In this document: piece by piece, positions 1-64,000 of the stretch
How the letters are laid out: each line of letters begins with the position of its first letter
How positions within the stretch are numbered: the stretch's first letter is position 1
Position numbers and translations under genes: made by a program
Notes under the pieces: model-generated
The model's database searches: none
What the model saw: only the letters and a program-made list of their open reading frames with translations
Told to the model about the DNA's origin: nothing
Assembly: GCA_963714975.1 (NCBI GenBank)
Contig: CAVQQD010000002.1
Coordinates: 256,001-320,000, forward strand
Reading direction: 5' to 3'
DNA: 64,000 bases
From: an uncultured Gammaproteobacteria bacterium
GTDB taxonomy: Bacteria > Pseudomonadota > Gammaproteobacteria > JAURND01

Positions 1-185
1 ATCTCATTGATCCGTGATAAGGCTTCAGTGGGAATTGCTGACCGAGTGCATCGGATAGCTCCCACAAGGGGAGAAGGAAAATCTACCCACTCGATTCTAC
101 ATAGAACCAAAATTATTTTATTGAAAATTGATTTTTGCATGATACAGTGGCCAGTAATATTTAAGGTTTTTAAAAGGAGATAGGA

Positions 186-923
186 TTGCAAACTTTAACA
201 ATCAGTGGTGGTTCTTCTGGCATTGGTTTAGCCACTGCCAAACGCTTTGCCCAAGCGGGTTATCGTATTTTTAACTTAGACGTCCAAGAGCCCTGGGAAG
301 AGATTCCATCGGCAATTTATATTCCTTGTGATGTTTCACGCGTTAGTGAGATCAAAGAGGCAGTTGACAAAATTACGCAACAAACCTCTCGCGTCGATGC
401 CTTAGTGTGCAATGCTGGCATTCACTTATCGGCCAATGTACAGCAAACCTCCGAAGAGGATTTTCAACGCGTGATGGATGTAAATTTCAAAGGTTGTTTT
501 TTTCTCACTCAAGCCATCCTGCCCTTGATGATTCCTCATCGCCGAGGCGCTATTGCCTATTTGGGTTCCGATCAAAGCCTTATCGCCAAGACCAATTCGG
601 CTGCATACGGAGCCAGTAAAGCGGCGCTGGCCAGTCTTGCCAAAACTACGGCCATTGATTATGCCTCAGTAGGCATCCGCGCTAATTTAATCGCCGCTGG
701 CACGATTGATACTCCGCTCTATCGATCGGTCATACAACGCTATTGCCAACGCACTGGGGCCGATTTTAATGTGGTCAATCAAGCAGAAGCCGACCTCCAA
801 CCTCTTGGCCGGCTTGGCACTACAGCAGAAGTCGCTGAGCTAATTTATTTCCTCTGCAGCGAACAGGCTGGCTTTATTACCGGCGCTGTTTATCCGATAG
901 ATGGGGGTTACACCGCGAGATAA
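186..923 (+). CDS. Short-chain dehydrogenase/reductase (SDR)
   Basis: GGSSGIG Rossmann motif, NAG, YGASK catalytic motif, C-terminal IDGG; SD aggag upstream. Confidence 0.93.
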   Translation: MQTLTISGGSSGIGLATAKRFAQAGYRIFNLDVQEPWEEIPSAIYIPCDVSRVSEIKEAVDKITQQTSRVDALVCNAGIHLSANVQQTSEEDFQRVMDVNFKGCFFLTQAILPLMIPHRRGAIAYLGSDQSLIAKTNSAAYGASKAALASLAKTTAIDYASVGIRANLIAAGTIDTPLYRSVIQRYCQRTGADFNVVNQAEADLQPLGRLGTTAEVAELIYFLCSEQAGFITGAVYPIDGGYTAR

Positions 924-996
924 TATGAAGTGGTTCTGGCCTGTGGGGGCACCTTCTCCCGCAGAAAGACACTGCGGGATTTCTGCAGAAGGATGG

Positions 997-1566
997 TTAA
1001 ATCACCTGTGTCTCATACAAGAACCAAGTACGACGCTCAGTTTCGTCAATGAACACTTCTAAGAGACTAGCAGTACCCACATCATTATGATCAGCACACA
1101 CTTGATGGGCAGCACGCAGTCGCGCTGTTAGCGCTTTATTTTCTTCCATCAACCGATGAATCATTTCTGGGGCTTCGACCAGGGCATCATTATCGTCAAC
1201 CACACTTTGTAATTGTCCAATATGTTGAATGGAATGGATGGTTAAGCGTCCTAATTTACGTATTCGTTCAGCTAAGGCATCAATCATGGCAAAAATTTGT
1301 CCAGCTTGTTCATCGAGCAATAAGTGATAATCACGATAATGACTACCCGACATATGCCAATGGTAATTTTTAGTTTTCACAAACAAAGCAAAGGCATCTG
1401 CCACCAAAGGATTCACAGCTGCCGCAATATCATTGCGCGCTTTTTCGCCAAGATCGCTAGGAGTGGCCAACTTACTTGGGACCCCGACAAATATAGATTG
1501 TGGTTGTTTCATAATAGCACTCCCATAGATATCAGTTTCGAGTTGAGAAAATAATAAGTCAGACAT
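997..1566 (-). CDS. dps: Dps DNA-protection/ferritin-like protein
   Basis: KTKNYHWH, DYHLLLDE, LAERIR and C-terminal ERRTWFL; strong SD aaggaggt. Confidence 0.92.
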   Translation of the reverse strand: MSDLLFSQLETDIYGSAIMKQPQSIFVGVPSKLATPSDLGEKARNDIAAAVNPLVADAFALFVKTKNYHWHMSGSHYRDYHLLLDEQAGQIFAMIDALAERIRKLGRLTIHSIQHIGQLQSVVDDNDALVEAPEMIHRLMEENKALTARLRAAHQVCADHNDVGTASLLEVFIDETERRTWFLYETQVI

Positions 1567-1654
1567 TTTACCTCCTTGTAATAAGAAAATTATAGCCCTT
1601 TATTTACTTGATTGCTAAAATTTTATCTCATTTATTTGGTATTGCAAGGCAACC

Positions 1655-1687
1655 CTTAATAAATCCCTAATTTTTATCTGTTAAAGT
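1655..1687 (+). promoter_or_regulatory. PmrA-like box plus -10
   Basis: CTTAATAAA-tc-CCTAATTTT-N7-TAAAGT. Confidence 0.5.
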
Positions 1688-1730
1688 AAGCAGAAAAATT
1701 AACCTTAATCCATTAATGGGACAAATTTTT

Positions 1731-1883
1731 ATGGTTGAGACAGCACATCAACAGGCTGACGGTGGGACTTTTATGGTGGGGGTTATAGTCCCAGGAATAT
1801 TGTTAGGTGTTGGAATTCACTATGCGATAAGTAGCGTTAAAAATAGTATTGACCCCCATAGGAAAAATTTATGCGTCACTTAA
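1731..1883 (+). CDS. Small 50-aa single-TM protein (not in ORF track)
   Basis: MVETAHQQADGGTFMVGVIVPGILLGVGIHYAISSVKNSIDPHRKNLCVT*; lies downstream of the PmrA-like promoter. Confidence 0.4.
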   Translation: MVETAHQQADGGTFMVGVIVPGILLGVGIHYAISSVKNSIDPHRKNLCVT

Positions 1884-2941
1884 TAATAAGGTCAGTTTTA
1901 TTCCTTTGTATAACAACTAGTGCACTTGCTGAAGAAAGATTGATTTTTGCGGTTGATGTTCTTCGTCATGGTGATAGAACACCTACAATAAATATTCCTA
2001 AAGCACCTTATCATTGGAAGGAGGGGTTAGGACAATTGACCGCCAAGGGTATGCAGCAAGAATATTTCCTTGGTGCTAATTTAAGGAAAATTTATGTGGA
2101 CAAGTATCACTTGCTTCCGTCCCATTATGCTGTTGAAACTTTGTATGTGCGATCTAGCGATGTGGATCGTACTCTTATGAGTGCGCAATCTTTCTTGATG
2201 GGATTGTACCCGCTAGGAACTGGACCTAGCTTGTCTAAATCAAGAATCCCAGCCTTACCTCAATTATTTCAACCCATACCAATTCATACGATTGCAAAAG
2301 ACCAAGATAATTTGCTGATAACATGGACTAAGTCGCCGGTATTTAAAGAATATTTAAAAAAATATGTTTATTCGACTGCTGAATGGAAAGAGAAAACGAC
2401 TAAATTGACTCCAAAATTTACAAAATGGAGTCAAGCAACGGGTATTAAGATTACCGAACTTTTTCAGCTTATCTCTTTGGGAGACACCTTATATATTAAC
2501 CAACTTTATCAGGTACCGTTACCTGCAGGACTTACGTCTAAAGATGCTCAAGAAATAATTGATGCGGGTCGATGGGCGTTTACGACTGCGTTTAAATCCC
2601 AGGAGATAGGTAAAAATACAGGGAATACACTACTTAGGACAATTGCTAATTATCTACAAGAGGTGGCCGTGGGAAAGACTCAAATAAAATATTTATTATT
2701 TTCTTCACACGATAGTACACAATTAAGCTTAATGAGTGCCATGGCGGCTCCTTTGAAGGAGGTTCCACCCTATGCTGCAGATTTAAATTTTTCTTTATTC
2801 GAGCATGGAAAGAATACTTATTATGTAAAAATTTATTTTAATGGGAAAAAAGTCATCATCCCTGGTTGCAATAAAAGTAATATTTGCTCTTTAGCAGAGT
2901 TTAATGCATTAATTAACCTAAAAAAAGCAGTTGAACTATGA
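1871..2941 (+). CDS. Secreted histidine acid phosphatase
   Basis: Signal peptide, RHGDRTP and SHD catalytic motifs; the last 8 residues come from the IS end. Confidence 0.92.
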   Translation: MRHLIIRSVLFLCITTSALAEERLIFAVDVLRHGDRTPTINIPKAPYHWKEGLGQLTAKGMQQEYFLGANLRKIYVDKYHLLPSHYAVETLYVRSSDVDRTLMSAQSFLMGLYPLGTGPSLSKSRIPALPQLFQPIPIHTIAKDQDNLLITWTKSPVFKEYLKKYVYSTAEWKEKTTKLTPKFTKWSQATGIKITELFQLISLGDTLYINQLYQVPLPAGLTSKDAQEIIDAGRWAFTTAFKSQEIGKNTGNTLLRTIANYLQEVAVGKTQIKYLLFSSHDSTQLSLMSAMAAPLKEVPPYAADLNFSLFEHGKNTYYVKIYFNGKKVIIPGCNKSNICSLAEFNALINLKKAVEL

Positions 2942-4632
2942 GAATAATGCGACCCTTATAACAAAATTACAGGGGAAATCGCATGAAACTACCTCCGGCT
3001 CCTCTTCACCCAACGGGTGAACTGCCACAAGACTTAAAAGAAGAAAATTTATTAGCCAAAAATGTCTCATTAGCCCTAGATACTTTTGGTGGTCGCATCT
3101 ATGTGGAATGGGATCCTCAAGCTGCTGTAACTCCGCTAGGACAATTGGCATTTTTTATTGAATTTTTAAAGATTGGAAATTTATTTAACCCTTGGGTTGA
3201 AGATTGTCCATTGTAATTAGTAAGTCCCAACGCTCCTTCAAATCGTGACATTTTAGGTACGCTGTTATTAGCTGTTTTAGCAGGTCATAGTCGCTATGCT
3301 CATATCACTACATTGCGTTGTGATGGAGTAAATCCAGATTTATTGGGTATGAAAAAAATAGTGAGTGAAGATTCACTCCGGCGTGCTTTTGTAAAAATGG
3401 AAGAAGAAGCTGGAATAGTATGGCTACAAAAACATTTAAATAAATGTTATGTGCCATTGCTGAGTGTGCCATGGATATTAGATGTTGATACAACAGTTAA
3501 AGTACTTTATGGAAAACAGGAAGGAGCTGTATTGGGTTATAATCCAACAAAACCTGGCCGCCCTTCTCATACCTATCATTCCTATTTTATCGCCAATTTA
3601 CGTTTAGTACTGGATGTTGAAGTACAGCCTGGTAATCAAATGGCATCCAGTTATTCGGCGCCTGATTTATGGGAATTATTAGATCGTATTCCGCGTGCAC
3701 AGTGGCCTCAATTTTTGCGAGGTGATTGTGCTTTTGGTACAGATGGTGTGATGAAAATTGCTGAAGAAAAGCAAATACCCTATTTATTTAAATTGAAATC
3801 AACGAAGAATGTAAAGCGTTTAATAGAAGAAGTAAAAATGGTTCGTCAAGATTGGTATTTTGCTGATCAGGGCTGGGAAGGGACTGATGCCTTATTGAAA
3901 TTAGATGGTTGGGAAAGATCGCGTCGAGTCATCGTGTTGAGAAAAAAAATACAAAAAAATTTAATGCTTATTTCACAACATGCAGGAACAAAACAATTAG
4001 AGATATGTTTTGGTGAGGTTGATGATAAAACCTATGTTTATGAATACGCTGTATTAGTTACTTCATTACCGGATGAAATACTGACTATTGCGCAACATTA
4101 TCGCGATCGTGCGGACAGTGAAAATATATTTGATGAATTGAAAAATCAATGGGGTTGGAGCGGGTTTACAACCCAAGACATGAAGCGTTGCCGCTTTATG
4201 TCGCGCGTGGTTGTCTTCTTATTTATAATTGGTGGAATATATTTGCTCGCCTGGCAGAACCTGACAAACATTTAGAAGCTATTACGAGTCGTCCCTTATT
4301 ATTGCATGCTATGGCAAAACAAACTGTCCATGCAAGACAAACACACATTGTTATCAGCAGCACGCATGGAAATATTAATAAAGTTCAAATGTTATTAAGC
4401 CGCGTGGTGAAATTTTTTAAAGGATTAAAAAAAGATGCGGAGCAGTTAACACATGATCAATGTTGGTATCGAATTTTGAGCCAAGCAGTAGGAAAATATT
4501 TAAATGGAAAGTCGCTGCAGCCACCACTTGGTTTATCAGCACCCACATAAAATTGAAAAAAAGGTACTTTGTTGGAAGATATTTGATCAGAGTTTTATCG
4601 GTTAAGGAAGTCCTTCAACTGCCGTTTTTAGA
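2917..4632 (+). mobile_element. IS1380-family insertion sequence
   Basis: IRL CCTAAAAAAAGCAGTTGAA (from 2917), IRR TTCAACTGCCGTTTTTAGA (to 4632), TTAA duplicated at 2913-2916 and 4633-4636. Confidence 0.88.
2983..4550 (+). pseudogene. IS1380-family DDE transposase, interrupted
   Basis: ILDVDTT, GYNPTKPGRPSH, LRGDC, YRDRADSENIFDELKNQWGW; in-frame TAA at 3214-3216 and a frameshift near 4215. Confidence 0.85.
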
Positions 4633-4663
4633 TTAAGTAGCTTTTTTAAAAAGAGGAGTTTTT

Positions 4664-4960
4664 ATGACTGAGATACAGCAAGAGGGTGACTGTAACAAAA
4701 ATACTGCCCATTGGGTTGTTGGAATATTTGGAACACCATTATGTTGGGCTGGTGGATTTTCCTTTGAAGTCAAAGGAATCTGGGGCGCTTCAGTACCTTG
4801 TTATGTAGGGGTTGTGCTTTGTATGGCAGTACTTGCCTACACTGAATATAACAGGCGTAAAAATTTACCGGCTGCAGATAATAGCCCACAAGAGCCTAAT
4901 GTTGATAAGGTCAGTGATCAGGACCCCCTCCCTACAACACCCTTATCGATAAATAACTAG
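4664..4960 (+). CDS. Hypothetical protein with TM hairpin and P/S/N-rich tail (effector candidate)
   Basis: SD gaggag; two adjacent hydrophobic segments. Confidence 0.65.
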   Translation: MTEIQQEGDCNKNTAHWVVGIFGTPLCWAGGFSFEVKGIWGASVPCYVGVVLCMAVLAYTEYNRRKNLPAADNSPQEPNVDKVSDQDPLPTTPLSINN

Positions 4961-5020
4961 GGCGGGGGGGCGCCCCCTATAATTCCTTCTCCTGGTGGGA
5001 GAAGGTGCCCGGGGATTCTT

Positions 5021-6285
5021 TTACTTCTCCATATGCCTAATAATCGCCTCGCCAAATTCACTGCTACCCAATAAAGTCGCGCCTGGGATGAGTCGTTCAA
5101 AATCATAAGTGACAGTTTTCGCTGCAATGGCGCCGCTAATGCCTTTGATAATTAAATCAGCAGCTTCTTTCCAACCCAGATATCGCAGCATCATTTCCGC
5201 TGATAAAATCAAGGAACCAGGATTAACCTTATCTTGGCCGGCATATTTAGGCGCTGTGCCGTGAGTGGCTTCAAAACAAGCCGCTCGATCACCCATATTA
5301 GCCCCGGGGCAATACCAATACCGCCCACCTGGGCTGCTAAGGCATCTGAAATATAATCGCCATTTAAGTTTAAAGTCGCAATCACGCTATATTCTGCCGG
5401 ACGCAATAAAATTTGCTGTAGAAAAGCATCGGCAATCATATCTTTAATCATAATTTCTTGCCCATTGTGAGGGTTTTTGATCACATGCCAAGGGCCCGCC
5501 ATCTAAAGGAGTTGCGCCAAATCGTTCGCGGGCAATAGCATATCCCCATTCCTTAAATGCACCTTCAGTGAATTTCATGATATTGCCTTTATGCACCAGC
5601 GTAACGGAATCGCGTTGATTATCGATGGCATATTGAATGGCGCGGGTGACTAGACGTTGCGTGCCTTCTTTTGAAACTGGTTTTACGCCAATACCGCAGT
5701 GCTGGGAAAACGAATTTTCGTCACCTTCATTTCATTGTTGTAAAAAATGAATGACTTTTTTTGCTTCAGGGGAGTCGGCTGGCCATTCAATCCCAGCATA
5801 AATATCTTCAGAATTTTCTCGGAAAATCACCATATTGGTCTTTTCTGGTTCTTTTAACGGGCTGGGAGTGCCGGGAAAATAACGAACTGGGCGTAAGCAA
5901 ACATACAAATCTAAATCTTGACGCAATGGCCACATTTAACGAACGAATGCCCCCGCCCACCGGTGTAGTAAGAGGGCCTTTAATGCTGATGACAAATTCA
6001 CGTAAGGCTTCTAAGGTTTCTTCCGGCAACCATATGTCCTGGGCCATAGACATGGGTGGATTTTTCTCCAGCATAAATTTCCATCCAAGCAATTTGCCTT
6101 TCACCGCCATATGCTTTAGCAATAGCCGCATCCACTACCTTGCGCATAGGGGGGGTAATATCCACGCCAATACCATCGCCCTCAATAAAAGGAATGATTG
6201 GTCGATTGGGGACATTTAAACTAAGTTCTTGATTAATGGTAATTTTTTCACCATGAGCAGGAACGATAACTTTTGAATAGGACAT
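5021..6285 (-). CDS. icd: NADP-dependent isocitrate dehydrogenase; four 1-bp frameshifts as assembled
   Basis: Fragments [49 protein letters not shown] and [13 protein letters not shown] are in shifted frames; the breaks fall in short homopolymers. Confidence 0.93.
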
Positions 6286-6538
6286 CTTGGCAGGCTCCAG
6301 AAAAGTGGTTAGAGCAGAGAATGATACTATAGAGCTGTCCTATTAAAAATAGCTATTTGGCATGAAATTTTCATAATTTAGACTAATGTTATACATGGGT
6401 GGCCAGAAGAGGATTGGTGGTATCAGGTAGAAGACAGTATGAAAGCATAGAGTGGCTGAGCAAGGGGGCATGTAATCTGACCAATAAAACTACACTCTTG
6501 AGTGCAATTAGGAAGATTGGCTGAGAGCAAGCAAGAGG

Positions 6539-8824
6539 ATGACCATGTTCAGCAAATCACTAGAAGTCACGTTAAACCTGGCGTTTGCGAAAGCAAAAGA
6601 ACGACGCCATGAATTTATGACGGTGGAGCACCTATTATTAGCATTAATTGAAAACGTGGAGGCCGCAGAGGTTTTAATTGCCTGTGGTGCTAATTTACAG
6701 CGTATGCGTGCGGGCTTGGACATTTTTGTAGAAGAGACCACGCCCCATGTGCTTCCAAATAAACCATTCAATGTTCAACCTACTATGGGCTTTCAGCGCG
6801 TTTTACAACGAGCAGTATTCCAAGCCCAAGCCGCTGGTAAGACCGAAGTCACCGGGGTCAGCGTGTTAGCCGCTATTTTTGGCGAGCCAGAAAGTCAAGC
6901 GGTGTATTTCCTGGAGCAGGAAAATATTAACCGGGTCGATGTGGGTCATTTTCTCTCAACCAACGTGACTCGGATCCAGCAGCACTACAATGAACCTGAG
7001 ATGGATTTTGAGCGCCCGCCAGCGCAAGAATTGGACGGCGAGGCACTTTCGGCAGAAGCGCTCTTAGAACGTTATGCGGGTAATTTGAACGAGCAAGCTA
7101 GGCTAGGCAAAATTGACCCACTTATCGGGCGCAAAGAAGAAATCGCGCGGGTTATCCAAGTATTATGCCGTCGCCATAAAAATAACCCCTTATTGGTTGG
7201 TGAGGCAGGTGTGGGGAAAACGGCCATTGCTGAAGGTTTAGCGCGATTAATTGTCGAAGGTAAGGTACCCGCGCCGATTAGTCAAAGTATTATCTATAGT
7301 TTAGATTTAGGCTATTTATTGGCGGGAACCAAATATCGCGGTGACTTTGAAAAACGTTTTAAATCGGTATTAAAAGCGTTAAAACAGATTCCTAATTCCA
7401 TCGTTTTTATAGATGAAATCCATACCCTGATTGGAGCAGGTGCGGCGTCTGGGGGGGCAATAGATGCTAGCAATTTGATTAAGCCCCTCCTGTCATCAGG
7501 AGAGATCCGTTGCATTGGTTCTACCACTTATCAGGAATTTCGTAATATTTTTGAAAAAGATCGCGCGCTGACGCGGCGCTTTCAGAAAATTGATATTCCA
7601 GAGCCTTCAGTCGATGAGACTTATCAAATTTTGAAGGGATTGAGGCAGAAATTCGAACAATACCATGGCACTATTTATTCCCTACGGGCATTAAAATTGG
7701 CTGTGGTTTTATCAGAGCGTTATCTCAACGACCGACGTTTGCCTGATAAGGCGATTGATGTCATTGATGAGGCGGGAGCTTATCAACGCTTGCAGCCGCT
7801 TTCAAAACATAAAAAAGTGATAGGGCGGCATGAGATAGAAGAAATAGTGGCTAAAATGGCGCGTATTCCTTCTTCACACGTATCTAGCTCAGATAAAGAT
7901 GTATTGCGTCATTTAGAAGAGAGCTTGAAAAGACAAGTTTTTGGTCAAGATCAAGCCGTGGAAACGTTAGCTTCCGCGATTAAACTTTCTCGCTCGGGAT
8001 TGCGCGATGCTGAGAAACCCGTGGGATCCTTCTTGCTGTCCGGACCAACCGGGGTGGGTAAAACCGAATTATCTCGACAGCTGGCTAAGCAGCTCAATAT
8101 TGAATTAATTCGTTTCGATATGTCGGAATATATGGAGCATCATACTGTATCTCGCCTTATTGGTGCGCCTCCTGGCTATGTGGGCTATGACCAAGGTGGC
8201 TTGTTAACCGAAGCGGTGATTAAACATCCTCACGCGGTAGTGCTTTTAGATGAAATTGAAAAAGCCCATTCTGATGTATTTAATCTACTATTGCAGGTCA
8301 TGGATCACGGTAGCTTAACCGATAATAATGGACGGATGGCAGATTTTCGCCATGTGGTCTTAATTATGACGACGAATATTGGAGCAGCACAGCTGGATAA
8401 GATGACCGTGGGCTTTGCTGAACACCGAGACGATAATAATTCGGAGGATATCGAGGCTATTCGGCGCCTTTTCTCGCCAGAATTTCGGAATCGCTTAGAC
8501 GCCGTACTCTCTTTTCGTCACTTAACTGAGGAAATCATCAATCGAGTCATTGATAAATTTTTACTCGAGCTTGAAGCCCAATTGCAGGATAAAGGCGTCA
8601 GCTTACTTGTCGATGCCCCTAGTCGGCATTGGCTCAGTGTTCATGGTTATGATCGCAAAATGGGCGCTCGTCCTATGGCACGGATTATTGAAGAACAAAT
8701 CAAAAAGCCACTCGCAGAAGAGCTGTTGTTTGGAAAATTACTCGGAGGAGGTTCGGTGAATGTGCGGGTGAAAGATGACAAGCTGAGTTTGGTGATTAGC
8801 GGACTAGAGAAGGTGGCGGCTTAG
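6539..8824 (+). CDS. clpA: ATP-dependent Clp protease ATP-binding subunit ClpA
   Basis: [15 protein letters not shown]-domain; two AAA modules ([16 protein letters not shown]); RFDMSEY. Confidence 0.97.
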
Positions 8825-8876
8825 GGTCTGTTAAAAAATCATTTTAAAAGCAGGTAAATTTAAGTCATTTTTGTCA

Positions 8877-8909
8877 CTTAATTTTCCCTTAAGATCCTTA
8901 CTCTATAAT
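8877..8909 (+). promoter_or_regulatory. PmrA-type box plus -10
   Basis: CTTAATTTT-cc-CTTAAGATC-N7-TATAAT, upstream of the 8960 ORF. Confidence 0.75.
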
Positions 8910-8959
8910 CATTAAAAAGGTAATAATACGAAATAACTCAAGTGGAGTTTTGAATACCT

Positions 8960-11035
8960 ATGCCTAGAGATTTAAAAGATTTTTCTGGTGATTCACTGAT
9001 TATCGGAGGCGCGTGTTCCGACAACGCTGCCGTTCTTCTACACCCTGTGCGCACACCAGAAAACTGTTATACAGTGGATATTGATCACAACCCGGATGCT
9101 ATCGCTGACATCACTAATATAGACCAATGTGCATTCATTCCAAATCAGCGGTTTAGTTTTATCTTATTCGAACATATAACTTATTTAGGGGAAGAAGGAT
9201 CACGAACAGCGTTTGAAACAGCACGCAGAATCCTCAAAGATGATGGTACTTTAGTATATATAGGAGGGGGTGATGATATTCCAGAGTTCTTAAAAAAAGC
9301 AGGATTCGGAGCTGTTTATAAAAAAGAATATTACCCATTTATGGCTAAAAAACCTTGCATAGCAATACTCGCATCAAAAGAAACAAGGCCGAGTAAGGAC
9401 GAAAGTATATCCATATCTTCATCTCCTCAAGCTCAATACTACATCAATTATTATAGATTCTTCAGCGACAAACCCTTTGTTGATATTATTTCGCTCCAAT
9501 CTGAAATCCTTGCTGAAAATAAAGTTGAGCATGTAAATAACAATCAAAGCTTAAACCAATCGAACATGGCTGAAGCCCAACCCCTTGATGAGAAGCAACG
9601 AGGGGTAAGAATTCTGCAGGTTGGTATGGTTGTTGCATACCTACAGGCTAAATATTTATGTAATCCAACGAACTGTCAGGCAAGTGAGATTCGACGCCTG
9701 ATCTCTGACCTCCAAGGAGGAAACTGTAAATCTCAGACCCTAACCCGAGATAAGGAAACTGTAGGCATTACTGTCCAATTTCTTGAACAGATGCTTAAAA
9801 TGGCAGCAACAGGTACCCTCTCTGACAAAGATATTCATTCGAAATTACACAAGGAACTCTCAATACTGAAGGAGCAGCCCGAACATGTCCAAGGGCAAGG
9901 GTTTCAACCCCATATAAACCGACTCCAAGGCTTTCTTTCTCAGAAATTTAAAGCATGGGATGATGCTTATGGAACACAATTTAGCACTATCTTGACGCAT
10001 CAAGTGCCCCAATCTCTTTTAGACAACCCAACGGCTGGGCAGTCTACTCCCTTATTAGATACTAAGCTCAATAAGCAACAAGCCCCGCGATTGCCATGGC
10101 CAGACCCCACAACGACTGAGCGTACTCCGTTAGATACCAAGCTCGTGCTCAGTGAGGAACAAGCCACTAGAGGAGGTGATTTGGTTTATGTCATGCAGAT
10201 ATTAATGGATTCTTATCTAGGAGAAAGTACTCAGTATCAAAGCCTACAAAATATTATAAATGAGGTCCAAAAAAATGGGCTTGGTGTGCATTCAGCCAGC
10301 CCGGATCATAAAGCAATTGCGGTGAAATTCCTTGTGAAATTACAACCAATAGAGAGGCAAAAAGGTTTGGCGCAAGTCAAAGCAGACTGTAAACAAATTA
10401 GTTCAGATTTCCAAGAGGTTGGCATTCCTTTATTGAATAAGGGGGCACCAAATAAGCGTGCACGCAATGCACAAGGGGCATTTAGCGTTTTAAAGAAGTG
10501 GTTTGAGGCTTGGGATCGCTCTTATGACACACAATTTAAGGAGCTCGCTGAGTGGATTTTGAAGTTGGGCCATTATCACCCTTCCTATTCCAAAGCTTCC
10601 CCGGAAGAAAATCAAGGTCGCCAAAGTGAATTCAAAAAATTACAGCCTTCATCGCTGCAACCTGTGAGAGAAGGCGCATTAGTTGTTTATCAGAGCCGCC
10701 CAGTAACAGGAACTCCTCCTCCGAACCTAGGAGCTGATCTACCTGCAGAAGGTCCTGCACTTGGAAATTCAACTCCGCGTTGCTCTTTTTGGCATAAGTT
10801 AGCTGTTGGTGGCGGAATAGGAGGTTTGTTATTAGAAGGCTATGATTGGGGCCTTAATAATGGAGAAATTTCGAAAGCAGCTTGGAATTTGGTTTCGACT
10901 GAAGCGCTAGTGTTTGATAGTAGTTTAGTAGTAATGGCGCTTATTGCCTTTTGTGTGGAGCGTTATCGTAGTGGAACTAAGGTTACGCATCCTAGTCCTC
11001 CTGAGAGCACAATGGCTTCACCTAACATTTCCTAA
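8960..11035 (+). CDS. Effector candidate: methyltransferase-like N-domain, duplicated helical domain, C-terminal TM hairpin
   Basis: LIIGG..YTVDID..PDAIADIT..FSFILFEH; repeats FKAWDDAYGTQF / FEAWDRSYDTQF; hydrophobic C-terminus. Confidence 0.7.
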   Translation: MPRDLKDFSGDSLIIGGACSDNAAVLLHPVRTPENCYTVDIDHNPDAIADITNIDQCAFIPNQRFSFILFEHITYLGEEGSRTAFETARRILKDDGTLVYIGGGDDIPEFLKKAGFGAVYKKEYYPFMAKKPCIAILASKETRPSKDESISISSSPQAQYYINYYRFFSDKPFVDIISLQSEILAENKVEHVNNNQSLNQSNMAEAQPLDEKQRGVRILQVGMVVAYLQAKYLCNPTNCQASEIRRLISDLQGGNCKSQTLTRDKETVGITVQFLEQMLKMAATGTLSDKDIHSKLHKELSILKEQPEHVQGQGFQPHINRLQGFLSQKFKAWDDAYGTQFSTILTHQVPQSLLDNPTAGQSTPLLDTKLNKQQAPRLPWPDPTTTERTPLDTKLVLSEEQATRGGDLVYVMQILMDSYLGESTQYQSLQNIINEVQKNGLGVHSASPDHKAIAVKFLVKLQPIERQKGLAQVKADCKQISSDFQEVGIPLLNKGAPNKRARNAQGAFSVLKKWFEAWDRSYDTQFKELAEWILKLGHYHPSYSKASPEENQGRQSEFKKLQPSSLQPVREGALVVYQSRPVTGTPPPNLGADLPAEGPALGNSTPRCSFWHKLAVGGGIGGLLLEGYDWGLNNGEISKAAWNLVSTEALVFDSSLVVMALIAFCVERYRSGTKVTHPSPPESTMASPNIS

Positions 11036-11080
11036 TTGACAATTTCAAACGTAACCATTCAGCATCTTTTTGCGTAAAAA

Positions 11081-11200
11081 TCCTTCTCCCCTTGTGGGAG
11101 AAGGTGCCCGAAAGGGCGGACAAGGGGTAAGCTTGAAACCAGCAAGGAGCATTTTATTAGCTAAATGCTCATTGCTGCTTACCCCTCACCCGCGCGCCTT
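11081..11200 (+). repeat. REP-doublet (REPIN/MITE-like) element, truncated copy
   Basis: Near-identical to 25568-25720 and to the reverse complement of 39575-39728, including the internal spacer. Confidence 0.85.
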
Positions 11201-11223
11201 GGGGGTAGGGGGGGTTAAAAGGG

Positions 11224-11358
11224 TCAGCAGCTACCAACCAATAAAATAGTGATAGTCATACCAAAGTTTTTTATTTTTGTCAGGGTATCAACGAGGGGAG
11301 GGCGATGCCCTGGTTGACGAAAGCATTTAAAGGGGATGTTAATGTTATTATCATTCAT
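11224..11358 (-). CDS. Small 44-aa ORF downstream of cassette copy 1 (possibly a remnant)
   Basis: SD aggag then MNDNNINIPFKCFRQPGHRPPLVDTLTKIKNFGMTITILLVGSC*. Confidence 0.3.
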   Translation of the reverse strand: MNDNNINIPFKCFRQPGHRPPLVDTLTKIKNFGMTITILLVGSC

Positions 11359-11404
11359 GAATATGCTCCTGGATTTATAGTTGAAAAAACAACGAATCAA
11401 GGAA

Positions 11405-11495
11405 GCGGCAGCAGAGGATTTTTATAGGCGAGGGCGGAGGCGGTAGCTTAAGAGAAGGAGTGCCTCACGCCCTACCTATTTCCTCTGCTACCAGC
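11405..11495 (-). other. Long 3' hairpin of cassette copy 1
   Basis: On the minus strand GGTAGCAGAGGA..ATAGGTAGGGCG.GAGGC pairs with GCCTCCGCCCT.GCCTAT..TCCTCTGCTGCC; equivalent to 63056-63162. Confidence 0.7.
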
Positions 11496-11715
11496 CCACC
11501 TCCTCTTGTCCTGCATACCAGCCACTAAAAAACCCACAGCAAATCTCAACCTGATGCCAGCAACACCGCTGTGACATTCGAGGAAAATCTTTCGGCAAGG
11601 ATTTGTTGCTCCAGGCGCAAAATATCCGCCCAACGCAATGTAGGTGAAAAAAAATGAGTGGCATACAGAAAAGAGTTTTACGCAAACGCGCAATCGAGTA
11701 AGCTGTATTTGACAC
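11488..11715 (-). CDS. Small Cys/aromatic-rich protein, paralog of 62842-63066 (candidate type I toxin or leader peptide)
   Basis: GTG start after SD gaggt; 26 of 74 positions identical to the 62842 ORF without gaps; both stop at TAG followed by CAGAGGA. Confidence 0.7.
   Translation of the reverse strand: MSNTAYSIARLRKTLFCMPLIFFHLHCVGRIFCAWSNKSLPKDFPRMSQRCCWHQVEICCGFFSGWYAGQEEVGW
11676..11704 (+). promoter_or_regulatory. Antisense sigma70-like promoter inside the small ORF
   Basis: TTTTAC-N17-TAAGCT; conserved in copy 2 as TTCTAC-N17-TAAGCT. Confidence 0.6.
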
Positions 11716-11806
11716 GGCGGACCTCTTGGTTAGGTTCGTTGCTGTAAGTGCCTCAAGAATGGTTTCGACATTCTTTTGGCGCGGCCGTGGGCATTGCCCA
11801 CGGTTA
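11711..11806 (+). ncRNA. Predicted cis-antisense RNA, copy 1
   Basis: Follows the antisense promoter; hairpins GTGCC..AAGAATG-gtttcga-CATTCTT..GGCGC and GGCCGTGGGC-att-GCCCACGGTT use G-U pairs on this strand; ends approximate. Confidence 0.55.
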
Positions 11807-11812
11807 CCGAGT

Positions 11813-11840
11813 ATTATTCATGGTTTTTTGCGAAAAGCAA
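11813..11840 (-). promoter_or_regulatory. Sense promoter of cassette copy 1
   Basis: TTGCTT-N16-AATAAT(act), matching TTGCAT-N17-AATAAT(act) at 62710. Confidence 0.55.
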
Positions 11841-11850
11841 ACTTTTTATT

Positions 11851-11970
11851 AAGGCAGGTGATAAGGTGTTCGTGGACTATGCTGGGCCAGGAGTTGAATC
11901 ATTGACCCACAAGCGGGTGAAGTGCGTAAGGCGCAGATTTTTGTTGGTGTGCTGGGCGCATCCAATTATA
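11851..11970 (+). pseudogene. IS21-family istA transposase fragment
   Basis: Frameshifted KAGDKVFVDYAG...IDPQAGEVRKAQIFVGVLGASNY. Confidence 0.75.
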
Positions 11971-12130
11971 AATATACTCTTCATTATTGCAGGATCGTGA
12001 ACACTTTGAGACAATTTTCTGCTCTCAAAAAACATGCCTGATTAGCACTGTTCACGTTCGCAATAATACACAACTATTAAATATTCAATATATCGGTGTC
12101 AATTGTTTAATCAAAAAGAGGATAATAATA

Positions 12131-13015
12131 ATGATCGAACAAAAATTAGTGAAATTAAAATCAATAGGAGACTCAGATCAGGGGATCATCAAATTCTGGA
12201 GACAATATAAGCAACTAGAACTTGATGATTGCGCCTCGGAGATAATAATAAGGTTCGTTAAAAAAATGCCTGAATTTCGGAAATTAATTTTGTCTGATCA
12301 TTTCTCCATTGAAGAATTGTCAAAAATTTCAATAGCCATGCTAAAGCCAAAACGAGCTTTGGAGTTTCGTTCAACGGATGAAAAGAAAATACTAGCAGTT
12401 GCGAATGCACTGGGTGTGGGAAATCATCTGATACTTCCGATGGTTTTTGATAGTGAATTAATGCGTAAAAAGGAGCAGAGAACCCCACCACTATTTGAGG
12501 ATTCTCAAGGTAATACGTTTGCAATTATTTTTCCAGAAAAAAAATGGACGATACAAATTAATAAGATTCCACAGTCATCCCTTAGCGAAAACCTCATTGA
12601 TCCGAATATTTTAGAACAGGTTGAAAATTTGCATAAACAGTTAAAAAAATTGAAAGAGTCTAAGTCTGCAAATTTTAACGATGGATTTAAAACCTTTGAG
12701 GAGTTATATACTTTGTGGTGTGATATCGACACAAGAGGCTGTGAGGAGACTGCAATTGCTAGGATAAAGCTTCTTAGCGAGAGATATCCAACGATATCTA
12801 AATCTTTAAATCCAAAAGAAAAATTGCTGGAATTATTTAAGTGCGCATGTTTAAAGTATAATAAGACAGCTCCTAATTTTATTGAGGAAAACACAAGACT
12901 AGAGTTAAATAAAAAAGAAACCCAGCAAGAAAAGTTGAATGAGCCGAAAAACGATGAGCCATCTGAAAATTCAGAAATTTCAAGTTTAAGAGTTCTCAGT
13001 GTCACTATAGTATAA
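12131..13015 (+). CDS. Hypothetical protein (effector candidate; acidic tail ending in TIV)
   Basis: SD gagga before ATG 12131; AT-rich; no recognised domain. Confidence 0.7.
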   Translation: MIEQKLVKLKSIGDSDQGIIKFWRQYKQLELDDCASEIIIRFVKKMPEFRKLILSDHFSIEELSKISIAMLKPKRALEFRSTDEKKILAVANALGVGNHLILPMVFDSELMRKKEQRTPPLFEDSQGNTFAIIFPEKKWTIQINKIPQSSLSENLIDPNILEQVENLHKQLKKLKESKSANFNDGFKTFEELYTLWCDIDTRGCEETAIARIKLLSERYPTISKSLNPKEKLLELFKCACLKYNKTAPNFIEENTRLELNKKETQQEKLNEPKNDEPSENSEISSLRVLSVTIV

Positions 13016-13097
13016 TATTCTCTAATTTTTAGACTACTGGACTACGTTAATTATGTGGGCCAACATGTTCAACAATATTTTTTATCGGAGAGTTTTC

Positions 13098-14042
13098 ATG
13101 AAATTAATAGATTTGCAAAGGCAATATGATCAAGAGGCATATGATAATGAATCTGTTACAGACGCAGATTTTGCCAGTCCTCTAATCGCTGATTTGATAA
13201 AAAATTTTCCAATAAGTAGTAATCTAGAAATTAATAATGAAGTAGAAAAATTAATTGATAATGCCAGTCACGACCTGTACTTAAAAATTAATCTAAGAGA
13301 CATGATATCCCAAACTGGAACTTGCGCAAATACAAGTGAGTATTATTGGGCTTATCAAAATTTAGTATCCAATTTAAAAAAATGCGGTTTTCTTGTGCCA
13401 AGAGTTCAAGTGAAATTATCTATAGCAGAGCATAAAAATGCAATTAAAATGGTATTTCCTACGATGGAAACGTTATATTACGCCATAAGATACCTGGGCG
13501 GTGACAATTCAAAGTTCAGTGATGTGCAAATAGCAGGATTAAAGAGATTATCAAGTTCTATATTCAATAATAATCCTACGCATAAATGTTTAATGATTGA
13601 GCACAAGTCAACAAAGTCTGGCAAAGTAGAGATTGATAATAAAAGCAAAACTTTGTCTATACCCGCGTATGTAAAAGAGGACAATATATATATTGTATTT
13701 CCAGAAAATAATGGCCTAGAAAGATTTAAAACCTTATTCCAACTAGAAAATCAAGAATTACACATAAAATCTGAAAAATTAGAATTTAAACATTCAGCAT
13801 TATTACGCGTGGCACATAGAGAGTGGGCGAATAGATCTGGTTATTCACTGCCAATTCCTATACAACAACCAAAGTGTGCAAGAACAGAAAGTATTTGTTT
13901 TTTCTTTCAGTTTGATGTGGAGTCTTTCCCAGAAGCACTGGTTCTATTAATTGCTGAATATGAGAACCATGAATGTGCTGAATTTAGCGTTGATTGTGGT
14001 CAATATAGAGAGCCAAGTTCGCAGCAGTGTATAATTCTTTGA
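13098..14042 (+). CDS. Hypothetical effector candidate with C-terminal CaaX (CIIL)
   Basis: SD ggag; ends ...FPEALVLLIAEY...SSQQCIIL*. Confidence 0.7.
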   Translation: MKLIDLQRQYDQEAYDNESVTDADFASPLIADLIKNFPISSNLEINNEVEKLIDNASHDLYLKINLRDMISQTGTCANTSEYYWAYQNLVSNLKKCGFLVPRVQVKLSIAEHKNAIKMVFPTMETLYYAIRYLGGDNSKFSDVQIAGLKRLSSSIFNNNPTHKCLMIEHKSTKSGKVEIDNKSKTLSIPAYVKEDNIYIVFPENNGLERFKTLFQLENQELHIKSEKLEFKHSALLRVAHREWANRSGYSLPIPIQQPKCARTESICFFFQFDVESFPEALVLLIAEYENHECAEFSVDCGQYREPSSQQCIIL

Positions 14043-14146
14043 CATCCTTGTATCTTAATTCCCAATCACTCCATGTGATTCAGCACTTGCGTTGATGGCT
14101 TTATATATAATAGTATATTTGTCTTTGCGAATATATGCGATAACGT

Positions 14147-14354
14147 ATGAAAATAAGTATCTTGCAACAACTAAAGGCCGCTCGTCTCGCGATGAGAATA
14201 AATCAATCCGAGCTTGGAAAGAAGCTGGGCATGCCGCAAAGTCATATCTCGAAAATAGAACAAGGCGTCACCGACCCACGGCTTTCTACCGTTGCTGATA
14301 TGGCGCGTGTTCTGGATCAGGAGTTGATGCTGGTTCCTCGCCAATTGCTGCCCT
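14147..14354 (+). pseudogene. HipB-like XRE HTH antitoxin, 3' truncated
   Basis: NQSELGKKLGMPQSHISKIEQG helix-turn-helix; joins a hipA fragment. Confidence 0.75.
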
Positions 14355-14731
14355 CGCCGTCTAACTTTCACCATTCTAATTGGCAATGGTGATATGCATC
14401 TTAAAATTGGTCTTTCATCTACAGGGATGGGCGTACACCAGCGCTTGCGCCTGCTTACGATTTGGTTTCCACGATCCCTTATATCTCAACCGATGGTTTA
14501 GCGCTTACTTTGGGTGATACTAAGGATATGAGAAATGTTGCATTGGTGCACTTCACAAAGCTTGTGAAGAAAGCGCAAGTGCCAGAGCATCTGGTACTAC
14601 AAACTGTGCGTGATACGGTAAATGCCACCTTCACTGCTTGGAATGCATCCTACAAAAATTACGGATTGCCTACCGACATTTTTGAGCATATTCAGAGGCA
14701 TATGAATTCGCTAGCACTTAGGAAAGTGTAA
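14355..14731 (+). pseudogene. hipA: HipA kinase toxin C-terminal remnant
   Basis: RRLTFTILIGNGDMHLK(fs)WSFIYRDGRTPALAPAYDLVST. Confidence 0.82.
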
Positions 14732-14771
14732 TGCTTTAGAGAAAGCTCAAGATATAAAAATCTTTTCATTT

Positions 14772-14791
14772 GTTAATATTTTCTTAATGTG
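14772..14791 (+). promoter_or_regulatory. PmrA-type box
   Basis: GTTAATATT-tt-CTTAATGTG; weak -10. Confidence 0.5.
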
Positions 14792-14892
14792 CTAGCCTTT
14801 ACCACGAAGAATAATAAGTTGTCCGTACGTTAGGAAGACAAGTATTTGTGGTGAGGGAGAACAGATTAAAACACTCTAAACGTGCTAACCTC

Positions 14893-15690
14893 ATGAAAAA
14901 ATATTCTAACCCCCAGGCACAGCCAGAAAAGGTTGCGCCAAAAGTTGCCTCCTCTAGTCCTTTTAATGTCCTTTTGGTTGAAGATAATGTGATGGCGCAA
15001 AAAGTCGCACAATCCATGCTTGGTAATTTAGGTTACCAAGTGGTAGTGGCAGATTGTGGCGCTGCAGCATTAGAATTATTTGAGCCAGGAAAATATGCTC
15101 TGGTCTTTATGGACATTGGGTTACCCGATTTTTCTGGCTATCTAGTGACCAAGCATATACGCGTTATTGAGCAAGATATCGATCCAGAACAGCGTGTGCC
15201 AATTGTTGCGTTGTCCGCTCATGTTGACAATGTGGATGAATGTATTGAAGCAGGCATGGATGCAGTGCTGCATAAGCCGTTGTCTGTAGAAAAGGCACTG
15301 ACTATGCTTAGGCGCTATGTTCACCAGCGTGGAGGGCAAGTACCCGATGCAGTGCTTGCTCCAGAAAATGGCTGCCCCATGGAAGATCTACCTATTATTG
15401 AGGACAATGCGGAACAAGAACTGCTGAGTCTACTGGCGGCTTCACTACCCAAGTTTCGTCAAGACTTGCAGCATGCTTTTGCCAAAAGGGATCGCGAGTC
15501 CTTAATGCAGTTGGCACATGCGATGTATGGTGGTCTTTGCTATACGGGCACTCCTCAGTTGCGAGAGGTGGTACGATCTCTTGATGCCGCTTTAAAAAAA
15601 GCCAAATTTGCTATCCAAGTGGGTGATCATTACCATGCCACGTTACGGGCATTAGAGGCCTTTGAGGGTTCGTACAAAGCTATGTTATGA
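14893..15690 (+). CDS. Response regulator receiver plus HPt-like domain
   Basis: VLLVEDN, FMDIGLPD, ALSAH, KPL; C-terminal LAHAMYGGLCYTG. Confidence 0.87.
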   Translation: MKKYSNPQAQPEKVAPKVASSSPFNVLLVEDNVMAQKVAQSMLGNLGYQVVVADCGAAALELFEPGKYALVFMDIGLPDFSGYLVTKHIRVIEQDIDPEQRVPIVALSAHVDNVDECIEAGMDAVLHKPLSVEKALTMLRRYVHQRGGQVPDAVLAPENGCPMEDLPIIEDNAEQELLSLLAASLPKFRQDLQHAFAKRDRESLMQLAHAMYGGLCYTGTPQLREVVRSLDAALKKAKFAIQVGDHYHATLRALEAFEGSYKAML

Positions 15691-15729
15691 TACCTGCCCC
15701 TTTAACATGACAATTTGATGGAGAAAAAA

Positions 15730-16392
15730 ATGGACTGGAAAGTAATTGATGCGGCCATTCAAAATAAATCCTTGCTAAGACATGATTTTTATCAGGCTTG
15801 GTCGCAAGGGGATTTGACCCTTGATGATCTTAAGTTCTATGCCTGCCAGTATTATTCTCTAGAGAACACGATTCCTTGTCTTATCAGTCGAACTCACTCT
15901 CTGCTTTGGGACAAACCAGAAGTGCGAAAGCCCCTGTTAGAGAATTTGGTTGATGAGGAGCTGGGTGAGCCAAATCATCGTGGGCTATGGCTTAATTTTG
16001 GTGAGGGCCTAGGGCTGACCCGGGCAGACATGATGCAAGCCCCGTTACATCCCTTAACTCGTGCCTGTATTGATTCCTTATTGCAATTGGTTGCCACAGA
16101 CCCGGTGGAAGGCCTAAGTGCTCTTTATGCTTATGAATCCCAATTGCCTGAAATCAGCAAAGCTAAGATTGCGGGTTTAAAACAGCATTATGGCATTGAA
16201 GAGCCAGAAACCCTGCGCTTCTTTGAGGTGCATAAAGAGCTTGATGTGTGGCACGCCGAGCAAGAAAAAACCATGCTTGAAAGCTTAGGGGCGACCGAAT
16301 CCAAGGTGTTGGCTTCGGCTGAGGCAAGCTGCGATGCCCTCTGGGGATTTTTAGATGGTGTTGATCAATCAACGCGGCAGATGAGGGTCTAG
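15730..16392 (+). CDS. CADD-family (PqqC/heme-oxygenase-like dimetal) protein, putative pABA synthase
   Basis: LLRHDFYQAWSQGDL, NLVDEE..NH, LYAYESQ, KAK, H..LD..H match the Chlamydia CADD layout. Confidence 0.85.
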   Translation: MDWKVIDAAIQNKSLLRHDFYQAWSQGDLTLDDLKFYACQYYSLENTIPCLISRTHSLLWDKPEVRKPLLENLVDEELGEPNHRGLWLNFGEGLGLTRADMMQAPLHPLTRACIDSLLQLVATDPVEGLSALYAYESQLPEISKAKIAGLKQHYGIEEPETLRFFEVHKELDVWHAEQEKTMLESLGATESKVLASAEASCDALWGFLDGVDQSTRQMRV

Positions 16393-16409
16393 AAAATCCT
16401 TTTTTCCCT

Positions 16410-16581
16410 TAAGGTGTCATCCCGAGTAAGGTGTCATCCCGAGTAAGGTGTCATCCCGAACGAAGTGAGGGATCTCATGAATGTGGCAAAGAATATGGAG
16501 ATCCCTCGCTGCGCTCGGGATGACACCTTACTCGGGATGACACCTTACTCGGGATGACACCTTACTCGGGATGACACCTTA
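16410..16581. repeat. Inverted REP pair with 17-bp tandem expansions in both arms
   Basis: (TAAGGTGTCATCCCGAG)x2 plus core on the left arm; core plus (CTCGGGATGACACCTTA)x3 on the right arm. Confidence 0.92.
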
Positions 16582-16608
16582 GGGGAGAGGGGATATTTGC
16601 GGAGAAGC

Positions 16609-16638
16609 TTGACTTAAATAGCACTAATTTGGTACTAT
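16609..16638 (+). promoter_or_regulatory. suf promoter with overlapping palindromic Rrf2 operator
   Basis: TTGACT-N18-TACTAT; palindrome ATAGCACTAATTTGGTACTAT at 16618-16638. Confidence 0.65.
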
Positions 16639-16670
16639 ATTGCATAAATTAATTATTTTGAGATTTCTTT

Positions 16671-17123
16671 ATGTTGCGAATTAGTAAGTTAGCAGATTAT
16701 GCTACAGTCATTATGCATTGTTTAATGGCTGATGAATCCCAGGTCCTCAGTGCTAATCAAGTAGCGCAGCGTGTTTCTCTCTCTGCGCACACAGTTAGTA
16801 AAATCCTCAAGATACTCTTGGAAGCTGGGTTGGTGGCCTCTGTTCGTGGGGCAGGGGGAGGTTATCGGTTGGCCAAACCAGCTCAAGCTATTACCGTGGC
16901 GGCAGTGATTACTGCAATTGAGGGAGAAGTGGCTTTTACTGAATGTTCACAGTCAGCACAAATATGTCGGCATGAAAGTACTTGCACAATTAAGCATAAT
17001 TGGCAGACTATTAACCGTTTTTTAATTGATACCTTGGAAAGTGTGAGCCTAGCAGATATGGCCCAGCCATTAGCTTTAATGAGAAAAAATGCCAATGCAG
17101 CAAGAACGTCATTATTTAGATAA
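16671..17123 (+). CDS. SUF system Rrf2-family regulator
   Basis: [22 protein letters not shown], three Cys; first gene of the suf operon. Confidence 0.92.
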
Positions 17124-18546
17124 TCTAGTCAATAAAACCTATCAACATGGTTTTGTTACAGAAATTGAGTCTGATACCTTAGCTCCTGGGTTAAATGAGG
17201 ATACTATTCGCTTAATTTCTGCCAAAAAAAATGAACCCGAATTTATGCTGGAATGGCGGCTACGAGCCTATCATCATTGGTTAACCATGACACCGCCACA
17301 ATGGGCGCATTTGCATTATCCGCCCATCGATTATCAAAGCATTATTTATTATTCGGCGCCAAAATCTACTAAAAATGCCCCTAAAAGTTTAGATGAAGTC
17401 GATCCTGCAATTTTGGAAACTTATAAAAAATTAGGTATTCCTTTGCATGAGCAGGGGCGTTTAGCCGGCGTTGCCGTCGATGCGGTTTTTGATAGTGTTT
17501 CTGTGGCTACCACTTTTAAAGAAAAATTAGCTGAAGCAGGAGTGATTTTTTGTCCTTTTTCAGAAGCGGTACAAAAATATCCTGACTTAGTGAAACAATA
17601 TTTAGGACAGTGTGGTGCCCTATCGTGATAATTTTTTTGCAGCCTTAAATTCAGCAGTATTTAGTGATGGCTCTTTTGTTTATATTCCCAAAGGCGTGCG
17701 TTGCCCGATGGAGCTTATCCACTTATTTTCGAATCAATGCTGCCAACACCGGCCAATTTGAGCGCACTTTGATTATTGCTGATGAAGGCAGTTATGTTAG
17801 TTATTTAGAAGGTTGCACTGCGCCGATGCGTGATGAAAATCAATTGCATGCCGCCGTGGTGGAATTAGTGGCCTTGGAAGGTGCACAAATTAAATATTCC
17901 ACCGTGCAAAATTGGTATCCAGGCGATAAAGAAGGCAAAGGCGGTATTTATAATTTTGTGACTAAACGCGGGGCTTGCCGTGGCGCACATTCTAAAATTT
18001 CTTGGACACAAATTGAAACGGGTTCTGCCATTACTTGGAAATATCCAAGTGTTATTTTGCAAGGTGATAATTCCGTCGGTGAATTTTATTCAGTGGCATT
18101 AACCAATCATTATCAGCAAGCAGATACTGGCACTAAAATGATTCATATTGGCAAAAATACCCGCAGCACGATTATTTCCAAAGGCATTTCTGCGGGCTAT
18201 GGTCAAAATACTTATCGTGGTTTAGTGCGGGTGAAGCCTGCAGCCGAATGCCGCAAGAAATTATACCCAATGTGATTCTTTATTATTAGGAGATCGTTGC
18301 GGCGCACATACTTTTCCTTATATCGAAGTAAAAAATAACACGGCGCAAGTCGAACATGAAGCGACAACGTCTAAAATTGGTGAAGATCAATTATTTTATT
18401 GTCAACAACGCGGCATTCGTCCAGAAGATGCGGTATCGATGATTGTGAATGGTTTTTGTAAACAAGTATTTAAAGAATTACCGATGGAATTTGCAGTGGA
18501 AGCACAAAAATTATTGGAAGTGAGTTTAGAAGGCAGTGTGGGGTAA
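17089..18546 (+). CDS. sufB: SufB; three frameshifts as assembled
   Basis: [47 protein letters not shown]-terminal SLEGSVG*. Confidence 0.95.
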
Positions 18547-18551
18547 GTACG

Positions 18552-19292
18552 ATGTTAACAATCAATAATTTACAAGTAAAAGTTGCAGAAGGTAAAACAA
18601 TTTTGCATGGCATTAATTTGCAGGTTAATCCTGGGGAAGTCCATGCCATTATGGGACCCAATGGTTCAGGTAAAAGTACCTTGCCAATGTCTTAGCGGGA
18701 CGTGAGGATTACGAAGTGACTGGCGGAGACATCAGTTTTTAGGCCAAGACTTGTTCAGTTTATCTCCAGAAGAGCGCGCCATTCGCGGGTTATTTTTAGC
18801 TTTTCAATATCCCGTAGAAATTCCTGGCGTGAATAATATGTATTTTTTAAGAATGGCCTTAAATAGCTTACGAAAGCAGCGTGGTGAACCCGAGTTGGAT
18901 GCGTTTGATTTTTTGTCTTTAGTGAAAGCTTATTAAAACTATTGGAAATGGATGAAAATTTCTTGCATCGTTCAGTAAATGAGGGTTTTTCTGGCGGCGA
19001 AAAAAAACGCAATGAAATTTTACAAATGTTAGTGTTGCAACCTAAGTTAGCAATACTGGATGAGACAGATTCTGGCTTGGATATCGATGCATTGCAAGTT
19101 GTCGCCAGGGGTGTCAACAGTATGCGCAGTCCTGAGCGTTCGATGATTGTCATTACTCATTATCAGCGTTTGCTGGAATTTATTACCCCAGATTACGTTC
19201 ATGTGATGCATGAGGGTCGTTTAGTGCATTCAGGAGGCAAAGAATTGGCTTTGGAATTGGAGCAGAAAGGTTATAGTTGGCTGGAAGGGTAA
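18552..19292 (+). CDS. sufC: SufC ABC ATPase; three frameshifts as assembled
   Basis: [45 protein letters not shown]. Confidence 0.95.
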
Positions 19293-19294
19293 AT

Positions 19295-20515
19295 ATGCAT
19301 CAAGTCATAAATGAATACGCGCAGTGGCGGCAGCAATCCCTAGAGTTATTTACTCGGGATGGGTTTCCTACGAAAAAGAACGAACATTGGAGATACACAG
19401 ATTTAAATTTTTTAGCAAAGAAAGTTTTTTTCTCGTCAGAAAGATTTAATGCAATAGGAAAAATAACCTATCCCACCTTAGAGCAAGCCTATCATCTGGT
19501 GTTTATTAATGGATTTTACAGTGAGGCTTTATCATCGACGATTGATTTAACCTCGGTAGCCGAAATTTTCACGGTACCCGAAGCATTTCGATTAAAAATC
19601 TTAGCTAACGAATATACCAATTTGGCGCCACCGACTGCTTGTGCACGAAATCGGTTGCTGCACTGGAATGCCGGGTCAATGACTGATGGGTTGGTGATTC
19701 GTATCCCACGAAATTGTGCACTCACTAAACCGATTCAGTTATTGTTTATCACCACTGGGAGCGTTGATACCTCATTGTATTATGCGCCGCGCAATATTTT
19801 CCTGTTAGAAGAGCATAGTCAGGCAGTTATTTTTGAAGAACATGTGGCATTAAATGCTGATAATTATGTTAAAAATAGTGTCATGCAAATTGATATTAAG
19901 CCAGGAGCAAAGTTACAGTATTATAAATTACAGCAAGAAGCACCCGCAGCGGTACATTTGGCTAACACCCAAATTAGCCAGGCTAAAGACAGCCATTTGT
20001 TGAGCTTTAGTATTTCTTTAGGCGCAGAGTTAGCCCGAGAAGATTTAACGGTTGCTTTAAACGAGCCAGGTGCAACTTGTGATCTCAAGGGATTGTATAT
20101 CACGGCAGGCAAGCAGCATGTTGATCATCATACTCGTATTGATCACTATGCGGCACATACCACTAGTGTTGAACAGTACAAAGGAATTTTATCGGGCGAA
20201 TCTACTGGCGTTTATAATGGTAAAGTGATTGTTCATCCTAAGGCACAAAAAATTTGTTCGCAACAAACCAATAAAAATTTATTGCTGAGCCCAAAAGCAC
20301 ACATTAATACCAAACCAGAATTAGAAATTTACGCCGATGATGTTCAGTGTACCCATGGTGCTACCGTGAGCTCAGTAGAGGCGGAATCCTTATTTTATTT
20401 GCGATCTCGCGGCTTAGATGCGGCAAGCGCTGAAGCGGTGCTAGTGCAAGCCTTTGCCGAAGAAATTTTAGCTCAAATGGCGCCAGAAATAAGGTCGAAG
20501 GTTATTATTAGGTAA
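19295..20515 (+). CDS. sufD: SufD
   Basis: EHWRYT, KPELEIYADDVQCTHGAT, FYLRSRG. Confidence 0.95.
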   Translation: MHQVINEYAQWRQQSLELFTRDGFPTKKNEHWRYTDLNFLAKKVFFSSERFNAIGKITYPTLEQAYHLVFINGFYSEALSSTIDLTSVAEIFTVPEAFRLKILANEYTNLAPPTACARNRLLHWNAGSMTDGLVIRIPRNCALTKPIQLLFITTGSVDTSLYYAPRNIFLLEEHSQAVIFEEHVALNADNYVKNSVMQIDIKPGAKLQYYKLQQEAPAAVHLANTQISQAKDSHLLSFSISLGAELAREDLTVALNEPGATCDLKGLYITAGKQHVDHHTRIDHYAAHTTSVEQYKGILSGESTGVYNGKVIVHPKAQKICSQQTNKNLLLSPKAHINTKPELEIYADDVQCTHGATVSSVEAESLFYLRSRGLDAASAEAVLVQAFAEEILAQMAPEIRSKVIIR

Positions 20516-20519
20516 TTTT

Positions 20520-21761
20520 ATGCAAGCATTCATTCCTTCTTCATTTACTGTCGAGCAAATCCGCTATGATTTTCCTATCTTGCGGGAAACCATGCATGGG
20601 TTGCCGCTCGTATATTTGGACAATGCTAATACCACCCAAAAACCTATAGCGGTATTGCAAGCCTTAAATGATTACTACTGTGAAAGTAATGCCAATATTC
20701 ATCGTAGTGTTTATGCATTAAGTGAACGTGCGACAGAATTGTATGAAGGAGCGCGCGATAAAATTCAGCAATTCATTCACGCTGCGCATCGCCATGAAAT
20801 TATTTTTGTTAAAGGGGCCACAGAAGCGATTAATCTAGTAGCTCAAAGTTTTGGCAAAGCTCATGTGCAAGCTGGAGATGAGATTCTCATTAGTGCTATG
20901 GAACATCATTCGAATATCGTGCCCTGGCAATGGGTTTGCGAAGAACGCGGTGCGACCCTAAAAGTTATTCCAGTCACTGATGCAGGAGAATTAGATTTAG
21001 ATGCCTATGCGCAACTACTCACTCCCAAAACGCGATTAGTCGCTGTTACCCACATTTCCAATGTATTGGGAACCATCAATCCGGTACAGCGTCTCATCGC
21101 CATGGCGCATGAGCAAAATATTCCAGTATTAATTGATGGCGCACAAGCGACCCCTCACCTATCTGTCGATGTACAAGCATTAGATTGTGATTTTTATGTA
21201 TTTTCCGGCCATAAAATGTATGGCCCCACCGGCATCGGGGTGTTGTATGGCAAGACTGCCTGGCTGGAGTCGATGCCGCCTTATCAAGGTGGGGGTAATA
21301 TGATTGAGCAGGTAAGCTTTGCCAAAACTACTTATAATCGCTTACCTTATAAATTTGAAGCTGGGACTGCTAATATCGCCGCAGTAGTGGGTTTGGGAGC
21401 AGCGGTTGATTATTTAATTCAGTTAGGGTTAGAAAATATTAAGCAGCATGAAGAAGATTTATTGCATTACGCCACAGAAAAATTACGTGAGATATCCGGC
21501 TTGAATATTTTAGGTACCGCAAAAGAAAAATCGGCGATTATTTCGTGGGTGATGAAAGAGGTTCATCCGCATGATATTGGTACGGTATTAGATCAGCGTG
21601 GCGTTGCCGTACGAGTAGGGCATCATTGTGCGATGCCGTTGATGGAGCGTTTTGCAATTCCGGCTACAGTGCGGGTATCGTTTGGTTTGTATAATACCAA
21701 AGCAGAAGTAGATGTTTTGGTAGAGGCGCTGCGCGAAGTACAGAAGTTGTTTAACAATTAA
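20520..21761 (+). CDS. sufS: Cysteine desulfurase SufS
   Basis: YLDNANTTQKP, SGHKMYGP, RVGHHCA. Confidence 0.96.
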   Translation: MQAFIPSSFTVEQIRYDFPILRETMHGLPLVYLDNANTTQKPIAVLQALNDYYCESNANIHRSVYALSERATELYEGARDKIQQFIHAAHRHEIIFVKGATEAINLVAQSFGKAHVQAGDEILISAMEHHSNIVPWQWVCEERGATLKVIPVTDAGELDLDAYAQLLTPKTRLVAVTHISNVLGTINPVQRLIAMAHEQNIPVLIDGAQATPHLSVDVQALDCDFYVFSGHKMYGPTGIGVLYGKTAWLESMPPYQGGGNMIEQVSFAKTTYNRLPYKFEAGTANIAAVVGLGAAVDYLIQLGLENIKQHEEDLLHYATEKLREISGLNILGTAKEKSAIISWVMKEVHPHDIGTVLDQRGVAVRVGHHCAMPLMERFAIPATVRVSFGLYNTKAEVDVLVEALREVQKLFNN

Positions 21762-21763
21762 AA

Positions 21764-21871
21764 TTCTCTCTTGTGGGAGAGGGTTGTCATCCAGATCCCC
21801 TCTCCCCCGCCAAATCCCCCCTTTGAAAAAAGGGGGATTTGTAAGGTGGGAGAGGGTAAGGGAGAGGGGGT
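21764..21871 (+). repeat. REP cluster with one palindrome nested in another
   Basis: CCCTCTCCCCCGCC-[AAATCCCCCCTTTGAAAAAAGGGGGATTT]-..GGGAGAGGGTAAGGGAGAGGGGG. Confidence 0.8.
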
Positions 21872-21874
21872 ATT

Positions 21875-22327
21875 ATGAACTTACACGAACTATACCAAGA
21901 TGTGATCCTCGATCATGGGCGTCGGCCACGAAATTTTGGGGTTTCGGATGGGGCTAATTGCATCAAGGAAGGGTTTAATCCCTTATGTGGTGATCGCTTA
22001 ACGATCTATCTAACGGAAAAAGAGGGGGTTGTGGTCAATGTTAGCTTTCAAGGCAGCGGTTGTGCTATTTCGATGGCTTCTGCGTCATTAATGACAGAAG
22101 CAGTGAAAGGCAAGCCGATTGCCGAAGCAAAACATCTTTTTCAGCAATTTCATCAATTGCTCACCCAGAAAAATGCTGGTCAGGCAGATTGCGTCGGTAA
22201 ATTAAGCGTATTAGCGGGAGTTGCTGAATTTCCGGCTCGAGTAAAATGCGCCACGTTAGCTTGGCATACTTTGATGGGGGCCATTAATCATGAAGCTAAA
22301 CCAGTCACTACGGAGCAAGAAACATGA
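21875..22327 (+). CDS. sufU: SufU/NifU-family scaffold
   Basis: LYQDVILDH, NPLCGD, GCAIS, RVKCATL. Confidence 0.95.
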   Translation: MNLHELYQDVILDHGRRPRNFGVSDGANCIKEGFNPLCGDRLTIYLTEKEGVVVNVSFQGSGCAISMASASLMTEAVKGKPIAEAKHLFQQFHQLLTQKNAGQADCVGKLSVLAGVAEFPARVKCATLAWHTLMGAINHEAKPVTTEQET

Positions 22328-22746
22328 CCATTATTTCCTTCACTGCGCCTGCGCGTGCTTATGTGCAAGCATTCATCAATAAATCACAACCTAATGGTGG
22401 CTTTCGCGTGGCGACCACGAAAAGTGGCTGTTCTGGTTTTAGTTATGTAGTAGATGCTGTTAAAGAACCGCAACCTGGTGACGTATGTTTGGAAGATGAG
22501 CTGCGAATTTTTATCGATCCGAATTGCATTGAAATCATTCGCGGGATGGTGATTTCTTTAGAAGAAAAGGCAGGTGGGCAAAAACAATTAGTTTTTCGTA
22601 ATCCCAATGCAGAACATTTCTGTGGTTGTGGCGAAAGTTTTACCGTAGCTCCCTCTCCCCCGCCCGAGCGAGGGAAGGTGAGAGAGCTCGATTCAGAATC
22701 CCTCTCCCCCGCCCGAGCGCCAGCGAGGGAAGGTGGGAGAGGGTAG
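22324..22746 (+). CDS. sufA: SufA/IscA (HesB) carrier with REP-derived C-terminal tail
   Basis: SGCSG, CGCGESF; the tail APSPPPERG...EGGRG is encoded by repeats. Confidence 0.88.
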   Translation: MTIISFTAPARAYVQAFINKSQPNGGFRVATTKSGCSGFSYVVDAVKEPQPGDVCLEDELRIFIDPNCIEIIRGMVISLEEKAGGQKQLVFRNPNAEHFCGCGESFTVAPSPPPERGKVRELDSESLSPARAPAREGGRG

Positions 22747-22757
22747 GGAGAGGGGGT
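22651..22757 (+). repeat. Tandem REP elements (CCCTCTCCCCCGCCCGAGCG family)
   Basis: Two copies; related to 43140-43188 and 49838-49897. Confidence 0.85.
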
Positions 22758-22763
22758 CTTAAT

Positions 22764-23300
22764 ATGTCCGAAAATATCCTCGTACTATCCCGTGATGTTG
22801 ATGCCTTACTCATTCCTTCTGGTGCCCCGATTTATTTACAAAAAGGCACTGAGGTAATCATTACCCAGGATTTAGGAGAGACTTATACGGTTAATATTTA
22901 CGGTAATTTAGCCCGCATTTCTGGTAAAGACGCTGACGCTTTGGGAAAGCAGCCCAGTGTTTTAAAGACGGAATTACCTGCCGGCATGAGTTTAGAAGAA
23001 GCCATTTGGGAACAATTAAAAACTTGTTTTGATCCAGAAATTCCCGTCAATATTGTTGACCTGGGCTTAATTTATGATTGCAGAATAATCACGCAAGCGG
23101 AGGATCAACATCAGGTTGAAATTACCATGACCCTCACTGCCCCAGGCTGTGGTATGGGTCCGGTATTAGCAGGTGATATTAAGCAAAAAATTCGCAGCTT
23201 ACCGACGGTGCAAGAAGTTCAAGTGGAGGTGATATTTGACCCTCCTTGGGATCGTGAACGAATGTCAGATGCCGCCAAATTACAATTAGGTATGCTATAG
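22764..23300 (+). CDS. sufT: SufT (DUF59) Fe-S assembly protein
   Basis: [35 protein letters not shown]; likely start ATG 22764. Confidence 0.93.
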
Positions 23301-23307
23301 GAACTCT

Positions 23308-24918
23308 ATGAACCACGAACAACCCTCTGCATTTTCTCCGGTGCGCGGCAATATTCATGGCCAACGCATTTTGATCCTGGATTTTGGTTCGCAATATACC
23401 CAGTTGATTGCTCGCCGCGTGCGTGAATGTGGTGTGTATTGTGAAATTTTTGCACCCACCGTATCACCTGAGGCCATTGAACAAGTGGCTCCAGATGGCA
23501 TTATTCTTTCTGGGGGACCAGAAACAGTGACTGCCACTGCAACCTCGCGTGCCCCGCAAATCGTGTTTGAATTAGGTTGTCCGGTATTAGGGATTTGCTA
23601 TGGAATGCAAACTATGGCAACTCAACTGGGAGGTGAGGTGATTTCTGCCCTAGGCTCGGAATTTGGCCATGCTCAAATTGAAGTGCATGGCCATTCTGGA
23701 TTATTGCGGGATATAGAAGATCATTTTGCCGAGAATAATGTCGCCCTACTTGATGTATGGATGAGTCACGCCGATCAAGTGCAGCGCTTGCCTGCGGGTT
23801 TTGTCTCAATTGCCAGCACTAAAAATTGCTCAGTGGCTGGGATGGCCAATGAAGAGCGACGTTTTTATGGCTTGCAGTTCCATCCTGAGGTTACCCATAC
23901 CCGCCAAGGGATGCGTATTTTAGCGCGATTTATCCATGAAATTTGTGGTTGTGATGGGTTGTGGACCGCCCAAAATATTATTGAAGAGCGTATTCAGTAT
24001 CTTCAAGAACAAGTGGGGCGCGATCGAGTATTGCTTGGCATGTCGGGTGGGGTTGATTCTAGCGTAGTTGCTGCTTTATTACATAAGGCTATTGGCCAGC
24101 AATTGATTTGTATCTTGGTGGATACTGGATTATTACGTGCTGGAGAGGCAGAGCAAGTCGTGCAGGCCTTTCGCCAACATTTTGGCATTGACATCATCAG
24201 GATCGATGCGCACCAGCAATTTTTCCAAGCTTTGGCCGGCATTTCGGACCCAGAAGAAAAGCGTAAGATAATTGGTCGAGAATTTGTTCGAATATTTGAA
24301 GCCGAAGCAGCAAAATTTAAGGAGGTAAAATGGTTGGCACAAGGGACCATTTATCCCGATGTCATTGAATCAGCTGGTGCTAAAACCGGAAAAGCACAGG
24401 TCATTAAATCGCACCATAATGTGGGCGGTTTGCCAGCGCACATGCAACTCTCTTTGCTTGAACCACTCCGTGAATTATTCAAAGATGAAGTAAGAAAAAT
24501 TGGTTTGGAAATGGGCCTGCCTTATGATTTAGTTTATCGCCATCCCTTTCCTGGTCCTGGTTTAGCAGTGCGGATTTTAGGAGAAGTTAAACCGGAGTTC
24601 GTGGAAATTTTGCGACAGGCCGATGCGATTTTTATGGAGGAGTTACGGCAGGCAGATTGGTACTATAAAATTAGCCAGGCATTTGCGGTATTTTTACCAG
24701 TGAAATCGGTGGGTGTTGCGGGTGATGCGCGTAAATACGAATATGTGATTGCTTTGCGGGCTGTGGAAACGGTTGATTTTATGACAGCCCACTGGGTCGA
24801 ATTACCCTATACCTTACTGCATCAGATTTCTCAACGCATCCTCAATGAGGTGTCGCGTATTTCCAGAGTCGTTTATGATGTTTCCGAAAAACCCCCCGCC
24901 ACCATTGAGTGGGAGTGA
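23308..24918 (+). CDS. guaA: GMP synthase
   Basis: [37 protein letters not shown]. Confidence 0.98.
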
Positions 24919-25528
24919 CGAGGGAATTCCCGCTGAAGCCCTAGCTCCGACGGGTCCTGCCGCTGCAGCACCCCAGTGTGCTCATAACTTCAAGGAGGCT
25001 GGCCTCCTTGAAGTTATTGCGCGCGCTGGGGTCCCCGCTTGCGCGTCACCCGTCGGTCAAATTACTACAGAGCGGGCTATTATCGACCAACATTGGATGC
25101 AGCAAGCACTTAGTCTCGCACGCCAAGCGGCGACAGTGAACGAAGTGCCAGTAGGTGCTGTGTTGGTGCATGAAAATCAACTGATAGGTGCAGGCTGGAA
25201 TCAACCGATTACCCACTGCGATCCTACTGCCCATGCAGAAATTGTCGCACTTCGTGCTGGAGCGATCGCGCACGGGAACTATCGATTACTCAATACTACG
25301 CTGTACGTGACCCTTGAGCCTTGCGCCATGTGTGTGGGCGCCTTGCTGCAAGCTCGGATCCGGCGCCTGGTTTTTGCTGCCTTAGATCCGAAGGCAGGTG
25401 CAGTCGCCAGTGTTTTTCACCTATTAGATACGCGGCAATTAAATCATCGCATTGATTGGGAGGGTGGCTGCTTGGCGGAAGAAAGCCGTATGATTTTACA
25501 AGGCTTTTTTCAAGCTCGGCGGGGTTGA
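24905..25528 (+). CDS. tadA: tRNA adenosine(34) deaminase; start uncertain
   Basis: [18 protein letters not shown]; N-terminal region occupied by a palindrome. Confidence 0.92.
24948..25056. repeat. Long palindromic element between guaA and the tadA core
   Basis: CCGACGGGT..ACCCCAG..ATAACTTCAAGGAGG-ctgg-CCTCCTTGAAGTTAT..CTGGGGT..ACCCGTCGG. Confidence 0.8.
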
Positions 25529-25567
25529 GTCACCCCTCTACATACGATATGCTGCAGGTCATAAAAA

Positions 25568-25720
25568 TCCTTCTCCCCTGGTGGGAGAAGGTGCCCGAAA
25601 GGGCGGATGAGGGATAAACTTCAAACCAGCAATGAGCATTTGATTAGCTAAATGCTAACTGCTGCTTACCCCTCACCCGCGCGCCTTAGGCACGGCGGCC
25701 TCTCCCCCAAGAGGAGAGGC
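25568..25720 (+). repeat. REP-doublet (REPIN/MITE-like) element, full copy
   Basis: TCCTTCTCCCCTGGTGGGAGAAGG...CCTCTCCCCCAAGAGGAGAGGC; matches the 11081 and 39575 copies. Confidence 0.88.
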
Positions 25721-25757
25721 AAAATCGTGATGAATATAATAATAATAAGGATCCAAT

Positions 25758-27764
25758 ATGTCCCAGGAGCAAAAACAATCTCCGCAATTTACCTTCACTT
25801 TACCTACGCAATTTATTACCTGCCCCATTACTCACGAAATTTATGTTGATCCGGTCATGTTAGATGATGGGATCATCTATGAACGAAAAGCTGCAATTAA
25901 GTGGTTCGAGGAGAATTCAGAACCACCAGTCATCGGACCCTCAGGAAAAGAGCTAAAAAATAAGGAAATGGTGGCTAATATTGGATTGCGTGATGCTATC
26001 AGCAGTTTTCCTCAAGCGGCTGCCAAATGGCAGCAAGAGCTGGAAAAGTTACAGAAAATGCAAGAAGAATTGCAAAATTTCAACCAGCAGTTCGCACAAG
26101 AAATGGGGGGGGCAAACGGAGAGTCAAAAGAAAAAGTAATTTCAGAAGAAAAATTGCCTCATCCTCTGGAAGAAAAAATTTTATTTTTCCAAAAAGTTGA
26201 ACCCTTAAATACATTTTTACAGAAGATTAAAGCAAGTTGTGAGGCATTAGAACAAATTGTACCGGAGGGATTTCTTTGCCCAATTACACATTTGCCGATG
26301 GAGAATCCCCAAGTGTTACCTGATGGCCATAGTTTTGAGAAAACAGCCATTGAAGCATGGATTAACGAAAAAAATCCTGGTGCTACTTCTCCTCTCACTC
26401 GATTGTCAATAACTCATGATGCTTTAAAAGCCAACCCTTGTCTGCAATTGGTTATCAAAGAAGTTTCTTTGCAACTACAATCAGCGAAAGCATCTCAGTT
26501 AAAGGTAATTGATGAGTTGTTAGATAAGATACATGCAAACTATCTCTTAAAAAATAACGCGTTGTTTCGTGCGGGGGAAAAATACTATCAATTATTTCAA
26601 TATCGCGCTGCCTTACCTTTGTTATTAGAAGTAGCCAAGATCCCGCATCCCAGAGCGTATGCTTATTTAGGGACGATTTATACTGTGGCTGGTTTTGGAG
26701 TGCGACAGCATCTACCCACAGCTCGTTATTATTATTCCCTGGCAAGAGAGATTGCGCATTTTATTAGCACTGCTGCTCCTACATTACAACAATTTACTAG
26801 CACTGATGCTCCCATGTTAAAACAATTATTTATAGCACACGCCACGATGGGAGATCCTGCTGCGCAAACTGAATGGGCAATTTATGCTGAATTTAAAGAC
26901 CCCAAGCTGGCTGTGGAAAAATATCGGCTTGCTTGTGAGCAGAATCACCCCGGCGCTTTAAATCGATTAGCCTGGTGCCATCGCTATGGAACGGGTGGAA
27001 CCGAAATTAATTTAGAAACTGCTACGAAGTTGTGGCGACGTGCTGCAAAAGCTGGACATAGTGTGGCGCAAAATGAATTGGGAGAATGCTATGAAGAGGG
27101 ACAGGGTGTCACGAAAAATTTGAAACGAGCAGTTTCTTGGTATCGAAAGGCGGCGAAGCTAGACAATGCTAATGCGCAAAAAAATTTAGCACGTTGTCTT
27201 GAAAAAGGTATAGGAACAACCCAAAATTTAATTGAGGCAGTGCAATGGTATGAGCGGGCCGCATTGCAAATTCCGCTAAGCACGGTTGCAGATCAAGCTT
27301 GGCTGCCTGCGATATTGCGTTATTATCACTTATCTTGTGGTAGCCTGGAACCGGAATGGGATCTTTTGGAAAATCATCGATCGCTCTTAAGCAGAATTCC
27401 AGTAAATGAAGAAAAAGCACTGAGTATTAAGGCCAATGAATTACTACAATCTGCAGTTGCTGGCGATGCTATTGCGCAATGTTTACTCGCAGATCATTAT
27501 TTGGCTGCGCGAGATTATTCGCAAGCGATTTCTTGGTACGCGAAAGCGGCCGAACAAGGCAACTCAGCAGCAAAGAAAATGTATGCAATTGTTTTGGCGT
27601 CTCAGCACGAGTTAACACAAGAGTTGGAATTTAAGCAATTTTTAGCACTATTAACGCAATTCCCTCTCGTGGTACAGCAATTAATTTTTGCTTATTGCTG
27701 CTCCGAAGAGCAAGGCACAGCAATAATTTCCCCCTTTGAAAAAGGGGGATTAAGGGGGATTTAA
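25758..27764 (+). CDS. Effector candidate with two U-box domains and Sel1 repeats
   Basis: FITCPITHEIYVDPV..YER..W and FLCPITHLPMENP..GHSFE..W; AQNELGECYEEGQGV-type repeats. Confidence 0.88.
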   Translation: MSQEQKQSPQFTFTLPTQFITCPITHEIYVDPVMLDDGIIYERKAAIKWFEENSEPPVIGPSGKELKNKEMVANIGLRDAISSFPQAAAKWQQELEKLQKMQEELQNFNQQFAQEMGGANGESKEKVISEEKLPHPLEEKILFFQKVEPLNTFLQKIKASCEALEQIVPEGFLCPITHLPMENPQVLPDGHSFEKTAIEAWINEKNPGATSPLTRLSITHDALKANPCLQLVIKEVSLQLQSAKASQLKVIDELLDKIHANYLLKNNALFRAGEKYYQLFQYRAALPLLLEVAKIPHPRAYAYLGTIYTVAGFGVRQHLPTARYYYSLAREIAHFISTAAPTLQQFTSTDAPMLKQLFIAHATMGDPAAQTEWAIYAEFKDPKLAVEKYRLACEQNHPGALNRLAWCHRYGTGGTEINLETATKLWRRAAKAGHSVAQNELGECYEEGQGVTKNLKRAVSWYRKAAKLDNANAQKNLARCLEKGIGTTQNLIEAVQWYERAALQIPLSTVADQAWLPAILRYYHLSCGSLEPEWDLLENHRSLLSRIPVNEEKALSIKANELLQSAVAGDAIAQCLLADHYLAARDYSQAISWYAKAAEQGNSAAKKMYAIVLASQHELTQELEFKQFLALLTQFPLVVQQLIFAYCCSEEQGTAIISPFEKGGLRGI

Positions 27765-27765
27765 A
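27723..27765 (+). repeat. CCCCCTTT..AAAGGGGG-family REP, supplies the gene end
   Basis: Near reverse complement of 62602-62644; related copies near 21812, 27813 and 40290. Confidence 0.82.
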
Positions 27766-27900
27766 GAGATATTGTGTACTACGAAAATAATGTAAGTATC
27801 CTGATCTTTTTAAATTTCTCCTAATCTCCTTTCCCGAAGGGAGGGATTATTTTTGTCACCTATAGAGATCTTGAGTAAACAGCGCGTTGGCTTTGCATAG

Positions 27901-27933
27901 GTTAATATTCACTGAAGTAAAGCCAGGTAAACT
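27901..27933 (+). promoter_or_regulatory. PmrA-type box plus -10
   Basis: GTTAATATT-ca-CTGAAGTAA-N7-TAAACT. Confidence 0.6.
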
Positions 27934-27991
27934 ACCATGGATTGCACAGAGCAATTCTTAATGGAAACATAAAGAGTATGAGGCCCGTCTT

Positions 27992-28555
27992 ATGTCTATA
28001 GAAAGTGCGAAAATCTTTGTCAAGAAAACTGCTGGGCTTGGGTTAGCGACAGCGAGTAGCATCTGGATTATTGCTGGCTTTTCCAATTTGTACAGTCAGT
28101 ACAGCGCTTCTGGATCGATCATTGACCCAGGAGATTGTTTTTTGCGCTGGGAAATTGCTGACACTGTTTTCATGTTAACGTTCTTAACTATTATGCTATC
28201 CTCTTTTTACTTTTGCTTAGCTCCTCGAGGTATGTGGGAATGTCCTGAGGCTCCTTATGAAGCCAAAACTTCGCAGGTTACAATGACAAAAATCGTTGGA
28301 AGTGGATTAGTTGGCGCATTTGTTGGTTGGTTGACTGGGTCTTCGATAAATTACTATAGTGCACATAGTCTATTTGATAGGGCGGAAATAATTATGGATG
28401 ATTATGTAGGATCGGAAGTCAGTCGAGATGCGCTGATTGGAGCTGTATTATTTATGACTGTCAGTATAATTTATTATGCTTGGAACGCATACAAAAAGGG
28501 GAGCGAGTCGCAGACTGATCTTACAACCCAAGAGCCCCAGCCCCCTTGCTGTTAA
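27992..28555 (+). CDS. Hypothetical 4-TM protein ending in CC
   Basis: Four hydrophobic segments; tail PQPPCC*. Confidence 0.7.
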   Translation: MSIESAKIFVKKTAGLGLATASSIWIIAGFSNLYSQYSASGSIIDPGDCFLRWEIADTVFMLTFLTIMLSSFYFCLAPRGMWECPEAPYEAKTSQVTMTKIVGSGLVGAFVGWLTGSSINYYSAHSLFDRAEIIMDDYVGSEVSRDALIGAVLFMTVSIIYYAWNAYKKGSESQTDLTTQEPQPPCC

Positions 28556-28583
28556 TATTTCCTGCAGTTTCATGGGGTATTCT
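28551..28583 (+). promoter_or_regulatory. PmrA-like box plus -10
   Basis: GTTAATATT-tc-CTGCAGTTT-N7-TATTCT. Confidence 0.5.
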
Positions 28584-28662
28584 GTTATTAATTATTCAAG
28601 CGATTAACCATCCAGGCAAAGATGGTGTGTTTCCATTAAAACAATTGGCGAGGTTTAAACTA

Positions 28663-29637
28663 ATGAGTACTCAATCCACCAGTCCTGAAAGTAAAACCAC
28701 TTTAGATGATAAACGAAAATTTGTTGGCATCATGCGGCAAGTTTCCATGGTGTTGACCGAGGGAAGGCGGACAGAATATGACCCGGATTCCATTGAGGGC
28801 CTCTTAGAGGCTGAAGCAAACTCAGAAGACTACGACGACACAACGATAATAGATGGGGATGGTTTTACCGCGAAAGAGGTGGAGGATGTAGCGCGGCAAA
28901 TTTTAGAAGCTGTACGAAAAAAAGAAGGCAACTTGGATAGTCATAACAAAAGAAGAACCGCAAGCGAGCTTTGCGAGTTCGTTTCTGCAGGGCTGGATAA
29001 ATGCTTTCACACATCACACAGCTGCAACTTACTGGACTTACGCGGTGACCCTTCTTTCCCAAAGGTATCTTCATTATCTGAAGCTGAGCTTGATACTGCG
29101 ATGCAGAAGATAGATACGTTTTTTGGTCAGAAACAAATAAGTAACAGCTTGGGCAAATTAAATCAGTCATGCAATAGGACACCAACGCGACCTAGTGAGG
29201 TTAAAGCAGAGACCCCATCGGCTAAGCAGCAGCACCTGGGAAGAAAAGTGGTAGGCATTGTAAAAGAACAAAATGATGAGGATGCACCTCCCACTTTTTG
29301 GAACTATTTCGCTTTTGGTTGTGTCCTCGAAGTGTTGGCTTTTGCTGGGACGTGTGTGGCGATGGAGCCCGGGGCATTTGTTGATTTCCTAAGGCCGTCT
29401 GGCGATTTCGTAGGTTTAATTCAGGGAGCAAGCAATCCTTCTGTGGGCGATATTATTGGAAACAACCTAACTACAGGTACGGGAATTTTTGCCACCATTT
29501 TAGTGGGGATGGCGCTACTCACTTTGGCGGCCAATTGGGCAGCTCGAAGGCATTATGAAACATATGATCCTAAAGACTCTACTTGTAACAACATACGTGC
29601 GGCATTTGGCTGTGGTAGCGGTCAAGGGTCAAGTTGA
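28663..29637 (+). CDS. Hypothetical effector candidate with C-terminal TM hairpin
   Basis: SD gaggt before ATG 28663; acidic N-half; two C-terminal hydrophobic segments. Confidence 0.7.
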   Translation: MSTQSTSPESKTTLDDKRKFVGIMRQVSMVLTEGRRTEYDPDSIEGLLEAEANSEDYDDTTIIDGDGFTAKEVEDVARQILEAVRKKEGNLDSHNKRRTASELCEFVSAGLDKCFHTSHSCNLLDLRGDPSFPKVSSLSEAELDTAMQKIDTFFGQKQISNSLGKLNQSCNRTPTRPSEVKAETPSAKQQHLGRKVVGIVKEQNDEDAPPTFWNYFAFGCVLEVLAFAGTCVAMEPGAFVDFLRPSGDFVGLIQGASNPSVGDIIGNNLTTGTGIFATILVGMALLTLAANWAARRHYETYDPKDSTCNNIRAAFGCGSGQGSS

Positions 29638-29667
29638 ACAACAGCTGAGGCTTGCGTACAATTCCTT

Positions 29668-29717
29668 CTCCCACAAGGGGAGAAGGAAAATCTACCCACT
29701 CGATTCTACATAGAACC
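29668..29717 (+). repeat. 50-bp exact duplicate of 59-108 (REP half plus possible IS end)
   Basis: CTCCCACAAGGGGAGAAGGAAAATCTACCCACTCGATTCTACATAGAACC occurs at both sites. Confidence 0.85.
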
Positions 29718-29764
29718 GGGGGATAAAACTTCAAGATTTCGATTGGAAATCTCAGACTGATAAA

Positions 29765-30565
29765 TTGCGAGAGCAACTCAAGCCCCCTATTGAATTACCA
29801 ACCGCTAGCAAAACCTATGAAGATTGGGACCCTTCGCATAGCGGCCAAAATATCAGATATCACAAGCCTTTTCCCCGTACTCGGGCTTTGTTCCAGGACA
29901 AAGCTTCATTACGCGAGTTATTTTTTTCCAATGATCATGATCGCGCTGCAAGTAAGGGAGAAGGTTTGGCACGACCGGAATGGGAGGCTTGGTGTCAGAA
30001 TGAACGCCCACTCTTTGCCAATACCCGCGCCTTTTTTAATGGCAATCTCAATCCACAACGCGCCCAACTTAAACAGGCGATCGATCAACTTCATGCAGCA
30101 ATACTCCAGCATCCTGAGTACCAATCAGCAGTAAAATTATTCTTGGATCAAATTGGAGTTCTTAGTATTCAGGCTGATTATAAAGATTTTGAGAGGTTAA
30201 TCGCTACCGTGAAACAGGTGACTGCTAAGGTGCAAAGCGAGAAGTCAAAGTTACCCGACTTAATTGCTCAATTGCGAATCAATCGTTATTGGGAGCGGGC
30301 AGGTGAAACATTCGCTGCGTGCTTTGGTTTGGCTGCTTTTTTAACCTTTACCAATACCTGCTTGTTGCTTGCCGATTTAAAGACACCCATTGATATGGAC
30401 CTCACTCGCACGGCCGATTTATCGCACTATTCACTAACTGCGGTGGGCGCCAGCATTGGCTTATTAATGCTCAGTATTTATGCTAATAAACTTTTTAGTG
30501 CTAAAACTGAAGTATTAGAAACACAGCTCGAAGCAATTGATCGTTTTCAGAGCGAAGTCAAGTAA
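29765..30565 (+). CDS. Hypothetical coiled-coil protein with C-terminal TM hairpin (possibly 5' truncated)
   Basis: TTG start without a clear SD, right after the repeat; two TM segments. Confidence 0.55.
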   Translation: MREQLKPPIELPTASKTYEDWDPSHSGQNIRYHKPFPRTRALFQDKASLRELFFSNDHDRAASKGEGLARPEWEAWCQNERPLFANTRAFFNGNLNPQRAQLKQAIDQLHAAILQHPEYQSAVKLFLDQIGVLSIQADYKDFERLIATVKQVTAKVQSEKSKLPDLIAQLRINRYWERAGETFAACFGLAAFLTFTNTCLLLADLKTPIDMDLTRTADLSHYSLTAVGASIGLLMLSIYANKLFSAKTEVLETQLEAIDRFQSEVK

Positions 30566-30606
30566 AGCAGCCTGGATTCGCCTATTCCCCAAATCATTGA
30601 TGAATC

Positions 30607-31047
30607 TTAGGGACCGGAGAATTGGCAATTCTGGCCCCGATAAGCATAGCAGAGAAAATTATCGCTTTGGCGGTCTAACCACCAGTTGGTTTGGGTGAGC
30701 AGCGCATCAAATGAATTTCTATTTTGGATAATAAATAAGCCATTCTCTGCGTCAGGACCAACTGCATACAAGCAGAGGGTGTGAACCACATGCGCGTGAT
30801 ATCCGTCTGAATCAAAAGAAGCGTGTGGTGCATGAAGCCTGGCGCTCGAAAAAGAAACGGGGCCCAATGCAGTGATGGGTATATTGTCTCCCGAATAACT
30901 AAAGGGAACAGGAGGTATCACAGTAAATGTCCCGTTCGTTTGCTGTGTCACCGTGATTGAGTTAGGTGGTGGACAATCTGCAAAGCCGTGAGTTGTCGTC
31001 AGTAATCCTGAAATAACCACGAACAATAGTGAAAAGCATTTTTTCAT
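30607..31047 (-). CDS. Secreted Cys-containing hypothetical protein
   Basis: Signal peptide then DCPPP; four Cys in the mature part; SD ggag. Confidence 0.7.
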   Translation of the reverse strand: MKKCFSLLFVVISGLLTTTHGFADCPPPNSITVTQQTNGTFTVIPPVPFSYSGDNIPITALGPVSFSSARLHAPHASFDSDGYHAHVVHTLCLYAVGPDAENGLFIIQNRNSFDALLTQTNWWLDRQSDNFLCYAYRGQNCQFSGP

Positions 31048-31086
31048 TTAGAATCACTCCAGAGTCAAAAATTTCTTACTAATAGC

Positions 31087-32766
31087 CTATTGTGTGGCTG
31101 CTACTGCAACCTCTTTGTGGCGAAATGCTAATCCTAATTGCAGGATTCGCTGAATATTTTTACTGCGCAAGATTTGCGCGTAATCACGATTGATAATTTG
31201 CCGCAGAGCTTCTTCAGCAGCTGCGGTTAATGAAGTATTGAGGTCGCGTACCGTTTTAAATTCCAAAACAATGCCTAACTGTGTAAGGTCTTTTGGGATG
31301 AGCATTACATCAAAACGCCCATAACCCCCTTCTTTATTTGACTGAATCTCATAAGTATCTTGCAAACTTATCATAAGTCCTAAAACAAAACCATGATAGA
31401 ATTTTTCTGGATTTAAGCCAGTGACATCAAAAAAACTTAGGGTGGTTCGTAAACAATCCTGCAAACGCAAAATAAATTCTTCCACTTTTCCCTGCACCAA
31501 ACTTTGTAAGAAGCTTTGATAATTGCTATAACCTAAACTGTCTGCAAACCAAGCTTGAATAATGCCGCGATACAAGGAAGAGATTTCTCGGTTAGGGGAA
31601 GCCAATTGTGCTTTGATACGATCATCTACTCGTGTTGTGCTTATAGCTTTTAGGTAGCCACTAAACAACATTAAATTCCAAAAGGCATTATTATCGCGAG
31701 CTAAATCAGCAAAGATGATAGTTTCTTCAATGACTGCTTCAATTGCCTTGCCTTTTAGCAACAATTCGAGATTTGCTTTGAGGGTGGCATCGCCTTGGGC
31801 CAATAAGTGTTTGATTAAATCATTACTGCTTGTGTTAACCCAAAATGGACGAAGCTCTCCTTGGGCATGAATGCATTGAACCATTGACCAGGGATTATAA
31901 ATGATAGTATTGCCACACTGATAACCATTGTACCAATCCCGGATGGCTTCCGACCTTGACTCTAAATGCGCTTCTTGTAACAGGGAAGCTACTTCTGTTT
32001 CAGTGAAGCCGAAATATTCGCTATATTGGGTCTGCAGCAGGGTATAGACTTGAATATTATTTAATCCCGAAAATAAACTTTCCTTGCTAATACGTAAAAT
32101 ACCGGTAATGACAGCTTTTTCTAAATAGGGATTGCTTTTTAACGCAGCGCCAAATAGACCGCGAATTAAGGAAATCATCTCATCATAATAATGATGCAAG
32201 AAAGCCGAGTGCATAGGGGTATCGTACTCGTCAATTAATAGCCAAGGGCTTTTTCCATAGTGTTGAAACAAATAGCGAGTTAAAGACGCCAAGGATTTTT
32301 CCAGTAAGCTTTGTTGGTTAGTTCCCCCTAAGATCGTATTAAAAAATTGCTTATCGGTAGCTTCTAAATGGGGGCTATGTAATAGGTAGCTATGTTCTCG
32401 ATAGACTTCAGCTAATAACAGCCCTAATTTTTCTTTGGCTATGTCAAAAGAATGATCGCGGACGTCTTTTAGTGTCAGGAAAATAACCGGGTATTGACCT
32501 TGGTGCTGCATGTATTTTTCACCTAAAGCAGCGATTTTTAAGCCGTCGAATAATCCTTGCGTAGATTTTCCATAAGCTTCTGCTGCCAAAAAGTAGTGCA
32601 ACATGGATAAATTTAAAGTCTTACCGAAGCGGCGGGGGCGGGTGATTACTGCTACGTTCGTACCTCTGTCATCCAGAATTTCTTGGATAAATAAACTTTT
32701 ATCGACAAAATCCAGTCGATAATCAATAAGTTTTCTAAAATTGTCATGGCCTAGGGGTAATAGCAT
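31087..32766 (-). CDS. AAA-ATPase-like plus PD-(D/E)XK nuclease protein
   Basis: TRPRRFGKT, LIDEYD, EKFYHGF, GRFDV..LEFK. Confidence 0.92.
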   Translation of the reverse strand: MLLPLGHDNFRKLIDYRLDFVDKSLFIQEILDDRGTNVAVITRPRRFGKTLNLSMLHYFLAAEAYGKSTQGLFDGLKIAALGEKYMQHQGQYPVIFLTLKDVRDHSFDIAKEKLGLLLAEVYREHSYLLHSPHLEATDKQFFNTILGGTNQQSLLEKSLASLTRYLFQHYGKSPWLLIDEYDTPMHSAFLHHYYDEMISLIRGLFGAALKSNPYLEKAVITGILRISKESLFSGLNNIQVYTLLQTQYSEYFGFTETEVASLLQEAHLESRSEAIRDWYNGYQCGNTIIYNPWSMVQCIHAQGELRPFWVNTSSNDLIKHLLAQGDATLKANLELLLKGKAIEAVIEETIIFADLARDNNAFWNLMLFSGYLKAISTTRVDDRIKAQLASPNREISSLYRGIIQAWFADSLGYSNYQSFLQSLVQGKVEEFILRLQDCLRTTLSFFDVTGLNPEKFYHGFVLGLMISLQDTYEIQSNKEGGYGRFDVMLIPKDLTQLGIVLEFKTVRDLNTSLTAAAEEALRQIINRDYAQILRSKNIQRILQLGLAFRHKEVAVAATQ

Positions 32767-33111
32767 GAAAAGCCTTATTAAATGAATTGAATGAATGAAT
32801 TTTAGCTTAAAGTTCTATGCGCTGTCACGATTCTCTTTCATTAGGGAAAACTGCACACATAACTTTGTAGGGACAAAAATAATTTAAGCAGAGCAGCGGA
32901 GCCCCCTGCGGGGATCCGCCTCCGTGGCACCTCCTCGGCCGATTTACCTACGGCCTCATCGCCCTGCTCAAGTGACGCCGGCATTATTCGTGCACGCTTC
33001 TGGGATCTTCTGACCGCAGTTTTAATTACACCCAGCGTTGACGCCTAGGTTGTCAGCAATTGCCTTACCTGGTTACAATACGGGCTTGAGCTATTCAGGA
33101 CCGACCCCTAA

Positions 33112-36100
33112 ATGCAACTAAAGACGATAAAATTAGCCGGATTTAAATCCTTTGTGGATCCCACCACGGTATTGCTGCAAAGCCATTTGACGGCTATTGT
33201 CGGCCCGAATGGCTGTGGCAAGTCGAATATTGTCGATGCTATTCGCTGGGTGATTGGCGAGAGTTCGGCCCGTCAATTGCGCGGCGAATTATTAACAGAC
33301 GTGATCTTTAATGGTACGGCAAGCCGCAAGCCGGTCAGTCAAGCTTCCATTGAATTGCTTTTTGATAACAGCCAAGGGCGTTGGGGAGGGGCTTATGCCC
33401 AGTATGGTCAAATAGCCATTCGGCGGGAAATTCTGCGGGATGGTCAATCGCAATTTTATCTGAACGGTAGTCACTGTCGCCGGCGCGATATTACTGATAT
33501 TTTCTTGGGCACCGGCCTTGGTGCTTCAAACTACGCGATCATTGAACAAGGGACGATCACCAAGTTCTTTGAGAGCAAGCCTGAAGAGTTGCGTGTCCAC
33601 TTAGAAGAAGCGGCCGGAATTTCCAAATATCGCGAACGTCGGCGTGAAACTGAAAATCGTATAAAAGCAACCCGCGAAAATCTCAGTCGCTTAAGTGACC
33701 TGCGTCAAGAAATTGCCAAGCAGCTTGAGCATCTAAAGCGCCAAGCGAATGCCGCCGAACGATATAAGGCTTTAAAACAAGAACAACGTGGTTATCGAGC
33801 ACAATGGCACGTCCTGCATTATCGAGCTATCAATCAGCAGCTTCAGGAAAAACAGCAAGTGCTGCAAGTCCAAGCTACTCAATTAGAAGCCAAGATGGCT
33901 GACTACCGCCGGTATGAACGTGATATCGAAGTGGAGCGTGCTGAACAAAATTCTGCCAATGAAGCGGCCAATGCGGTGCAAGCGCAGTTCTATGCCCTGG
34001 GCGCCGATATTGCTCGCCAAGAACAGAGCATTACCCATATTCAAGAACGTGAGCGGCAATTGACTGCAGACATCCGGCAGCTTGAGCAAGCTTGGCAAGA
34101 AGCCGACGCCGCGCTGCATGAAGACCAAGCGCAATTAGAGAATTTGGAGTTAGAGCTTGAGGCATTGCGTCCGCAACGCGAGCAAACTAGGGCAGTTGCA
34201 GAGCAGGCTCAAGCCAAGCTGCAGCAAGCGGAAAATCAATTAGCGATTTGGCAAGAACAATGGGAGCAGTTTCAAACTGAGACGGCGCAAATCAATCAAC
34301 AGGCGCAGGTGGAACAAACTCGCTTGCAGCATTTAAGCCAAAGGCAACAAAGCTTGGAACGAAACCTTGCCCGCGCCCAAGAGCAAATGCAAGCGCCTGG
34401 GTTAATTAGCTTGCCTGGCGAAATCACTCAACTGGCCGAGCAAACCTCGCAACAAAAACAACAGCTGGATGAGGTTCAGGCGGCTTTAAACGCACTAAAT
34501 GAGCAGATCCAACTCCAGCGCCAAACCAATCGTCAAGCAGAGTTGACGCGTGAACAAAGCCGACAAACCTGGCACCAATTGCTACAGCAACAAACCTCGC
34601 TTGAGGCTTTGCAACAAGCAGCCCTGGGTAAAAGCGAAGCTAACCTCAGTGAATGGTTGAAACAACAAGGTTGGCAGGATAAGCCACGATTATTGGAAAG
34701 TTTAAGGGTTCAAGCAGGATGGGAAGATGCAGTGGAAACCGTGTTGGCGGCGTATTTAGAGGCTATTTGTGTCGACACTGCTGCAGACATCCATCATGCA
34801 GTTGCGCAGTTTACGGAGGGTAAGTTAGCGCTATTCAATCCCCAATACCAGCCCAACTTGCCGCCTAGCCAGGTGCAAGCGGTTGCCCTCGCTAATAAGA
34901 TTCAAACTCCAGATTCGATTCGGCATTTATTAGCGGGTATCTATGCGGCAGAGACCTTGGCTGAAGCTTTGGATTTAACTGCTGTGCTTGCCGCACACGA
35001 ATCGGTGATCACCAAAGAAGGCTACTGGCTTGGCGCTACTTGGCTGCGCTTCAACAAAAACCATGATCCGCATCAGGGTGTTTTGCAGCGTAAACAAGCA
35101 TTAGAAAACTTAAATCCGCAAATTCAACAACAGGAACAGCAGCTACAGGAAGCAGAACATCGCTGTCGTGCCGGCCAGGAAACCTTGGCGAAGTTAGAGG
35201 AGCAACGTGACAGCAACCAGCGCTTATTTCGAGAACTTTCTGCTCAATATCATCAACTGCATGCGCAGTGGCAGAGCAAGCAAACGCAGCTGGAACAATT
35301 GCAAAAACGCTATCATGGCTTGCAGCAAGAATGCCAAGAACAGCAACGGCAGCTGCTGGAAACCCAGGCAGAATTAGCCCTAGCGCAACAAAACCTGGAA
35401 CAGGCTTTAGCCCAACAAGCTAAAGTGAGTGCTACTCAGCAATTTTTAGTCCAACGTCGCGATAGTTTAAGGCAAGCCTTGCAGCAGTGTCGTCAGCAGG
35501 CGCAGACTGATAAACAGGTCGCCGATGAACATCAAGTGCGTGTATCCTCTTTAGAAAGCCAATATCACTATTTGCAACAAAATATTGTGCGGGCGCAGAA
35601 ACAATTGTCGCAACTGACAGAACGTCGCGAGGATATCACGACGCGTTTTACCGAACTTAAGCAACCTTTGCCACAATTGCAGGAGAGTTTGCAAGCCTTG
35701 TTAACTCAACGCCTAGAGGTGGAAAAAACCTTAGCTAATGCTAGAGAAAACGTTAATCAACTCAACCAGAAATTGCGCAGCTTAGACACCTTGCGCGTGC
35801 AAACTGAAAGCGAAGTTCAGGCAATTCGAGAGATTTTAGCGCAAATTCGCATTGATCAAGGCAGCTTGCAAGCCCACCAAGAAAATCACCGTGAGCAAGT
35901 TCTGGCTCTAGATTTTGCTATCGAACCGGTCTTAGCAGAACTGCCCGAGGAAGCCAATCTCGATGCCTGGCAGGAGCGGCTGAATCAAATTGAGGACCGG
36001 ATTCGGCGTCTGGGTGCTATTAACTTAGCCGCAATTGATGAATATAATGTAGCCCAAGAACGTAAGACTTATTTAGATAGTCAAGATCAGGATTTATCAG

Positions 36101-36624
36101 AGGCATTGGCTACTCTTGAAGAAGCTATCCGCAAAATCGATCGTGAATCGCGGGAACGGCTGCAAGCAACTTTTGATCGTGCCAACGCCGGATTTAAAGA
36201 GCTTTTTACTAAAGTATTTGAAGGAGGCCATGCCGAATTAGAATTAACTGGAGATGAGCTGCTCAATGCGGGGGTGGTGATTCGTGCCCAACCGCCTGGG
36301 AAGCGCAACGCCCTACTGCACTTGCTTTCCGGTGGAGAAAAGGCCCTGACCGCAATTGCTCTGGTATTTGCCTTATTCCAGCTTAATCCTGCGCCTTTTT
36401 GCGTATTAGATGAAGTTGATGCCCCTCTGGATGAAGCAAATGTGCGACGTTTTTGTCGTTTAGTGGAATCGATGTCTGCTAGCGTACAATTTATTTTTAT
36501 TACGCATAACAAGGTGACGATGGAAATGGCTAAGCAGTTAATTGGCATTACCATGCAAGAGCCAGGGGTTTCACGTTTAGTATCGGTGGATATTGATCAA
36601 GCCATAGCGATGGCGGATTCTTAA
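33112..36624 (+). CDS. smc: Chromosome segregation protein SMC
   Basis: GFKSF, GPNGCGKSN, coiled coils, LSGGE, LDEVDAPLD. Confidence 0.98.
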   Translation: MQLKTIKLAGFKSFVDPTTVLLQSHLTAIVGPNGCGKSNIVDAIRWVIGESSARQLRGELLTDVIFNGTASRKPVSQASIELLFDNSQGRWGGAYAQYGQIAIRREILRDGQSQFYLNGSHCRRRDITDIFLGTGLGASNYAIIEQGTITKFFESKPEELRVHLEEAAGISKYRERRRETENRIKATRENLSRLSDLRQEIAKQLEHLKRQANAAERYKALKQEQRGYRAQWHVLHYRAINQQLQEKQQVLQVQATQLEAKMADYRRYERDIEVERAEQNSANEAANAVQAQFYALGADIARQEQSITHIQERERQLTADIRQLEQAWQEADAALHEDQAQLENLELELEALRPQREQTRAVAEQAQAKLQQAENQLAIWQEQWEQFQTETAQINQQAQVEQTRLQHLSQRQQSLERNLARAQEQMQAPGLISLPGEITQLAEQTSQQKQQLDEVQAALNALNEQIQLQRQTNRQAELTREQSRQTWHQLLQQQTSLEALQQAALGKSEANLSEWLKQQGWQDKPRLLESLRVQAGWEDAVETVLAAYLEAICVDTAADIHHAVAQFTEGKLALFNPQYQPNLPPSQVQAVALANKIQTPDSIRHLLAGIYAAETLAEALDLTAVLAAHESVITKEGYWLGATWLRFNKNHDPHQGVLQRKQALENLNPQIQQQEQQLQEAEHRCRAGQETLAKLEEQRDSNQRLFRELSAQYHQLHAQWQSKQTQLEQLQKRYHGLQQECQEQQRQLLETQAELALAQQNLEQALAQQAKVSATQQFLVQRRDSLRQALQQCRQQAQTDKQVADEHQVRVSSLESQYHYLQQNIVRAQKQLSQLTERREDITTRFTELKQPLPQLQESLQALLTQRLEVEKTLANARENVNQLNQKLRSLDTLRVQTESEVQAIREILAQIRIDQGSLQAHQENHREQVLALDFAIEPVLAELPEEANLDAWQERLNQIEDRIRRLGAINLAAIDEYNVAQERKTYLDSQDQDLSEALATLEEAIRKIDRESRERLQATFDRANAGFKELFTKVFEGGHAELELTGDELLNAGVVIRAQPPGKRNALLHLLSGGEKALTAIALVFALFQLNPAPFCVLDEVDAPLDEANVRRFCRLVESMSASVQFIFITHNKVTMEMAKQLIGITMQEPGVSRLVSVDIDQAIAMADS

Positions 36625-36636
36625 AAGGAGGTAATT

Positions 36637-37279
36637 ATGAGTTACATTATTTTACTGGTTTTATTAGTGGTGGTAGGTTTTAGCATCTACCGTGCTTCAG
36701 TGCAAAGAACCCTGTCGACCCGCAAGCACCAAGAACCTAGTTTTGGACTGGGCAATGGCGATGAATTCAATGACCTCAACGACAAAGAGGAGTGGGTAGG
36801 CCCGGTTCGCTATGTCACGCAACCCAAATCTGCTACCGCAAATGCTCCGAGCAAGCCAATAGATCTCAATGATTTCATTATCATCCACCTCTTTGCCGAA
36901 CCCGGAAAATTTTATGGTGGTTATGAATTGTTACAAGCGTTGCTTTCTTGTGGCTTACGTCATAACAATAAAAGAGACATTTTTCATTCCCACGCCACTG
37001 CCCCAGGCCAAGGCCCAGAATTATTTAGCTTAGTTTCGGCGGTAGAACCGGGTATTTTCGATCTCTCCAAAATCAGCAGTTTTTCCACGCCGGGATTGAC
37101 CTTATATCTGCAAATTTCAGCGGTTAAAAATCCTAGTGAAGCCTTAGCGCAAATGATTGAAGCCGCAAAAGACTTAGCAAATCATCTGGGGGGAGAGGTC
37201 TTCGATGCAAAACGGGAACCGTTAAGTGTCGAAAAAATGGCGCAATTGCAACAGCTGGTCACTCAAAAGGCACAAGTTT

Positions 37280-37290
<11 letters not shown>
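36637..37290 (+). CDS. zipA: Cell division protein ZipA
   Basis: N-terminal TM plus C-terminal FtsZ-binding-type domain (FSLVSAVEPGIFD, TPGL); smc-zipA-ligA order. Confidence 0.85.
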
Positions 37291-39728
<2,438 letters not shown>

Positions 39729-39790
39729 TTTTTACACACAAAGGATGGTGAATGATTACAAAATTTTAAACAATCAACGAATGAACAACC

Positions 39791-40339
39791 ATGAGAATCA
39801 CCGAAGAACAAAAACCCCTTTTAACCAACTATTTTAAAAAATTATTTCCCCAAAGCAAGAGTGTGACGTTTATAAATAATTCTGAAGGAGAGATCGTGGG
39901 TGTGTCTATTTTTTATGGCGAAAAGCATGCAGCGTTGCAACAAGAACTCCCTATATTAGAAAAAAAACTTGCCTCACTGTATCCCAATCAGGAGCAACAA
40001 CCCCAGATCAAAATTGGTACGGGTGAAACATTTCGCCATCTTACTGTGCGTAATTCTGACGCAATGGCTCGCTTTTACCAGGATGCTCTGGCACAACAAC
40101 AAGCGATTCAAGATAATAATAAACAGTGGAAAAAAGGGGTATTGGCTTTTCTTGGAGCTTCATGCCAGAGGAATAGCAGTTCCTCGGCCTATGGCAAGTT
40201 TTTTCATCACCCCAATTTCGAAAAGAAGCTGATTGAAAAACATATTCTACCCTTTGGATTATACCCAACCTCTGTAGGGGGGGGGGGAATAATCCCCCCC
40301 TTTTTCAAAGGGGGGGATTTCGGTTTTCTAATTGAATAG
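39791..40339 (+). CDS. Hypothetical protein (effector candidate), REP-derived tail
   Basis: 182-aa ORF; tail IIPPFFKGGDF encoded by the palindrome at 40290-40320. Confidence 0.6.
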   Translation: MRITEEQKPLLTNYFKKLFPQSKSVTFINNSEGEIVGVSIFYGEKHAALQQELPILEKKLASLYPNQEQQPQIKIGTGETFRHLTVRNSDAMARFYQDALAQQQAIQDNNKQWKKGVLAFLGASCQRNSSSSAYGKFFHHPNFEKKLIEKHILPFGLYPTSVGGGGIIPPFFKGGDFGFLIE

Positions 40340-42151
40340 AAGGGTCCTCTCAGGGACCGTCTGCGGATCTTGAGCAATTTGCTGCAGCAAGGCCTGGGAT
40401 TCTGGAACATTGGTCTTTTGCAATAATTGCCGTGCCGTAACTCCAAACATATTAGGCAGGTCGACTTTAGCTTGGGCTGAAATCAAGGCCTCAGCAACTT
40501 CAAAGTCGTTTTGCCTGATAGCCATATGCAATGGGGTATCTCCAAAGGTATTTGCGATGTTTATATCCGCGCCTTTTTCGATGATTGATTCTATTAATTC
40601 AGGATTTTCAGCCTTCGCGATCAATAAGTGTAAGGCAGTATTGCCATGATTATCTTGAAGGTCGAGATTCACTGTGTTCGAATTTATAAGTCTGGTTAAT
40701 TCCTTCATGTCGTCTTGATAAATAGCCTGATGCAGCAACAATGGGGCTTTTTTCAGGTGCTGAACCGGATTTTTTTTCACCTCCTCCTTTTGAGGTTTTG
40801 GTGCAGGTTTAAAATGGGATAATAAACCCTGATAAGTTGATTTAGACTCAGTTGGGGGTGTGGCTTTTTTTAACTTATCCTCCTTGGCAAGAGTTCCTTG
40901 GGAAAATTCAAGGAGATCAGTCACATGAGGCAAAATTGTTTTCTCAGCCGCTTGATATTGGTCCGCGCCGAGTACCGTGCTAAGCAAAACTTTATGGGTC
41001 TGCATTTGTTCATACACGGCCAGCTTTTCTAGTGGGGGCATCCGCTTCAACTCTTGGGCAAAAGAGAAGGGATACTCTTGGGTAATTAAATACTTTAGAT
41101 CCCATAATCCTGCTTCAATGACTTGCAGCTGAGCTCGAGCAACGACCTTTTGTTGCTCTTTTTCAGTCGAAGGAGCTCCTTCATAAGCCTGGGTCAAATT
41201 AGCAAAAGCTCGATAAAAATCTGCTACTTCCGCCATAGTCGGCCTTTGCTTTGGATTTAAATTTTCCGTACGCGCGATAAAGTGAGTGAGCACATCTCGA
41301 TCCTCAGCTGACATGCCTTGTGGAAGATCAAGTAAGCCCGCTTTAGCAAAGGGACTTCTAATGTGCGCGCGTTTTACTGCATCGCTAGCATTTTTATTAA
41401 AGCGCTTATTAGCTAAGGGATCAGGAACTCGGAGTAAATATAAGGCAATATTATTCATCATATAAACGTCGGTAGCCAAGCCGATTTTAGGTCTACCATC
41501 TGCAGAACCTAGCCTGGTTGCTTCGGGAGCATAATAGGTCGCGTTTCTATTGCTTTTCAATTCTTTTAAATTTTGCGGATTGGGTAGTGTGTCCGCGAAA
41601 CTAAAATCGATGATGCGCAGAGTAGGTGGGGATTTGCTGAGGTTAACGATTACGTTGTCGTTTTTTAGGTCAAAATGACCCACATCATTTTCATGCAGGA
41701 GTTTAAGTTGCTCTGCCAACTCGGCAACTAGATGCAATCGATCAGCAGGACTAAGCTGATCTAATGCTCCTTGTGATATTTTATAAAGCGGCTTACCTTC
41801 AAATAAGGGTTTAAAAATAAACTTGCCGCCGCTGGGAAACTGCTTTGAGCTTTGAGTAAATTGTTTTACCTCATTCGCATCAACCGGTTTAAACCATTCC
41901 GACTCACCATATAATAGTTTTTCTGCTTCCCATTCCCTTGGTAAAAACTGAGTTTTATCTTTAATATATTTAATCCCAAACGGTTGTTGACCTCCTTCCG
42001 AATAAATCGCATAGTGGAAACTACCGAAGGAACCCTCACCCATTGCGTTTGGGTCAACGGCAAAAGTCTTGCCTGAAGGGTGTTTTATTATTATGGGGTT
42101 GATGATTGCTTTGGTTTTAGGCACGAATTTTGAGACTTTTTGGTCTGACAT
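40328..42151 (-). CDS. Eukaryotic-like Ser/Thr kinase with C-terminal ankyrin repeats
   Basis: GEGSFG, IK, HFDLKNDN, DFS, APE, DVY; GNTALH and GDTPLH ankyrins. Confidence 0.9.
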   Translation of the reverse strand: MSDQKVSKFVPKTKAIINPIIIKHPSGKTFAVDPNAMGEGSFGSFHYAIYSEGGQQPFGIKYIKDKTQFLPREWEAEKLLYGESEWFKPVDANEVKQFTQSSKQFPSGGKFIFKPLFEGKPLYKISQGALDQLSPADRLHLVAELAEQLKLLHENDVGHFDLKNDNVIVNLSKSPPTLRIIDFSFADTLPNPQNLKELKSNRNATYYAPEATRLGSADGRPKIGLATDVYMMNNIALYLLRVPDPLANKRFNKNASDAVKRAHIRSPFAKAGLLDLPQGMSAEDRDVLTHFIARTENLNPKQRPTMAEVADFYRAFANLTQAYEGAPSTEKEQQKVVARAQLQVIEAGLWDLKYLITQEYPFSFAQELKRMPPLEKLAVYEQMQTHKVLLSTVLGADQYQAAEKTILPHVTDLLEFSQGTLAKEDKLKKATPPTESKSTYQGLLSHFKPAPKPQKEEVKKNPVQHLKKAPLLLHQAIYQDDMKELTRLINSNTVNLDLQDNHGNTALHLLIAKAENPELIESIIEKGADINIANTFGDTPLHMAIRQNDFEVAEALISAQAKVDLPNMFGVTARQLLQKTNVPESQALLQQIAQDPQTVPERTLLFN

Positions 42152-42190
42152 ATATTTATCCTATGTATTTCCGTCATCTTGCGGCTATTT

Positions 42191-42236
42191 CTGGATCCCG
42201 CGGATGATCCCGGATCAAGTCCGGGAGCGGGACGAC
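42191..42236 (-). repeat. RPE-like nested palindrome
   Basis: Reverse complement GTCGTCCCGCTCCCGGACTTGATCCGGGATCATCCGCGGGATCCAG matches 59882-59929. Confidence 0.82.
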
Positions 42237-42254
42237 AGAAATAAATAAAGATAT

Positions 42255-42287
42255 AATGTAACACAAAATTATTAAATTAATATTAAA
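42255..42287 (-). promoter_or_regulatory. PmrA-type box plus -10 for the kinase gene
   Basis: TTTAATATT-aa-TTTAATAAT-N7-TACATT. Confidence 0.6.
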
Positions 42288-42288
42288 C

Positions 42289-43131
42289 ATGGTTATAAAA
42301 TACATGAATTTTACAAAATATTTCCTTTACTGCAGCGGCATATTGTTACTGACTGCTCAAGCTAGCACTCCTTTAAACTCAGAGCTGCAGCATTTGCAGC
42401 AAGCTTACCCTCAGAGCTTAACCCCAGAAATTATCCAAACTCTGGCCGATGAAAATAAGCCAAAACCCAATCGATCTTGGGAAGAAAAATTACGCGATCC
42501 CTCACTAATGGATCAAATCCACGCGGTAAATTATCCGCTTGGCAAGATTGATCTGAACTCAGTATTCATGGCTAAACACGACCCAGGACGCATTCGCTTT
42601 CAGCCTTTGTTTGAAGCAATGTATGGTCATGATGAAAAGGAGGTTCGCGCTCATTTGACTACAGTTGCTTGGATGCCCCAGGTGTTTAAAAAGCCTGACG
42701 GCAGTCCTCGGTATCAAATTCGAGCGACGACTATTAATGGTGTGGCAGAAAAATTAACGCAAATTTCTACGGAATTAGAATCTTTGGTGCGCATTCACCC
42801 TGAATATATTCCCTATCTTGATCTTGGTGACGCAGGTGGAGTGTTCAGCTGGCGAAAAATTGCCAACAGCAACCGCATCAGTGTCCATAGCTTTGGCATT
42901 GCGATGGACATTAATCCCCAAGCGCCTTATAGCGATTATTGGCAATATGGTTTAAAGAAAAATGAGGTTCTGGACCATCGAGGGCGTGAAAACTCTCAGC
43001 TGGCTCATTATGCGCGATATATCACCCCCTGGCCTATCGTGTTAATTTTTGAAAAATATAAATTTATTTGGGGTGGGAAATGGTATCACTATGACACCAT
43101 GCACTTTGAATATCGACCGGAGTTGTTTTAG
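42289..43131 (+). CDS. M15-family metallopeptidase (peptidoglycan peptidase)
   Basis: Signal peptide, SVHSFGIAMD, WGGKW..DTMHFEY. Confidence 0.88.
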   Translation: MVIKYMNFTKYFLYCSGILLLTAQASTPLNSELQHLQQAYPQSLTPEIIQTLADENKPKPNRSWEEKLRDPSLMDQIHAVNYPLGKIDLNSVFMAKHDPGRIRFQPLFEAMYGHDEKEVRAHLTTVAWMPQVFKKPDGSPRYQIRATTINGVAEKLTQISTELESLVRIHPEYIPYLDLGDAGGVFSWRKIANSNRISVHSFGIAMDINPQAPYSDYWQYGLKKNEVLDHRGRENSQLAHYARYITPWPIVLIFEKYKFIWGGKWYHYDTMHFEYRPELF

Positions 43132-43139
43132 CTCCTAAG

Positions 43140-43188
43140 TCCCCTCTCCCCCGCCTGAGCGTTAGCGAAGGAGGGCGCGCGGGAAAAG
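43140..43188 (+). repeat. REP, CCCTCTCCCCCGC family (degenerate)
   Basis: TCCCCTCTCCCCCGCCTGAGCGTTAGCGAAGG... Confidence 0.65.
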
Positions 43189-43205
43189 GCAATAATAGCA
43201 AGCGG

Positions 43206-43613
43206 CTACTGAATGTTGGGATTACTAGGATTTAAAGAAGGAGAGGCATTATCCGGCGGCGCAGAACGTCTCGTTAAAGACTTGCGGGCTTCATTCGCTT
43301 TGCTCAACACATACCCTGCGACCAACAATATGATGAAATACTGGAGAAAAATATAACCAGCTTTTTCCCAGCCAGCAGAGCTACTCAAGCTAGAAGATCC
43401 GTTCACATAATTTCTTAGTAAACTGTCACTATCCAACCCCAGCTTAAAATTATCCGTAATAGGTAATATCATATCTCCTACTGGATCAGAACCGAAGCTC
43501 GCAGCAGCTATATCTGGATCAAACGTCGAAGCGACCGCGCCCCCAACGGCAGCTATCCCTAGCTTGCCCATGTGCCTTTTGAACCATGAAGGCTGATTTG
43601 AGGAGTTTGGCAT
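43206..43613 (-). CDS. Small 2-TM protein
   Basis: Two hydrophobic segments around GDM..LGLDSDSLL; SD aaggt. Confidence 0.72.
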   Translation of the reverse strand: MPNSSNQPSWFKRHMGKLGIAAVGGAVASTFDPDIAAASFGSDPVGDMILPITDNFKLGLDSDSLLRNYVNGSSSLSSSAGWEKAGYIFLQYFIILLVAGYVLSKANEARKSLTRRSAPPDNASPSLNPSNPNIQ

Positions 43614-43705
43614 ATAACGAACCTTTCATACAATAGTCTATATTAATTCCCTGACAGCCTACCTTTGGCTGCCAGGGAGATAATGGACGATAAATTTTTT
43701 ATCAA

Positions 43706-44827
43706 CTACTCGTTCTCATTAGCACCATTATTAGTCAGACCCGGTGTCATAGACGTTGTAGTCGTCTGGTTGGTTGGAGTAGTAGTATTATTTAGCGAAG
43801 TAAGCGGCGGCTGCCGCTGTTGCGTAAAGAAGCCGCTAGGCACTTGCTGCGACTGCTGCTGTGGCATCGTCGTATAGCTGCTTGAGTACGGTTGATACTG
43901 CTGCTGATGCTGCTGCACGGGAAAAGCCATCATAGTAGGTGGTTGTCCCCCCCCCCAACTGGATGACGTTGCGGTTGAGTTGAACAAATTTCCAAACCCG
44001 TAGTCACTTTGATATTGGGGTTGATATTGCGAACTCGATGCTAAGTCATTAGGGGGGATGACAGTACCTTTATTAAGTCTCCATGGTTGGTTACCTAACT
44101 CACTTCTGACATTATTAGCGTGCTGGATGGCTGAGCCAAGGGCATTGTTGGTAATCAAGTTGGAATCTTGGTTGCGTCGGTTCAAAGCGGTTTGCACTCT
44201 GTGATCTGCGTTGGCCATATCCTCAGTATCGTAGTACTCAAATAGTCCTCTCTGAGGCGTAGCAGGGACGGTGTTACGAGCACTTCGAGTAAAAGGTGTG
44301 CTCCCTCTTCCCTCTTCTGGAGTATCAAGCCCCTTTTTAACTCGTTCAGTTCGGGCCCTTGTTGCTTCAATCTCTGCATTGGTTCTTTCAAGTTCAAGCT
44401 GTATTTTTGCTCTTTCCTGGGCTAACTTTACCTGATGCGTCTCGGATTTTTGAGTTCTTTCTGCTTTTTTATCCTGAAGCTCTTGATCACGTGTCTCCCT
44501 TATATGTTGTCTTTCTGCTGTTTTGTCATTTCTATCTTCTGCCAACTTCGTTTTTCTTTCCTTCTGTTCGTCGCCCCTATTGGCCCATTCCTCTTTCGAC
44601 TCTTTGTAGGCATCATGTAACTTCTTCGTAACATAGAGCATTGCGAAAACAGCAAGCGTTGTGAGGAAAGCATTTCCTCCGGCTGAGTCAAAAGGACCTA
44701 GGTTCTCTGGGCTGTGTATACGCGCATTAAAATAAGCAACACACAGGGAAAACATTCCTGCAGGGAGCAGGTATTTCTTTGCAGCCTCTACTGAATCATC
44801 TACTAACTTATCGGTTGGACCTGGCAT
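43706..44827 (-). CDS. TM-hairpin plus coiled-coil plus Q/S/T-rich protein
   Basis: N-terminal bilobed hydrophobic region, charged coiled coil, low-complexity tail; SD gaggg. Confidence 0.75.
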   Translation of the reverse strand: MPGPTDKLVDDSVEAAKKYLLPAGMFSLCVAYFNARIHSPENLGPFDSAGGNAFLTTLAVFAMLYVTKKLHDAYKESKEEWANRGDEQKERKTKLAEDRNDKTAERQHIRETRDQELQDKKAERTQKSETHQVKLAQERAKIQLELERTNAEIEATRARTERVKKGLDTPEEGRGSTPFTRSARNTVPATPQRGLFEYYDTEDMANADHRVQTALNRRNQDSNLITNNALGSAIQHANNVRSELGNQPWRLNKGTVIPPNDLASSSQYQPQYQSDYGFGNLFNSTATSSSWGGGQPPTMMAFPVQQHQQQYQPYSSSYTTMPQQQSQQVPSGFFTQQRQPPLTSLNNTTTPTNQTTTTSMTPGLTNNGANENE

Positions 44828-44947
44828 TTTTTTACCCTCGAAAAAATTTACATGTTTATGGTATATTCCACTTCACTTTACCATAATCCAAAAACAAATT
44901 TTGTTTTAACTACTCAGCTGCCTAATAAAACTAAACCTCTTCAATTA

Positions 44948-45379
44948 CTACACCGTTGCCGCTATTCGACCTGCTGCAGTGCGTTCAGCACTACTCATCG
45001 CCTGACTATTCACTGCGTCATCCACTGAGGCAAAGGCAGCAATCACGGCAAATAATATTGCGGCTGCCATAAATACCGGCAGCATTTGGGTAGTATCGTT
45101 CAGCAGACTGTCGGGTGCTCGGTCTAAGCCGAAATGCGAACCAAATTCTGAACGACAGATATCCCCTAAGCTCAGGGTATCGCCTGCCGCTATTCTTTGC
45201 TGCACCCAATACGCTGTGATACCTAAAATACCAGTTGTAATGGCATGAATACTGGTAGCACCTAATTGATTCCTACTGCGTTTATCAAACTCATCGACGA
45301 CCTTAATACGATCAATAGGGTCTGTAGGGGCTGGGGCTGGGTTTAGGTTTTGGCCTGGAACTCTTCGGTCTGTTGACAT
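44948..45379 (-). CDS. Small 2-TM protein
   Basis: Two TM segments around GDI..FGLDRAPDSLL. Confidence 0.7.
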   Translation of the reverse strand: MSTDRRVPGQNLNPAPAPTDPIDRIKVVDEFDKRSRNQLGATSIHAITTGILGITAYWVQQRIAAGDTLSLGDICRSEFGSHFGLDRAPDSLLNDTTQMLPVFMAAAILFAVIAAFASVDDAVNSQAMSSAERTAAGRIAATV

Positions 45380-45501
45380 AAACTTTTTATCCAAAATGGT
45401 TTAACAGGAGATAGCGGTTTATCCTAGTCTTAGCTTTGTCCTTGCTATCGATTAACTACATAAATTAACTACTAACTACTTTTAACGACTTTAATGGGCG
45501 T

Positions 45502-45534
45502 ATTATCGCATATGTTTCTTAAGCCAATATTAAT
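45502..45534 (-). promoter_or_regulatory. PmrA-type box plus -10
   Basis: ATTAATATT-gg-CTTAAGAAA-N7-GATAAT. Confidence 0.68.
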
Positions 45535-45573
45535 TGGATGAAATTTTTTTATAACCCCCTCTCCTTAACCCAT

Positions 45574-45620
45574 TCCCCTCATCCGGCCTGCGGCCACCTT
45601 CTCCCGCAAGGGGAGAAGGA
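45574..45620 (+). repeat. REP, CCTTCTCCC..GGGAGAAGG family
   Basis: CCCCTCATCCGGCCTGCGGCCACCTTCTCCCGCAAGGGGAGAAGGA; another relative at 4984-5010. Confidence 0.8.
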
Positions 45621-45713
45621 ATAATGCCAACAGGTTATGAGAGAAGGAATTTCCCCATAGCAATTTCTCTGCTATGTTAGCACATGAATCTAGTCCACTG
45701 AGAGCTTTATTTT

Positions 45714-46373
45714 ATGAATTTATTGAACTTAATTGACTTATTTCCCCAAGCACAAAGTGCCTTATTCATTCCAGGAGCGGTAGGACCCTTAGAAGCCATT
45801 GTGGAGCCGCCGGCGAGGAGAGAAGAATCGACCACCATCGGCATTATTTGCCACCCGCATCCTATGTATGGTGGCACGATGAACAATAAAGTGGTCACCA
45901 GTATCGTGCGGGCATTTCGTGAATTAGCGGCATGGTCGTTGCGTTTTAATTATCGCGGTGTCGGTAACAGCATGGGCAGTTATGGTGAGGGCATAGGGGA
46001 AACCGAGGATTTACTGGCAATTTTGCGCTGGGTGCGTGAGCATTTTCCGGGTTATCGGATTTGGTTGGCCGGTTTTTCTTTTGGTTGCTATGTGGCGATG
46101 AATGCGCTTAGCCAAACTTCAGCTGATTATCTCATTACCATTGCTCCTGCAGTAAATCATATGGATTTTTCCCCTATTGCAGCAGTGTCGATCCCATGGT
46201 TGCTCATTATCGGTGATCAAGATGAAGTTGTACCGCTAAACCAAGTGATTGAGTGGGCGCAAGAACTTACGACTCCGCCACAATTGGTGGTTTTGTCAGG
46301 GGCTGGACATTTTTTTCATGGGCGTTTGTTGGAGCTTCGGGAGGAAATAAAAGAGGTTTTAGGAAGTAGATAG
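45714..46373 (+). CDS. Alpha/beta hydrolase
   Basis: CHPHPMYGGTMNNKVV, GFSFG, GDQDE, GHFF. Confidence 0.9.
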   Translation: MNLLNLIDLFPQAQSALFIPGAVGPLEAIVEPPARREESTTIGIICHPHPMYGGTMNNKVVTSIVRAFRELAAWSLRFNYRGVGNSMGSYGEGIGETEDLLAILRWVREHFPGYRIWLAGFSFGCYVAMNALSQTSADYLITIAPAVNHMDFSPIAAVSIPWLLIIGDQDEVVPLNQVIEWAQELTTPPQLVVLSGAGHFFHGRLLELREEIKEVLGSR

Positions 46374-46479
46374 AAGCGCGACTGCTCCCCCAACGGCAGC
46401 CTTGATAATGCTTGACTTAAGACTATTGTGGTATATCCTTACTTAAATCTAAATTTTTAAATTTAAGTAGGGTTCAATT

Positions 46480-47766
46480 TTGGACACTTTGTTATTAGAT
46501 ACAATTTATCAACAAAATCCTTGGCTGCAATTCCCGGAAAAGCCTATCGTGGCCCGCGATTCCTATATTGAACGCATCCAATTTAAATTCTTGTTAAATC
46601 CGGATTGGGACGGAATATGGACCCTCCTGATTGGTCCCCGACAAGCGGGAAAAACCACTTTGGGTATGCATCTGGCTGAGGAATTAATTAATACTAAACG
46701 TTACTCCAAATTACTTTATTTAAATTGTGATTATTGGCAAATCCGTACTTGGTTAAATGCACCTACTTTCTTGTTGGAAGTTGAAGAAATATTAAAACTT
46801 AAAAATTACATATTATTCATCGACGAAGTGCAACGGTTAGAAACGCCCGGGTTACTATTAAAAATTATTGCCGATCTCAAATTATCTATCAAAATGCTTG
46901 CCACTGGCTCATCACAATTAGAAATAAAAAGTAAGGTACAAGAGCATTTAACCGGTCGTCAATTGGAGGCGCTTATTCTTCCTTTGAGCTGTCGAGAAGT
47001 AGATTTTAAACAAAACTATGATAGTTTATTGCAATATGGTGGCTATCCTCAAGTTTATCTGGCGCAACAAAAACAAATTTTTTTGCAAGAACTGTTTAAT
47101 AATTATATTCGAAAAGATATCACGGAATTTTTGCAATTAGGTAAACCCGATATTATCCCTCAATTACTAGGCTTACTCGCGCATTCTTCAGGCCAACTCG
47201 TGAATTTCCAGCAATTAGCAGCTGATTGCCGAGTAAACGTCGCCACCATTCGTCATTATTTGAACATTTTAGAACAAACATATGTGATCAAGATGATTCG
47301 GCCTTTTGTCGGAAACAAACGCACTGAATTGACTACTAATCCGGTTTGTTACTTCCTTGATAATGGTTTTCGAAATCAGTCCCTGAATAATTTTACACCT
47401 CTCAATACACGTACCGACAATGGGTTGCTGGTGAAAGGCCTAGTGTTTCAGGAGCTTTACAAATATCAAATGCAAGAAAGAAAAAATTGGGATATTTATT
47501 ATTGGCGCACCAAATCAGGTGCTGAGGTTGATTTCATTCTGAAAACGGATTTTACGACCGTCATCCCCATCGAGGTTAAATATCGTCGTTCATCTGAGAT
47601 TAAATTAACTCGCGGCTATAAATCTTTTTTAGAAGCGTATTCTCCTGGTAAAGGTTTCGTTATTACTCACAATCAGCAGGGAAGATTAACCTACCGAGAA
47701 ACAGAAGTGTTTTTTATTCCCTTAGCTTCCTTGCCGACATTATTGGAGCAGCTCTCTCCCAAATGA
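46480..47766 (+). CDS. AAA ATPase with DUF4143-type C-terminal domain
   Basis: GPRQAGKT, IDEVQ, TGSS, LTGR, EVDF..IEVK. Confidence 0.88.
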   Translation: MDTLLLDTIYQQNPWLQFPEKPIVARDSYIERIQFKFLLNPDWDGIWTLLIGPRQAGKTTLGMHLAEELINTKRYSKLLYLNCDYWQIRTWLNAPTFLLEVEEILKLKNYILFIDEVQRLETPGLLLKIIADLKLSIKMLATGSSQLEIKSKVQEHLTGRQLEALILPLSCREVDFKQNYDSLLQYGGYPQVYLAQQKQIFLQELFNNYIRKDITEFLQLGKPDIIPQLLGLLAHSSGQLVNFQQLAADCRVNVATIRHYLNILEQTYVIKMIRPFVGNKRTELTTNPVCYFLDNGFRNQSLNNFTPLNTRTDNGLLVKGLVFQELYKYQMQERKNWDIYYWRTKSGAEVDFILKTDFTTVIPIEVKYRRSSEIKLTRGYKSFLEAYSPGKGFVITHNQQGRLTYRETEVFFIPLASLPTLLEQLSPK

Positions 47767-47787
47767 GATGTGTGCATCGGATAGCTC

Positions 47788-48843
47788 TCAAGGGATATGC
47801 AGCAGCAAAGATTTTTGCAGATCTGCCGGCAGTACTTGGATACAATTTTGCAGGCATTGTTCGATATCGAACGACAAATGTGCCTGGAGAAAAGCATCGA
47901 GTTTTTCCGCGGGTTCTTCTGCCAGCAGGCGGGCTATGGTTTGGGTAGTCGGGTTGGGAAATTCCTTTTTGTTCAGGATATAAGCAAACAACAGGACTAT
48001 TTCCAAGATTGGCAGAATGACTAAGGTGGGAAGATTTCGTTCTTGTAACAGGGAGGCAGCATAAAGTGCATCAATCACGGCATGACGAACCAAAAAACCT
48101 TGCTGCCACTGGTCCTCTGCTAGGCCGATACGCAGCGCTACTTCCCATTGCCGGGTACCGCCCGCGCCTTGATTTAGCAAGTCAAAAAAATCAACTTGTT
48201 GGGGAGCTAGATGGGTCAAACCTAATACATTTTTGTGCAACACGGCCCCGAGCGAAATACCTAATAAACCATGGAACAGCAACACATGCCCAACCAATTT
48301 CACCGCCGCGGCTAGGATCAGTTCTTCGCCAAAATATTGCGGTTTGCCAATAGCGGTTAGCAGGGGCGTGAGTTGCTCATATAAGGCTTTATCACCACTG
48401 GCTAGAATCAGCATTTGCCCACTTTCAGCTCCCTTAGCACCACCAGTCAGGGGGTAATTGGCATATTGAATCTCGTGCTGAGCACAAAGTTCAGAGGCGG
48501 CAGTAACAAAGGAACAGCTGACCGTAGAGCAATGCAGGATGAATTGATTCTCGGTCAGGAGCGGGACTAATTCGCGAAGAATATCCCAATCATCCCCATT
48601 TTTTCCTGCGCAAATCACCACCCCAGAAAACTCATTATCCCCCACGAGCTGCGCTAATGAATTGACTAACTCGGCGCCATGCTCTCGCCATGCCACGCGG
48701 CGCTGTTGTTTAATGGGGCTGTCATCCGCGCCACGATCGAGCACTCGTAAAAAGCTCGCAGCTTCATTATTTTTTAGATGTTGTGCTGCCGGCCCTAGCA
48801 TGGTGCCCAGGCCGCCGATGGCGATAAGTTTTAGTTTTGTCAC
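47788..48843 (-). CDS. NAD(P)-dependent oxidoreductase (beta-hydroxyacid dehydrogenase-like)
   Basis: GGLGTM, HCSTV, PLTGGAKGAESG, K..H; GTG start with SD. Confidence 0.75.
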   Translation of the reverse strand: MTKLKLIAIGGLGTMLGPAAQHLKNNEAASFLRVLDRGADDSPIKQQRRVAWREHGAELVNSLAQLVGDNEFSGVVICAGKNGDDWDILRELVPLLTENQFILHCSTVSCSFVTAASELCAQHEIQYANYPLTGGAKGAESGQMLILASGDKALYEQLTPLLTAIGKPQYFGEELILAAAVKLVGHVLLFHGLLGISLGAVLHKNVLGLTHLAPQQVDFFDLLNQGAGGTRQWEVALRIGLAEDQWQQGFLVRHAVIDALYAASLLQERNLPTLVILPILEIVLLFAYILNKKEFPNPTTQTIARLLAEEPAEKLDAFLQAHLSFDIEQCLQNCIQVLPADLQKSLLLHIP

Positions 48844-48937
48844 TTTTAGCTCCGTAGGTCCGTTCTCCCACAGAAAAACGCTGCGGGCGAGGGGATTATA
48901 GAGTATTATTTGCTCCTTTTGAAACCCTTGAGCACCG

Positions 48938-49918
48938 ATGATGCAAGCAAACACTGATCTCTCTACTTTTCAAGGCCTAATTCTTGCCCTGCAGCACTAT
49001 TGGTCGGCTCAGGGCTGCGCTATTTTGCAACCCTTGGACACTGAAGTGGGGGCAGGGACGTTCCACCCCGCTACCTTTATGCGTGCCATCGGTCCTGAGC
49101 CCTGGCATGTCGCCTATGTGCAACCTAGTCGGCGTCCCACTGATGGGCGCTATGGGGATAATCCTAACCGTGGCCAACATTACTACCAATTTCAAGTTGT
49201 CCTCAAACCCTCACCCTTGGATATCCAAGAACAATATCTAAACTCTCTGCGCTCGTTAGGGGTTGATCCTTTAGTGGATGATATTCGTTTTGTGGAAGAC
49301 AATTGGGAATCGCCCACCTTAGGTGCTTGGGGCCTGGGTTGGGAAGTTTGGCAAAATGGCATGGAAGTGACTCAATTCACCTACTTCCAACAAGTAGGCG
49401 GTTTGGAATGTCGGCCGGTGACGGGGGAAATGACCTATGGTTTGGAACGCATCGCCATGTACTTGCAGGGCGTTGATAACATGTTTGACTTAGTTTGGGC
49501 GCATACCCCAACGGGAACTTTAACCTATGGCGATGTCTTCCATCAAAACGAAGTGGAAATGTCGGCCTACAATTTTGAACAAGCGAATGTCCCGGCCTTA
49601 CTAGAGCAATTTCATTTTTACGAACAAGAATGCCACCGCTTAATTGCCGTAGCGTTACCGCTGCCCGCCTATGATATGGTGCTGAAAGCCTCACATAGTT
49701 TTAATTTATTAGATGCCCGCCGCGCCATTTCCGTAACCGAGCGCCAAGCCTATATTTTGCGCGTTAGAAAACTCGCGTTTGTGGTGGCGCAAGCTTATTT
49801 TGACTCACGAGAAAAGCTCGGATTCCCCTTGTTGCGATCCCCTCTCCCCCACCCGAGCGCAGCGAGGGAAGGTGGGAGAGGGTTAGGGAGAGGGGGTCTT
49901 AAAAATGACCGTCCGTGA
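48938..49918 (+). CDS. glyQ: Glycine-tRNA ligase alpha subunit
   Basis: [33 protein letters not shown]; REP-derived tail. Confidence 0.98.
49838..49897 (+). repeat. REP inside the glyQ 3' end, ending at the glyS RBS
   Basis: TCCCCTCTCCCCCACCCGAGCGCAGCGAGGGAAGGTGGGAGAGGGTTAGGGAGAGGGGG. Confidence 0.85.
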
Positions 49919-52034
49919 TTTATTGATTGAAATTGGCACCGAAGAATTGCCGCCCAAGCAACTGAACGCGTTATCGCTTGCCTTCTGTGCCGCAATCGAG
50001 GCGGGCTTGACCAAGCTGGCTTTGAGCTATGCAAGCGTAAAAACCTTTGCCACCCCGCGCCGTTTAGCGTTGTTAGTGCATGGCTTGGCGACGTCACAGA
50101 AAAGTCAGCTCGTGGAAAAGCGCGGTCCGGCTTTGAGTGAGGCCTTTGATAGTGAAGGCCAACCCACACGAGCGTGCCTTAGCTTCGCCAATTCTTGCGG
50201 AGTGACTGTCGCAGAATTGCTAACTCATAAAACTGACAAAGGCGCCTGGTTGTTTTTTAAAAAAGCACAACCGGGGAAAAAAGCGGCAGAATTATTGCCG
50301 CAATTGGTGACGGAAGCACTCCAGCAACTGCCGATTGCTAAACCGATGCGTTGGGGCGAGGAATCGGTCGAATTTATCCGACCCGTGCATTGGGTGGTGT
50401 TACTGTTAGGAGAAGAACTGATTCCTGGTACGATTTTAGGCATCCCTACTTCTCGGCAAACCTATGGACACCGTTTTCATTGTCCCGAAGCGATCGATAT
50501 TCCAGAGCCACGAAAGTACGAAGCTTTATTACACCATCCTGGGCATGTCATCGCCAATTACGCTACTCGCAAGCAAGTAATCCAGGAGCAAATCCAGCAC
50601 CTGGCGGCAGCAGTGGGCCAGGCGGTGGTGGAAGAAAATTTATTAGACGAAGTCACTGGTTTAGTGGAATGGCCAGTTGCCTTATTAGGAGAATTTTCCC
50701 AAGCCTATTTAGAACTTCCAGCTGAAGTGATTATCACCGCGATGAAGACCCATCAAAAATATTTTGCTGTGACTGATCAGCGTGGCCAATTACTGACGCA
50801 TTTTCTCACGGTGAGCAATATTGCTAGCCGCGATCCGCAACGGGTGATTCGGGGTAATCAACGGGTGTTACATGCACGTCTAGCCGATGCGCAGTTTTTT
50901 TATCACAGTGACCTGATGCATCGCTTAGAATATCGCTTGGAAGCATTACAGAAAGTAATCTTCCATAAAAAATTAGGTTCCTTATTTGATAAAGCCCAGC
51001 GCATTGCTGCTTTAGCTGCCTATATTGCTGGGCAGTTAGGTGACCAGCAACAGTTGGCGAAACGCGCAGGTTTGTTAGCGAAAGCGGATTTAATGACCGC
51101 CATGGTTGGAGAATTTCCTGAGTTGCAAGGCATTATGGGTTATTATTACGCCAAGCAAGATGGCGAAAAAGAAGAAGTCGCACGCGCCATTGGCCAGCAT
51201 TATCAACCGCGTTTTGCTGGCGATGCATTGCCTGATTCCCGTCTGGGTTGCTATGTGGCGATTGCGGATAAAATTGATACGTTGGTTGGATTATTTGCCG
51301 CACAGCAACCACCCACTGGCGAAAAAGATCCCTTTGGGTTGCGCCGCGCTGCTTTGGGGGTGTTGCGGATTTTAATCGAAAAACAATTGCCCCTGAATTT
51401 ATCGGCATTGCTTGCAGCGGCTTTGGAGCAATATCCAGATACAGTGAGATCCCTCGCTTCGCTCGGGATGACAACTTCGCTCGGGACGACTTCGCTCGGG
51501 ACGACTTCGCACGGGATGACAACTCCGTCCTTTGAATTTATTTTAGAACGTTTGCGTGCCTGGTATTTAGATCGTGGCATCGCCCCCGAAGTTTTTGCCG
51601 CAGTTTTAGCGCGTAAGCCCACTGAACCTTTAGATATTCATCGCCGCATTGAAGCAGTGCAACATTTTCAAACTTTACCCGAAGCCAAAGCACTCGCAGC
51701 AGCCAATAAACGCGTGAGCCGTATTTTGCGTGACCAACCTGGCGAATGGTTGCATCATCCAGTCAATCCGAGCTTGCTTGAACACCCCGCAGAATCCCAT
51801 TTACTCAGCGCGATGGAACAACGCAATCGCATGATTGATCCTTTATATCGAGAAGCCAAATATACTGAAGTGCTCAGTCTATTAGCAGAATTACGCCAAC
51901 CGATTGATCAATTTTTTGATGGAGTTATGGTGATGGTGGAAGATGAAACCCTGCGTAATAATCGCCTAGCGCTGTTACATGAATTACAAGCCTTATTTTT
52001 GCAAGTGGCTGATATTTCTTTGTTAGTAACCTAG
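49905..52034 (+). CDS. glyS: Glycine-tRNA ligase beta subunit with in-frame repeat insertion
   Basis: [35 protein letters not shown]. Confidence 0.98.
51446..51524 (+). repeat. In-frame REP half with 15/18-bp tandem units inside glyS
   Basis: GAGATCCCTCGCTTCGCTCGGGATGACA followed by ACTTCGCTCGGGACG repeats, encoding [26 protein letters not shown]. Confidence 0.92.
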
Positions 52035-52044
52035 GAGAAAAAAC

Positions 52045-53742
52045 ATGATAAGAATACCAGTAGGTTATGATAATTTTGGTTCAATTTGCCGAGAAGGTCT
52101 TGATTTTATTGACAAAAGTTTGTTTATTAAAGAATTACTTGATGAGCAAACTCAAGTCACATTAATCACCCGCCCCCGACGTTTTGGTAAAACTTTGGCT
52201 CTTTCCATGTTGCAGCATTTTTTAACGCCAGAAGCCTATGGTCTTGCTACTGCTGGCTTATTTGATAGCATGAAGATAGCACAATGTGGCGAAGCTTACA
52301 TGCAGCATCAGGGCAAATATCCGGTAATTTATGTGACGTTCAAAGATGTGAAGGATCATAACTTCGAGCGATCCTTTGGTAATTTCCGCAATTTAATGTC
52401 ACGCTTGTACACGGAACATAATGCCATTTTAAAAAGTGATCAGCTGTCTGAGTCGCAAAAAGCGGTGTTTAGCAAGATAGAAAATAGTGAAGGAACACCA
52501 GAACAAATACAGGCTGCCCTATTTAATTTATGCCAATATCTGCACCAGTGCTACGGGGTGAAACCTTGGTTATTAATAGACGAATACGATACTCCATTGC
52601 AGGCGGCTTATGCGCATGATTATTTTGATGAGATGTTGGCGTTGATTCGAGGCGTGTTTAGTTTGTCGCTAAAAAGTAATCCGCATTTAAACCGGGCTGT
52701 GATTACCGGAATTTTACATGTAGCCAAAGCTAGTTTGTTCTCGGATCTCAATAGTATTCAATCTTATTCCTTATTAAATTCCCGCTACAGTGAATATTTT
52801 GGTTTTACGGAGCAGGAAATGAGTGAAATTCTTGAGAAATCAGGATTGAAGGAACAGGCTGCTGTTATTCGGAATTGGTATAACGGTTATCAGGTGGGCA
52901 AGACGGTCATCTATAATCCTTGGTCAATTGCGTGCTGTCTTGCCAATGATGGAGAATTAAAAGCCTATTGGGTGCACACGAGTGGCAATGTCCTGATTAA
53001 ACAATTGTTGGCACATGCCGGCGCCGATGTAAAACAAGATTTTGAACAATTATTACGGGGTGAACCTATTGAGGCTACGATTCATGAACATACAGTTTTT
53101 AGCGATTTACGAAAATATGATCGTAAGGCACTGTACAGTTTGTTGCTACTCAGTGGTTATTTAAAAGCTTTGGATTCTAAAGAAGTAGATTCTGAATTTA
53201 TCTGTACTTTAGCCGTGCCAAATCGCGAAGTTCTTGCGTTGTACCGCACCATTATTGTCGATTGGTTTGCAGAACATATAGAGAGAGTGGCGTATACTTA
53301 TGATCGATTCTTAAATGCTTTAGTCAGTGGCCAGATCGAAGAATTTTCTGAGGTATTGCGTTATTTTCTGCGTGAATCTTTAAGTGTTTTTGACACCCAG
53401 GGACAACATCCTGAAATTTTTTATCATGGCTTCGTTCTAGGCTTAACGGTCAGCTTGCGAGAGACTCATGAGGTTCGTTCTAATCGTGAGAGCGGTTATG
53501 GTCGCTATGATGTGATGTTAATTCCTAAAGACACCAAGCAATTAGGTTTGGTATTGGAATTTAAAACCATGCGCGAACCGGAAGTTATTTTAGCAGAGGC
53601 AGCGGAAAAAGCACTAGAGCAGATTGCGGACCGTGCCTATGTGACCGAATTACAGCAACGAGGAATTGCTAAGACCTTAGCAGTAGGATTTGCTTTTCGT
53701 GGCAAGGAAGTTGCAGTACGGTGGAAGTTTGAGAGCAAATAG
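52045..53742 (+). CDS. AAA-ATPase-like plus PD-(D/E)XK nuclease protein, paralog of 31087-32766
   Basis: TRPRRFGKT, LIDEYD, FYHGF, GRYDV..LEFK. Confidence 0.92.
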   Translation: MIRIPVGYDNFGSICREGLDFIDKSLFIKELLDEQTQVTLITRPRRFGKTLALSMLQHFLTPEAYGLATAGLFDSMKIAQCGEAYMQHQGKYPVIYVTFKDVKDHNFERSFGNFRNLMSRLYTEHNAILKSDQLSESQKAVFSKIENSEGTPEQIQAALFNLCQYLHQCYGVKPWLLIDEYDTPLQAAYAHDYFDEMLALIRGVFSLSLKSNPHLNRAVITGILHVAKASLFSDLNSIQSYSLLNSRYSEYFGFTEQEMSEILEKSGLKEQAAVIRNWYNGYQVGKTVIYNPWSIACCLANDGELKAYWVHTSGNVLIKQLLAHAGADVKQDFEQLLRGEPIEATIHEHTVFSDLRKYDRKALYSLLLLSGYLKALDSKEVDSEFICTLAVPNREVLALYRTIIVDWFAEHIERVAYTYDRFLNALVSGQIEEFSEVLRYFLRESLSVFDTQGQHPEIFYHGFVLGLTVSLRETHEVRSNRESGYGRYDVMLIPKDTKQLGLVLEFKTMREPEVILAEAAEKALEQIADRAYVTELQQRGIAKTLAVGFAFRGKEVAVRWKFESK

Positions 53743-53744
53743 CG

Positions 53745-56027
53745 ATGTCCGAAGAAGCTGCTTACGAGATATCGAATGTTAATTGTGGCGACTGTGTTAA
53801 TACCGTCAAGAATGAATTAGCAAACTACAAATCCAAAATTACTATTGTCAGTGCAATAGTGGTTCCAGGAACAGGCAAAGGGTACTTAGAGGTTATCTAT
53901 CGTAACAGGGTTGAAGATGAAACTGAGGTTAAGAACGCATTATCTGCTATTGGTCATGATATAGAAGACACCCTGCCGCGAGTAGATTCCCGTACATTGC
54001 TGTATCGAGGCATCATCGCTACTGTGCTAGGCATCGTGCAGCTCGTGTTGTCAATGTTGCAAATTACTTTCACCGGAAATACTCTTTATGTAGCCCTAGC
54101 GTTGAATTGTCTCGTGATGCTTTACAGCGGGCAAAAGATATATGCTGGAGCCTATCACAATTTAAAAATCCCGAAATTTAGTATGGACTTGCTATTTAGT
54201 GTGGGCGCCACACTAGCGCTTGGAATGGCATTACTTCCTGTATTTGTCCACACCATGCCAGTGGATATGATGATGTGTAGTGCACCTTTGCTAATGTTTG
54301 GTATCCGCAATTTAGGCAAATATATTCAAGAAAAAATCTCCCGATATTTAGCTGATGTCAATTTATTAGCGCGTCTGCGTACGCAAAAAGTCACGGTAAT
54401 TAAGAAGGGCAAGCAAACTTCCGAACCTGAATATGATATTTATCAGCTTGAGACAGGTGATGTGATTGAATTAAATTCTGGCGAAATTATTCCCACGGAT
54501 GGCGAATGCGTAACTGAAACTGGAGTGCAAATTAATGATAGTGTTATTTCAGGCCAGAATAATTCTAGGCTGTTTAAAAAAGGAGAAAAACTTGTTGCCG
54601 GAATGGAAGCAAGGTCTAAGTTTCAGATGAAAGTTGCTGTCCCCGTCAAACAATGCAGTGTGGCAGTGCGGCAGCGGCGCATGATTAAAGCTTTTTCCCA
54701 AAAAACCCCGATTGAAAAAACTGCGGACACTATGTTGCAGTATTTTGTTCCCGCCGTATTCTTAACCAGTTTGGCCAGTGGGCTCTCAGTATGGTTGGTA
54801 ACTCACGATCCGTGGCTGGTGGCACATATGGTGGTGGTGATTATCGCTGGCAGTTGTCCTTGTGTACTGGGAGTTATCATCCCGCTCATTGTGGCGGTAA
54901 CCCTCGATAAAGCACGGAAATATGATCTGGAAATTCATTCGGCAGCGGCGTTAGAAATTGCCAAGCGGGTGAGTTTAGCCTCTTTAGATTTAACCGGCAC
55001 AGTAACTGAATCAAAAGCGCTAGTGAAAAATTTTAAAATTTATGGCCAGCCCCATGCGGATGTATGGAAAATAGTTTATGCTTTAGAGCATGATGTGGAT
55101 CATATCTTTGCCAGAGCAATCAAGGAGTATGTTGAGACGAACCATCTTGATGCCACATCTCCTGTACTTGAGGTCAACAATAAAATTACTCATGCTGGGG
55201 TAAGAGCGCAAATCGATGGAACTACTTATCTGCTTGGCAATGCTAAATTCTTAAAAGAAAGCAAAGAGAATATCCTCGTTTCTCCTGCGATGGAAAAAAG
55301 CGATGACCTCAGTCGTGTGGTTTATTTAGCCAGCGCTAATCGGGTATTGCTAGGGTTTGAGCTGACACTCCCTGTTCGCCGTGAAACTCCGACCCTGGTT
55401 GATCGATTAAAGCAAATGAATATCGATGTTGGTCTATGTACTGGCTCCGCTGCAGATGAGGCAAATCCTTATGGGGTAAAGCTAAAGATTCTCCCAGGAA
55501 ATATCCAAGCTGAGTGCCAAGGTGATAGGGAAAAAAAATTTCCTAAGGTCAACGAAATAAAACAATGGAAGGAAAAGCATGTAGTAATGCATGTAGGTGA
55601 TAACGTAAACGATGAAAGCGGATTTGTTGAATCTAATTTAGGAGTTCTGGTACAGCTTGATGCCAAGGAGAAGAAGGCAAGTTATGGTGCTGAAGTGCAA
55701 GGTAGTTTAATTACTATCAAAGGGCCCACATTATTGCGCCTGCTTTCGATCTTTGAGCTTTATCAACCCATGCAGCAATGCATTTATCAAGTACTATTTT
55801 TTAGCTTGTTGTTTAATATAGCCCAGGCCACGGTCCCTGAAGTGTTAATGCTTACTAGCGGTTATCAAATGAATCCTGGGGTGAATACGGGATTGATGGT
55901 TTTGCAAGTATTATTAATTATGGCCTATGTTTATCGTTACAAACAACAACCACTACCAGAATTGCCGGAGCTTAGTGATTCTCAATCCTCGGATTTGCGT
56001 TCGTCTACTCTGGTTTCAGTTAGCTGA
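53745..56027 (+). CDS. Divergent P1B-type heavy-metal ATPase-like protein
   Basis: N-terminal CGDC, IPTDG, CPC, DLTGTVT, VGDNVND. Confidence 0.82.
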   Translation: MSEEAAYEISNVNCGDCVNTVKNELANYKSKITIVSAIVVPGTGKGYLEVIYRNRVEDETEVKNALSAIGHDIEDTLPRVDSRTLLYRGIIATVLGIVQLVLSMLQITFTGNTLYVALALNCLVMLYSGQKIYAGAYHNLKIPKFSMDLLFSVGATLALGMALLPVFVHTMPVDMMMCSAPLLMFGIRNLGKYIQEKISRYLADVNLLARLRTQKVTVIKKGKQTSEPEYDIYQLETGDVIELNSGEIIPTDGECVTETGVQINDSVISGQNNSRLFKKGEKLVAGMEARSKFQMKVAVPVKQCSVAVRQRRMIKAFSQKTPIEKTADTMLQYFVPAVFLTSLASGLSVWLVTHDPWLVAHMVVVIIAGSCPCVLGVIIPLIVAVTLDKARKYDLEIHSAAALEIAKRVSLASLDLTGTVTESKALVKNFKIYGQPHADVWKIVYALEHDVDHIFARAIKEYVETNHLDATSPVLEVNNKITHAGVRAQIDGTTYLLGNAKFLKESKENILVSPAMEKSDDLSRVVYLASANRVLLGFELTLPVRRETPTLVDRLKQMNIDVGLCTGSAADEANPYGVKLKILPGNIQAECQGDREKKFPKVNEIKQWKEKHVVMHVGDNVNDESGFVESNLGVLVQLDAKEKKASYGAEVQGSLITIKGPTLLRLLSIFELYQPMQQCIYQVLFFSLLFNIAQATVPEVLMLTSGYQMNPGVNTGLMVLQVLLIMAYVYRYKQQPLPELPELSDSQSSDLRSSTLVSVS

Positions 56028-56099
56028 AGATTCTGTAACCATTTGCGTAACCTTGGTTACCGTAACCATGGTTACGCTAGCAGGGTTGATGGTAGAAAC

Positions 56100-57407
56100 T
56101 CAAGGGGATTCGGTAATCCTAATCATATTTTCCATGGCTTTGCGAGCATTCTGGACCAATTGTTCTTGCTCTGCAGAAGACAGGCGCTGTCGTTGCCCGG
56201 TAAATTCATTCACCACATCGCCGGGTTTAACCTCATTATATTCCAGCGATTTTCCTTGGCGCAGTAGGTCCAACAGAGCCACTAAGTGGGGGGGGTCGTT
56301 GCGCGACATGGTGGCGCAAGCACAGCCAACACCAGGTGCGTTTTCGATTTTGGCTTCGCCAAGATTGACCACGGTAATACCTTGAGTTTGACAAGATTGC
56401 TTCAGATTTTCGACAAAATGATTTTCCGTGCCCACCGCATATTTTCGTGTGCCGGCCCGATCATGACTCACGTGGTCCCAAAGAAAAGCAGTTGATCCAG
56501 CACTATCGGCACAATCCACGACTTTTTTCGGGCATTCAGGATGCACTGCCACATGATAGTCTTGCGCTTGCCAATAATGCACCATCTCAGGTTGATAATA
56601 AGTGTGCACCCCGCAATGACTGGAAAATAAAATTAACCGCGCCTGATCAAAACGCTGCTGTATTTCTGAAGATTGTTCTGAGAGACGAAATTGCGCTGCT
56701 TCAATACCTGCCGGCCAATAGGCGATTTGCTCCGGTGGAATATCAAGCCATCCCGCCACATTTTCCCCCATGTGTTTATCAGGAATAAAAAGAATTTTCT
56801 TTTGTTGTGCTAAAGCCCAGGCGAAAATTTTTCGGACATTGCTACTGGTGCAAACCGCGCCGTTTTGCGCGCCGGTGAGAGCTTTAACTCGCCCTGAGGT
56901 ATTCATGTAACAGATCGGTAATATAACGTCTTCACCGTAGCGTTGATTTAATTCTAAAAATGCTGGTTCTACCATAAAATCTTTGGCGCGCATTTCCATG
57001 GTGCAGCCTGATTTGGGGTTGGTAATATAGACATGTTGCGCAGGTGTCGCCAGTAAGCTCACGGATTCTGCCATAAAATGCACAGCAGATTGGACGATCA
57101 GCGATTTTTCCGGACGTTTCGCAGCAATCACGGAAAGTTGATAAGAATCGCCGACGTAACCACCAAAATGTTCGATTAATTTTACAATTTCCCCGCCCAT
57201 ATAATAATGCGCGAGCAATAATAACGCATCGCCAAAATGTTGTTGTGCTCGCTCCATATACGGCTTCATCCAGGCAATGACGGTGTCTAAACGCCGGTTG
57301 GGCAAAGCTAAATATTCTTGAGCATAAGGCAGAAAATCCGCTTGATACCAATCCAGGGGATAATCTTGTTGACAGAGGAGTTGATCAGTAGGAATTTGTA
57401 ATTTCAT
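56100..57407 (-). CDS. nadA: Quinolinate synthase
   Basis: LAHYY, HFMAES, GCTM, YMNTS, CTSSN, HPEC, GTE; start ATG 57407. Confidence 0.93.
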   Translation of the reverse strand: MKLQIPTDQLLCQQDYPLDWYQADFLPYAQEYLALPNRRLDTVIAWMKPYMERAQQHFGDALLLLAHYYMGGEIVKLIEHFGGYVGDSYQLSVIAAKRPEKSLIVQSAVHFMAESVSLLATPAQHVYITNPKSGCTMEMRAKDFMVEPAFLELNQRYGEDVILPICYMNTSGRVKALTGAQNGAVCTSSNVRKIFAWALAQQKKILFIPDKHMGENVAGWLDIPPEQIAYWPAGIEAAQFRLSEQSSEIQQRFDQARLILFSSHCGVHTYYQPEMVHYWQAQDYHVAVHPECPKKVVDCADSAGSTAFLWDHVSHDRAGTRKYAVGTENHFVENLKQSCQTQGITVVNLGEAKIENAPGVGCACATMSRNDPPHLVALLDLLRQGKSLEYNEVKPGDVVNEFTGQRQRLSSAEQEQLVQNARKAMENMIRITESP

Positions 57408-58983
57408 TGTCTTCTCGATAGTGGCCGCCGCAACTTTCACGTCGTTGTAACGCCGAACGCACAATCAGCTCAGCGACCAAAATAATATTGCGCAGTTCTA
57501 ATAAATCTTGGGTGACGACGTGAGTACGATAATATTCTTCAATCATTTGCCGACGCGTCAAGATTAATTGTAATAAATCTTTTAAGCCGGCTTCAGTTCG
57601 GACAATTCCCGCATAGGAAGTCATTTCACCGCGCAAACCACGCCAATGCGCATTTACTTGGCTCGCACGCCGTAAATCAGTGACGCCCTGGGAATTCCAA
57701 TCCGAAGGCAAATTCGCATAAACTACTGGTGCATCTAACCAACGCAGACAATCGTGTGCAGCACGCTGCGCCATCACCCCAGCTTCCAATAAAGAATTAC
57801 TCGCTAAACGATTTGCTCCATGCAAGCCAGTAAAGCCTACTTCACCAATAGCATAAAGGCGAGGCTTATCGGTTCGACCTTCGGTATCACTCAATATTCC
57901 ACCACAAAGGTAGTGGGCCGCGGGTACCACTGGAATTGGATCGCGACTCATATCAATGCCTAAATTAACCAGAGTTTGAAAAATATTCGGAAAACGTTGT
58001 GCTAAAAATGTGCGTGGACGATGAGTAATATCCAAATGGACATAATTATAAGAACTGCGTTCGATCTCGGTAAATATTGCTCTAGCCGCCACATCGCGAG
58101 TGGCGAGTTCTTGCTGTTTGGGCGCATAACGCCGCATAAAGCGCTTGCCAGTATCAGCTAAACGTAAATACGCCCCTTCGCCACGTACCGCTTCGGAAAT
58201 GAGAAAATTTCGGCACTCTGGGTGATACAGCAGCGTGGGGTGAAATTGATAAAACTCCATATTTCCCAACCGTGCCCCAGCCCGATAGGCCATTGCAATC
58301 CCATCACCGGTCGCCACATCGGGATTGGTGGTGTAACGATAGGTTTTGCCAGCACCGCCCGTCGCGAGCACCACCACATCTGCCAAGAAAGTGTGAATTA
58401 ATTGCTGTTGGATATCTAGCACATAAGCGCCAATGACTTCGCCAAAAAAACCTGGCTGATGTTTTTCGTGCTGGACGATCAAATTGACCGCCATATGGGA
58501 TTCGAACAGCGTTATGTGCTGTTGTTCAAGGATGCGAGCAGTTAGAGTTTCAATGACGGCTCGACCGGTGTGGTCGCCATAGTGATAAATGCGCCGTTGC
58601 GAATGACCGCCCTCTTGGGCTAGATCAGGTTCTTGCTGGGAATTCTGATCAAACTTAACCCCCTGGCACTTAAGGTAGTCAATAAACTGAGGGGCCGCTG
58701 ACAATAGGGTGTGTGCCGCTTCCGCATTGCTGAGCCCGTCTCCTGCAGATAAAGTATCTGCAACATGTTTGGCTAGAGAATCCTCTGCACCAGCCACCGC
58801 GGCAATGCCGCCTTGTGCGTGATAACTGTTGGAATCTGCCAGAGTCGTTTTGGTAATCAAGGCAATACGCGTTTTTGGCCGCGCAGCAAGCAGTTCAAGG
58901 CAAAAAGTCAGCCCGGCAATGCCGCTACCAATGACAATGACATCAAATGACGCGCGAGCACCGCGCTGAGAAACTACATTCAT
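57385..58983 (-). CDS. nadB: L-aspartate oxidase
   Basis: GSGIAG, AQGGIAA, EGGHS, QFHPT, GLHGANRLASNSL. Confidence 0.96.
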   Translation of the reverse strand: MNVVSQRGARASFDVIVIGSGIAGLTFCLELLAARPKTRIALITKTTLADSNSYHAQGGIAAVAGAEDSLAKHVADTLSAGDGLSNAEAAHTLLSAAPQFIDYLKCQGVKFDQNSQQEPDLAQEGGHSQRRIYHYGDHTGRAVIETLTARILEQQHITLFESHMAVNLIVQHEKHQPGFFGEVIGAYVLDIQQQLIHTFLADVVVLATGGAGKTYRYTTNPDVATGDGIAMAYRAGARLGNMEFYQFHPTLLYHPECRNFLISEAVRGEGAYLRLADTGKRFMRRYAPKQQELATRDVAARAIFTEIERSSYNYVHLDITHRPRTFLAQRFPNIFQTLVNLGIDMSRDPIPVVPAAHYLCGGILSDTEGRTDKPRLYAIGEVGFTGLHGANRLASNSLLEAGVMAQRAAHDCLRWLDAPVVYANLPSDWNSQGVTDLRRASQVNAHWRGLRGEMTSYAGIVRTEAGLKDLLQLILTRRQMIEEYYRTHVVTQDLLELRNIILVAELIVRSALQRRESCGGHYREDNEITNSY

Positions 58984-59867
58984 TAATTATTCACCAACCC
59001 AACCATAGACAAATCAACCTGCCCTGCGCTATGAGTTAATGCTCCCACTGAGGCGTAATCTACACCTGATTCAGCGACTTGTACAATGCTATCAAGGTCA
59101 ATGTTGCCGGAAGCTTCGGTGGCGAAAATACCCGCACAAGCAGTGACACAGGTTTTTAATAAGAGGGGAGACATATTATCAAGTAATACGCGATGAACTT
59201 TATCTCGTCCATAATCAAGCACCATTGCTAATTCTTCACGACTGCGCACTTCAACAATCACCGGCAGCGGGTTATTGATTAACCGAGGTAAACGCATTAA
59301 GGCCGTTTTCATTCCGCCGACAAGGTCAACGTGGGTATCTTTTATCATGATCGCGTCGTACAAACCTAGACGGTGGTTCACCCCACCACCACATTGCACA
59401 GCGTATTTTTCCAAATGGCGCATCCCAGGAGTCGTCTTTCGGGTATCGAGAATTTTTAATGGGGTATGCATTACTTTAGCGACATAGTGAGCAGTGAGTG
59501 TCGCAATAGCCGATAAATGACGCAGAAAATTCAGCATCACCCGTTCCGCTTGCAGGATGATTCTTGCCTCGCCTTCAATCCAGAGCAAGCTTTGTCCATA
59601 GGATAGAGTTTGCCCGTCTTCGTAATCGGAAAAAATTTGGCAAGAAGGGGCGAGCTGGGCCAGCAAGGCTGGGATTAATGCCAGGCCACAAATGATAATT
59701 GGCGTGGGAGATTTGGAAATGATCTGTGCTCGGCGCGGTAGGGAATGTTCCCCAAAAAGTAAATCAGAAGTCACATCACGCCACGGGCTACCTAAGTCCT
59801 CTTCAAGCGCTAAATTAATGAGTGTTTTATCGATTGAGTTTAGTTGCATACTAGGGCCTGTCGTCAA
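58983..59867 (-). CDS. nadC: Quinolinate phosphoribosyltransferase
   Basis: AER..LN, DTRKTTPG, NHRLGL, KDTH, LLDN, EASG. Confidence 0.96.
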   Translation of the reverse strand: MTTGPSMQLNSIDKTLINLALEEDLGSPWRDVTSDLLFGEHSLPRRAQIISKSPTPIIICGLALIPALLAQLAPSCQIFSDYEDGQTLSYGQSLLWIEGEARIILQAERVMLNFLRHLSAIATLTAHYVAKVMHTPLKILDTRKTTPGMRHLEKYAVQCGGGVNHRLGLYDAIMIKDTHVDLVGGMKTALMRLPRLINNPLPVIVEVRSREELAMVLDYGRDKVHRVLLDNMSPLLLKTCVTACAGIFATEASGNIDLDSIVQVAESGVDYASVGALTHSAGQVDLSMVGLVNN

Positions 59868-59881
59868 TTAGCTCCCGCTAC

Positions 59882-59929
59882 GTCGTCCCGCTCCCGCGAC
59901 TTGATCGCGGGATTGTCCGCGGGATCCAG
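59882..59929 (+). repeat. RPE-like nested palindrome
   Basis: GTCGTCCCGCTCCCGCGACTTGATCGCGGGATTGTCCGCGGGATCCAG. Confidence 0.82.
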
Positions 59930-59939
59930 AGGCCCTAGC

Positions 59940-60551
59940 TTATAAGCTAGGAGTTTGATAACTGTCCAAAACTTCTTGCATATCAGGGTCATTGATAATT
60001 GATTTCATTTTGTCGACTTGTGCTCGTAATACCTTGGTTGGGATTTCGCCTGAGATTATAGCGGGTACCCAAGGCAGGCGTGCTGGGTCTGGAAGTGGAT
60101 TTGATGAGCAGGTCATTCTGATCACTAGATGATGGCAAATCATGAGAAAGGAATATACACCTACCCAATGAAGCAATGATTCAGGATTTCCCTGGAATAA
60201 CTCTTGAGACATGGAAGGAAGACTCAGGCAATGTTCTGCAACTTCTGCGGTTCCATATGCTATTACCGGCAAAATGCCAAGATAATACGCGACCTTACCT
60301 GCGGTGCTACCTCCAGCTGGGTTTTCCAATACTTCATCACATTTATTAAGAAGGAATTGTTTTGGATCTTTGGTATCTAATTCCTGCTTTTTAGTCAAAA
60401 CTCGTTCTAGGCAAGAATAGGCCACCAAAAAAGCAGTTAGACGGCTAGAATCATTTTCGTGGCTTTTGCTTAGTTTTTTATGTGCTTGCTTAACTGTCTC
60501 GATGCTCGCCAGTAGCTGTTGTGTATTCCTCGGTTGCTTTGCTTCACTCAT
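59940..60551 (-). CDS. Hypothetical 2-TM protein (effector candidate)
   Basis: SD gagga; two hydrophobic segments. Confidence 0.68.
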   Translation of the reverse strand: MSEAKQPRNTQQLLASIETVKQAHKKLSKSHENDSSRLTAFLVAYSCLERVLTKKQELDTKDPKQFLLNKCDEVLENPAGGSTAGKVAYYLGILPVIAYGTAEVAEHCLSLPSMSQELFQGNPESLLHWVGVYSFLMICHHLVIRMTCSSNPLPDPARLPWVPAIISGEIPTKVLRAQVDKMKSIINDPDMQEVLDSYQTPSL

Positions 60552-60774
60552 TTTCAGGTCCTCTTAATATTTAGGCGTTAATCACAATGTCTTATCCTTA
60601 ACGTAAAATACAGCAGTAATTAAAGTGTCTAACTGCCATAAAAAATCTACTGAATTATTTCATAATTATGATTAATTGGCAATTTCTGGCAAAAATTTTT
60701 GGATTGATCCCTATCTTATTTCACAAATTGTGACTAATTGGCAGGAAAATTAGCAATCCTCGGCAAACCCTCCT

Positions 60775-62241
60775 TCACTTACCCAAAAATTTTTGTCGAC
60801 GCGAATTAATGAATGATATCGCCTCTCCTGCTGTGCGATGATGAGGCACTTCAGGTAATAGACCACTAGCTAATTTTCGAAGATGTTCTCTCAGTTTTTC
60901 TGCCCGATCTTCAAGCGTAGTAATAATACTAAGATCAGGGAGGTGAGCTGCAGTTTCATGTAAAGCTTTTTGTAAATCATTCAGTGGCGCCCTATTAGCA
61001 GCTTGTAAATCAGCAGTACTCTCCTTATAAAGGAGTGGCGTAATGGCTAGCGGCCCATGATTGCTGGGTTGGTCTAGCATTAAAACTTGTTCTAAATCAG
61101 GAGCCACTGCATCTCGAATACTCAGCGGAATTTCTAAGTTAAAGCACTTGCGTATAGTAGCAATAACAGAGCAATGATCAAATGGATAAGGTGGCCCTTG
61201 ATGGGGTAATTTACCATCATCCGCGATGCGTAATATGGTTCCCGGTTTAATGTAAGGAGAAATGATGATCGCAGGAACACGCACCCCGTAACGATCAAAA
61301 TTAAACGGCGTGGTTGGGGTATTGTTGGGCGGGACTGCCAAGGGTGGCGATTCGTGATCATAACAACCACCATGTTCGTCATACGTGATTATCAATAACG
61401 TTTTTTCCCAAGTGGGCGCACTCCTTACCGCGTTATAAATTTCTGCGATTAATTCTTCTCCTAAGCTAACGTGATGGGGTGGATGTTGGTCATTGGGCAA
61501 TGCTAAACCGGGAAAATAACGTGGCTCAATGAAAGAGTACGCGGGTAAGTTACCCTTTTGCGCATCTTCTTTAAATTTATCTATAAAATGGAAATGATCA
61601 GGATAAGGCCAAAGTTTACTTAAAGTTAACGTTTGGGGAAAGTCGTGAAAAAATATGGTCCAAGATTTTTTTGCGCTATGTAGGTGATTGAAGATAGTAT
61701 CCATCAAATAAGGGAAATGAGTAGGAGAATTATTTTCATATCCATTTGCTGTTCCAGTATGGATAAAAAATCGATTAGGCCATGTTTGACAAGGTGCAGA
61801 AGCAAACCATTGATCACTCACAGCAAACTCTTTGGCCAGTTGACTAAGCACGGGAACTTGGGTCGGAGAATAAAAATGCATGATCGCCTGCGGAATATAA
61901 TTTTCTGTTGGGTGTGCATTTTGTCTAACATAGTTATTAACAAAACCATTCATCGGAGGTGGTTGAATTCCTGGTTTACCATCAAGACCAAATAATTGCA
62001 TATTGATATCATTCCATAACTCCCCAGGGTCAGGGTCAGGAATAGACATCGCTTTTGGATCCAGGCTATCATTGCTCCAGACACAAGCATCAGCATGTCC
62101 ATAATGGGGGTTGGTTTCATTTCCAGATAGTCCATTAAACGCTGGACTCTTAATATAAAGGTTTCCCAGCATGCTATCAAAAGATCGATTCTCCATCATG
62201 AGTACTACAATATGTTCAATTTTTTCAGATAATTTTTTCAT
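60775..62241 (-). CDS. Phosphoesterase / phospholipase C family (AcpA/PlcH-like)
   Basis: IEHIVVLMMENRSFD, TWPNR, DQHP, TYDEHGG..DH, GVRVP; no signal peptide. Confidence 0.92.
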   Translation of the reverse strand: MKKLSEKIEHIVVLMMENRSFDSMLGNLYIKSPAFNGLSGNETNPHYGHADACVWSNDSLDPKAMSIPDPDPGELWNDINMQLFGLDGKPGIQPPPMNGFVNNYVRQNAHPTENYIPQAIMHFYSPTQVPVLSQLAKEFAVSDQWFASAPCQTWPNRFFIHTGTANGYENNSPTHFPYLMDTIFNHLHSAKKSWTIFFHDFPQTLTLSKLWPYPDHFHFIDKFKEDAQKGNLPAYSFIEPRYFPGLALPNDQHPPHHVSLGEELIAEIYNAVRSAPTWEKTLLIITYDEHGGCYDHESPPLAVPPNNTPTTPFNFDRYGVRVPAIIISPYIKPGTILRIADDGKLPHQGPPYPFDHCSVIATIRKCFNLEIPLSIRDAVAPDLEQVLMLDQPSNHGPLAITPLLYKESTADLQAANRAPLNDLQKALHETAAHLPDLSIITTLEDRAEKLREHLRKLASGLLPEVPHHRTAGEAISFINSRRQKFLGK

Positions 62242-62449
62242 CGCAATTTCCTTCTATTAAAAAGATGTGAACAATATCCCTACCATCTAGGGAAATTTGT
62301 GTGGTGATGCCATGTTCTCCAGGACGTTTCCCAGGTGGTGGCTTATCTGCATTTACAAAGATGGGGATATTTAAATTCAAAATATTGCAAAGGCGGGTTG
62401 GTATTTTCTGCATTTGTTGTAGCTCCTTGCGGAAGGAGTTTCAAAAAAA

Positions 62450-62596
62450 AATTTACAACTTCAAGTTAAAGTATATCCTTGAAGGATGTGAACATGCAAT
62501 CCTTCTAAATTAATTGAGCTCATACAAGAAAGTTTATCTGATAACTCACAGGAGAACGTTATGACCATTGCGCAACAATTTAGGGAACAGGGGCTC
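62450..62596 (+). pseudogene. Rpn/YhgA-like C-terminal remnant
   Basis: ...KYILE...(fs)LIELIQESLSDNSQENVMTIAQQFREQG, cut by a REP. Confidence 0.6.
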
Positions 62597-62601
62597 ATCT
62601 G

Positions 62602-62644
62602 TTTAAATCCCCCTTAATCCCCTTTGTCAAAGGGGGGAAATTAT
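62602..62644 (-). repeat. CCCCCTTT..AAAGGGGG-family REP
   Basis: Near reverse complement of 27723-27765. Confidence 0.82.
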
Positions 62645-62709
62645 TTTTATCCCTTACAGAGGAATCAATTCTTATTGAAACTTGTCGTAAGCTTTTTTTA
62701 AGAAAATGT

Positions 62710-62738
62710 TTGCATTTAACCAAAAGCCGTTGAATAAT
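62710..62738 (+). promoter_or_regulatory. Sense promoter of cassette copy 2
   Basis: TTGCAT-N17-AATAAT. Confidence 0.6.
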
Positions 62739-62741
62739 ACT

Positions 62742-62846
62742 GAAACCTCAGATGCTCACGCACCTGAGGCCGCGCCCTACAGATGGTGACACATCTGCGA
62801 GGGTACTTCCATAACCCCAACCTTTCTGGAGGTCGGCAGCCATGAC
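62742..62846 (-). ncRNA. Predicted cis-antisense RNA, copy 2
   Basis: On the minus strand: GGCCTCAGGTGC-GTGA-GCATCTGAGGTTT (G-U pairs, GNRA loop) and CCCT.GCAGATG-tgtcac-CATCTGTAGGG; ends approximate. Confidence 0.58.
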
Positions 62847-63066
62847 CTATTTAGCTTACTTCATTACGCGTTGGCGTAGAACTCTTTTCTGTAGGTTTGT
62901 CACATTTTTTTACCTGCTGTTATTCAGGCGGCTTTGCTGCGCTTGGATAAACAGGCTTTTACCTTATATACACTCCTCTCGTGTCCGCGCTGTGTTATGG
63001 AACTGGATAGGAGCTTGTGGCAGGTTTTTTGGTGACATTCATTCATTACAAGAGGGTAGGCAGTAG
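62842..63066 (+). CDS. Small Cys/aromatic-rich protein, paralog of 11488-11715
   Basis: SD GGAGGT at 62828-62833; ungapped alignment to copy 1. Confidence 0.72.
   Translation: MTYLAYFITRWRRTLFCRFVTFFYLLLFRRLCCAWINRLLPYIHSSRVRAVLWNWIGACGRFFGDIHSLQEGRQ
62853..62881 (-). promoter_or_regulatory. Antisense sigma70-like promoter inside the small ORF
   Basis: TTCTAC-N17-TAAGCT. Confidence 0.6.
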
Positions 63067-63162
63067 CAGAGGAGTGAGGTATGGCGAAGGGTCCCTGTAT
63101 CCTGCAGGGATGACGAGAAATTGTCTCTTCGCCATTACCTACTAAACCTCTGCACTGCCTAC
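63056..63162 (+). other. Long 3' hairpin of cassette copy 2
   Basis: GTAGGCAGT.GCAGAGG..AGGTATGGCGAAG pairs with CTTCGCCA.TACCT..CCTCTGC.ACTGCCTAC, followed by ATTTTT. Confidence 0.72.
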
Positions 63163-63226
63163 ATTTTTCATGTTGATTACCCAACACTTTCAGAAAATCA
63201 AATTCAATCATTTCTCGGAGAATTTT

Positions 63227-63649
63227 ATGACACAACAATCACAAACTATTCCTGTCGCACGTATTTTAGTAACAGAAGACAACCGAATGGCCGCAAAAGC
63301 CGCACAAGGTTTGTTCAAAGATAAAAATTGCCACGTCGTTGTAGAAGGTTGCGCTAATGCAACACTCGAACATTTACAGGATCACTTCGACCTGCTGGTG
63401 GTCGACCTAGGTCTTCCGGATTTTAGTGGCCTTATTCTTGCGGAGAAAATTCGCAACTCTGGTGCTCCACTTGCAACTGCCCCGATTGTGATTTTAACCG
63501 CCCATGGCGATGAAACGCATAAAACCCAAGCTAAAAAATTGGGATTAAATGGATTTTTGCAGAAACCCTTAACCTCTGCATTATGCGATAGATTGTTGTG
63601 GCGTTTTGTGCGTATGCCTGTCGATAAAAATTATTTTCTTGAGAATTAG
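63227..63649 (+). CDS. Single-domain response regulator
   Basis: ILVTEDN, VVDLGLPD, ILTAH, KPL; SD ggag before ATG 63227. Confidence 0.88.
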   Translation: MTQQSQTIPVARILVTEDNRMAAKAAQGLFKDKNCHVVVEGCANATLEHLQDHFDLLVVDLGLPDFSGLILAEKIRNSGAPLATAPIVILTAHGDETHKTQAKKLGLNGFLQKPLTSALCDRLLWRFVRMPVDKNYFLEN

Positions 63650-63714
63650 TAACTACGGTATTGTTTATTATTGTTGTAGGCTAGACTAGCCTTCTTTTTA
63701 AAAGAGGGCTAATC

Positions 63715-64000
63715 ATGGAAAAAATATATTCCCCGCATGACCGATTTTTTCGCGCGGCAATGAGCGAGCCGCGTGTGGCGAAGGCGTTTTTCGAACATCA
63801 TTTACCAGAAGAAATTCTCAAAACCATAGATCTCGACACCTTGCGGGTAGATAAAGAAATTTTTGTGGATTCAAGGCTAAAGCTAGCGATTACAGATATA
63901 GTGTTTTCAGTAAATTATGCTAACAAGCCTGGTTCTTTGTATTTGCTGCTAGAACATCGCAGTAGTTTTACTCGTTGGCAAGCATTTATTTTATTGGTCT
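63715..64000 (+). CDS. Rpn/YhgA-like recombination-promoting nuclease (runs off window end)
   Basis: PHDRFFR..FFEHHLP..IDLDTL..FVD..TDIVF..LYLLLEH. Confidence 0.88.
   Translation, partial: MEKIYSPHDRFFRAAMSEPRVAKAFFEHHLPEEILKTIDLDTLRVDKEIFVDSRLKLAITDIVFSVNYANKPGSLYLLLEHRSSFTRWQAFILLV

Follow-up and report, generated by a model that had tools for sequence, protein, structure and literature searches.

The question raised by this locus is whether a promoter and two hairpins between positions 11676 and 11840 are one half of an isolated pair or belong to something larger. Within the window, which here denotes the whole 64,000-nt stretch of gammaproteobacterial DNA analysed, the initial annotation had described this site (copy 1) as the second instance of a sense/antisense promoter arrangement. 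The flagged promoter and hairpins are parts of an intergenic control element of about 390 nt and not a two-copy curiosity: nhmmer detected 16 full-length copies and one split copy in the 2.56-Mb genome, besides further diverged copies, which makes copy 1 one of at least 17. It occupies positions 11468-11854 on the + strand in the orientation of a predicted small RNA (full-length nhmmer match, C2:267468-267854) and shares 91% identity with the copy at C2:904437-904823, while copy 2, delimited by sequence and nhmmer, lies at 62698-63087 on the - strand. Judging from the sequence comparisons, we regard it as reasonably probable that the element is a bidirectionally transcribed module in which a cis-antisense small RNA controls the leader of paralogous signalling cassettes.

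With a covariance model of the + strand small-RNA region (R1), 25 places were matched in the genome itself, and matches were also obtained in four of the eight other genomes of the order but in none of the 52 genomes representing other families of the class. No match at the gathering score of Rfam 15 was obtained in the window, and those in 11400-11900 were at chance level (E 0.36 or worse). The RNA family thus appears to be uncatalogued, whereas the kind of control it would exert is already known. Two pattern scans for the element found no stretch among metagenome contigs. A loose pattern scan of genome contigs returned mostly chance matches; of its 80 loci only three matched R1, and a single record, designated a gammaproteobacterial MAG, contained all three.

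The motif TTTTAC-N17-TAAGCT is present at 11676-11704 on the + strand as described and is the only match in the window. With 0.06 matches expected by chance and at least one in 6 of 100 shuffled sequences, the match alone is not significant; the flagged signal stands far above chance because it is conserved, R1 matching 25 places and the 33-place alignment showing covariation. Rescored as TTTACG-16-TAAGCT, it is the predicted promoter of the small RNA, and copy 2 has the same -10 box and spacing (TTCTAC-N17-TAAGCT, 62881-62853, - strand). Across the element, a -10 box of the form T-A-A-x-x-T (TAAGCT, TAAAAT or TAAACT) was found in 29 of 30 loci. As a match to the consensus the + motif is poor, scoring 5-9 of 12, and it fell below the threshold of the scan tool, which listed it in neither window copy. 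Opposite to it on the - strand lies a sense promoter-like motif at 11813-11840 (-35 TTGCTT at 11840-11835, a 16-nt spacer and -10 AATAAT at 11818-11813), with a predicted start near 11806. This -10 box reads AATAAT in 23 of the 30 loci, the spacer is mostly 17-18 nt and the scores are 7-11 of 12; the scan tool listed the sense promoter of copy 2 (62709-62738, + strand, 9 of 12) and not its equivalent in copy 1 (8 of 12). In the 30 loci, the two motif pairs point towards one another, with predicted transcripts overlapping by 66-126 nt, and both pairs hold their position while their letters change. Such facing promoter-like motifs with overlapping predicted transcripts are, at the level of motifs, what an antisense regulator would require. 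The conserved positions speak for the face-to-face promoters proposed initially and agree with the predicted starts near 11711 (+) and 11806 (-); together with the covariation and the strand-specific wobble pairs described below, they lead us to infer that both strands are transcribed.

The predicted cis-antisense small RNA of about 110 nt would run from 11711 to 11820 on the + strand (R1 match 11698-11848), its counterpart in copy 2 from about 62846 to 62735 on the - strand. The fold of 11711-11822 has an energy of -49.2 kcal/mol and a z-score of -4.9, and in the two window copies the + RNA (z -4.9 and -4.7) folds better than the sense RNA (-2.95 and -2.5). Both hairpins quoted by the initial annotation recur in this fold: P3/P4, GTGCC..AAGAATG / CATTCTT..GGCGC, at 11748-11782, and P5, GGCCGTGGGC / GCCCACGGTT, at 11783-11805. 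A further stem-loop at 11712-11745 (P1/P2) was absent from the earlier description; it carries a hypervariable loop, and its complement comprises the Shine-Dalgarno box and the start codon of the sense strand. Pairing amounts to 90.3% in helix 1 (compensatory changes in 3 of 3 pairs), 97.4% in helix 2 (4 of 5), 95.5% in helix 3 (4 of 5) and 97.2% in helix 4 (7 of 7). P5 is followed by a U-rich tail and is a possible terminator of the small RNA; the terminator scan flagged it in neither window copy. Its helix varies in length and is missing in some copies of other genera, and its loops are mostly GNRA (GCAA in 8, GTGA in 3 and ACAA in 1 of 17). Between the stem-loops of the + RNA, a single-stranded UGGAAGU is conserved.

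Over the 33 aligned places, 91.9% of the cells in the + strand helices are paired compared with 76.0% in shuffled alignments (0 of 500 reach the observed value), and compensatory changes occur in 28 of 31 pairs, figures that are inflated by an alignment fitted to the model's own structure and by kinship among the copies; slid controls pair at 22-46%. The wobble pairs add a strand signature. Downstream of the + promoter, 90 G-U cells against 24 A-C cells were counted when the + strand was read, and within P1-P4 the ratio was 72 to 11; upstream of the + promoter, the signature flips to the sense strand. In the helices of copy 1, the G-U pairs lie on the + strand, the antisense strand of the initial annotation, and covariation, strand-specific wobbles and the z-scores together point to a discrete structured + strand RNA, as expected of an antisense regulator. 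The genes downstream in the small-RNA direction are mutually unrelated (11 co-directional, 3 convergent and 2 not listed among the 16 copies), and the + RNA is therefore not the leader of a conserved gene.

On the other strand, the predicted sense message begins with a 5' untranslated region of about 90 nt (11716-11806, - strand) that is complementary throughout to the small RNA. A Shine-Dalgarno box, AGAGGT, is located at 11726-11721, and a GAGGT/GGAG box precedes ATG or GTG by 4-9 nt in 12 of 13 representatives; in the exception, L034, the script had picked a more upstream ATG without a box. The box and the start codon lie within the overlap and, in the consensus fold, in the 3' arm of a hairpin, which supports the sense message proposed initially; their position relative to the small RNA is kept in every copy, also in other genera. 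Within codons 8-13 of the open frame that follows, a short covarying hairpin was identified on the - strand at 11678-11693, with a U-rich tract extending to about 11665. This attenuator-like structure was flagged as terminator-like in both window copies (62864-62879, + strand, in copy 2). It is 83.9% paired compared with 74.4% in shuffles and has 17 wobble cells on the sense strand. Attenuation is nevertheless speculative, since the hairpin of 4-6 bp is weak (-6.4 kcal/mol in copy 1, -1.2 to -7.3 across copies) and the U-tract begins several bases past the stem. A candidate anti-terminator pairing of an arm of this hairpin with an invariant block, GCGCC, was dropped, because the arm varies and the block does not, and inspection by eye showed no covariation.

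Across the body of the open frame extends a structured sense domain of about 180 nt (11491-11687, - strand; R2 match C2:267491-267687). Its 39 pairs are 92.9% paired, with compensatory changes in 16 of them, and on the sense strand 112 G-U cells stand against 13 A-C cells; these statistics are inflated, as the structure was derived from the same alignment that was used for counting. In genomes of other genera, the R2 model of this domain had no match in G002, G003, G004 and G008, and one weak match in G006 (E 3.2e-7).

In all 16 full copies, the element is followed on the sense strand by a response regulator or by a cassette of a synthase-like gene, a kinase and a regulator. According to Pfam, a PAS histidine kinase and a receiver are part of the cargo; the cyclodipeptide-synthase-like gene reached 21.1 bits with TIGR04539 (E 1.9e-4), compared with a cut-off of 45. 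In other genera, a gene of the DUF3050 family, for which to our knowledge no function has been described, and a PAS kinase follow the element. The signalling role of the cargo is therefore putative. Behind copy 2, an intact receiver-only response regulator is encoded at 63170-63649 on the + strand (Pfam Response_reg, E 3.4e-18). Copy 1 is an orphan, with an intact module and a regulator gene cut off after codon 41: the remnant at 11224-11358 (- strand) covers codons 1-41 of about 165, agrees in BLASTP with the intact paralog (residues 1-41) at 34 of 41 positions and contains no Pfam receiver domain.

In the mechanism that we favour, the sense promoter, located on the minus strand in copy 1 with a predicted start near 11806, would drive a message with the untranslated region, the Shine-Dalgarno box and start codon, and a frame of 57-79 codons laid over the structured RNA domain, before reaching either the receiver-only regulator or the synthase-like gene, the PAS histidine kinase and the regulator. 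A second promoter within the first codons of the frame would fire in the opposite direction and yield the three-stem-loop RNA of about 110 nt from a start near 11711. Its perfect complementarity to the sense strand extends over the entire untranslated region and takes in the Shine-Dalgarno box as well as the start codon. This RNA would pair with the sense leader, probably first at the two variable loops, and cassette expression would be lowered. Possible routes are blocking of the ribosome-binding site by the small RNA, formation of a duplex as a substrate for RNase III, or stops favoured at the short hairpin and U-tract just past the start codon, and polymerase collision between the facing promoters may add to the repression. 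What the sequences show is conservation, covariation and strand-specific wobble pairs; the ends of both RNAs and the direction of regulation are predictions.

Among the other explanations, transcription of the sense strand alone is favoured by that strand's own hairpin and 180-nt domain, both of which covary there. The 390 nt would then be one structured cis-regulatory leader, possibly sensing a ligand or a protein, and the "+ promoter", a weak match to the consensus, would merely reflect the sense hairpin and its U-tract. The strongest conserved block of the element indeed spans the U-tract and the + strand -35 box, and the conservation of the + promoter could derive from the overlapping sense structure. 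However, the first 100 nt of the leader carry + strand wobbles, and the G-U pairs of P1-P4 would therefore be A-C mismatches in a sense RNA. It is likewise only on the + strand that the loops have the GNRA sequence, folding is stronger for the + RNA than for the sense RNA, and the -10 box keeps T-A-A-x-x-T though its other letters change. We consider this explanation rather unlikely and retain the antisense module.

The sense strand also holds the open frame itself, which comprises 75 codons with a GTG start in copy 1 (11488-11715, - strand; 62842-63066, + strand, in copy 2). In 13 representatives, it stays open for 57-79 codons compared with a shuffled median of 27-39 (P 0.006-0.18), and judging from the sequence its translation is plausible. 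It could accordingly be read as the toxin of a type I toxin-antitoxin system, with the + RNA as a copy-specific antitoxin: the predicted antisense RNA covers the start codon of the frame together with the Shine-Dalgarno box and untranslated region before it, and there are many paralogs with all-different loops, as in the Sib/Ibs family (PMC2943612). The small frame does not resemble a toxin, though, which renders this reading quite unlikely. No hallmark of a small hydrophobic toxin and no self-contained two-gene locus were found. The best 19-residue hydropathy reaches 1.6 in only 5 of 21 frames, arguing against a consistent membrane helix, and Cys, Trp, His and Phe make up 16-29% of the residues. 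The sequence is conserved only in the part overlapping the + promoter, and the coding signal is weak (mean pN 0.37 compared with a pS of 0.47, without codon-position periodicity, from 15 rows of which C2_1177040 was in the wrong frame, the frameshifted copy C2_1227011 being excluded). No Pfam or NCBIfam family and no homologue among 5.8 billion proteins (lengths 40-130 residues) were retrieved, and the AlphaFold model was of low confidence (pLDDT 53.8, pTM 0.21), so the frame is unlikely to encode a conserved protein. Its body is accounted for by the covarying RNA domain, and the module never stands alone but heads a regulator or kinase operon in each of the 16 copies. The toxin-antitoxin flavour of the cross-neutralisation assay suggested initially thus finds no footing. 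As 60-190 nt separate the end of the frame from the next gene, direct translational coupling is also improbable.

It is about equally unlikely that the + RNA belongs to an independent family of trans-acting or protein-binding small RNAs whose overlap with the leader is incidental. The conserved UGGAAGU and GNRA loops would suit such a family, as would the orphan copy 1, which keeps its module intact despite the lost cargo; against it stands the constant placement of the RNA with respect to the Shine-Dalgarno box and start codon of the sense strand. That the element is a non-autonomous mobile one (MITE or insertion-sequence end) which happens to carry hairpins is highly improbable, for although there are many copies with a sharp 3' end common to all of them and insertion-sequence remnants nearby, the 5' boundary is graded by subfamily and runs on into the regulator or cassette genes, every full copy holds the same position relative to these genes, and the copies diverge together with their cargo. 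A group II intron domain, an insertion-sequence end and an IS200/IS605 guide RNA were rejected in view of the missing Rfam match and flanks without transposase, and an Rsm/Csr-type decoy RNA in view of the single conserved GGA. Two later insertions of a putative TnpB-looking open reading frame are exceptions to the transposase-free flanks.

For the antisense module, the specificity of pairing depends on which copies are compared. The stems and loops of copy 1 differ from those of copy 2 as noted initially, with an identity of 0.50 in the overlap region, and the non-cognate duplex energy between the two amounts to 32-36% of the cognate one. The proposal that each antisense RNA would be specific for its own mRNA is therefore supported for this pair; it does not extend to close-paralog groups, in which the non-cognate energy is 84-95% of the cognate. 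The loops of the first and second stem-loops are all different among the 17 strong copies. In seven of eight close pairs they diverge at about the synonymous rate, so that free drift is as good an explanation of them as selection for insulation; in these seven pairs, diversification of the loops by selection was unsupported. In the exception, L029/L030, the loop difference is 0.38 compared with a regulator pS of 0.06. Outside the loops, the small-RNA region differs by 0.03-0.06 in five of the eight close pairs and by 0.22-0.24 in the three with L039, the synonymous difference of the regulator in the same pairs being 0.06-0.39. A far-reaching version of the antisense reading, is unlikely. In it, each of the at least 17 modules would be a self-contained RNA switch that combines facing promoters with an antisense RNA addressed by its loops, a leader frame that is translated and a structured sense domain to be opened by the ribosome. 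Every switch would gate its own paralogous channel of signal synthase, kinase and receiver, and together they would form an array of bistable cell-cell signalling channels insulated from each other by the two hypervariable loops.

Several known systems resemble the proposed module in part. CopA/CopT of plasmid R1 involves a stem-loop antisense RNA whose promoter lies inside the target leader, and the short translated tap frame is located in this leader upstream of repA. The module would be like CopA/CopT and related Inc antisense RNAs, loop-first recognition being presumed here. In contrast to CopA/CopT, it lies on the chromosome and recurs at least 17 times per genome, its cargo is a signalling gene instead of a replication initiator, its frame of 57-79 codons ends well before the next gene, and its sense leader has the additional 180-nt structured domain. 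In the replication control of pT181 and pIP501, an antisense RNA pairs with a nascent leader having a hairpin and U-tract. The module likewise has a leader hairpin with a U-tract upstream of the regulated gene, but this hairpin is short, lies inside an open frame and had one candidate alternative pairing that did not covary. The Sib RNAs of E. coli are also paralogous cis-encoded antisense RNAs and reportedly repress only between cognate pairs, with one exception (PMC2943612), which compares with the unique loops and the low cross-complementarity of distant copies here. The Ibs toxins are tiny hydrophobic peptides at stand-alone loci, whereas the frame described here is not toxin-like and stands at the head of an operon for a regulator or kinase. 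Cell-cell signalling genes headed by facing promoters whose transcripts overlap have been described for prgQ/prgX of pCF10 (PMC3181467) and scbA/scbR of Streptomyces (PMC3134472), and switch-like behaviour was proposed there from antisense pairing together with polymerase collision. Both are pairs of protein-coding operons, while one partner of the module would be a dedicated structured small RNA.

If the antisense module proves true, the uncatalogued RNA family would comprise an antisense small RNA and, as its partner, a structured sense leader, and it would control a large set of paralogous two-component cassettes in an order of uncultured Gammaproteobacteria that has hardly been sampled. 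The 17 related sense/antisense pairs per cell would be a natural series for studying how paralogs avoid or exploit cross-talk. Strand-specific wobble pairs would then reveal bidirectional transcription from sequence alone. For annotation, the module would explain why the approximately 390 nt before the regulator genes are more conserved than the genes themselves, the identity between subfamilies being 0.83-0.86 for the element and 0.66-0.68 for the regulator gene.

The IS21 fragment that had been placed directly beside the sense promoter is partly borne out. The open reading frame at 11922-12041 contains an 18-residue stretch 78-83% identical to plasmid istA genes, albeit with E-values of 0.1-0.4, and matched no NCBIfam or Pfam domain. 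Weak tblastn matches delimit a degenerate, frameshifted istA-like remnant at 11862-11975 on the + strand, of which there is no other copy in the genome. It lies just outside the sharp common end of the element and is therefore incidental to it.

The initial annotation regarded the promoter arrangement within the element at 11468-11854 (+) (copy 1) as the second instance of one also present at 62698-63087 (-) (copy 2), whereas our searches revealed a large family rather than a pair, with 16 full-length nhmmer matches and one split match in the window's own genome (G000; 2.56 Mb in 3 contigs searched). BLAST with 11440-11860 as the query returned 19 matches there, and iterated nhmmer returned 34, the 16 just mentioned covering the entire ~390-nt profile; the split copy (C2:390818-391068 / 393608-393748) carries an insertion of about 2.5 kb. 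Within the window, a repeat finder paired 11604-11718 with the opposite strand at 62839-62953 (115 nt, 70%). All copies share a sharp 3' end of homology (window position 11854), and their 5' end shifts by degrees from subfamily to subfamily. R1, a covariance model built on the last ~160 nt of the element, matched 25 places in G000 and was also found in four of the eight other genomes of the same family, the family being the entire order as sampled (nine genomes, five with a match including G000). In 52 further genomes, each representing a different family elsewhere in the class, R1 had no match. Rfam 15 yielded no match at gathering scores, only chance-level ones (E 0.36 or worse), and a literature search aimed at analogues rather than at the lineage found no publication on the element.

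The motif that drew attention to copy 1, TTTTAC-N17-TAAGCT on the + strand at 11676-11704, is present as claimed and is the sole match within the window; by itself it has little meaning, because 6 of 100 shuffles also contained at least one match. Copy 2 has the same -10 box and spacing (TTCTAC-N17-TAAGCT, 62881-62853), again in agreement with the initial annotation. The minimum-energy fold of 11711-11822 (-49.2 kcal/mol, z -4.9) confirms both hairpins quoted there, at 11748-11782 and 11783-11805, and places an additional stem-loop before them at 11712-11745. The alignment of 33 places to R1 has 91.9% of cells in the small-RNA region paired on the + strand, compared to 76.0 ± 0.8% in shuffles, none of 500 of which reached the observed value; both-sided changes occur in 28 of 31 pairs and the covariation score is 0.359 versus 0.142, figures that are generous given that the copies are related and that R1 itself guided the alignment. 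With partners slid, pairing falls to 22-46%. The proposed G-U pairs on this strand, the presumed antisense one, were confirmed by 90 G-U versus 24 A-C cells in the small-RNA region (72 versus 11 in helices P1-P4), and 12 of the 17 strong copies have a GNRA loop on the + strand in P5, the last stem-loop.

Upstream of the + promoter the wobble signature is reversed and marks the sense strand, which runs toward the regulator genes. A short sense-strand hairpin of 4-6 bp within the + promoter spacer (11693-11678 in copy 1) covaries (83.9% paired versus 74.4%; score 0.387 versus 0.242, 0/500) and its 17 wobble cells fall on the sense strand; it is weak (-1.2 to -7.3 kcal/mol) and was labelled terminator-like by a scan tool in both window copies. 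Beyond it lies a closed multi-helix domain of ~180 nt on the sense strand with 39 pairs, 92.9% paired versus 84.7% in shuffles, its structure having been derived by RNAalifold from the same alignment that was used for these counts. Compensatory changes were seen in 16 of its pairs, slid controls dropped to 35-53% paired, and G-U outnumbers A-C by 112 to 13. R2, a covariance model of this domain, matched the 17 copies in G000, one partial copy and, weakly, one in G006, with no match in G002, G003, G004 or G008, which are likewise genomes of the order. Among the evidence gathered, this switch of the wobble strand at the + promoter points most strongly to possible transcription of both strands.

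Two promoter-like motif pairs hold their position in 30 loci. On the + strand, TTTACG or TTTGCA is followed after 16 nt by TAAGCT, or by TAAAAT (five diverged copies) or TAAACT (three copies, other genera), so that T-A-A-x-x-T is conserved in 29 of 30 loci; the sense strand carries TTGCAT or TTGCTT, mostly 17-18 nt, and AATAAT (23 of 30 loci; TATAAT in G008). If transcripts are assumed to start 7 nt past each -10 box, they would overlap by 66-126 nt, and in copy 1 the conserved motifs predict the same starts as previously proposed, near 11711 (+) and 11806 (-). Against the facing-promoter reading count the low score of the + motif (just 5-9 of 12) and the omissions of an independent promoter scan, which listed the + promoter in neither window copy and the sense promoter for copy 2 only, not for copy 1.

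The sense strand also contains a small open frame. Of 13 representatives, 12 have a GAGGT/GGAG box 4-9 nt upstream of ATG or GTG; in the thirteenth (L034) the script picked a more upstream ATG without a box. In copy 1, the box AGAGGT (11726-11721) and the start codon GTG (11715), both on the sense (-) strand, fall within the 3' arm of the hairpin that mirrors the first small-RNA stem-loop, P1/P2. Of the 16 full copies, 15 keep the frame open, with the same end point in each; the frame spans 57-79 codons in the 13 representatives, which include four other genera (dinucleotide-shuffle medians 27-39 codons; P 0.006-0.18, below 0.05 in 2 of 13, the lineages not being independent). There is little to suggest a conserved protein: Pfam and NCBIfam assigned no family, a homologue search gave no candidate, the predicted structure has a pLDDT of 53.8, hydropathy reaches 1.6 in 5 of 21, the three codon positions have entropies of 0.91, 0.83 and 0.92, mean pN is 0.37 versus a pS of 0.47, and Cys, Trp, His and Phe make up 16-29% of residues. 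Only the initial ~17 codons, a stretch shared with the + promoter and the hairpin, can be aligned between genera. We consider that the frame is probably translated and its sequence shaped by the overlain RNA domain, and that a toxin is unlikely. Unlike the G000 frames, the ORF of L052 in G008 (1283-1519 (-)) is a candidate for a genuine small protein. Downstream of the conserved Shine-Dalgarno box and start codon its composition is ordinary and protein-like, and no other frame gave as strong an open-frame signal (79 codons, P 0.006).

Most likely, the predicted cis-encoded antisense RNA would act on the sense leader. Such a working would resemble plasmid copy-number control by CopA/CopT-tap, in which a cis-encoded antisense RNA acts on a leader. 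Facing promoters, predicted here, are also described at the signalling loci prgQ/prgX (PMC3181467) and scbA/scbR (PMC3134472), and work on Sib/Ibs (PMC2943612) addresses discrimination between paralogs.

It had been proposed that each antisense RNA is specific for its own mRNA. In duplex modelling this would apply to copies 1 and 2, the full-length duplex attaining 36% of the cognate energy when RNA of copy 1 is paired with the leader of copy 2 and 32% in the reverse combination, and would not extend to close paralogs, several groups of which retain 84-95%; copy 1 with the copy at C2:904437 retains 78-83%. Among 17 strong copies the P2 loops are all different, as are the P4 loops, with column entropies of 1.43 and 1.54 bits versus 0.45 in paired columns. 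Eight close pairs were compared: the synonymous difference of the regulator is 0.06-0.39, and the small-RNA region without its two loops shows a divergence of 0.03-0.06 in five pairs and of 0.22-0.24 in the other three, all of which involve L039. Loop differences (0.19-0.46) approximate synonymous differences in seven of the eight pairs, so that the loops can vary freely, and selection on them for insulation between copies is possible. The exception, L029/L030 (G000:C1:263532 and C3:293458), combines a loop difference of 0.38 with a regulator pS of 0.06, a pN of 0.00 and a small-RNA region difference of 0.03, and is the sole pair of the eight whose loops change faster than synonymous sites. 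When subfamilies are compared, the element shows greater similarity than the regulator genes behind it (A versus A2, element identity 0.83-0.86, genes 0.66-0.68 in nucleotides and 0.48-0.50 in protein; A versus B, 0.70-0.74 and 0.60-0.65).

Signalling genes follow 3' on the sense strand in all 16 full copies, their receiver and kinase domains being confirmed by Pfam. Ten copies precede a receiver-only response regulator, truncated behind copy 1 and C3:470610, and six precede a gene of 250-267 residues (intact in two), a PQ-loop/PAS histidine kinase and a receiver. This first gene weakly matches the tRNA-dependent cyclodipeptide synthase model (E 1.9e-4, 21.1 bits, cut-off 45). In G004, G003 and G002 the leader lies upstream of a DUF3050 gene (Pfam E 1.3e-80 in G004) and a PAS-type kinase; thus the first gene was swapped, and leader and kinase were kept. 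Neighbours in the small-RNA direction are mutually unrelated (co-directional in 11 of 16, convergent in three, not listed in two). The locus at G000:C2:10001-20000 (L165) and three paralogous loci carry the cyclodipeptide-synthase-like gene, PQ-loop/PAS histidine kinase and receiver behind the leader, and these cassettes face a large formyltransferase/NRPS-like gene. A transposase-like ORF of 521 residues breaks up the cassette at C2:1177040. An ORF of ~400 residues lies directly behind two leader copies (flank of G000:C3:470610-471001, L047) and truncates the regulator in one; we take its N-terminus to resemble IS200/IS605 TnpB.

Copy 1 combines an intact module with an incomplete cargo: similarity of the regulator ORF to its 165-residue paralog is confined to residues 1-41 (34/41 identical), after which the ORF enters a 135-nt palindromic repeat (11066-11200). 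On the other side, the IS21 fragment said to abut the sense promoter corresponds to a short frameshifted istA-like remnant, weakly supported and with no second copy in G000; it lies just past the common end of the element, and is therefore a neighbour and not an element part. The internally palindromic repeat of ~130 nt has three copies in the window (11066-11200, 25562-25690 and 39609-39743; 91% alike, one inverted). At 16405-16598, a 17-bp unit, tandemly repeated three to four times, lies opposite an array of itself in inverted orientation, and the two make up a long perfect palindrome with arms 96-100% complementary. An exact 50-nt direct repeat (59-108 and 29668-29717, 29.6 kb apart) begins with a CTCCC..GGGGAG palindrome motif shared with other repeats of the window.

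Follow-up and report, generated by a model that had tools for sequence, protein, structure and literature searches.

The hok/mok/sok loci have a highly folded mRNA with a sequestered Shine-Dalgarno (SD) sequence and occur in several copies per genome; the mok frame is about 70 codons long, and its translation matters while its product does not. The trp, pyrBI and ermC leaders carry frames of 14-44 codons in which regulatory codons or stalling peptides are found, and act through a terminator or a single SD-masking helix. Translation of iraD in E. coli is coupled to a short ORF upstream of it, and CsrA represses that ORF (Park et al. 2017, PMC5574718). In B. subtilis, bmrCD is preceded by bmrB, a long leader ORF with alternative stem-loops that is subject to ribosome-mediated attenuation (Reilman et al. 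2014, PMC4191407).

The cassette described here belongs to a large and previously undescribed family of folded leader RNAs, about 400 bases long, that stand before signalling genes. It lies in a stretch of 64,000 nucleotides of DNA that was analyzed as a whole and is called the window below. Like the iraD upstream ORF, its leader ORF has its own SD and start codon and is upstream of, and co-oriented with, a gene; both leaders are long, with the downstream SD in RNA structure, which is predicted in our case. For iraD, the downstream gene is translated only when the leader ORF is, and the regulator acts where translation of that ORF is initiated; both likenesses would extend to the present family. 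The iraD leader ORF is short, with a stop codon that overlaps the start of iraD, whereas here an ORF of 61-79 codons runs over a conserved, covarying fold and stops 90-330 nt ahead of the next start, which the stop codon approaches solely by way of a hairpin of about 100 nt. CsrA is the regulator in the iraD system and at most a putative one in the present family. With bmrB the family shares an unusually long leader ORF and stem-loops within the coding region, and would also share the requirement of leader translation for downstream expression. The bmrB ORF contains an intrinsic terminator and answers ribosome-targeting antibiotics; here no regular terminator was found, and a multi-copy family heads signalling genes in Gammaproteobacteria.

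Likeness to hok/mok/sok consists in a folded mRNA with a sequestered SD, a putatively translated frame with an immaterial product, and multiple copies, but the family has no toxin frame or hydrophobic peptide and only weak antisense promoter-like sites, and the gene it serves is a response regulator, a cyclodipeptide synthase (CDPS) operon, DUF3050 or CsrA. As in the trp, pyrBI and ermC leaders, the position of the ribosome on the leader frame would select between alternative pairings, and a mid-ORF motif that may compete with the 3' arm of the terminal hairpin for the tract after the stop codon resembles attenuator regions 1:2 versus 2:3. Unlike those leaders, this one has no conserved codons and a far longer ORF, and its alternative pairing is only modestly supported.

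Two copies occur in the window. Copy A occupies positions 62698-63153 on the forward strand, as aligned to copy B, which was located by nhmmer at 11852-11411 (C2:267852-267411) on the reverse strand; the alignment shows 75% mean column identity. The first-pass annotation had read a common order of parts from this pair, and we see the same order in both: promoter, hairpin 1, CCGCGCC, hairpin 2, SD hairpin, an ATG or GTG start, ORFs of 74 and 75 codons with 35% amino-acid identity, TAG followed by CAGAGGA, and a hairpin of about 100 nt. In copy A the predicted promoter (62710-62739, promoter scan) has its -35 element TTGCAT at 62710-62715 and its -10 element AATAAT at 62733-62738. The promoter common to both copies is TTGCAT or TTGCTT, 17 nt, and AATAAT. 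Directly upstream of the -35 element is a candidate activator site, noticed by eye, where GTAAGC ... TTAAGA forms a direct repeat whose period is 11 bp (62687-62703); a pattern (A/T)TAA(G/A)-N6-TTAA(G/A), also a by-eye reading, precedes the -35 element in most copies and in other genomes. Hairpin P1 (CCTCAG...CTGAGG, 62746-62769, from folding and alignment) is followed by a near-invariant CGC within a GCGC motif and then by hairpin P2 (together 62770-62804), whose outer arms pair 62774-62778 with 62800-62804 and inner arms 62780-62785 with 62792-62797. A C/A-rich linker (CACTTCCA..CCCCA) and a small ACCT/AGGT hairpin (62805-62841) come next, the latter containing the SD sequence GGAGG (62828-62832) of the leader ORF, which has 74 codons plus TAG (62842-63066). 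Within the ORF, hairpin P3 spans codons 8-13 (62864-62879), followed by a conserved AAAAC-CUUUU tract, and an internal 10-bp helix (62954-63015; 62954-62963 with 63006-63015) encloses a pyrimidine motif, ACTCCTCTC, at 62972-62980. The long terminal hairpin (63056-63162) holds the ORF stop (63064-63066) and a purine tract, CAGAGGAG, in its 5' arm.

The corresponding parts of copy B are the promoter (11840-11813), P1 (11803-11785), CCGCGCC (11784-11778), an ORF of 75 codons with a GTG start and TAG stop (11715-11488), and the long hairpin (about 11497-11405), all on the reverse strand. The first-pass annotation had missed that the repeat reaches into the downstream gene in both copies. Behind copy A, on the forward strand, the gene is an intact single-domain response regulator of 140 aa (SD GGAG at 63217-63220, ATG at 63227, end at 63649); behind copy B, on the reverse strand, it is a paralog cut off after 44 residues (ATG at 11358, extent 11224-11358) whose N-terminus matches intact paralogs behind other copies of subfamily 1b.

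The cassette had been called twice-occurring, which holds inside the window only. Iterated nhmmer over the whole 2.56-Mb source genome finds 33 family matches, 25 that span the entire model and 8 partial. The modules, promoter plus leader, measure about 380-500 nt, and a promoter-like site occupies the alignment position of the copy A promoter in 25 of the 25 full copies. A covariance model was needed to find relatives, because BLAST with copy A against 40 related genomes matched nothing beyond its own genome. The model adds 19 copies across five of eight other genomes of the same family, and two copies in a single genome, from one other family-level lineage, among 149 others of the class; the distribution figures cover 9 + 151 + 2 genomes. 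An Rfam scan of the 64-kb window, as the first-pass annotation had proposed, gave no matches at gathering thresholds, and at E up to 10 gave only RydC and IMES-1 at chance level (best sub-threshold E values 4.1 and 9.1). Plasmid and phage collections contain no match to the family, Pfam none to the leader peptide, and the literature searched, supplementary files aside, nowhere describes the leader family. A profile of the peptide run against 5.8 billion proteins matched just 10, all predicted by gene callers in public databases.

The conserved fold comprises P1, P2, the SD hairpin, P3, the internal long-range helix and the terminal hairpin of about 100 nt; P1 is missing from subfamilies 2 and 3. 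That the leader is structured, as the first-pass annotation held, is borne out by fold z scores of -8.4 for copy A and -5.4 for copy B, with none of 100 shuffles as stable. Its observation that stem sequences vary between copies while pairing is retained can now be given as counts of compensatory changes in family alignments. Covariation is seen in five helices, of which two lie within the ORF. All eight modelled pairs of P2 show compensatory change, with 92-95% of cells paired in 51 sequences; the figures are three of four pairs and 90.7% of cells for the SD hairpin (51-sequence model alignment), four of four pairs for P3, ten of ten pairs and 90.4% of cells for the internal ORF helix, and six of eight pairs for the terminal hairpin. 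The SD hairpin takes the forms ACCU/AGGU, AUCU/AGAU and CUC/GAG. With an alignment that was not fitted to the structure, the share of paired cells is 90.4% (75.5% in shuffles), compensatory change is seen in 27 of 31 pairs and 0 of 500 shuffles do as well, and with the model alignment of 51 sequences the share is 91.9% against 73.7%, and 15 of 16 pairs are compensatory; both structures were derived from the very sequences used for the pair counts, and the shuffle controls overstate significance because the paralogs are not independent. Near-invariant single-stranded nucleotides link three of the covarying helices and are kept across genera whatever the reading phase, and the SD and start codon fall within this conserved 5' core. 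The sequence ACUUCC was considered as an anti-SD for the leader ORF and set aside, since by eye it stays constant while the SD changes in subfamilies 2 and 3.

The leader ORF is kept open. It runs for 61-79 codons, with a strong SD, in 41 of 48 model matches, and five of the seven exceptions are truncated elements; GGAGG or GGAGA lies 5-9 nt upstream of the aligned ATG or GTG. In the distant lineage G093, translation by eye from the conserved start gives an ORF of about 32-33 codons. Within 11 groups comprising 40 sequences, the ORF frame has eight sites polymorphic for stop codons, while the two remaining frames have 49 and 43, plus 14 fixed stop sites each. Most of the ORF-frame polymorphisms move the natural stop by a few codons, and the rest go back to one frameshift and one nonsense change. 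About 3-4 stops per copy occur in the five other frames.

The encoded peptide, in contrast to its frame, is free to vary. Unique variants in the leader are spread evenly over codon positions (128/129/132, chi-square p 0.97), while in the downstream genes of the same loci they number 345/256/710 (p 3e-58). Amino-acid identity is lower than nucleotide identity in 39 of 39 comparable pairs, and conserved nucleotides are read in different phases among subfamilies, with compensating indels. The leader evolves more slowly than neighboring third codon positions, as in one comparison where 225 leader columns hold 76 variants and 126 third-position columns hold 128. Only three columns are invariant in 28 aligned peptides, and among these sequences no conserved residues were seen other than those forced by RNA motifs; nor were regulatory codon runs or a conserved stalling peptide found in the ORF. 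Only four of 44 ORF products reach a mean Kyte-Doolittle hydropathy of 1.6 in a 19-residue window (median 1.17), and no membrane segment is conserved among the 44. The frame is kept open, variants fall evenly on codon positions and reading phases shift; therefore translation has been selected and the peptide has not. The first-pass annotation had also missed that the amino-acid identities between copies A and B simply follow from conservation of the nucleotides.

The ORF stop is inside the terminal hairpin's 5' arm, or abuts it, in all 33 of the 33 copies folded. The predicted folds place the stop at the hairpin base and the opposite end of the hairpin against the downstream SD region. Of 32 copies, 28 have at least half of the downstream SD paired, a raw count without a control, and the other four show low pairing (0.25); some of the downstream starts used here were picked automatically and may be wrong. 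Neither terminator scans nor folds revealed an intrinsic terminator after the long hairpin, which has no regular U-tract; the scans flag just the small P3 hairpin inside the ORF, weakly. The pyrimidine motif can pair with the purine tract right after the stop codon. In narrow windows the motif pairs with the post-stop tract of its own copy at -13.97 kcal/mol and with tracts of other lineages at -11.85 (permutation p 0.003); scored by longest helix the comparison gives p 0.065, and in 80-nt windows it is null (diagonal -21.0 vs off-diagonal -20.8, p 0.37), so that the evidence for this complementarity is only modest. The very stable terminal hairpin may leave the weaker mid-ORF pairing no chance to compete. 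The first-pass annotation had offered, as one of two readings, a leader-peptide attenuator for the downstream gene. What survives of this is a leader, apparently translated, that is linked with the ribosome-binding site downstream; transcription attenuation by a classical leader peptide was rejected, given the lack of regulatory codon runs and of a regular U-tract on the big hairpin.

Every full copy in the source genome has a co-oriented gene within -3 to 182 nt or stands at the head of an operon, and sequence conservation carries on into the downstream ribosome-binding site. For a few elements (L039, L059) the next 600 nt contain no obvious downstream gene. The response regulator behind copy A (Pfam PF00072, E 2.4e-18) is one of 22 paralogs in the source genome, and all 22 members of this clade are headed by the element, which duplicates along with its gene. 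The same genome has the element before four cyclodipeptide-synthase/kinase operons, in which the CDPS matches 5OCD (E 6.5e-53); a PAS kinase and receivers are also among the regulated genes. In other genomes it precedes DUF3050 genes (10 of 19 copies) or CsrA genes.

A translated regulatory leader of a new kind, as opposed to a toxin gene, is the most likely identity of the family. To the more specific proposal, a multi-helix RNA leader overlaid by a translated, sequence-indifferent ORF that acts in cis on the downstream gene, we give about an even chance. Transcription would start at the predicted promoter, and the 5' hairpins together with some factor or signal would gate initiation at the leader ORF. 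A translating ribosome would then open the structured body of the ORF, including the mid-ORF pyrimidine motif, and would terminate within the base of the terminal hairpin. This hairpin would bring the leader stop close to the downstream ribosome-binding site, so that downstream translation would be coupled to translation of the leader; the coupling might turn the gene on or off in response to the putative input.

A riboswitch-type leader overlaps this explanation and adds what the input would be: the conserved 5' core (GCGC, P2, the CAC..CCACAA linker, the SD hairpin, the start codon, P3 and AAAAC) would serve as an aptamer, or as a platform for protein binding, that senses a signal of the regulon such as a cyclodipeptide, CsrA or a phosphorylated receiver, with the ORF merely as read-out. 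Unpaired nucleotides and three helices conserved across genera, with the start codon and SD among them, are what such a platform would look like, and small-molecule signals are produced or relayed by the regulated genes (CDPS, PAS kinase, receivers, DUF3050, CsrA). Control by CsrA through a coupled upstream ORF has a published precedent in iraD (PMC5574718). No known riboswitch or protein-binding RNA family was matched in Rfam, however, and by eye subfamily 1b has a single GGA-type site, at the SD, which makes an ill-fitting two-site CsrA target; on balance we think the riboswitch-type reading unlikely. The same may be said of a new class of ribosome-read riboregulator, in which the RNA fold of about 400 nt and a frame free of sequence constraint of its own would form the shared sensor and expression module of a signalling regulon, the 5' core directly binding either a single-domain receiver in its phosphorylated form or the signal of the regulon itself, for instance a cyclodipeptide. 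A trans-acting dual-function or "coding" sRNA gene, its copies serving as regulators or sponges and its ORF staying open merely for RNA protection or against polarity, would account for the strong predicted promoter, the very stable fold, the multiple copies, purifying selection that falls on nucleotides and not on the peptide, and the few elements with no obvious downstream gene. It is nonetheless improbable, given a hairpin with no regular terminator behind it, conservation that extends into the downstream ribosome-binding site, and full copies in the source genome that all precede a co-oriented gene or head an operon.

A genuine, fast-evolving small protein on a highly structured mRNA, such as a signal pro-peptide or a protein that partners with the receivers, is quite unlikely. 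The open frame with its good SD, the location in signalling operons, where small signalling peptides often diverge rapidly, and the 10 gene-caller predictions in public databases fit such a protein, but there is no third-position excess, the subfamilies read identical conserved nucleotides in different phases, Pfam gives no match, and the three invariant columns hold nothing beyond what the RNA motifs demand. The type I toxin-antitoxin locus of the first-pass annotation, with a small toxic peptide on a structured mRNA and a cis-antisense RNA, is largely refuted and retains only a slight chance. It would explain the structured mRNA, sequestered SD, small ORF and many copies per genome, and hok/sok likewise has, in mok, a frame of about 70 codons translated just to drive the next frame. 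Against it are the absence of amino-acid selection, the phase shifts between subfamilies, the lack of a conserved membrane segment (with so few products at the hydropathy threshold) and the tie to a downstream regulator gene; antisense promoter-like sites from a consensus scan form two weak clusters, of 13 and 9 matches in 25 copies, one of which mirrors the sense -10 element. The first-pass annotation had itself named an IS or MITE end as a counter-explanation, and a mobile repeat of this sort, or a neutral relic of gene duplication, is likewise largely refuted and the least credible of all. The elements are dispersed and multi-copy in a genome rich in small palindromic repeats, some of which are inserted in the tip of the terminal hairpin, yet they share no conserved terminal inverted repeats (by eye, the single 12-nt pair of copy A is absent from copy B), match no plasmid or phage, covary across genera, change more slowly than synonymous sites and duplicate jointly with their gene.

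The family is an undescribed and well-supported structured RNA, among the larger cis-leaders, and comes from Gammaproteobacteria that are uncultured and poorly known. Its reading frame gives a clean example from nature of selection solely for remaining open; such frames look like genes, which matters for small-ORF annotation and for the function of bacterial upstream ORFs. The family also marks a regulon of CDPS-kinase cassettes, 22 single-domain response regulators, DUF3050 enzymes and a CsrA paralog, and, with the striking expansion of the response regulators, it offers a handle on an uncharacterized signalling system. Should the receivers or their signal act on the leader RNA, an RNA target would explain how receivers with no output domain regulate. 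Among minor features of the sequences, the small palindromic repeats appear at the tip of the terminal hairpin in some copies only, and palindromic repeats also follow the cut-off response-regulator paralog of copy B.

Two copies of the element lie in the window, copy A at 62698-63153 on the plus strand and copy B at 11852-11411 on the minus strand, and their alignment has a mean column identity of 75%. In both, the parts follow one order: promoter, helix P1, CCGCGCC, helix P2, Shine-Dalgarno (SD) hairpin, start codon, ORF, TAG-CAGAGGA and long hairpin. The first-pass annotation, which had reported two copies with the same order of parts, is borne out on this point; its term "twice-occurring" fits the window only, since BLAST finds the element at 21 places in the 2.56-Mb source genome and iterated nhmmer at 33, of which 25 cover the whole model. 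The predicted promoter, whose position is common to all copies, has in A and B a -35 box of TTGCAT and TTGCTT, respectively, 17 nt, and a -10 box of AATAAT. A small hairpin holds the SD in both copies, the start codon is ATG or GTG, the frames have 74 or 75 codons, and a terminal hairpin of about 100 nt follows TAG and CAGAGGA. The two peptides are 35% identical. Both RNAs are predicted to fold more stably than their dinucleotide shuffles (z of -8.4 and -5.4), with 0 of 100 shuffles as stable. By subfamily (sequence group), the elements fall into two size classes, one near 380 nt and the other of about 440-500 nt.

A direct repeat, (A/T)TAA(G/A)-N6-TTAA(G/A), with an 11-bp period, precedes the -35 box at 62687-62703 in copy A and at the equivalent place elsewhere, in this genome and others. 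Recognised by eye in most copies, with a spacing of one helical turn, it suggests a candidate site for a shared transcription factor, an activator. Copies B and A are flanked, at 11040-11250 and 62585-62640, by palindromic repeats rich in GC, such as CCCCTTTGTCAAAGGGGGG.

With the 25 full copies aligned by MAFFT, RNAalifold predicts five helices in which 90.4% of cells are paired, compared with 75.5% in column shuffles and 40-51% with partners slid. Compensatory changes, counted on structures derived from the same sequences and among paralogs that are not independent, occur in 27 of the 31 pairs, a count equalled by 0 of 500 shuffles; the earlier observation that stem pairing is preserved across diverged copies is upheld. 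Two covarying helices lie inside the reading frame, namely P3 and a 10-bp internal helix with compensation in all ten pairs. When 51 sequences from seven genomes are aligned by fitting to the model, pairing in P2, P3 and the SD hairpin is 91.9%, against 73.7%, and 15 of 16 pairs are compensatory. Ten sequence groups, drawn from five genomes and each run through RNAalifold on its own, mostly give the same set of helices. Covariation in the element is strong.

For genomes beyond the reach of BLAST, which found no element among 40 relatives, we used a covariance model built on the 125-nt core. It identified 19 more copies in five of eight other genomes that share the family and order of the source; the three that gave no match have completeness of 95%, 63% and 63%. 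Across the class it hit two copies, both in one of the 149 other genomes sampled, and no copy in the other genome of that distant lineage's order. A peptide profile searched against 5.8 billion proteins gave only 10 matches. The element is an RNA-level family that extends past the source genome. A scan of Rfam, suggested in the first-pass annotation, returned no match at gathering thresholds or permissive ones, and full-text searches of the literature yielded no description of the element.

A strong SD, GGAGG or GGAGA, stands 5-9 nt upstream of the aligned start codon. In 41 of the 48 model matches the leader frame is 61-79 codons long; the seven exceptions are five truncated or partial elements, a frameshift (locus L006) and a nonsense change (locus L028). 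The other five frames contain about three to four stops each. Stop codons were compared within 11 groups of close relatives, comprising 40 full-length sequences picked irrespective of frame status. The leader frame has 8 polymorphic stop sites, mostly the natural stop shifted by a few codons and for the remainder the frameshift and nonsense change, while the other forward frames have 49 and 43, plus 14 fixed in each. Unique leader variants number 128, 129 and 132 at codon positions 1, 2 and 3 (p = 0.97), and those in the adjacent downstream genes of the same loci 345, 256 and 710 (p = 3e-58). Nucleotide identity exceeds amino-acid identity in 39 of 39 comparable pairs. Selection keeps the leader frame open, not the peptide that it encodes.

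Reading phase itself varies over the element. Mid-element phase in subfamily 1b differs from that in 1a, 1c and 1d, with one-base indels that compensate, and in subfamilies 2 and 3 and two groups of other genera, P3 and AAAAC-CUUUU, the most conserved nucleotides of the element, occupy another phase, giving "AQNSF" versus "RKTLFC". The leader nucleotides are under constraint, as they vary less than neighbouring third codon positions: subfamily 1b has 76 variants in 225 leader columns versus 128 in the adjacent gene's 126 third positions, and a group from genomes G002 and G003 has 42 in 207 versus 223 in 254. At one locus of the source genome (L031:334-1170, from contig C2 position 714781), a partial copy with only the 5' half has become joined, in frame, with an ORF of 278 codons, and an ordinary gene has there co-opted the leader SD and start codon for its own initiation.

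A genuine, fast-evolving small protein is a quite improbable account of the frame, because variants at the three codon positions reveal no amino-acid selection and the leader peptides have no Pfam match. The same lack of selection on the peptide tells against the type I toxin-antitoxin locus proposed in the first-pass annotation, as does the finding that only 4 of 44 leader peptides are hydrophobic enough for a membrane helix; we regard that proposal as very improbable. A mobile repeat is barely credible, given that no terminal repeats are common to the copies and that plasmid and phage collections contain no match to the element. It is unlikely that the 5' core is riboswitch-like or protein-binding, which would be compatible with a translated leader, and similarly doubtful that the element is a structured RNA acting in trans. 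Our best reading, to which we would give about an even chance, is that the element is a translated cis-regulatory leader; its transcription and translation, the signal that it receives and the direction in which control acts are all inferred.

Under the translated-leader reading, the 5' core would gate initiation on the leader frame; ribosome transit, then termination, would remodel the 3' domain and control translation of the signalling gene that follows. In 33 of 33 copies, folded from the ORF end to the next start, the ORF stop lies within, or abuts, the long hairpin's 5' arm, and is followed by a conserved purine tract (CAGAGG, CAGAAGG, GGCAAAGG and others). The downstream SD is at least half paired in 28 of 32 minimum-energy folds, a count made with no control, and its partner is mostly the segment just 3' of the hairpin. 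Stop and downstream start are 90-330 nt apart in sequence; with the stop at the 5' arm and the segment past the 3' arm paired to the SD, the hairpin would set the termination site beside the downstream initiation site. No regular U-tract was found after the hairpin in scans and folded copies, which argues against transcription termination there. The attenuator option of the first-pass annotation survives as a translated leader, at the even chance assigned to it, and not as a classical transcription attenuator.

A conserved mid-ORF pyrimidine motif is predicted to be single-stranded. Its predicted pairing with the purine tract is stronger within its own lineage than with other lineages (-13.97 vs -11.85 kcal/mol, permutation p = 0.003), a preference with p = 0.065 by longest helix and lost with 80-nt windows (p = 0.37). 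Classical attenuators likewise use competing pairings; the counterpart here would be competition of the motif-tract pairing with the 3' arm, for which the evidence is modest. The terminal hairpin has palindromic repeats of about 70-110 nt inserted in its apical loop at loci L016 (1386-1889), L014, L012 and L008; at L023 and L024 such repeats lie between hairpin and receiver gene. The insertions leave the hairpin base undisturbed, a hint that the lower stem alone is important.

Further systems for comparison are hok/mok and trp/pyrBI/ermC. Translated leaders are an already known kind of regulator. The iraD leader (PMC5574718) and bmrB (PMC4191407) are published precedents for parts of the translated-leader logic. 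Unusual in this element are its ORF, which spans some 70 codons, overlies a multi-helix fold that is conserved, and is itself constrained in neither phase nor sequence; the bridging of the stop codon position by a hairpin; the copy number; and the tie to a signalling regulon.

Every full element copy in the source genome heads a co-oriented gene. An HMM of the downstream receivers (single-domain response regulators) separates 22 paralogs, an expanded clade, as a distinct high-scoring group; a same-strand element lies upstream of all 22, and none of the remaining receivers of the source genome has one. The element-receiver distance is -3 to 182 nt in 18 of the 22 and 1.6-2.2 kb in the other four, three of which have the gap filled by other genes of the element-headed operon. 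The window receiver downstream of copy A (63227-63649, plus strand) is intact, and that downstream of copy B (11224-11358, minus strand) is truncated. Four element copies head cassettes encoding a cyclodipeptide synthase (CDPS), a membrane PAS histidine kinase with PQ-loop, PAS, HisKA and HATPase domains, a receiver and a small unknown protein; the synthase gene is broken in one. The best solved relative of the synthase is 5OCD (E = 6.5e-53). An NKIKPVFKYD-like remnant of the synthase N-terminus precedes several orphan receivers or is fused to them, and many receivers therefore look like deletion derivatives of the CDPS/kinase/receiver operon. Upstream of the element, sequence similarity continues in three of the four cassette copies. 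Divergent from one cassette is a 608-aa protein (L068:283-2106, minus strand) with formyltransferase N and C domains and a condensation-like domain, which may tailor or use the cyclodipeptide; next to the other three stand divergent ORFs of comparable length, about 600-700 aa.

DUF3050 genes, of which the source genome has none, follow 10 of the 19 elements of other genomes; phmmer supports all 10 assignments and Pfam 3 of them. Another element stands before a gene that is deaminase-like, and several stand before unknown genes. Genome G093 belongs to another family-level lineage, and its leader core is followed by a csrA paralog (L065:55-666; PF02599, E = 4.9e-21). The frame from the conserved start of this element runs about 33 codons, and a second frame of 60 codons in another phase ends at the hairpin base, a split that may reflect a frameshift or faulty assembly.

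Follow-up and report, generated by a model that had tools for sequence, protein, structure and literature searches.

A candidate cis-antisense RNA opposite the leader ORF of a repeated, structured leader module in a gammaproteobacterial genome

In this analysis of a 64,000-nt stretch of gammaproteobacterial DNA (hereafter the window, meaning the whole stretch), comparative evidence points to a cis-antisense RNA that probably represses a leader ORF gating a downstream receiver gene, a reading to which we assign a probability of about 0.6. The flagged stretch is one copy of a module of ~440 nt with 34 matches in the organism's own 2.56 Mb genome, and in every case a gene on the same strand lies downstream, making the module a leader. 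An earlier note had read an antisense promoter in the first codons of an ORF, driving an RNA of ~100 nt over leader and ribosome-binding site (RBS) that would act as antitoxin or repressor. Comparison among the copies strengthens the promoter and the RNA in that reading. The antitoxin half is not supported, since the ORF has no relatives, its differences show no third-position excess and the module is a leader, so that, on the sequences compared, "repressor" is the better half of the alternative. The anatomy of the module, its conservation and its strand asymmetry are read directly from these copies. The features of the flagged copy (copy 2, with its sense strand on the plus strand and its leader ORF starting at 62842) and of the other copy in the window (copy 1) are as follows, in window coordinates:

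62710–62738, plus strand: sense promoter, TTGCAT (62710–62715), a 17-nt spacer and AATAAT (62733–62738)
62732–62846, minus strand: predicted antisense RNA of ~100–115 nt, its inferred start 7 nt past the −10 candidate
62746–62769, no strand assigned: hairpin P1; on the minus strand, together with UUUCAGUAUUAUU, the candidate 3′ end of the antisense RNA
62775–62803, no strand assigned: hairpin P2, with an inner stem (62780–62797) and an outer stem
62804–62846, no strand assigned: hairpin P3 region, holding the Shine-Dalgarno sequence GGAGG (62828–62832) and the start codon
62842–63066, plus strand: leader ORF of 74 codons, its stop being a conserved TAG at the 5′ foot of the 3′ hairpin
62853–62858, minus strand: antisense −10 candidate TAAGCT, its conservation assessed over 44 copies
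62865–62878, plus strand: hairpin P4, TACGC-GTTG-GCGTA, within the spacer of the antisense promoter and belonging to the sense RNA
62876–62881, minus strand: antisense −35 candidate TTCTAC, preceded by the A-rich tract AGAAAAGAG (62882–62890)
63059–63159, plus strand: long 3′ hairpin of the sense leader, followed by TACATTTTTC, read from sequence and alignment
63089–63116, plus strand: 28-nt palindromic mini-repeat inserted at the tip of the 3′ hairpin
63170, plus strand: alternative start of the receiver gene
63227–63649, plus strand: single-domain response-regulator (receiver) gene (PF00072, E 2.4e-18)
11411–11852, minus strand: module copy 1 (running from ~11852 to 11411)
11488–11715, minus strand: leader ORF of copy 1
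11676–11681 and 11699–11704, plus strand: antisense promoter candidate of copy 1, TTTTAC and TAAGCT

The genome carries about 30 repeats of the module, mostly upstream of small signalling genes, and some of the ~34 copies are truncated. A receiver-family gene comes next on the same strand in 19/34 copies and a member of another gene family in 6/34, and nearly all full copies have a fixed orientation and a fixed distance to the downstream gene. Transposase-like genes occur near module copies, and small palindromic repeats are inserted within the module. The genome set contains no other species of this organism's genus. Its EF-Tu stands alone in a 90% cluster, and the closest named proteins, 83–85% identical, come from MAGs labelled Gammaproteobacteria bacterium and Coxiellaceae bacterium. 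BLAST against 40 relatives gave no DNA match to the module, and other genera were reached only by a covariance model (CM), which finds it in five of eight other genomes of the same family. This model, R1, was built on the antisense strand and returned 20 own sites and, from five related genomes, 15 more; in four related genera the module precedes a DUF3050-family gene, in an orthologous operon. Beyond the family, the CM was run with stricter filters on 149 genomes from other families of the class and gave no match. Neither did a CM search of 77 named loci obtained through the receiver protein, nor an nhmmer search of all 157 loci so obtained; this route led to no further homologues because the loci are mostly generic receivers, at 20–46% identity. 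Rfam returned no match over the whole window at gathering thresholds, and for 62400–63400 only three matches at chance level (E 6.8–9.9). A narrow literature search, which covered papers apart from their supplements, found no description of the module.

The two promoter boxes lie where the earlier note had placed them. TTCTAC and TAAGCT are read on the minus strand from 62881 to 62853 with exactly 17 bases between them; on the plus strand, the start codon occupies 62842–62844, AGCTTA 62853–62858 and GTAGAA 62876–62881. As had been said, conservation between the two window copies is strongest in the block holding both boxes, and copy 1 has TTTTAC and TAAGCT there. The case for a promoter had been staked on whether further homologues retain TAAGCT with its 17-bp spacing, and the motif is kept in them. 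We compared 44 copies from six genomes (29 own copies and 15 from five other genomes), aligned with MAFFT and realigned with the CM; all counts are non-independent, the copies being paralogues of perhaps a dozen independent lineages. The −10 hexamer reads TA(A)nnT in 44/44, a count that is partly circular for the 15 relatives, in which the hexamer was located via the model and a pattern presupposing TA...T; in the 29 own copies it was located by a fixed offset from another anchor. By position, T1, A2 and T6 are each present in 44/44 and A3 in 43/44, the variants being TAAGCT (22), TAAACT (15), TAAAAT (6) and TACACT (1). Positions 4 and 5 vary. Of the six positions flanking the hexamer on each side, none has a base above 75% except for a single invariant T four bases upstream. 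A box of the type TTT(T/G)(A/G)(C/A/T) stands 17 nt from the −10 candidate in 42/44 copies, the two without it belonging to genome G008, and in 40/44 the base 7 nt downstream of the hexamer, with which hairpin P3′ begins, is a purine.

The frame in which the hexamer falls differs between subfamilies; T6 pairs with a third codon position, and the first two positions of that codon are free to vary. Judged by this pattern, the constraint on the block is one that acts on DNA and not on protein. As a match to the promoter consensus the boxes are weak, TAAGCT agreeing at 3/6 positions and TTCTAC at 2/6 (3–4/6 if the −35 candidate is read one base on with a 16-nt spacer), and a promoter scan called no minus-strand promoter here, the site falling below the tool's threshold. 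A promoter beyond chance is thus not indicated by consensus alone; what indicates it is conservation in the compared copies. Conservation of the −35 candidate and of the A-tract is not creditable to the promoter alone, since features of the sense RNA also explain this block; among these, AAAACTCTTTTC seems to form a helix with AAGAGG ~190 nt downstream, a pairing partly read by eye.

Complementarity of the predicted antisense RNA extends over the entire 5′ UTR of the sense transcript and takes in its Shine-Dalgarno sequence and start codon; for the last two it follows from geometry, if the RNA is made. The earlier claim of better leader folding on the minus strand is borne out: read from 62846 to 62732, that strand forms three hairpins at −53.9 kcal/mol (z −5.60), compared with −37.3 kcal/mol (z −3.34) for its plus-strand complement. 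The 5′ UTR folds better in the antisense orientation in 22/23 copies, and after correction by dinucleotide shuffling the antisense strand is better in 26/29 (mean z −4.82 vs −3.38). The share of paired cells in the CM alignment is 93.7%; shuffles give 77.0 ± 0.8%, 0/500 of them reaching the observed value, and slid partners give 30–44%. Of the pairs, 27/29 show changes on both sides. By this covariation, the hairpins are evidently under selection.

The strand on which they matter is suggested by wobble pairs. Antisense-only and sense-only wobble cells number 53 and 5 in P2, and 31 and 6 in P3. Together this is 84 vs 11 (49 vs 4 in the own genome and 35 vs 7 in other genera), a count to which one invariant U-G pair contributes 33 of the 84 and which is favoured by the derivation of the helices and the CM alignment on the antisense strand; on the MAFFT alignment it is 43 vs 4. 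On the minus strand, P3 forms a 15-pair hairpin that starts at the predicted antisense 5′ end. Its mid-helix pair is, on the antisense strand, A-U in 18 and G-U in 17 of 39 copies, and the G-U form is a C-A mismatch on the sense strand (17/39). In P2, 7/7 inner pairs and 3/4 outer pairs covary, the 24 own copies have 24 distinct loops, and loop divergence is 87/181 vs 265/2790 elsewhere. Diversifying selection on this loop is not claimed; the loops may be unconstrained, because the third-position divergence of neighbouring genes is, in some pairs, of similar order.

Hairpin P1 behaves differently from P2 and P3. On the minus strand it has a 12-pair stem and the GUGA loop described earlier, followed by UUUCAGUAUUAUU, and 10/10 of its pairs show changes on both sides in the CM alignment; it has no strand preference, with 5 antisense-only vs 7 sense-only wobble cells in the own copies and 5 vs 0 in the relatives, where P1 is mostly gaps. 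The scan tool did not call P1 with its U-rich tail a terminator on the minus strand. Subfamilies B1 and B2 and all other genera are missing P1, so that an antisense RNA there would be without an obvious end. Copy 2 also has, on its antisense RNA, an ORF of 31 codons (62843–62748), which was considered and set aside: it is not conserved, because the sense start is GTG in most copies, leaving no ATG opposite.

From P4 onward, the preference reverses, the change from antisense (P2 and P3) to sense falling at the predicted antisense start. The sense promoter has the form TTGC(A/T)(T/A)-N15-19-NATAAT in 30/31 own loci and 11/15 loci of relatives; the scan tool calls it as TTTGCA-18-AATAAT (9/12), and the sense transcript should, from its position, start near 62743–62745. 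In subfamily A, the five pairs of P4 bear 8 sense-only vs 1 antisense-only wobble cells, these counts coming from that subfamily only (the register fits A and the relatives, and B1 is shifted by one base), and compensatory stems occur in copies L036, L042 and L050. The scan tool classes P4 followed by AACTCTTTTC as terminator-like on the sense strand, and does so for both window copies. A preemptor-type attenuation switch around P4, considered by eye, was dropped as a candidate, the P4 stems of L035 and L036 being different and their 5′ UTRs the same. From P4 through to the 3′ end, folding is better on the sense strand (z −6.59 vs −4.73, lower in 17/23 copies), the alifold consensus of family A on the sense strand has 123 G-U vs 15 A-C cells, and the element as a whole folds better on the sense strand in 22/23 copies.

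The leader ORF is kept open over freely changing sequence. Its first 66 codons are stop-free in 24/29 copies, the other frames mostly having two to five stops, and a frame of at least 57 codons is open in 15/15 relatives. In pairs of equal ORF length, a rule that leaves out broken or shifted copies (L044, L052, L057, L061, L065 and others), differences fall on the three codon positions as 165:125:147, compared with 68:30:391 in the downstream genes, and random placement of the differences keeps the frame open with a mean P of 0.285 per pair (62 ordered pairs). The product belongs to no Pfam or NCBIfam family, the only row having an E of 0.74, and a search of 5.8 billion clustered proteins gave no homologue. 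The reading frame over the shared DNA block changes between subfamilies A and B, giving unrelated peptides, and the peptides, inspected by eye, have no uninterrupted hydrophobic span. In these comparisons the leader ORF behaves as a translated frame free of protein constraint, and it appears that its translation matters and not its product. Its stop (63064–63066) lies ~160 nt before the receiver start at 63227 (or 63170), with the long hairpin at 63059–63159 between them, so the layout needed for direct stop–start translational coupling is absent.

An account that dispenses with the antisense RNA would have the conserved block serve the sense leader only: P4 with its U-rich tail would be an attenuator or terminator, the next stretch one strand of the long-range helix, and the minus-strand folding a by-product of a C/A-rich sense 5′ UTR with a G/U-rich complement, the C/A-rich 5′ UTR being selected, for example, to stay open for ribosome, Rho or protein binding. 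This agrees with the covariation and sense-only wobble pairs of P4, with the calling of P4 plus AACTCTTTTC as terminator-like in both window copies where no minus-strand promoter is called, with the better folding of the whole element on the sense strand (22/23 copies) and with the many G-U pairs of the downstream sense structure. It leaves unexplained, however, the 44/44 invariance of T, A and T amid varying neighbours, the C-A mismatches within the covarying P2 and P3 (84 vs 11 cells, and 17/39 copies at the mid-helix pair), the shuffle-corrected z values favouring antisense in 26/29 and the switch of strand preference exactly at the hexamer, and we consider it rather unlikely.

A type I toxin–antitoxin system, with a toxin of 74 residues and an antisense RNA as antitoxin, multiplied in the manner of hok/sok, ldr/rdl or symE/SymR, seems to us improbable. 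The module is indeed multicopy, its frame is kept open, the sense fold partly occludes the Shine-Dalgarno sequence, and the geometry matches that of symE/SymR, with an antisense promoter lying within the coding sequence and driving an RNA that faces its 5′ end, as described in PMC1891008. However, type I toxins are conserved as proteins, either as a small hydrophobic peptide or with a SymE/AbrB-like fold, and the leader ORF on its sequence is neither: its differences are spread evenly over codon positions where those of neighbouring genes are not, subfamilies A and B make unrelated peptides from different frames, no family or clustered homologue was found for the product, and the peptides lack, by eye, an uninterrupted hydrophobic span. 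Nor is the module a self-contained two-gene locus, as it always leads a same-strand gene, of the DUF3050 family in the four related genera. We give very little credence to a decaying mobile or repeated (MITE-like) element whose hairpins and promoter-like boxes have no present function. The ~34 copies, some of them truncated, the inserted palindromic repeats and the nearby transposase-like genes would suit it; against it stand the orientation and distance fixed in nearly all full copies, conservation across genera ahead of an orthologous operon, strong covariation and the preserved open frame, and no terminal inverted repeats were noticed on informal inspection.

Returning to repression by an antisense RNA, we infer both its production and every step of its action, which would run as follows. 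A promoter of the sigma-70 type would drive a long structured leader RNA, whose ORF ends at the foot of the long hairpin, just before the regulated orphan receiver gene. On the opposite strand, at codons 4–14, a weak but strictly conserved promoter (A-tract, TTTTRC-like box, 17 nt, TAARCT) would fire an RNA of ~100 nt that starts ~5 nt inside the leader ORF and takes up a structure of two or three stable hairpins. By pairing with the sense leader, this RNA would block initiation at the leader ORF; the pairing may also trigger cleavage of the duplex, and antisense transcription may interfere with the sense promoter 100 nt away. With no ribosomes on the leader ORF, the structured leader would keep the downstream gene off, whether through structure, Rho-type polarity or early termination.

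This arrangement resembles the copy-control circuits of plasmid R1 (CopA/CopT, with tap and repA) and of IncB/IncI plasmids, in which a stem-loop antisense RNA complementary to the mRNA leader blocks translation of a leader ORF, the sequence of that leader ORF is unimportant while its translation is needed for the downstream gene, and loop sequences set specificity between related copies. The likeness extends to a leader ORF with an unimportant product, a property seen here in sequence evolution only. Unlike R1, the module is chromosomal and stands ahead of signalling rather than replication genes. Its leader ORF, of ~70 codons, is separated from the downstream start by a gap of ~160 nt that holds a long hairpin, whereas in the R1-type circuit the leader stop overlaps or abuts the start of the regulated gene. 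Tentatively, and with the odds rather against it, chromosomal signalling genes may have adopted such a plasmid-style circuit in ~30 duplicates, each receiver gene having a private antisense repressor; a different kissing loop in each copy would then give every receiver its own repressor with little cross-talk. As part of the same idea, the module would be ancient, common to several genera of an uncultured gammaproteobacterial family and also in control of a DUF3050/PAS-type operon. IS10 RNA-OUT/RNA-IN likewise has face-to-face promoters and an antisense hairpin RNA over the sense translation start, in a multicopy element, so that the antisense dose rises with copy number. Unlike IS10, the module showed no transposase or element ends, and the overlap is ~100 nt with two or three hairpins and a P2 loop that differs from copy to copy.

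[quoted passage not shown] SymE, in contrast, is a conserved toxin protein of AbrB fold, whereas the ORF here is unconstrained and without a family; the module is moreover a leader for another gene, occurs in ~30 copies in one genome, and gives a sense RNA with a further ~300 nt of conserved structure. [quoted passage not shown] Unlike MtlS, which acts on the structural gene itself from a single-copy locus, the RNA predicted here would have the leader ORF as its direct target and belongs to a large paralogous family.

To our knowledge, cis-antisense RNAs whose promoter lies within the opening codons of the target gene comprise a handful of single loci, mostly of toxins, transposases and plasmid replication genes, and we know of nothing on the regulation of orphan receiver-domain genes. 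The many natural replicates of the module allow covariation, wobble asymmetry and promoter invariance to be read without experiment, and as a practical method the point at which the G-U strand preference changes along a conserved array of hairpins would map, by sequence alone, the end of an antisense transcript. Should the RNA not be made, the finding would be a new, large family of structured leader RNAs absent from Rfam. If the antisense reading holds, the same design would recur ~30 times in one small genome and be common to at least five other genera, with an unusual target, an open but freely changing leader ORF before orphan receiver genes, and the different P2 loop of each copy would provide a test bed for how cis-antisense RNAs avoid cross-talk.

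The DNA under study is part of a repeated regulatory leader, here called the module, of which 34 matches of about 440 nt, including 23 full-length copies, were recovered when the entire genome (2.56 Mb in three contigs, approximately 43% G+C) was searched with BLAST and iterated nhmmer. The copies are divided into subfamilies A1, A2, A3, B1, B2, and B3, and Rfam contains no family resembling the module. The two copies within the window, copy 1 and copy 2, share 72% DNA identity in their best block and 35% identity at the peptide level.

Features of the two module copies (coordinates, strand, description)
62742-62881, plus strand: 5′-UTR, Shine-Dalgarno sequence, start codon, and first 13 codons of a 74-codon ORF (copy 2)
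62828-62832, plus strand: Shine-Dalgarno sequence GGAGG
62842-63066, plus strand: leader ORF of 74 codons, unannotatable, start codon at 62842
62858-62853, minus strand: TAAGCT, candidate antisense −10 box
62881-62876, minus strand: TTCTAC, candidate antisense −35 box, 17 bases from TAAGCT
~11852-11411, minus strand: copy 1 of the module

The anatomy of the module was drawn from an alignment of the 23 full copies. A sense promoter, TTGC(A/T)(T/A)-N17-(N)ATAAT, is present at 30 of 31 loci and is called by a promoter scan in copy 2. The 5′-UTR contains hairpins P1, P2, and P3, of which P1 is missing from B1 and B2 and P3 involves the Shine-Dalgarno sequence. The leader ORF begins with ATG or GTG, depending on the copy, and is followed from its start by a short hairpin (P4), the block AAAAC(T/A)NYTT, and approximately 190 nt of further structure. 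The 3′ part of the leader comprises a conserved TAG stop and then a long hairpin, the tip of which tolerates palindromic mini-repeat insertions. In copy 2, this tip carries a 28-nt mini-repeat (63089-63116) with about 20 more short matches dispersed through the genome, and other copies have a longer palindromic insert (~90 nt) at the same spot. Another palindrome, of the type TAAGC-N4/5-CTTAA, is located immediately 5′ of the sense −35 box in this genome (62686-62703) and between the sense −35 and −10 boxes in a related genus (G004; loci L224, L230, and L239), and may be a regulator binding site.

Within tens of bases of the module, a gene follows on the same strand. According to BLAST clustering and reading of ORF lists, it encodes a single-domain receiver in 19 of the 34 copies (PF00072 for copy 2) and a member of an unknown family of 248-267 residues without a Pfam match in six, the remaining matches being fragments. 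Copy 1 is followed by no ORF of at least 60 residues; its receiver gene is shortened to a 58-residue ORF (11224-11400, minus strand), the start of which matches paralogs of 163-174 residues. Behind the receiver gene of copy 2 lies a YhgA/Rpn-like putative transposase gene (63715-63999; PF04754, E 1e-24), and similar ORFs are found behind several more copies. Two copies have 402-residue IS605 TnpB-like ORFs, judged by eye, next to them. The window also holds unrelated repeats, namely a 17-nt tandem of about 4-5 units (16514-16598), a 129-nt pair with 91% identity (11075-11203 and 25562-25690), and an exact 50-nt pair 29.6 kb apart (59-108 and 29668-29717).

The leader ORF is kept open, and its product is not conserved as a protein. 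Among close copies (subfamily A pairs), differences are spread evenly over the three codon positions (165:125:147), whereas the genes immediately downstream, compared likewise, give 68:30:391. Between A and B, the shared DNA block is read in different frames, yielding unrelated peptides, and searches of Pfam, NCBIfam, and protein homologues returned neither a homologue nor a family for the product. In 24 of the 29 copies, codons 1-66 of the leader frame contain no stop; in the other two frames, stops mostly number 2-5. Had the observed differences fallen at random, the frame would have stayed open with a mean per-pair probability of only 0.285 (over 62 ordered pairs of copies with ORFs of equal length, excluding broken copies). 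We infer from these comparisons that the frame is translated and that its product is unimportant.

An antisense promoter with the arrangement TTCTAC-N17-TAAGCT had been proposed within the first codons, and this arrangement is present on the minus strand, with 17 bases between the boxes. By consensus, the candidate is weak (3/6 for −10 and 2/6 for −35), and the promoter scan calls no antisense promoter candidate in either window copy. Nevertheless, when the position of the −10 hexamer was set at a constant distance from the AAAAC block, with no search for the hexamer itself, TAnnnT was found at the same position in all 29 own copies having the region, as TAAGCT in A, TAAACT in B1, TACACT or TAAAAT in B2, and TAAAAT in B3. 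Together with 15 copies from other genomes, T1, A2, and T6 are invariant (44/44 each), A3 is kept in 43/44, position 4 is G in 22 and A in 22, and position 5 is C in 38 and A in 6. The commonest base reaches at most 27/44 at the six positions downstream of the hexamer and at most 29/44 at the three positions upstream. A T four bases upstream of the hexamer (plus-strand position 62862) is likewise invariant (44/44). In the sense reading frame of subfamily A, T6 stands opposite the third base of a codon; this base is unchanging whereas the other two bases of the codon vary, which places the constraint on the nucleotide. Seven nucleotides downstream of the hexamer stands a purine, the first base of the antisense-strand hairpin P3′ (40/44), and 17 nt upstream a box of the type TTT(T/G)(A/G)(C/A/T) (42/44, the exceptions being the two copies of genus G008), itself preceded by an A-rich tract that may resemble the proximal UP-element half-site.

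The strand preference of the hairpins changes at the same place. In minimum free energy (MFE) comparisons of the 23 full copies, the sense strand gives the better fold of the complete element in 22, and the antisense strand gives that of the 5′-UTR in 22 and that of the sequence reaching to the block's end in all 23. Against dinucleotide shuffles, the mean z of the 5′-UTR is −4.82 antisense vs −3.38 sense (lower antisense in 26/29; −5.60 vs −3.34 in copy 2); the earlier note's claim that the leader hairpins mostly fold better on the minus strand is borne out. A covariance model was built in the antisense orientation and 39 matches were realigned; the alignment is fitted to that model, and the following pairing figures lean towards it.

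Pairing in the antisense covariance-model alignment
Paired cells: 93.7%
Paired cells in shuffles: 77.0 ± 0.8%, with 0/500 reaching the observed value
Paired cells with slid partners: 30-44%
Pairs changed on both sides: 27/29
Wobble cells (G-U on one strand only, A-C on the other), P2 and P3, own genome: 49 antisense-only vs 4 sense-only
Wobble cells, P2 and P3, other genera: 35 vs 7
Wobble cells, P1, own genome: 5 vs 7

Of the 84 antisense-only cells, 33 come from a single invariant U-G pair; with that pair left out, antisense-only cells still lead by 51 to 11. In the sense orientation, the MAFFT alignment yields a predicted structure with only 5 G-U vs 2 A-C cells. From P4 onward, the preference reverses, with 8 sense-only vs 1 antisense-only wobble cells for P4 in subfamily A, z of −6.59 sense vs −4.73 antisense from P4 to the 3′ end (lower on sense in 17/23), and sense-strand alifold consensus structures of the same part containing 123 G-U vs 15 A-C cells in A and 113 vs 3 in B1 and B2. 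The switch falls where the hexamer and the predicted start lie, and we take it as the strongest single argument for a separate minus-strand RNA beginning there.

No second species of the genus is represented in the genome set. The EF-Tu of this bacterium shares 83-85% identity with that of MAGs labelled Gammaproteobacteria bacterium and Coxiellaceae bacterium. BLAST found no module match in 40 relatives. The covariance model detected 15 sites in five of eight other genomes of the family, all of other genera (E 1.7e-10 to 1.9e-3), and none, under stricter filters, in 149 genomes of other families in the class. The motif and its spacing survive in these further homologs: the sites read TAAGCT or TAAACT, the 17-nt gap is kept, and the upstream box is there except in G008. 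The presence of the hexamer in relatives, found via model plus pattern, is partly by construction; its register agreement with the first columns of the model is not. The sense promoter matches at 11 of the 15 sites, all 15 keep a frame open for 57 or more codons, and P1 is missing. None of the genes behind these sites is a receiver gene; most of those in G002, G003, G004, and G006 encode DUF3050 proteins (PF11251, E 5e-76 for one), followed by ORFs that appear PAS-like by eye. The two G008 loci (L228 and L234) lack the −35-like box and P4; there, the 5′-UTR and hexamer stand ahead of an ORF of 79-98 residues, the two versions of which look well conserved by eye.

The anatomy, conservation, and strand asymmetry of the leader are observed, and the reading of an antisense promoter with its RNA is well supported by comparison, although unproven. 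The predicted RNA, approximately 100 nt long, would start about 5 nt inside the leader ORF, with complementarity extending over the start codon, Shine-Dalgarno sequence, and 5′-UTR as a whole. It would block initiation on the leader ORF, and the untranslated, structured leader would then keep the downstream gene silent; alternatively or additionally, antisense transcription could interfere with the sense promoter, which lies only 100 nt from it. Its 3′ end is uncertain: in A and B3, a GC-rich stem (P1′, the antisense form of P1) is followed by a U-rich stretch complementary to the sense −10 box, a combination that the terminator scan does not accept and that is absent from B1, B2, and the relatives. 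The P2 loop is different in every own copy (24 distinct of 24; alignment columns 86-93, window ~62786-62791), and among close pairs 87/181 of its positions differ vs 265/2790 elsewhere; these loops may give each copy a private recognition loop or may reflect plain neutral drift. In copy 2, the predicted RNA contains a 31-codon ORF (62843-62748, minus strand) beginning 4 nt from its 5′ end, which is not conserved in copies with GTG as the sense start.

Antisense RNA is combined with a leader ORF of unimportant sequence in the R1 CopA/tap/repA and IncB circuits, and IS10 RNA-OUT is multicopy; the module, by analogy, may recall the former in its predicted RNA and leader ORF and the latter in its copy number. 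The predicted geometry also matches SymR/symE, where a 77-nt RNA faces the 5′ end and its promoter lies within the coding sequence (PMC1891008), and MtlS/mtlA, where an RNA complementary to the 5′-UTR is proposed to occlude the ribosome-binding site (PMC4615234). The suggestion that the RNA is an antitoxin is not supported: as far as tested, the module does not belong to the type I toxin-antitoxin systems, as the supposed toxin shows no conservation as a protein and the locus does not stand by itself. The larger result is a new leader module that is multicopy and family-wide.
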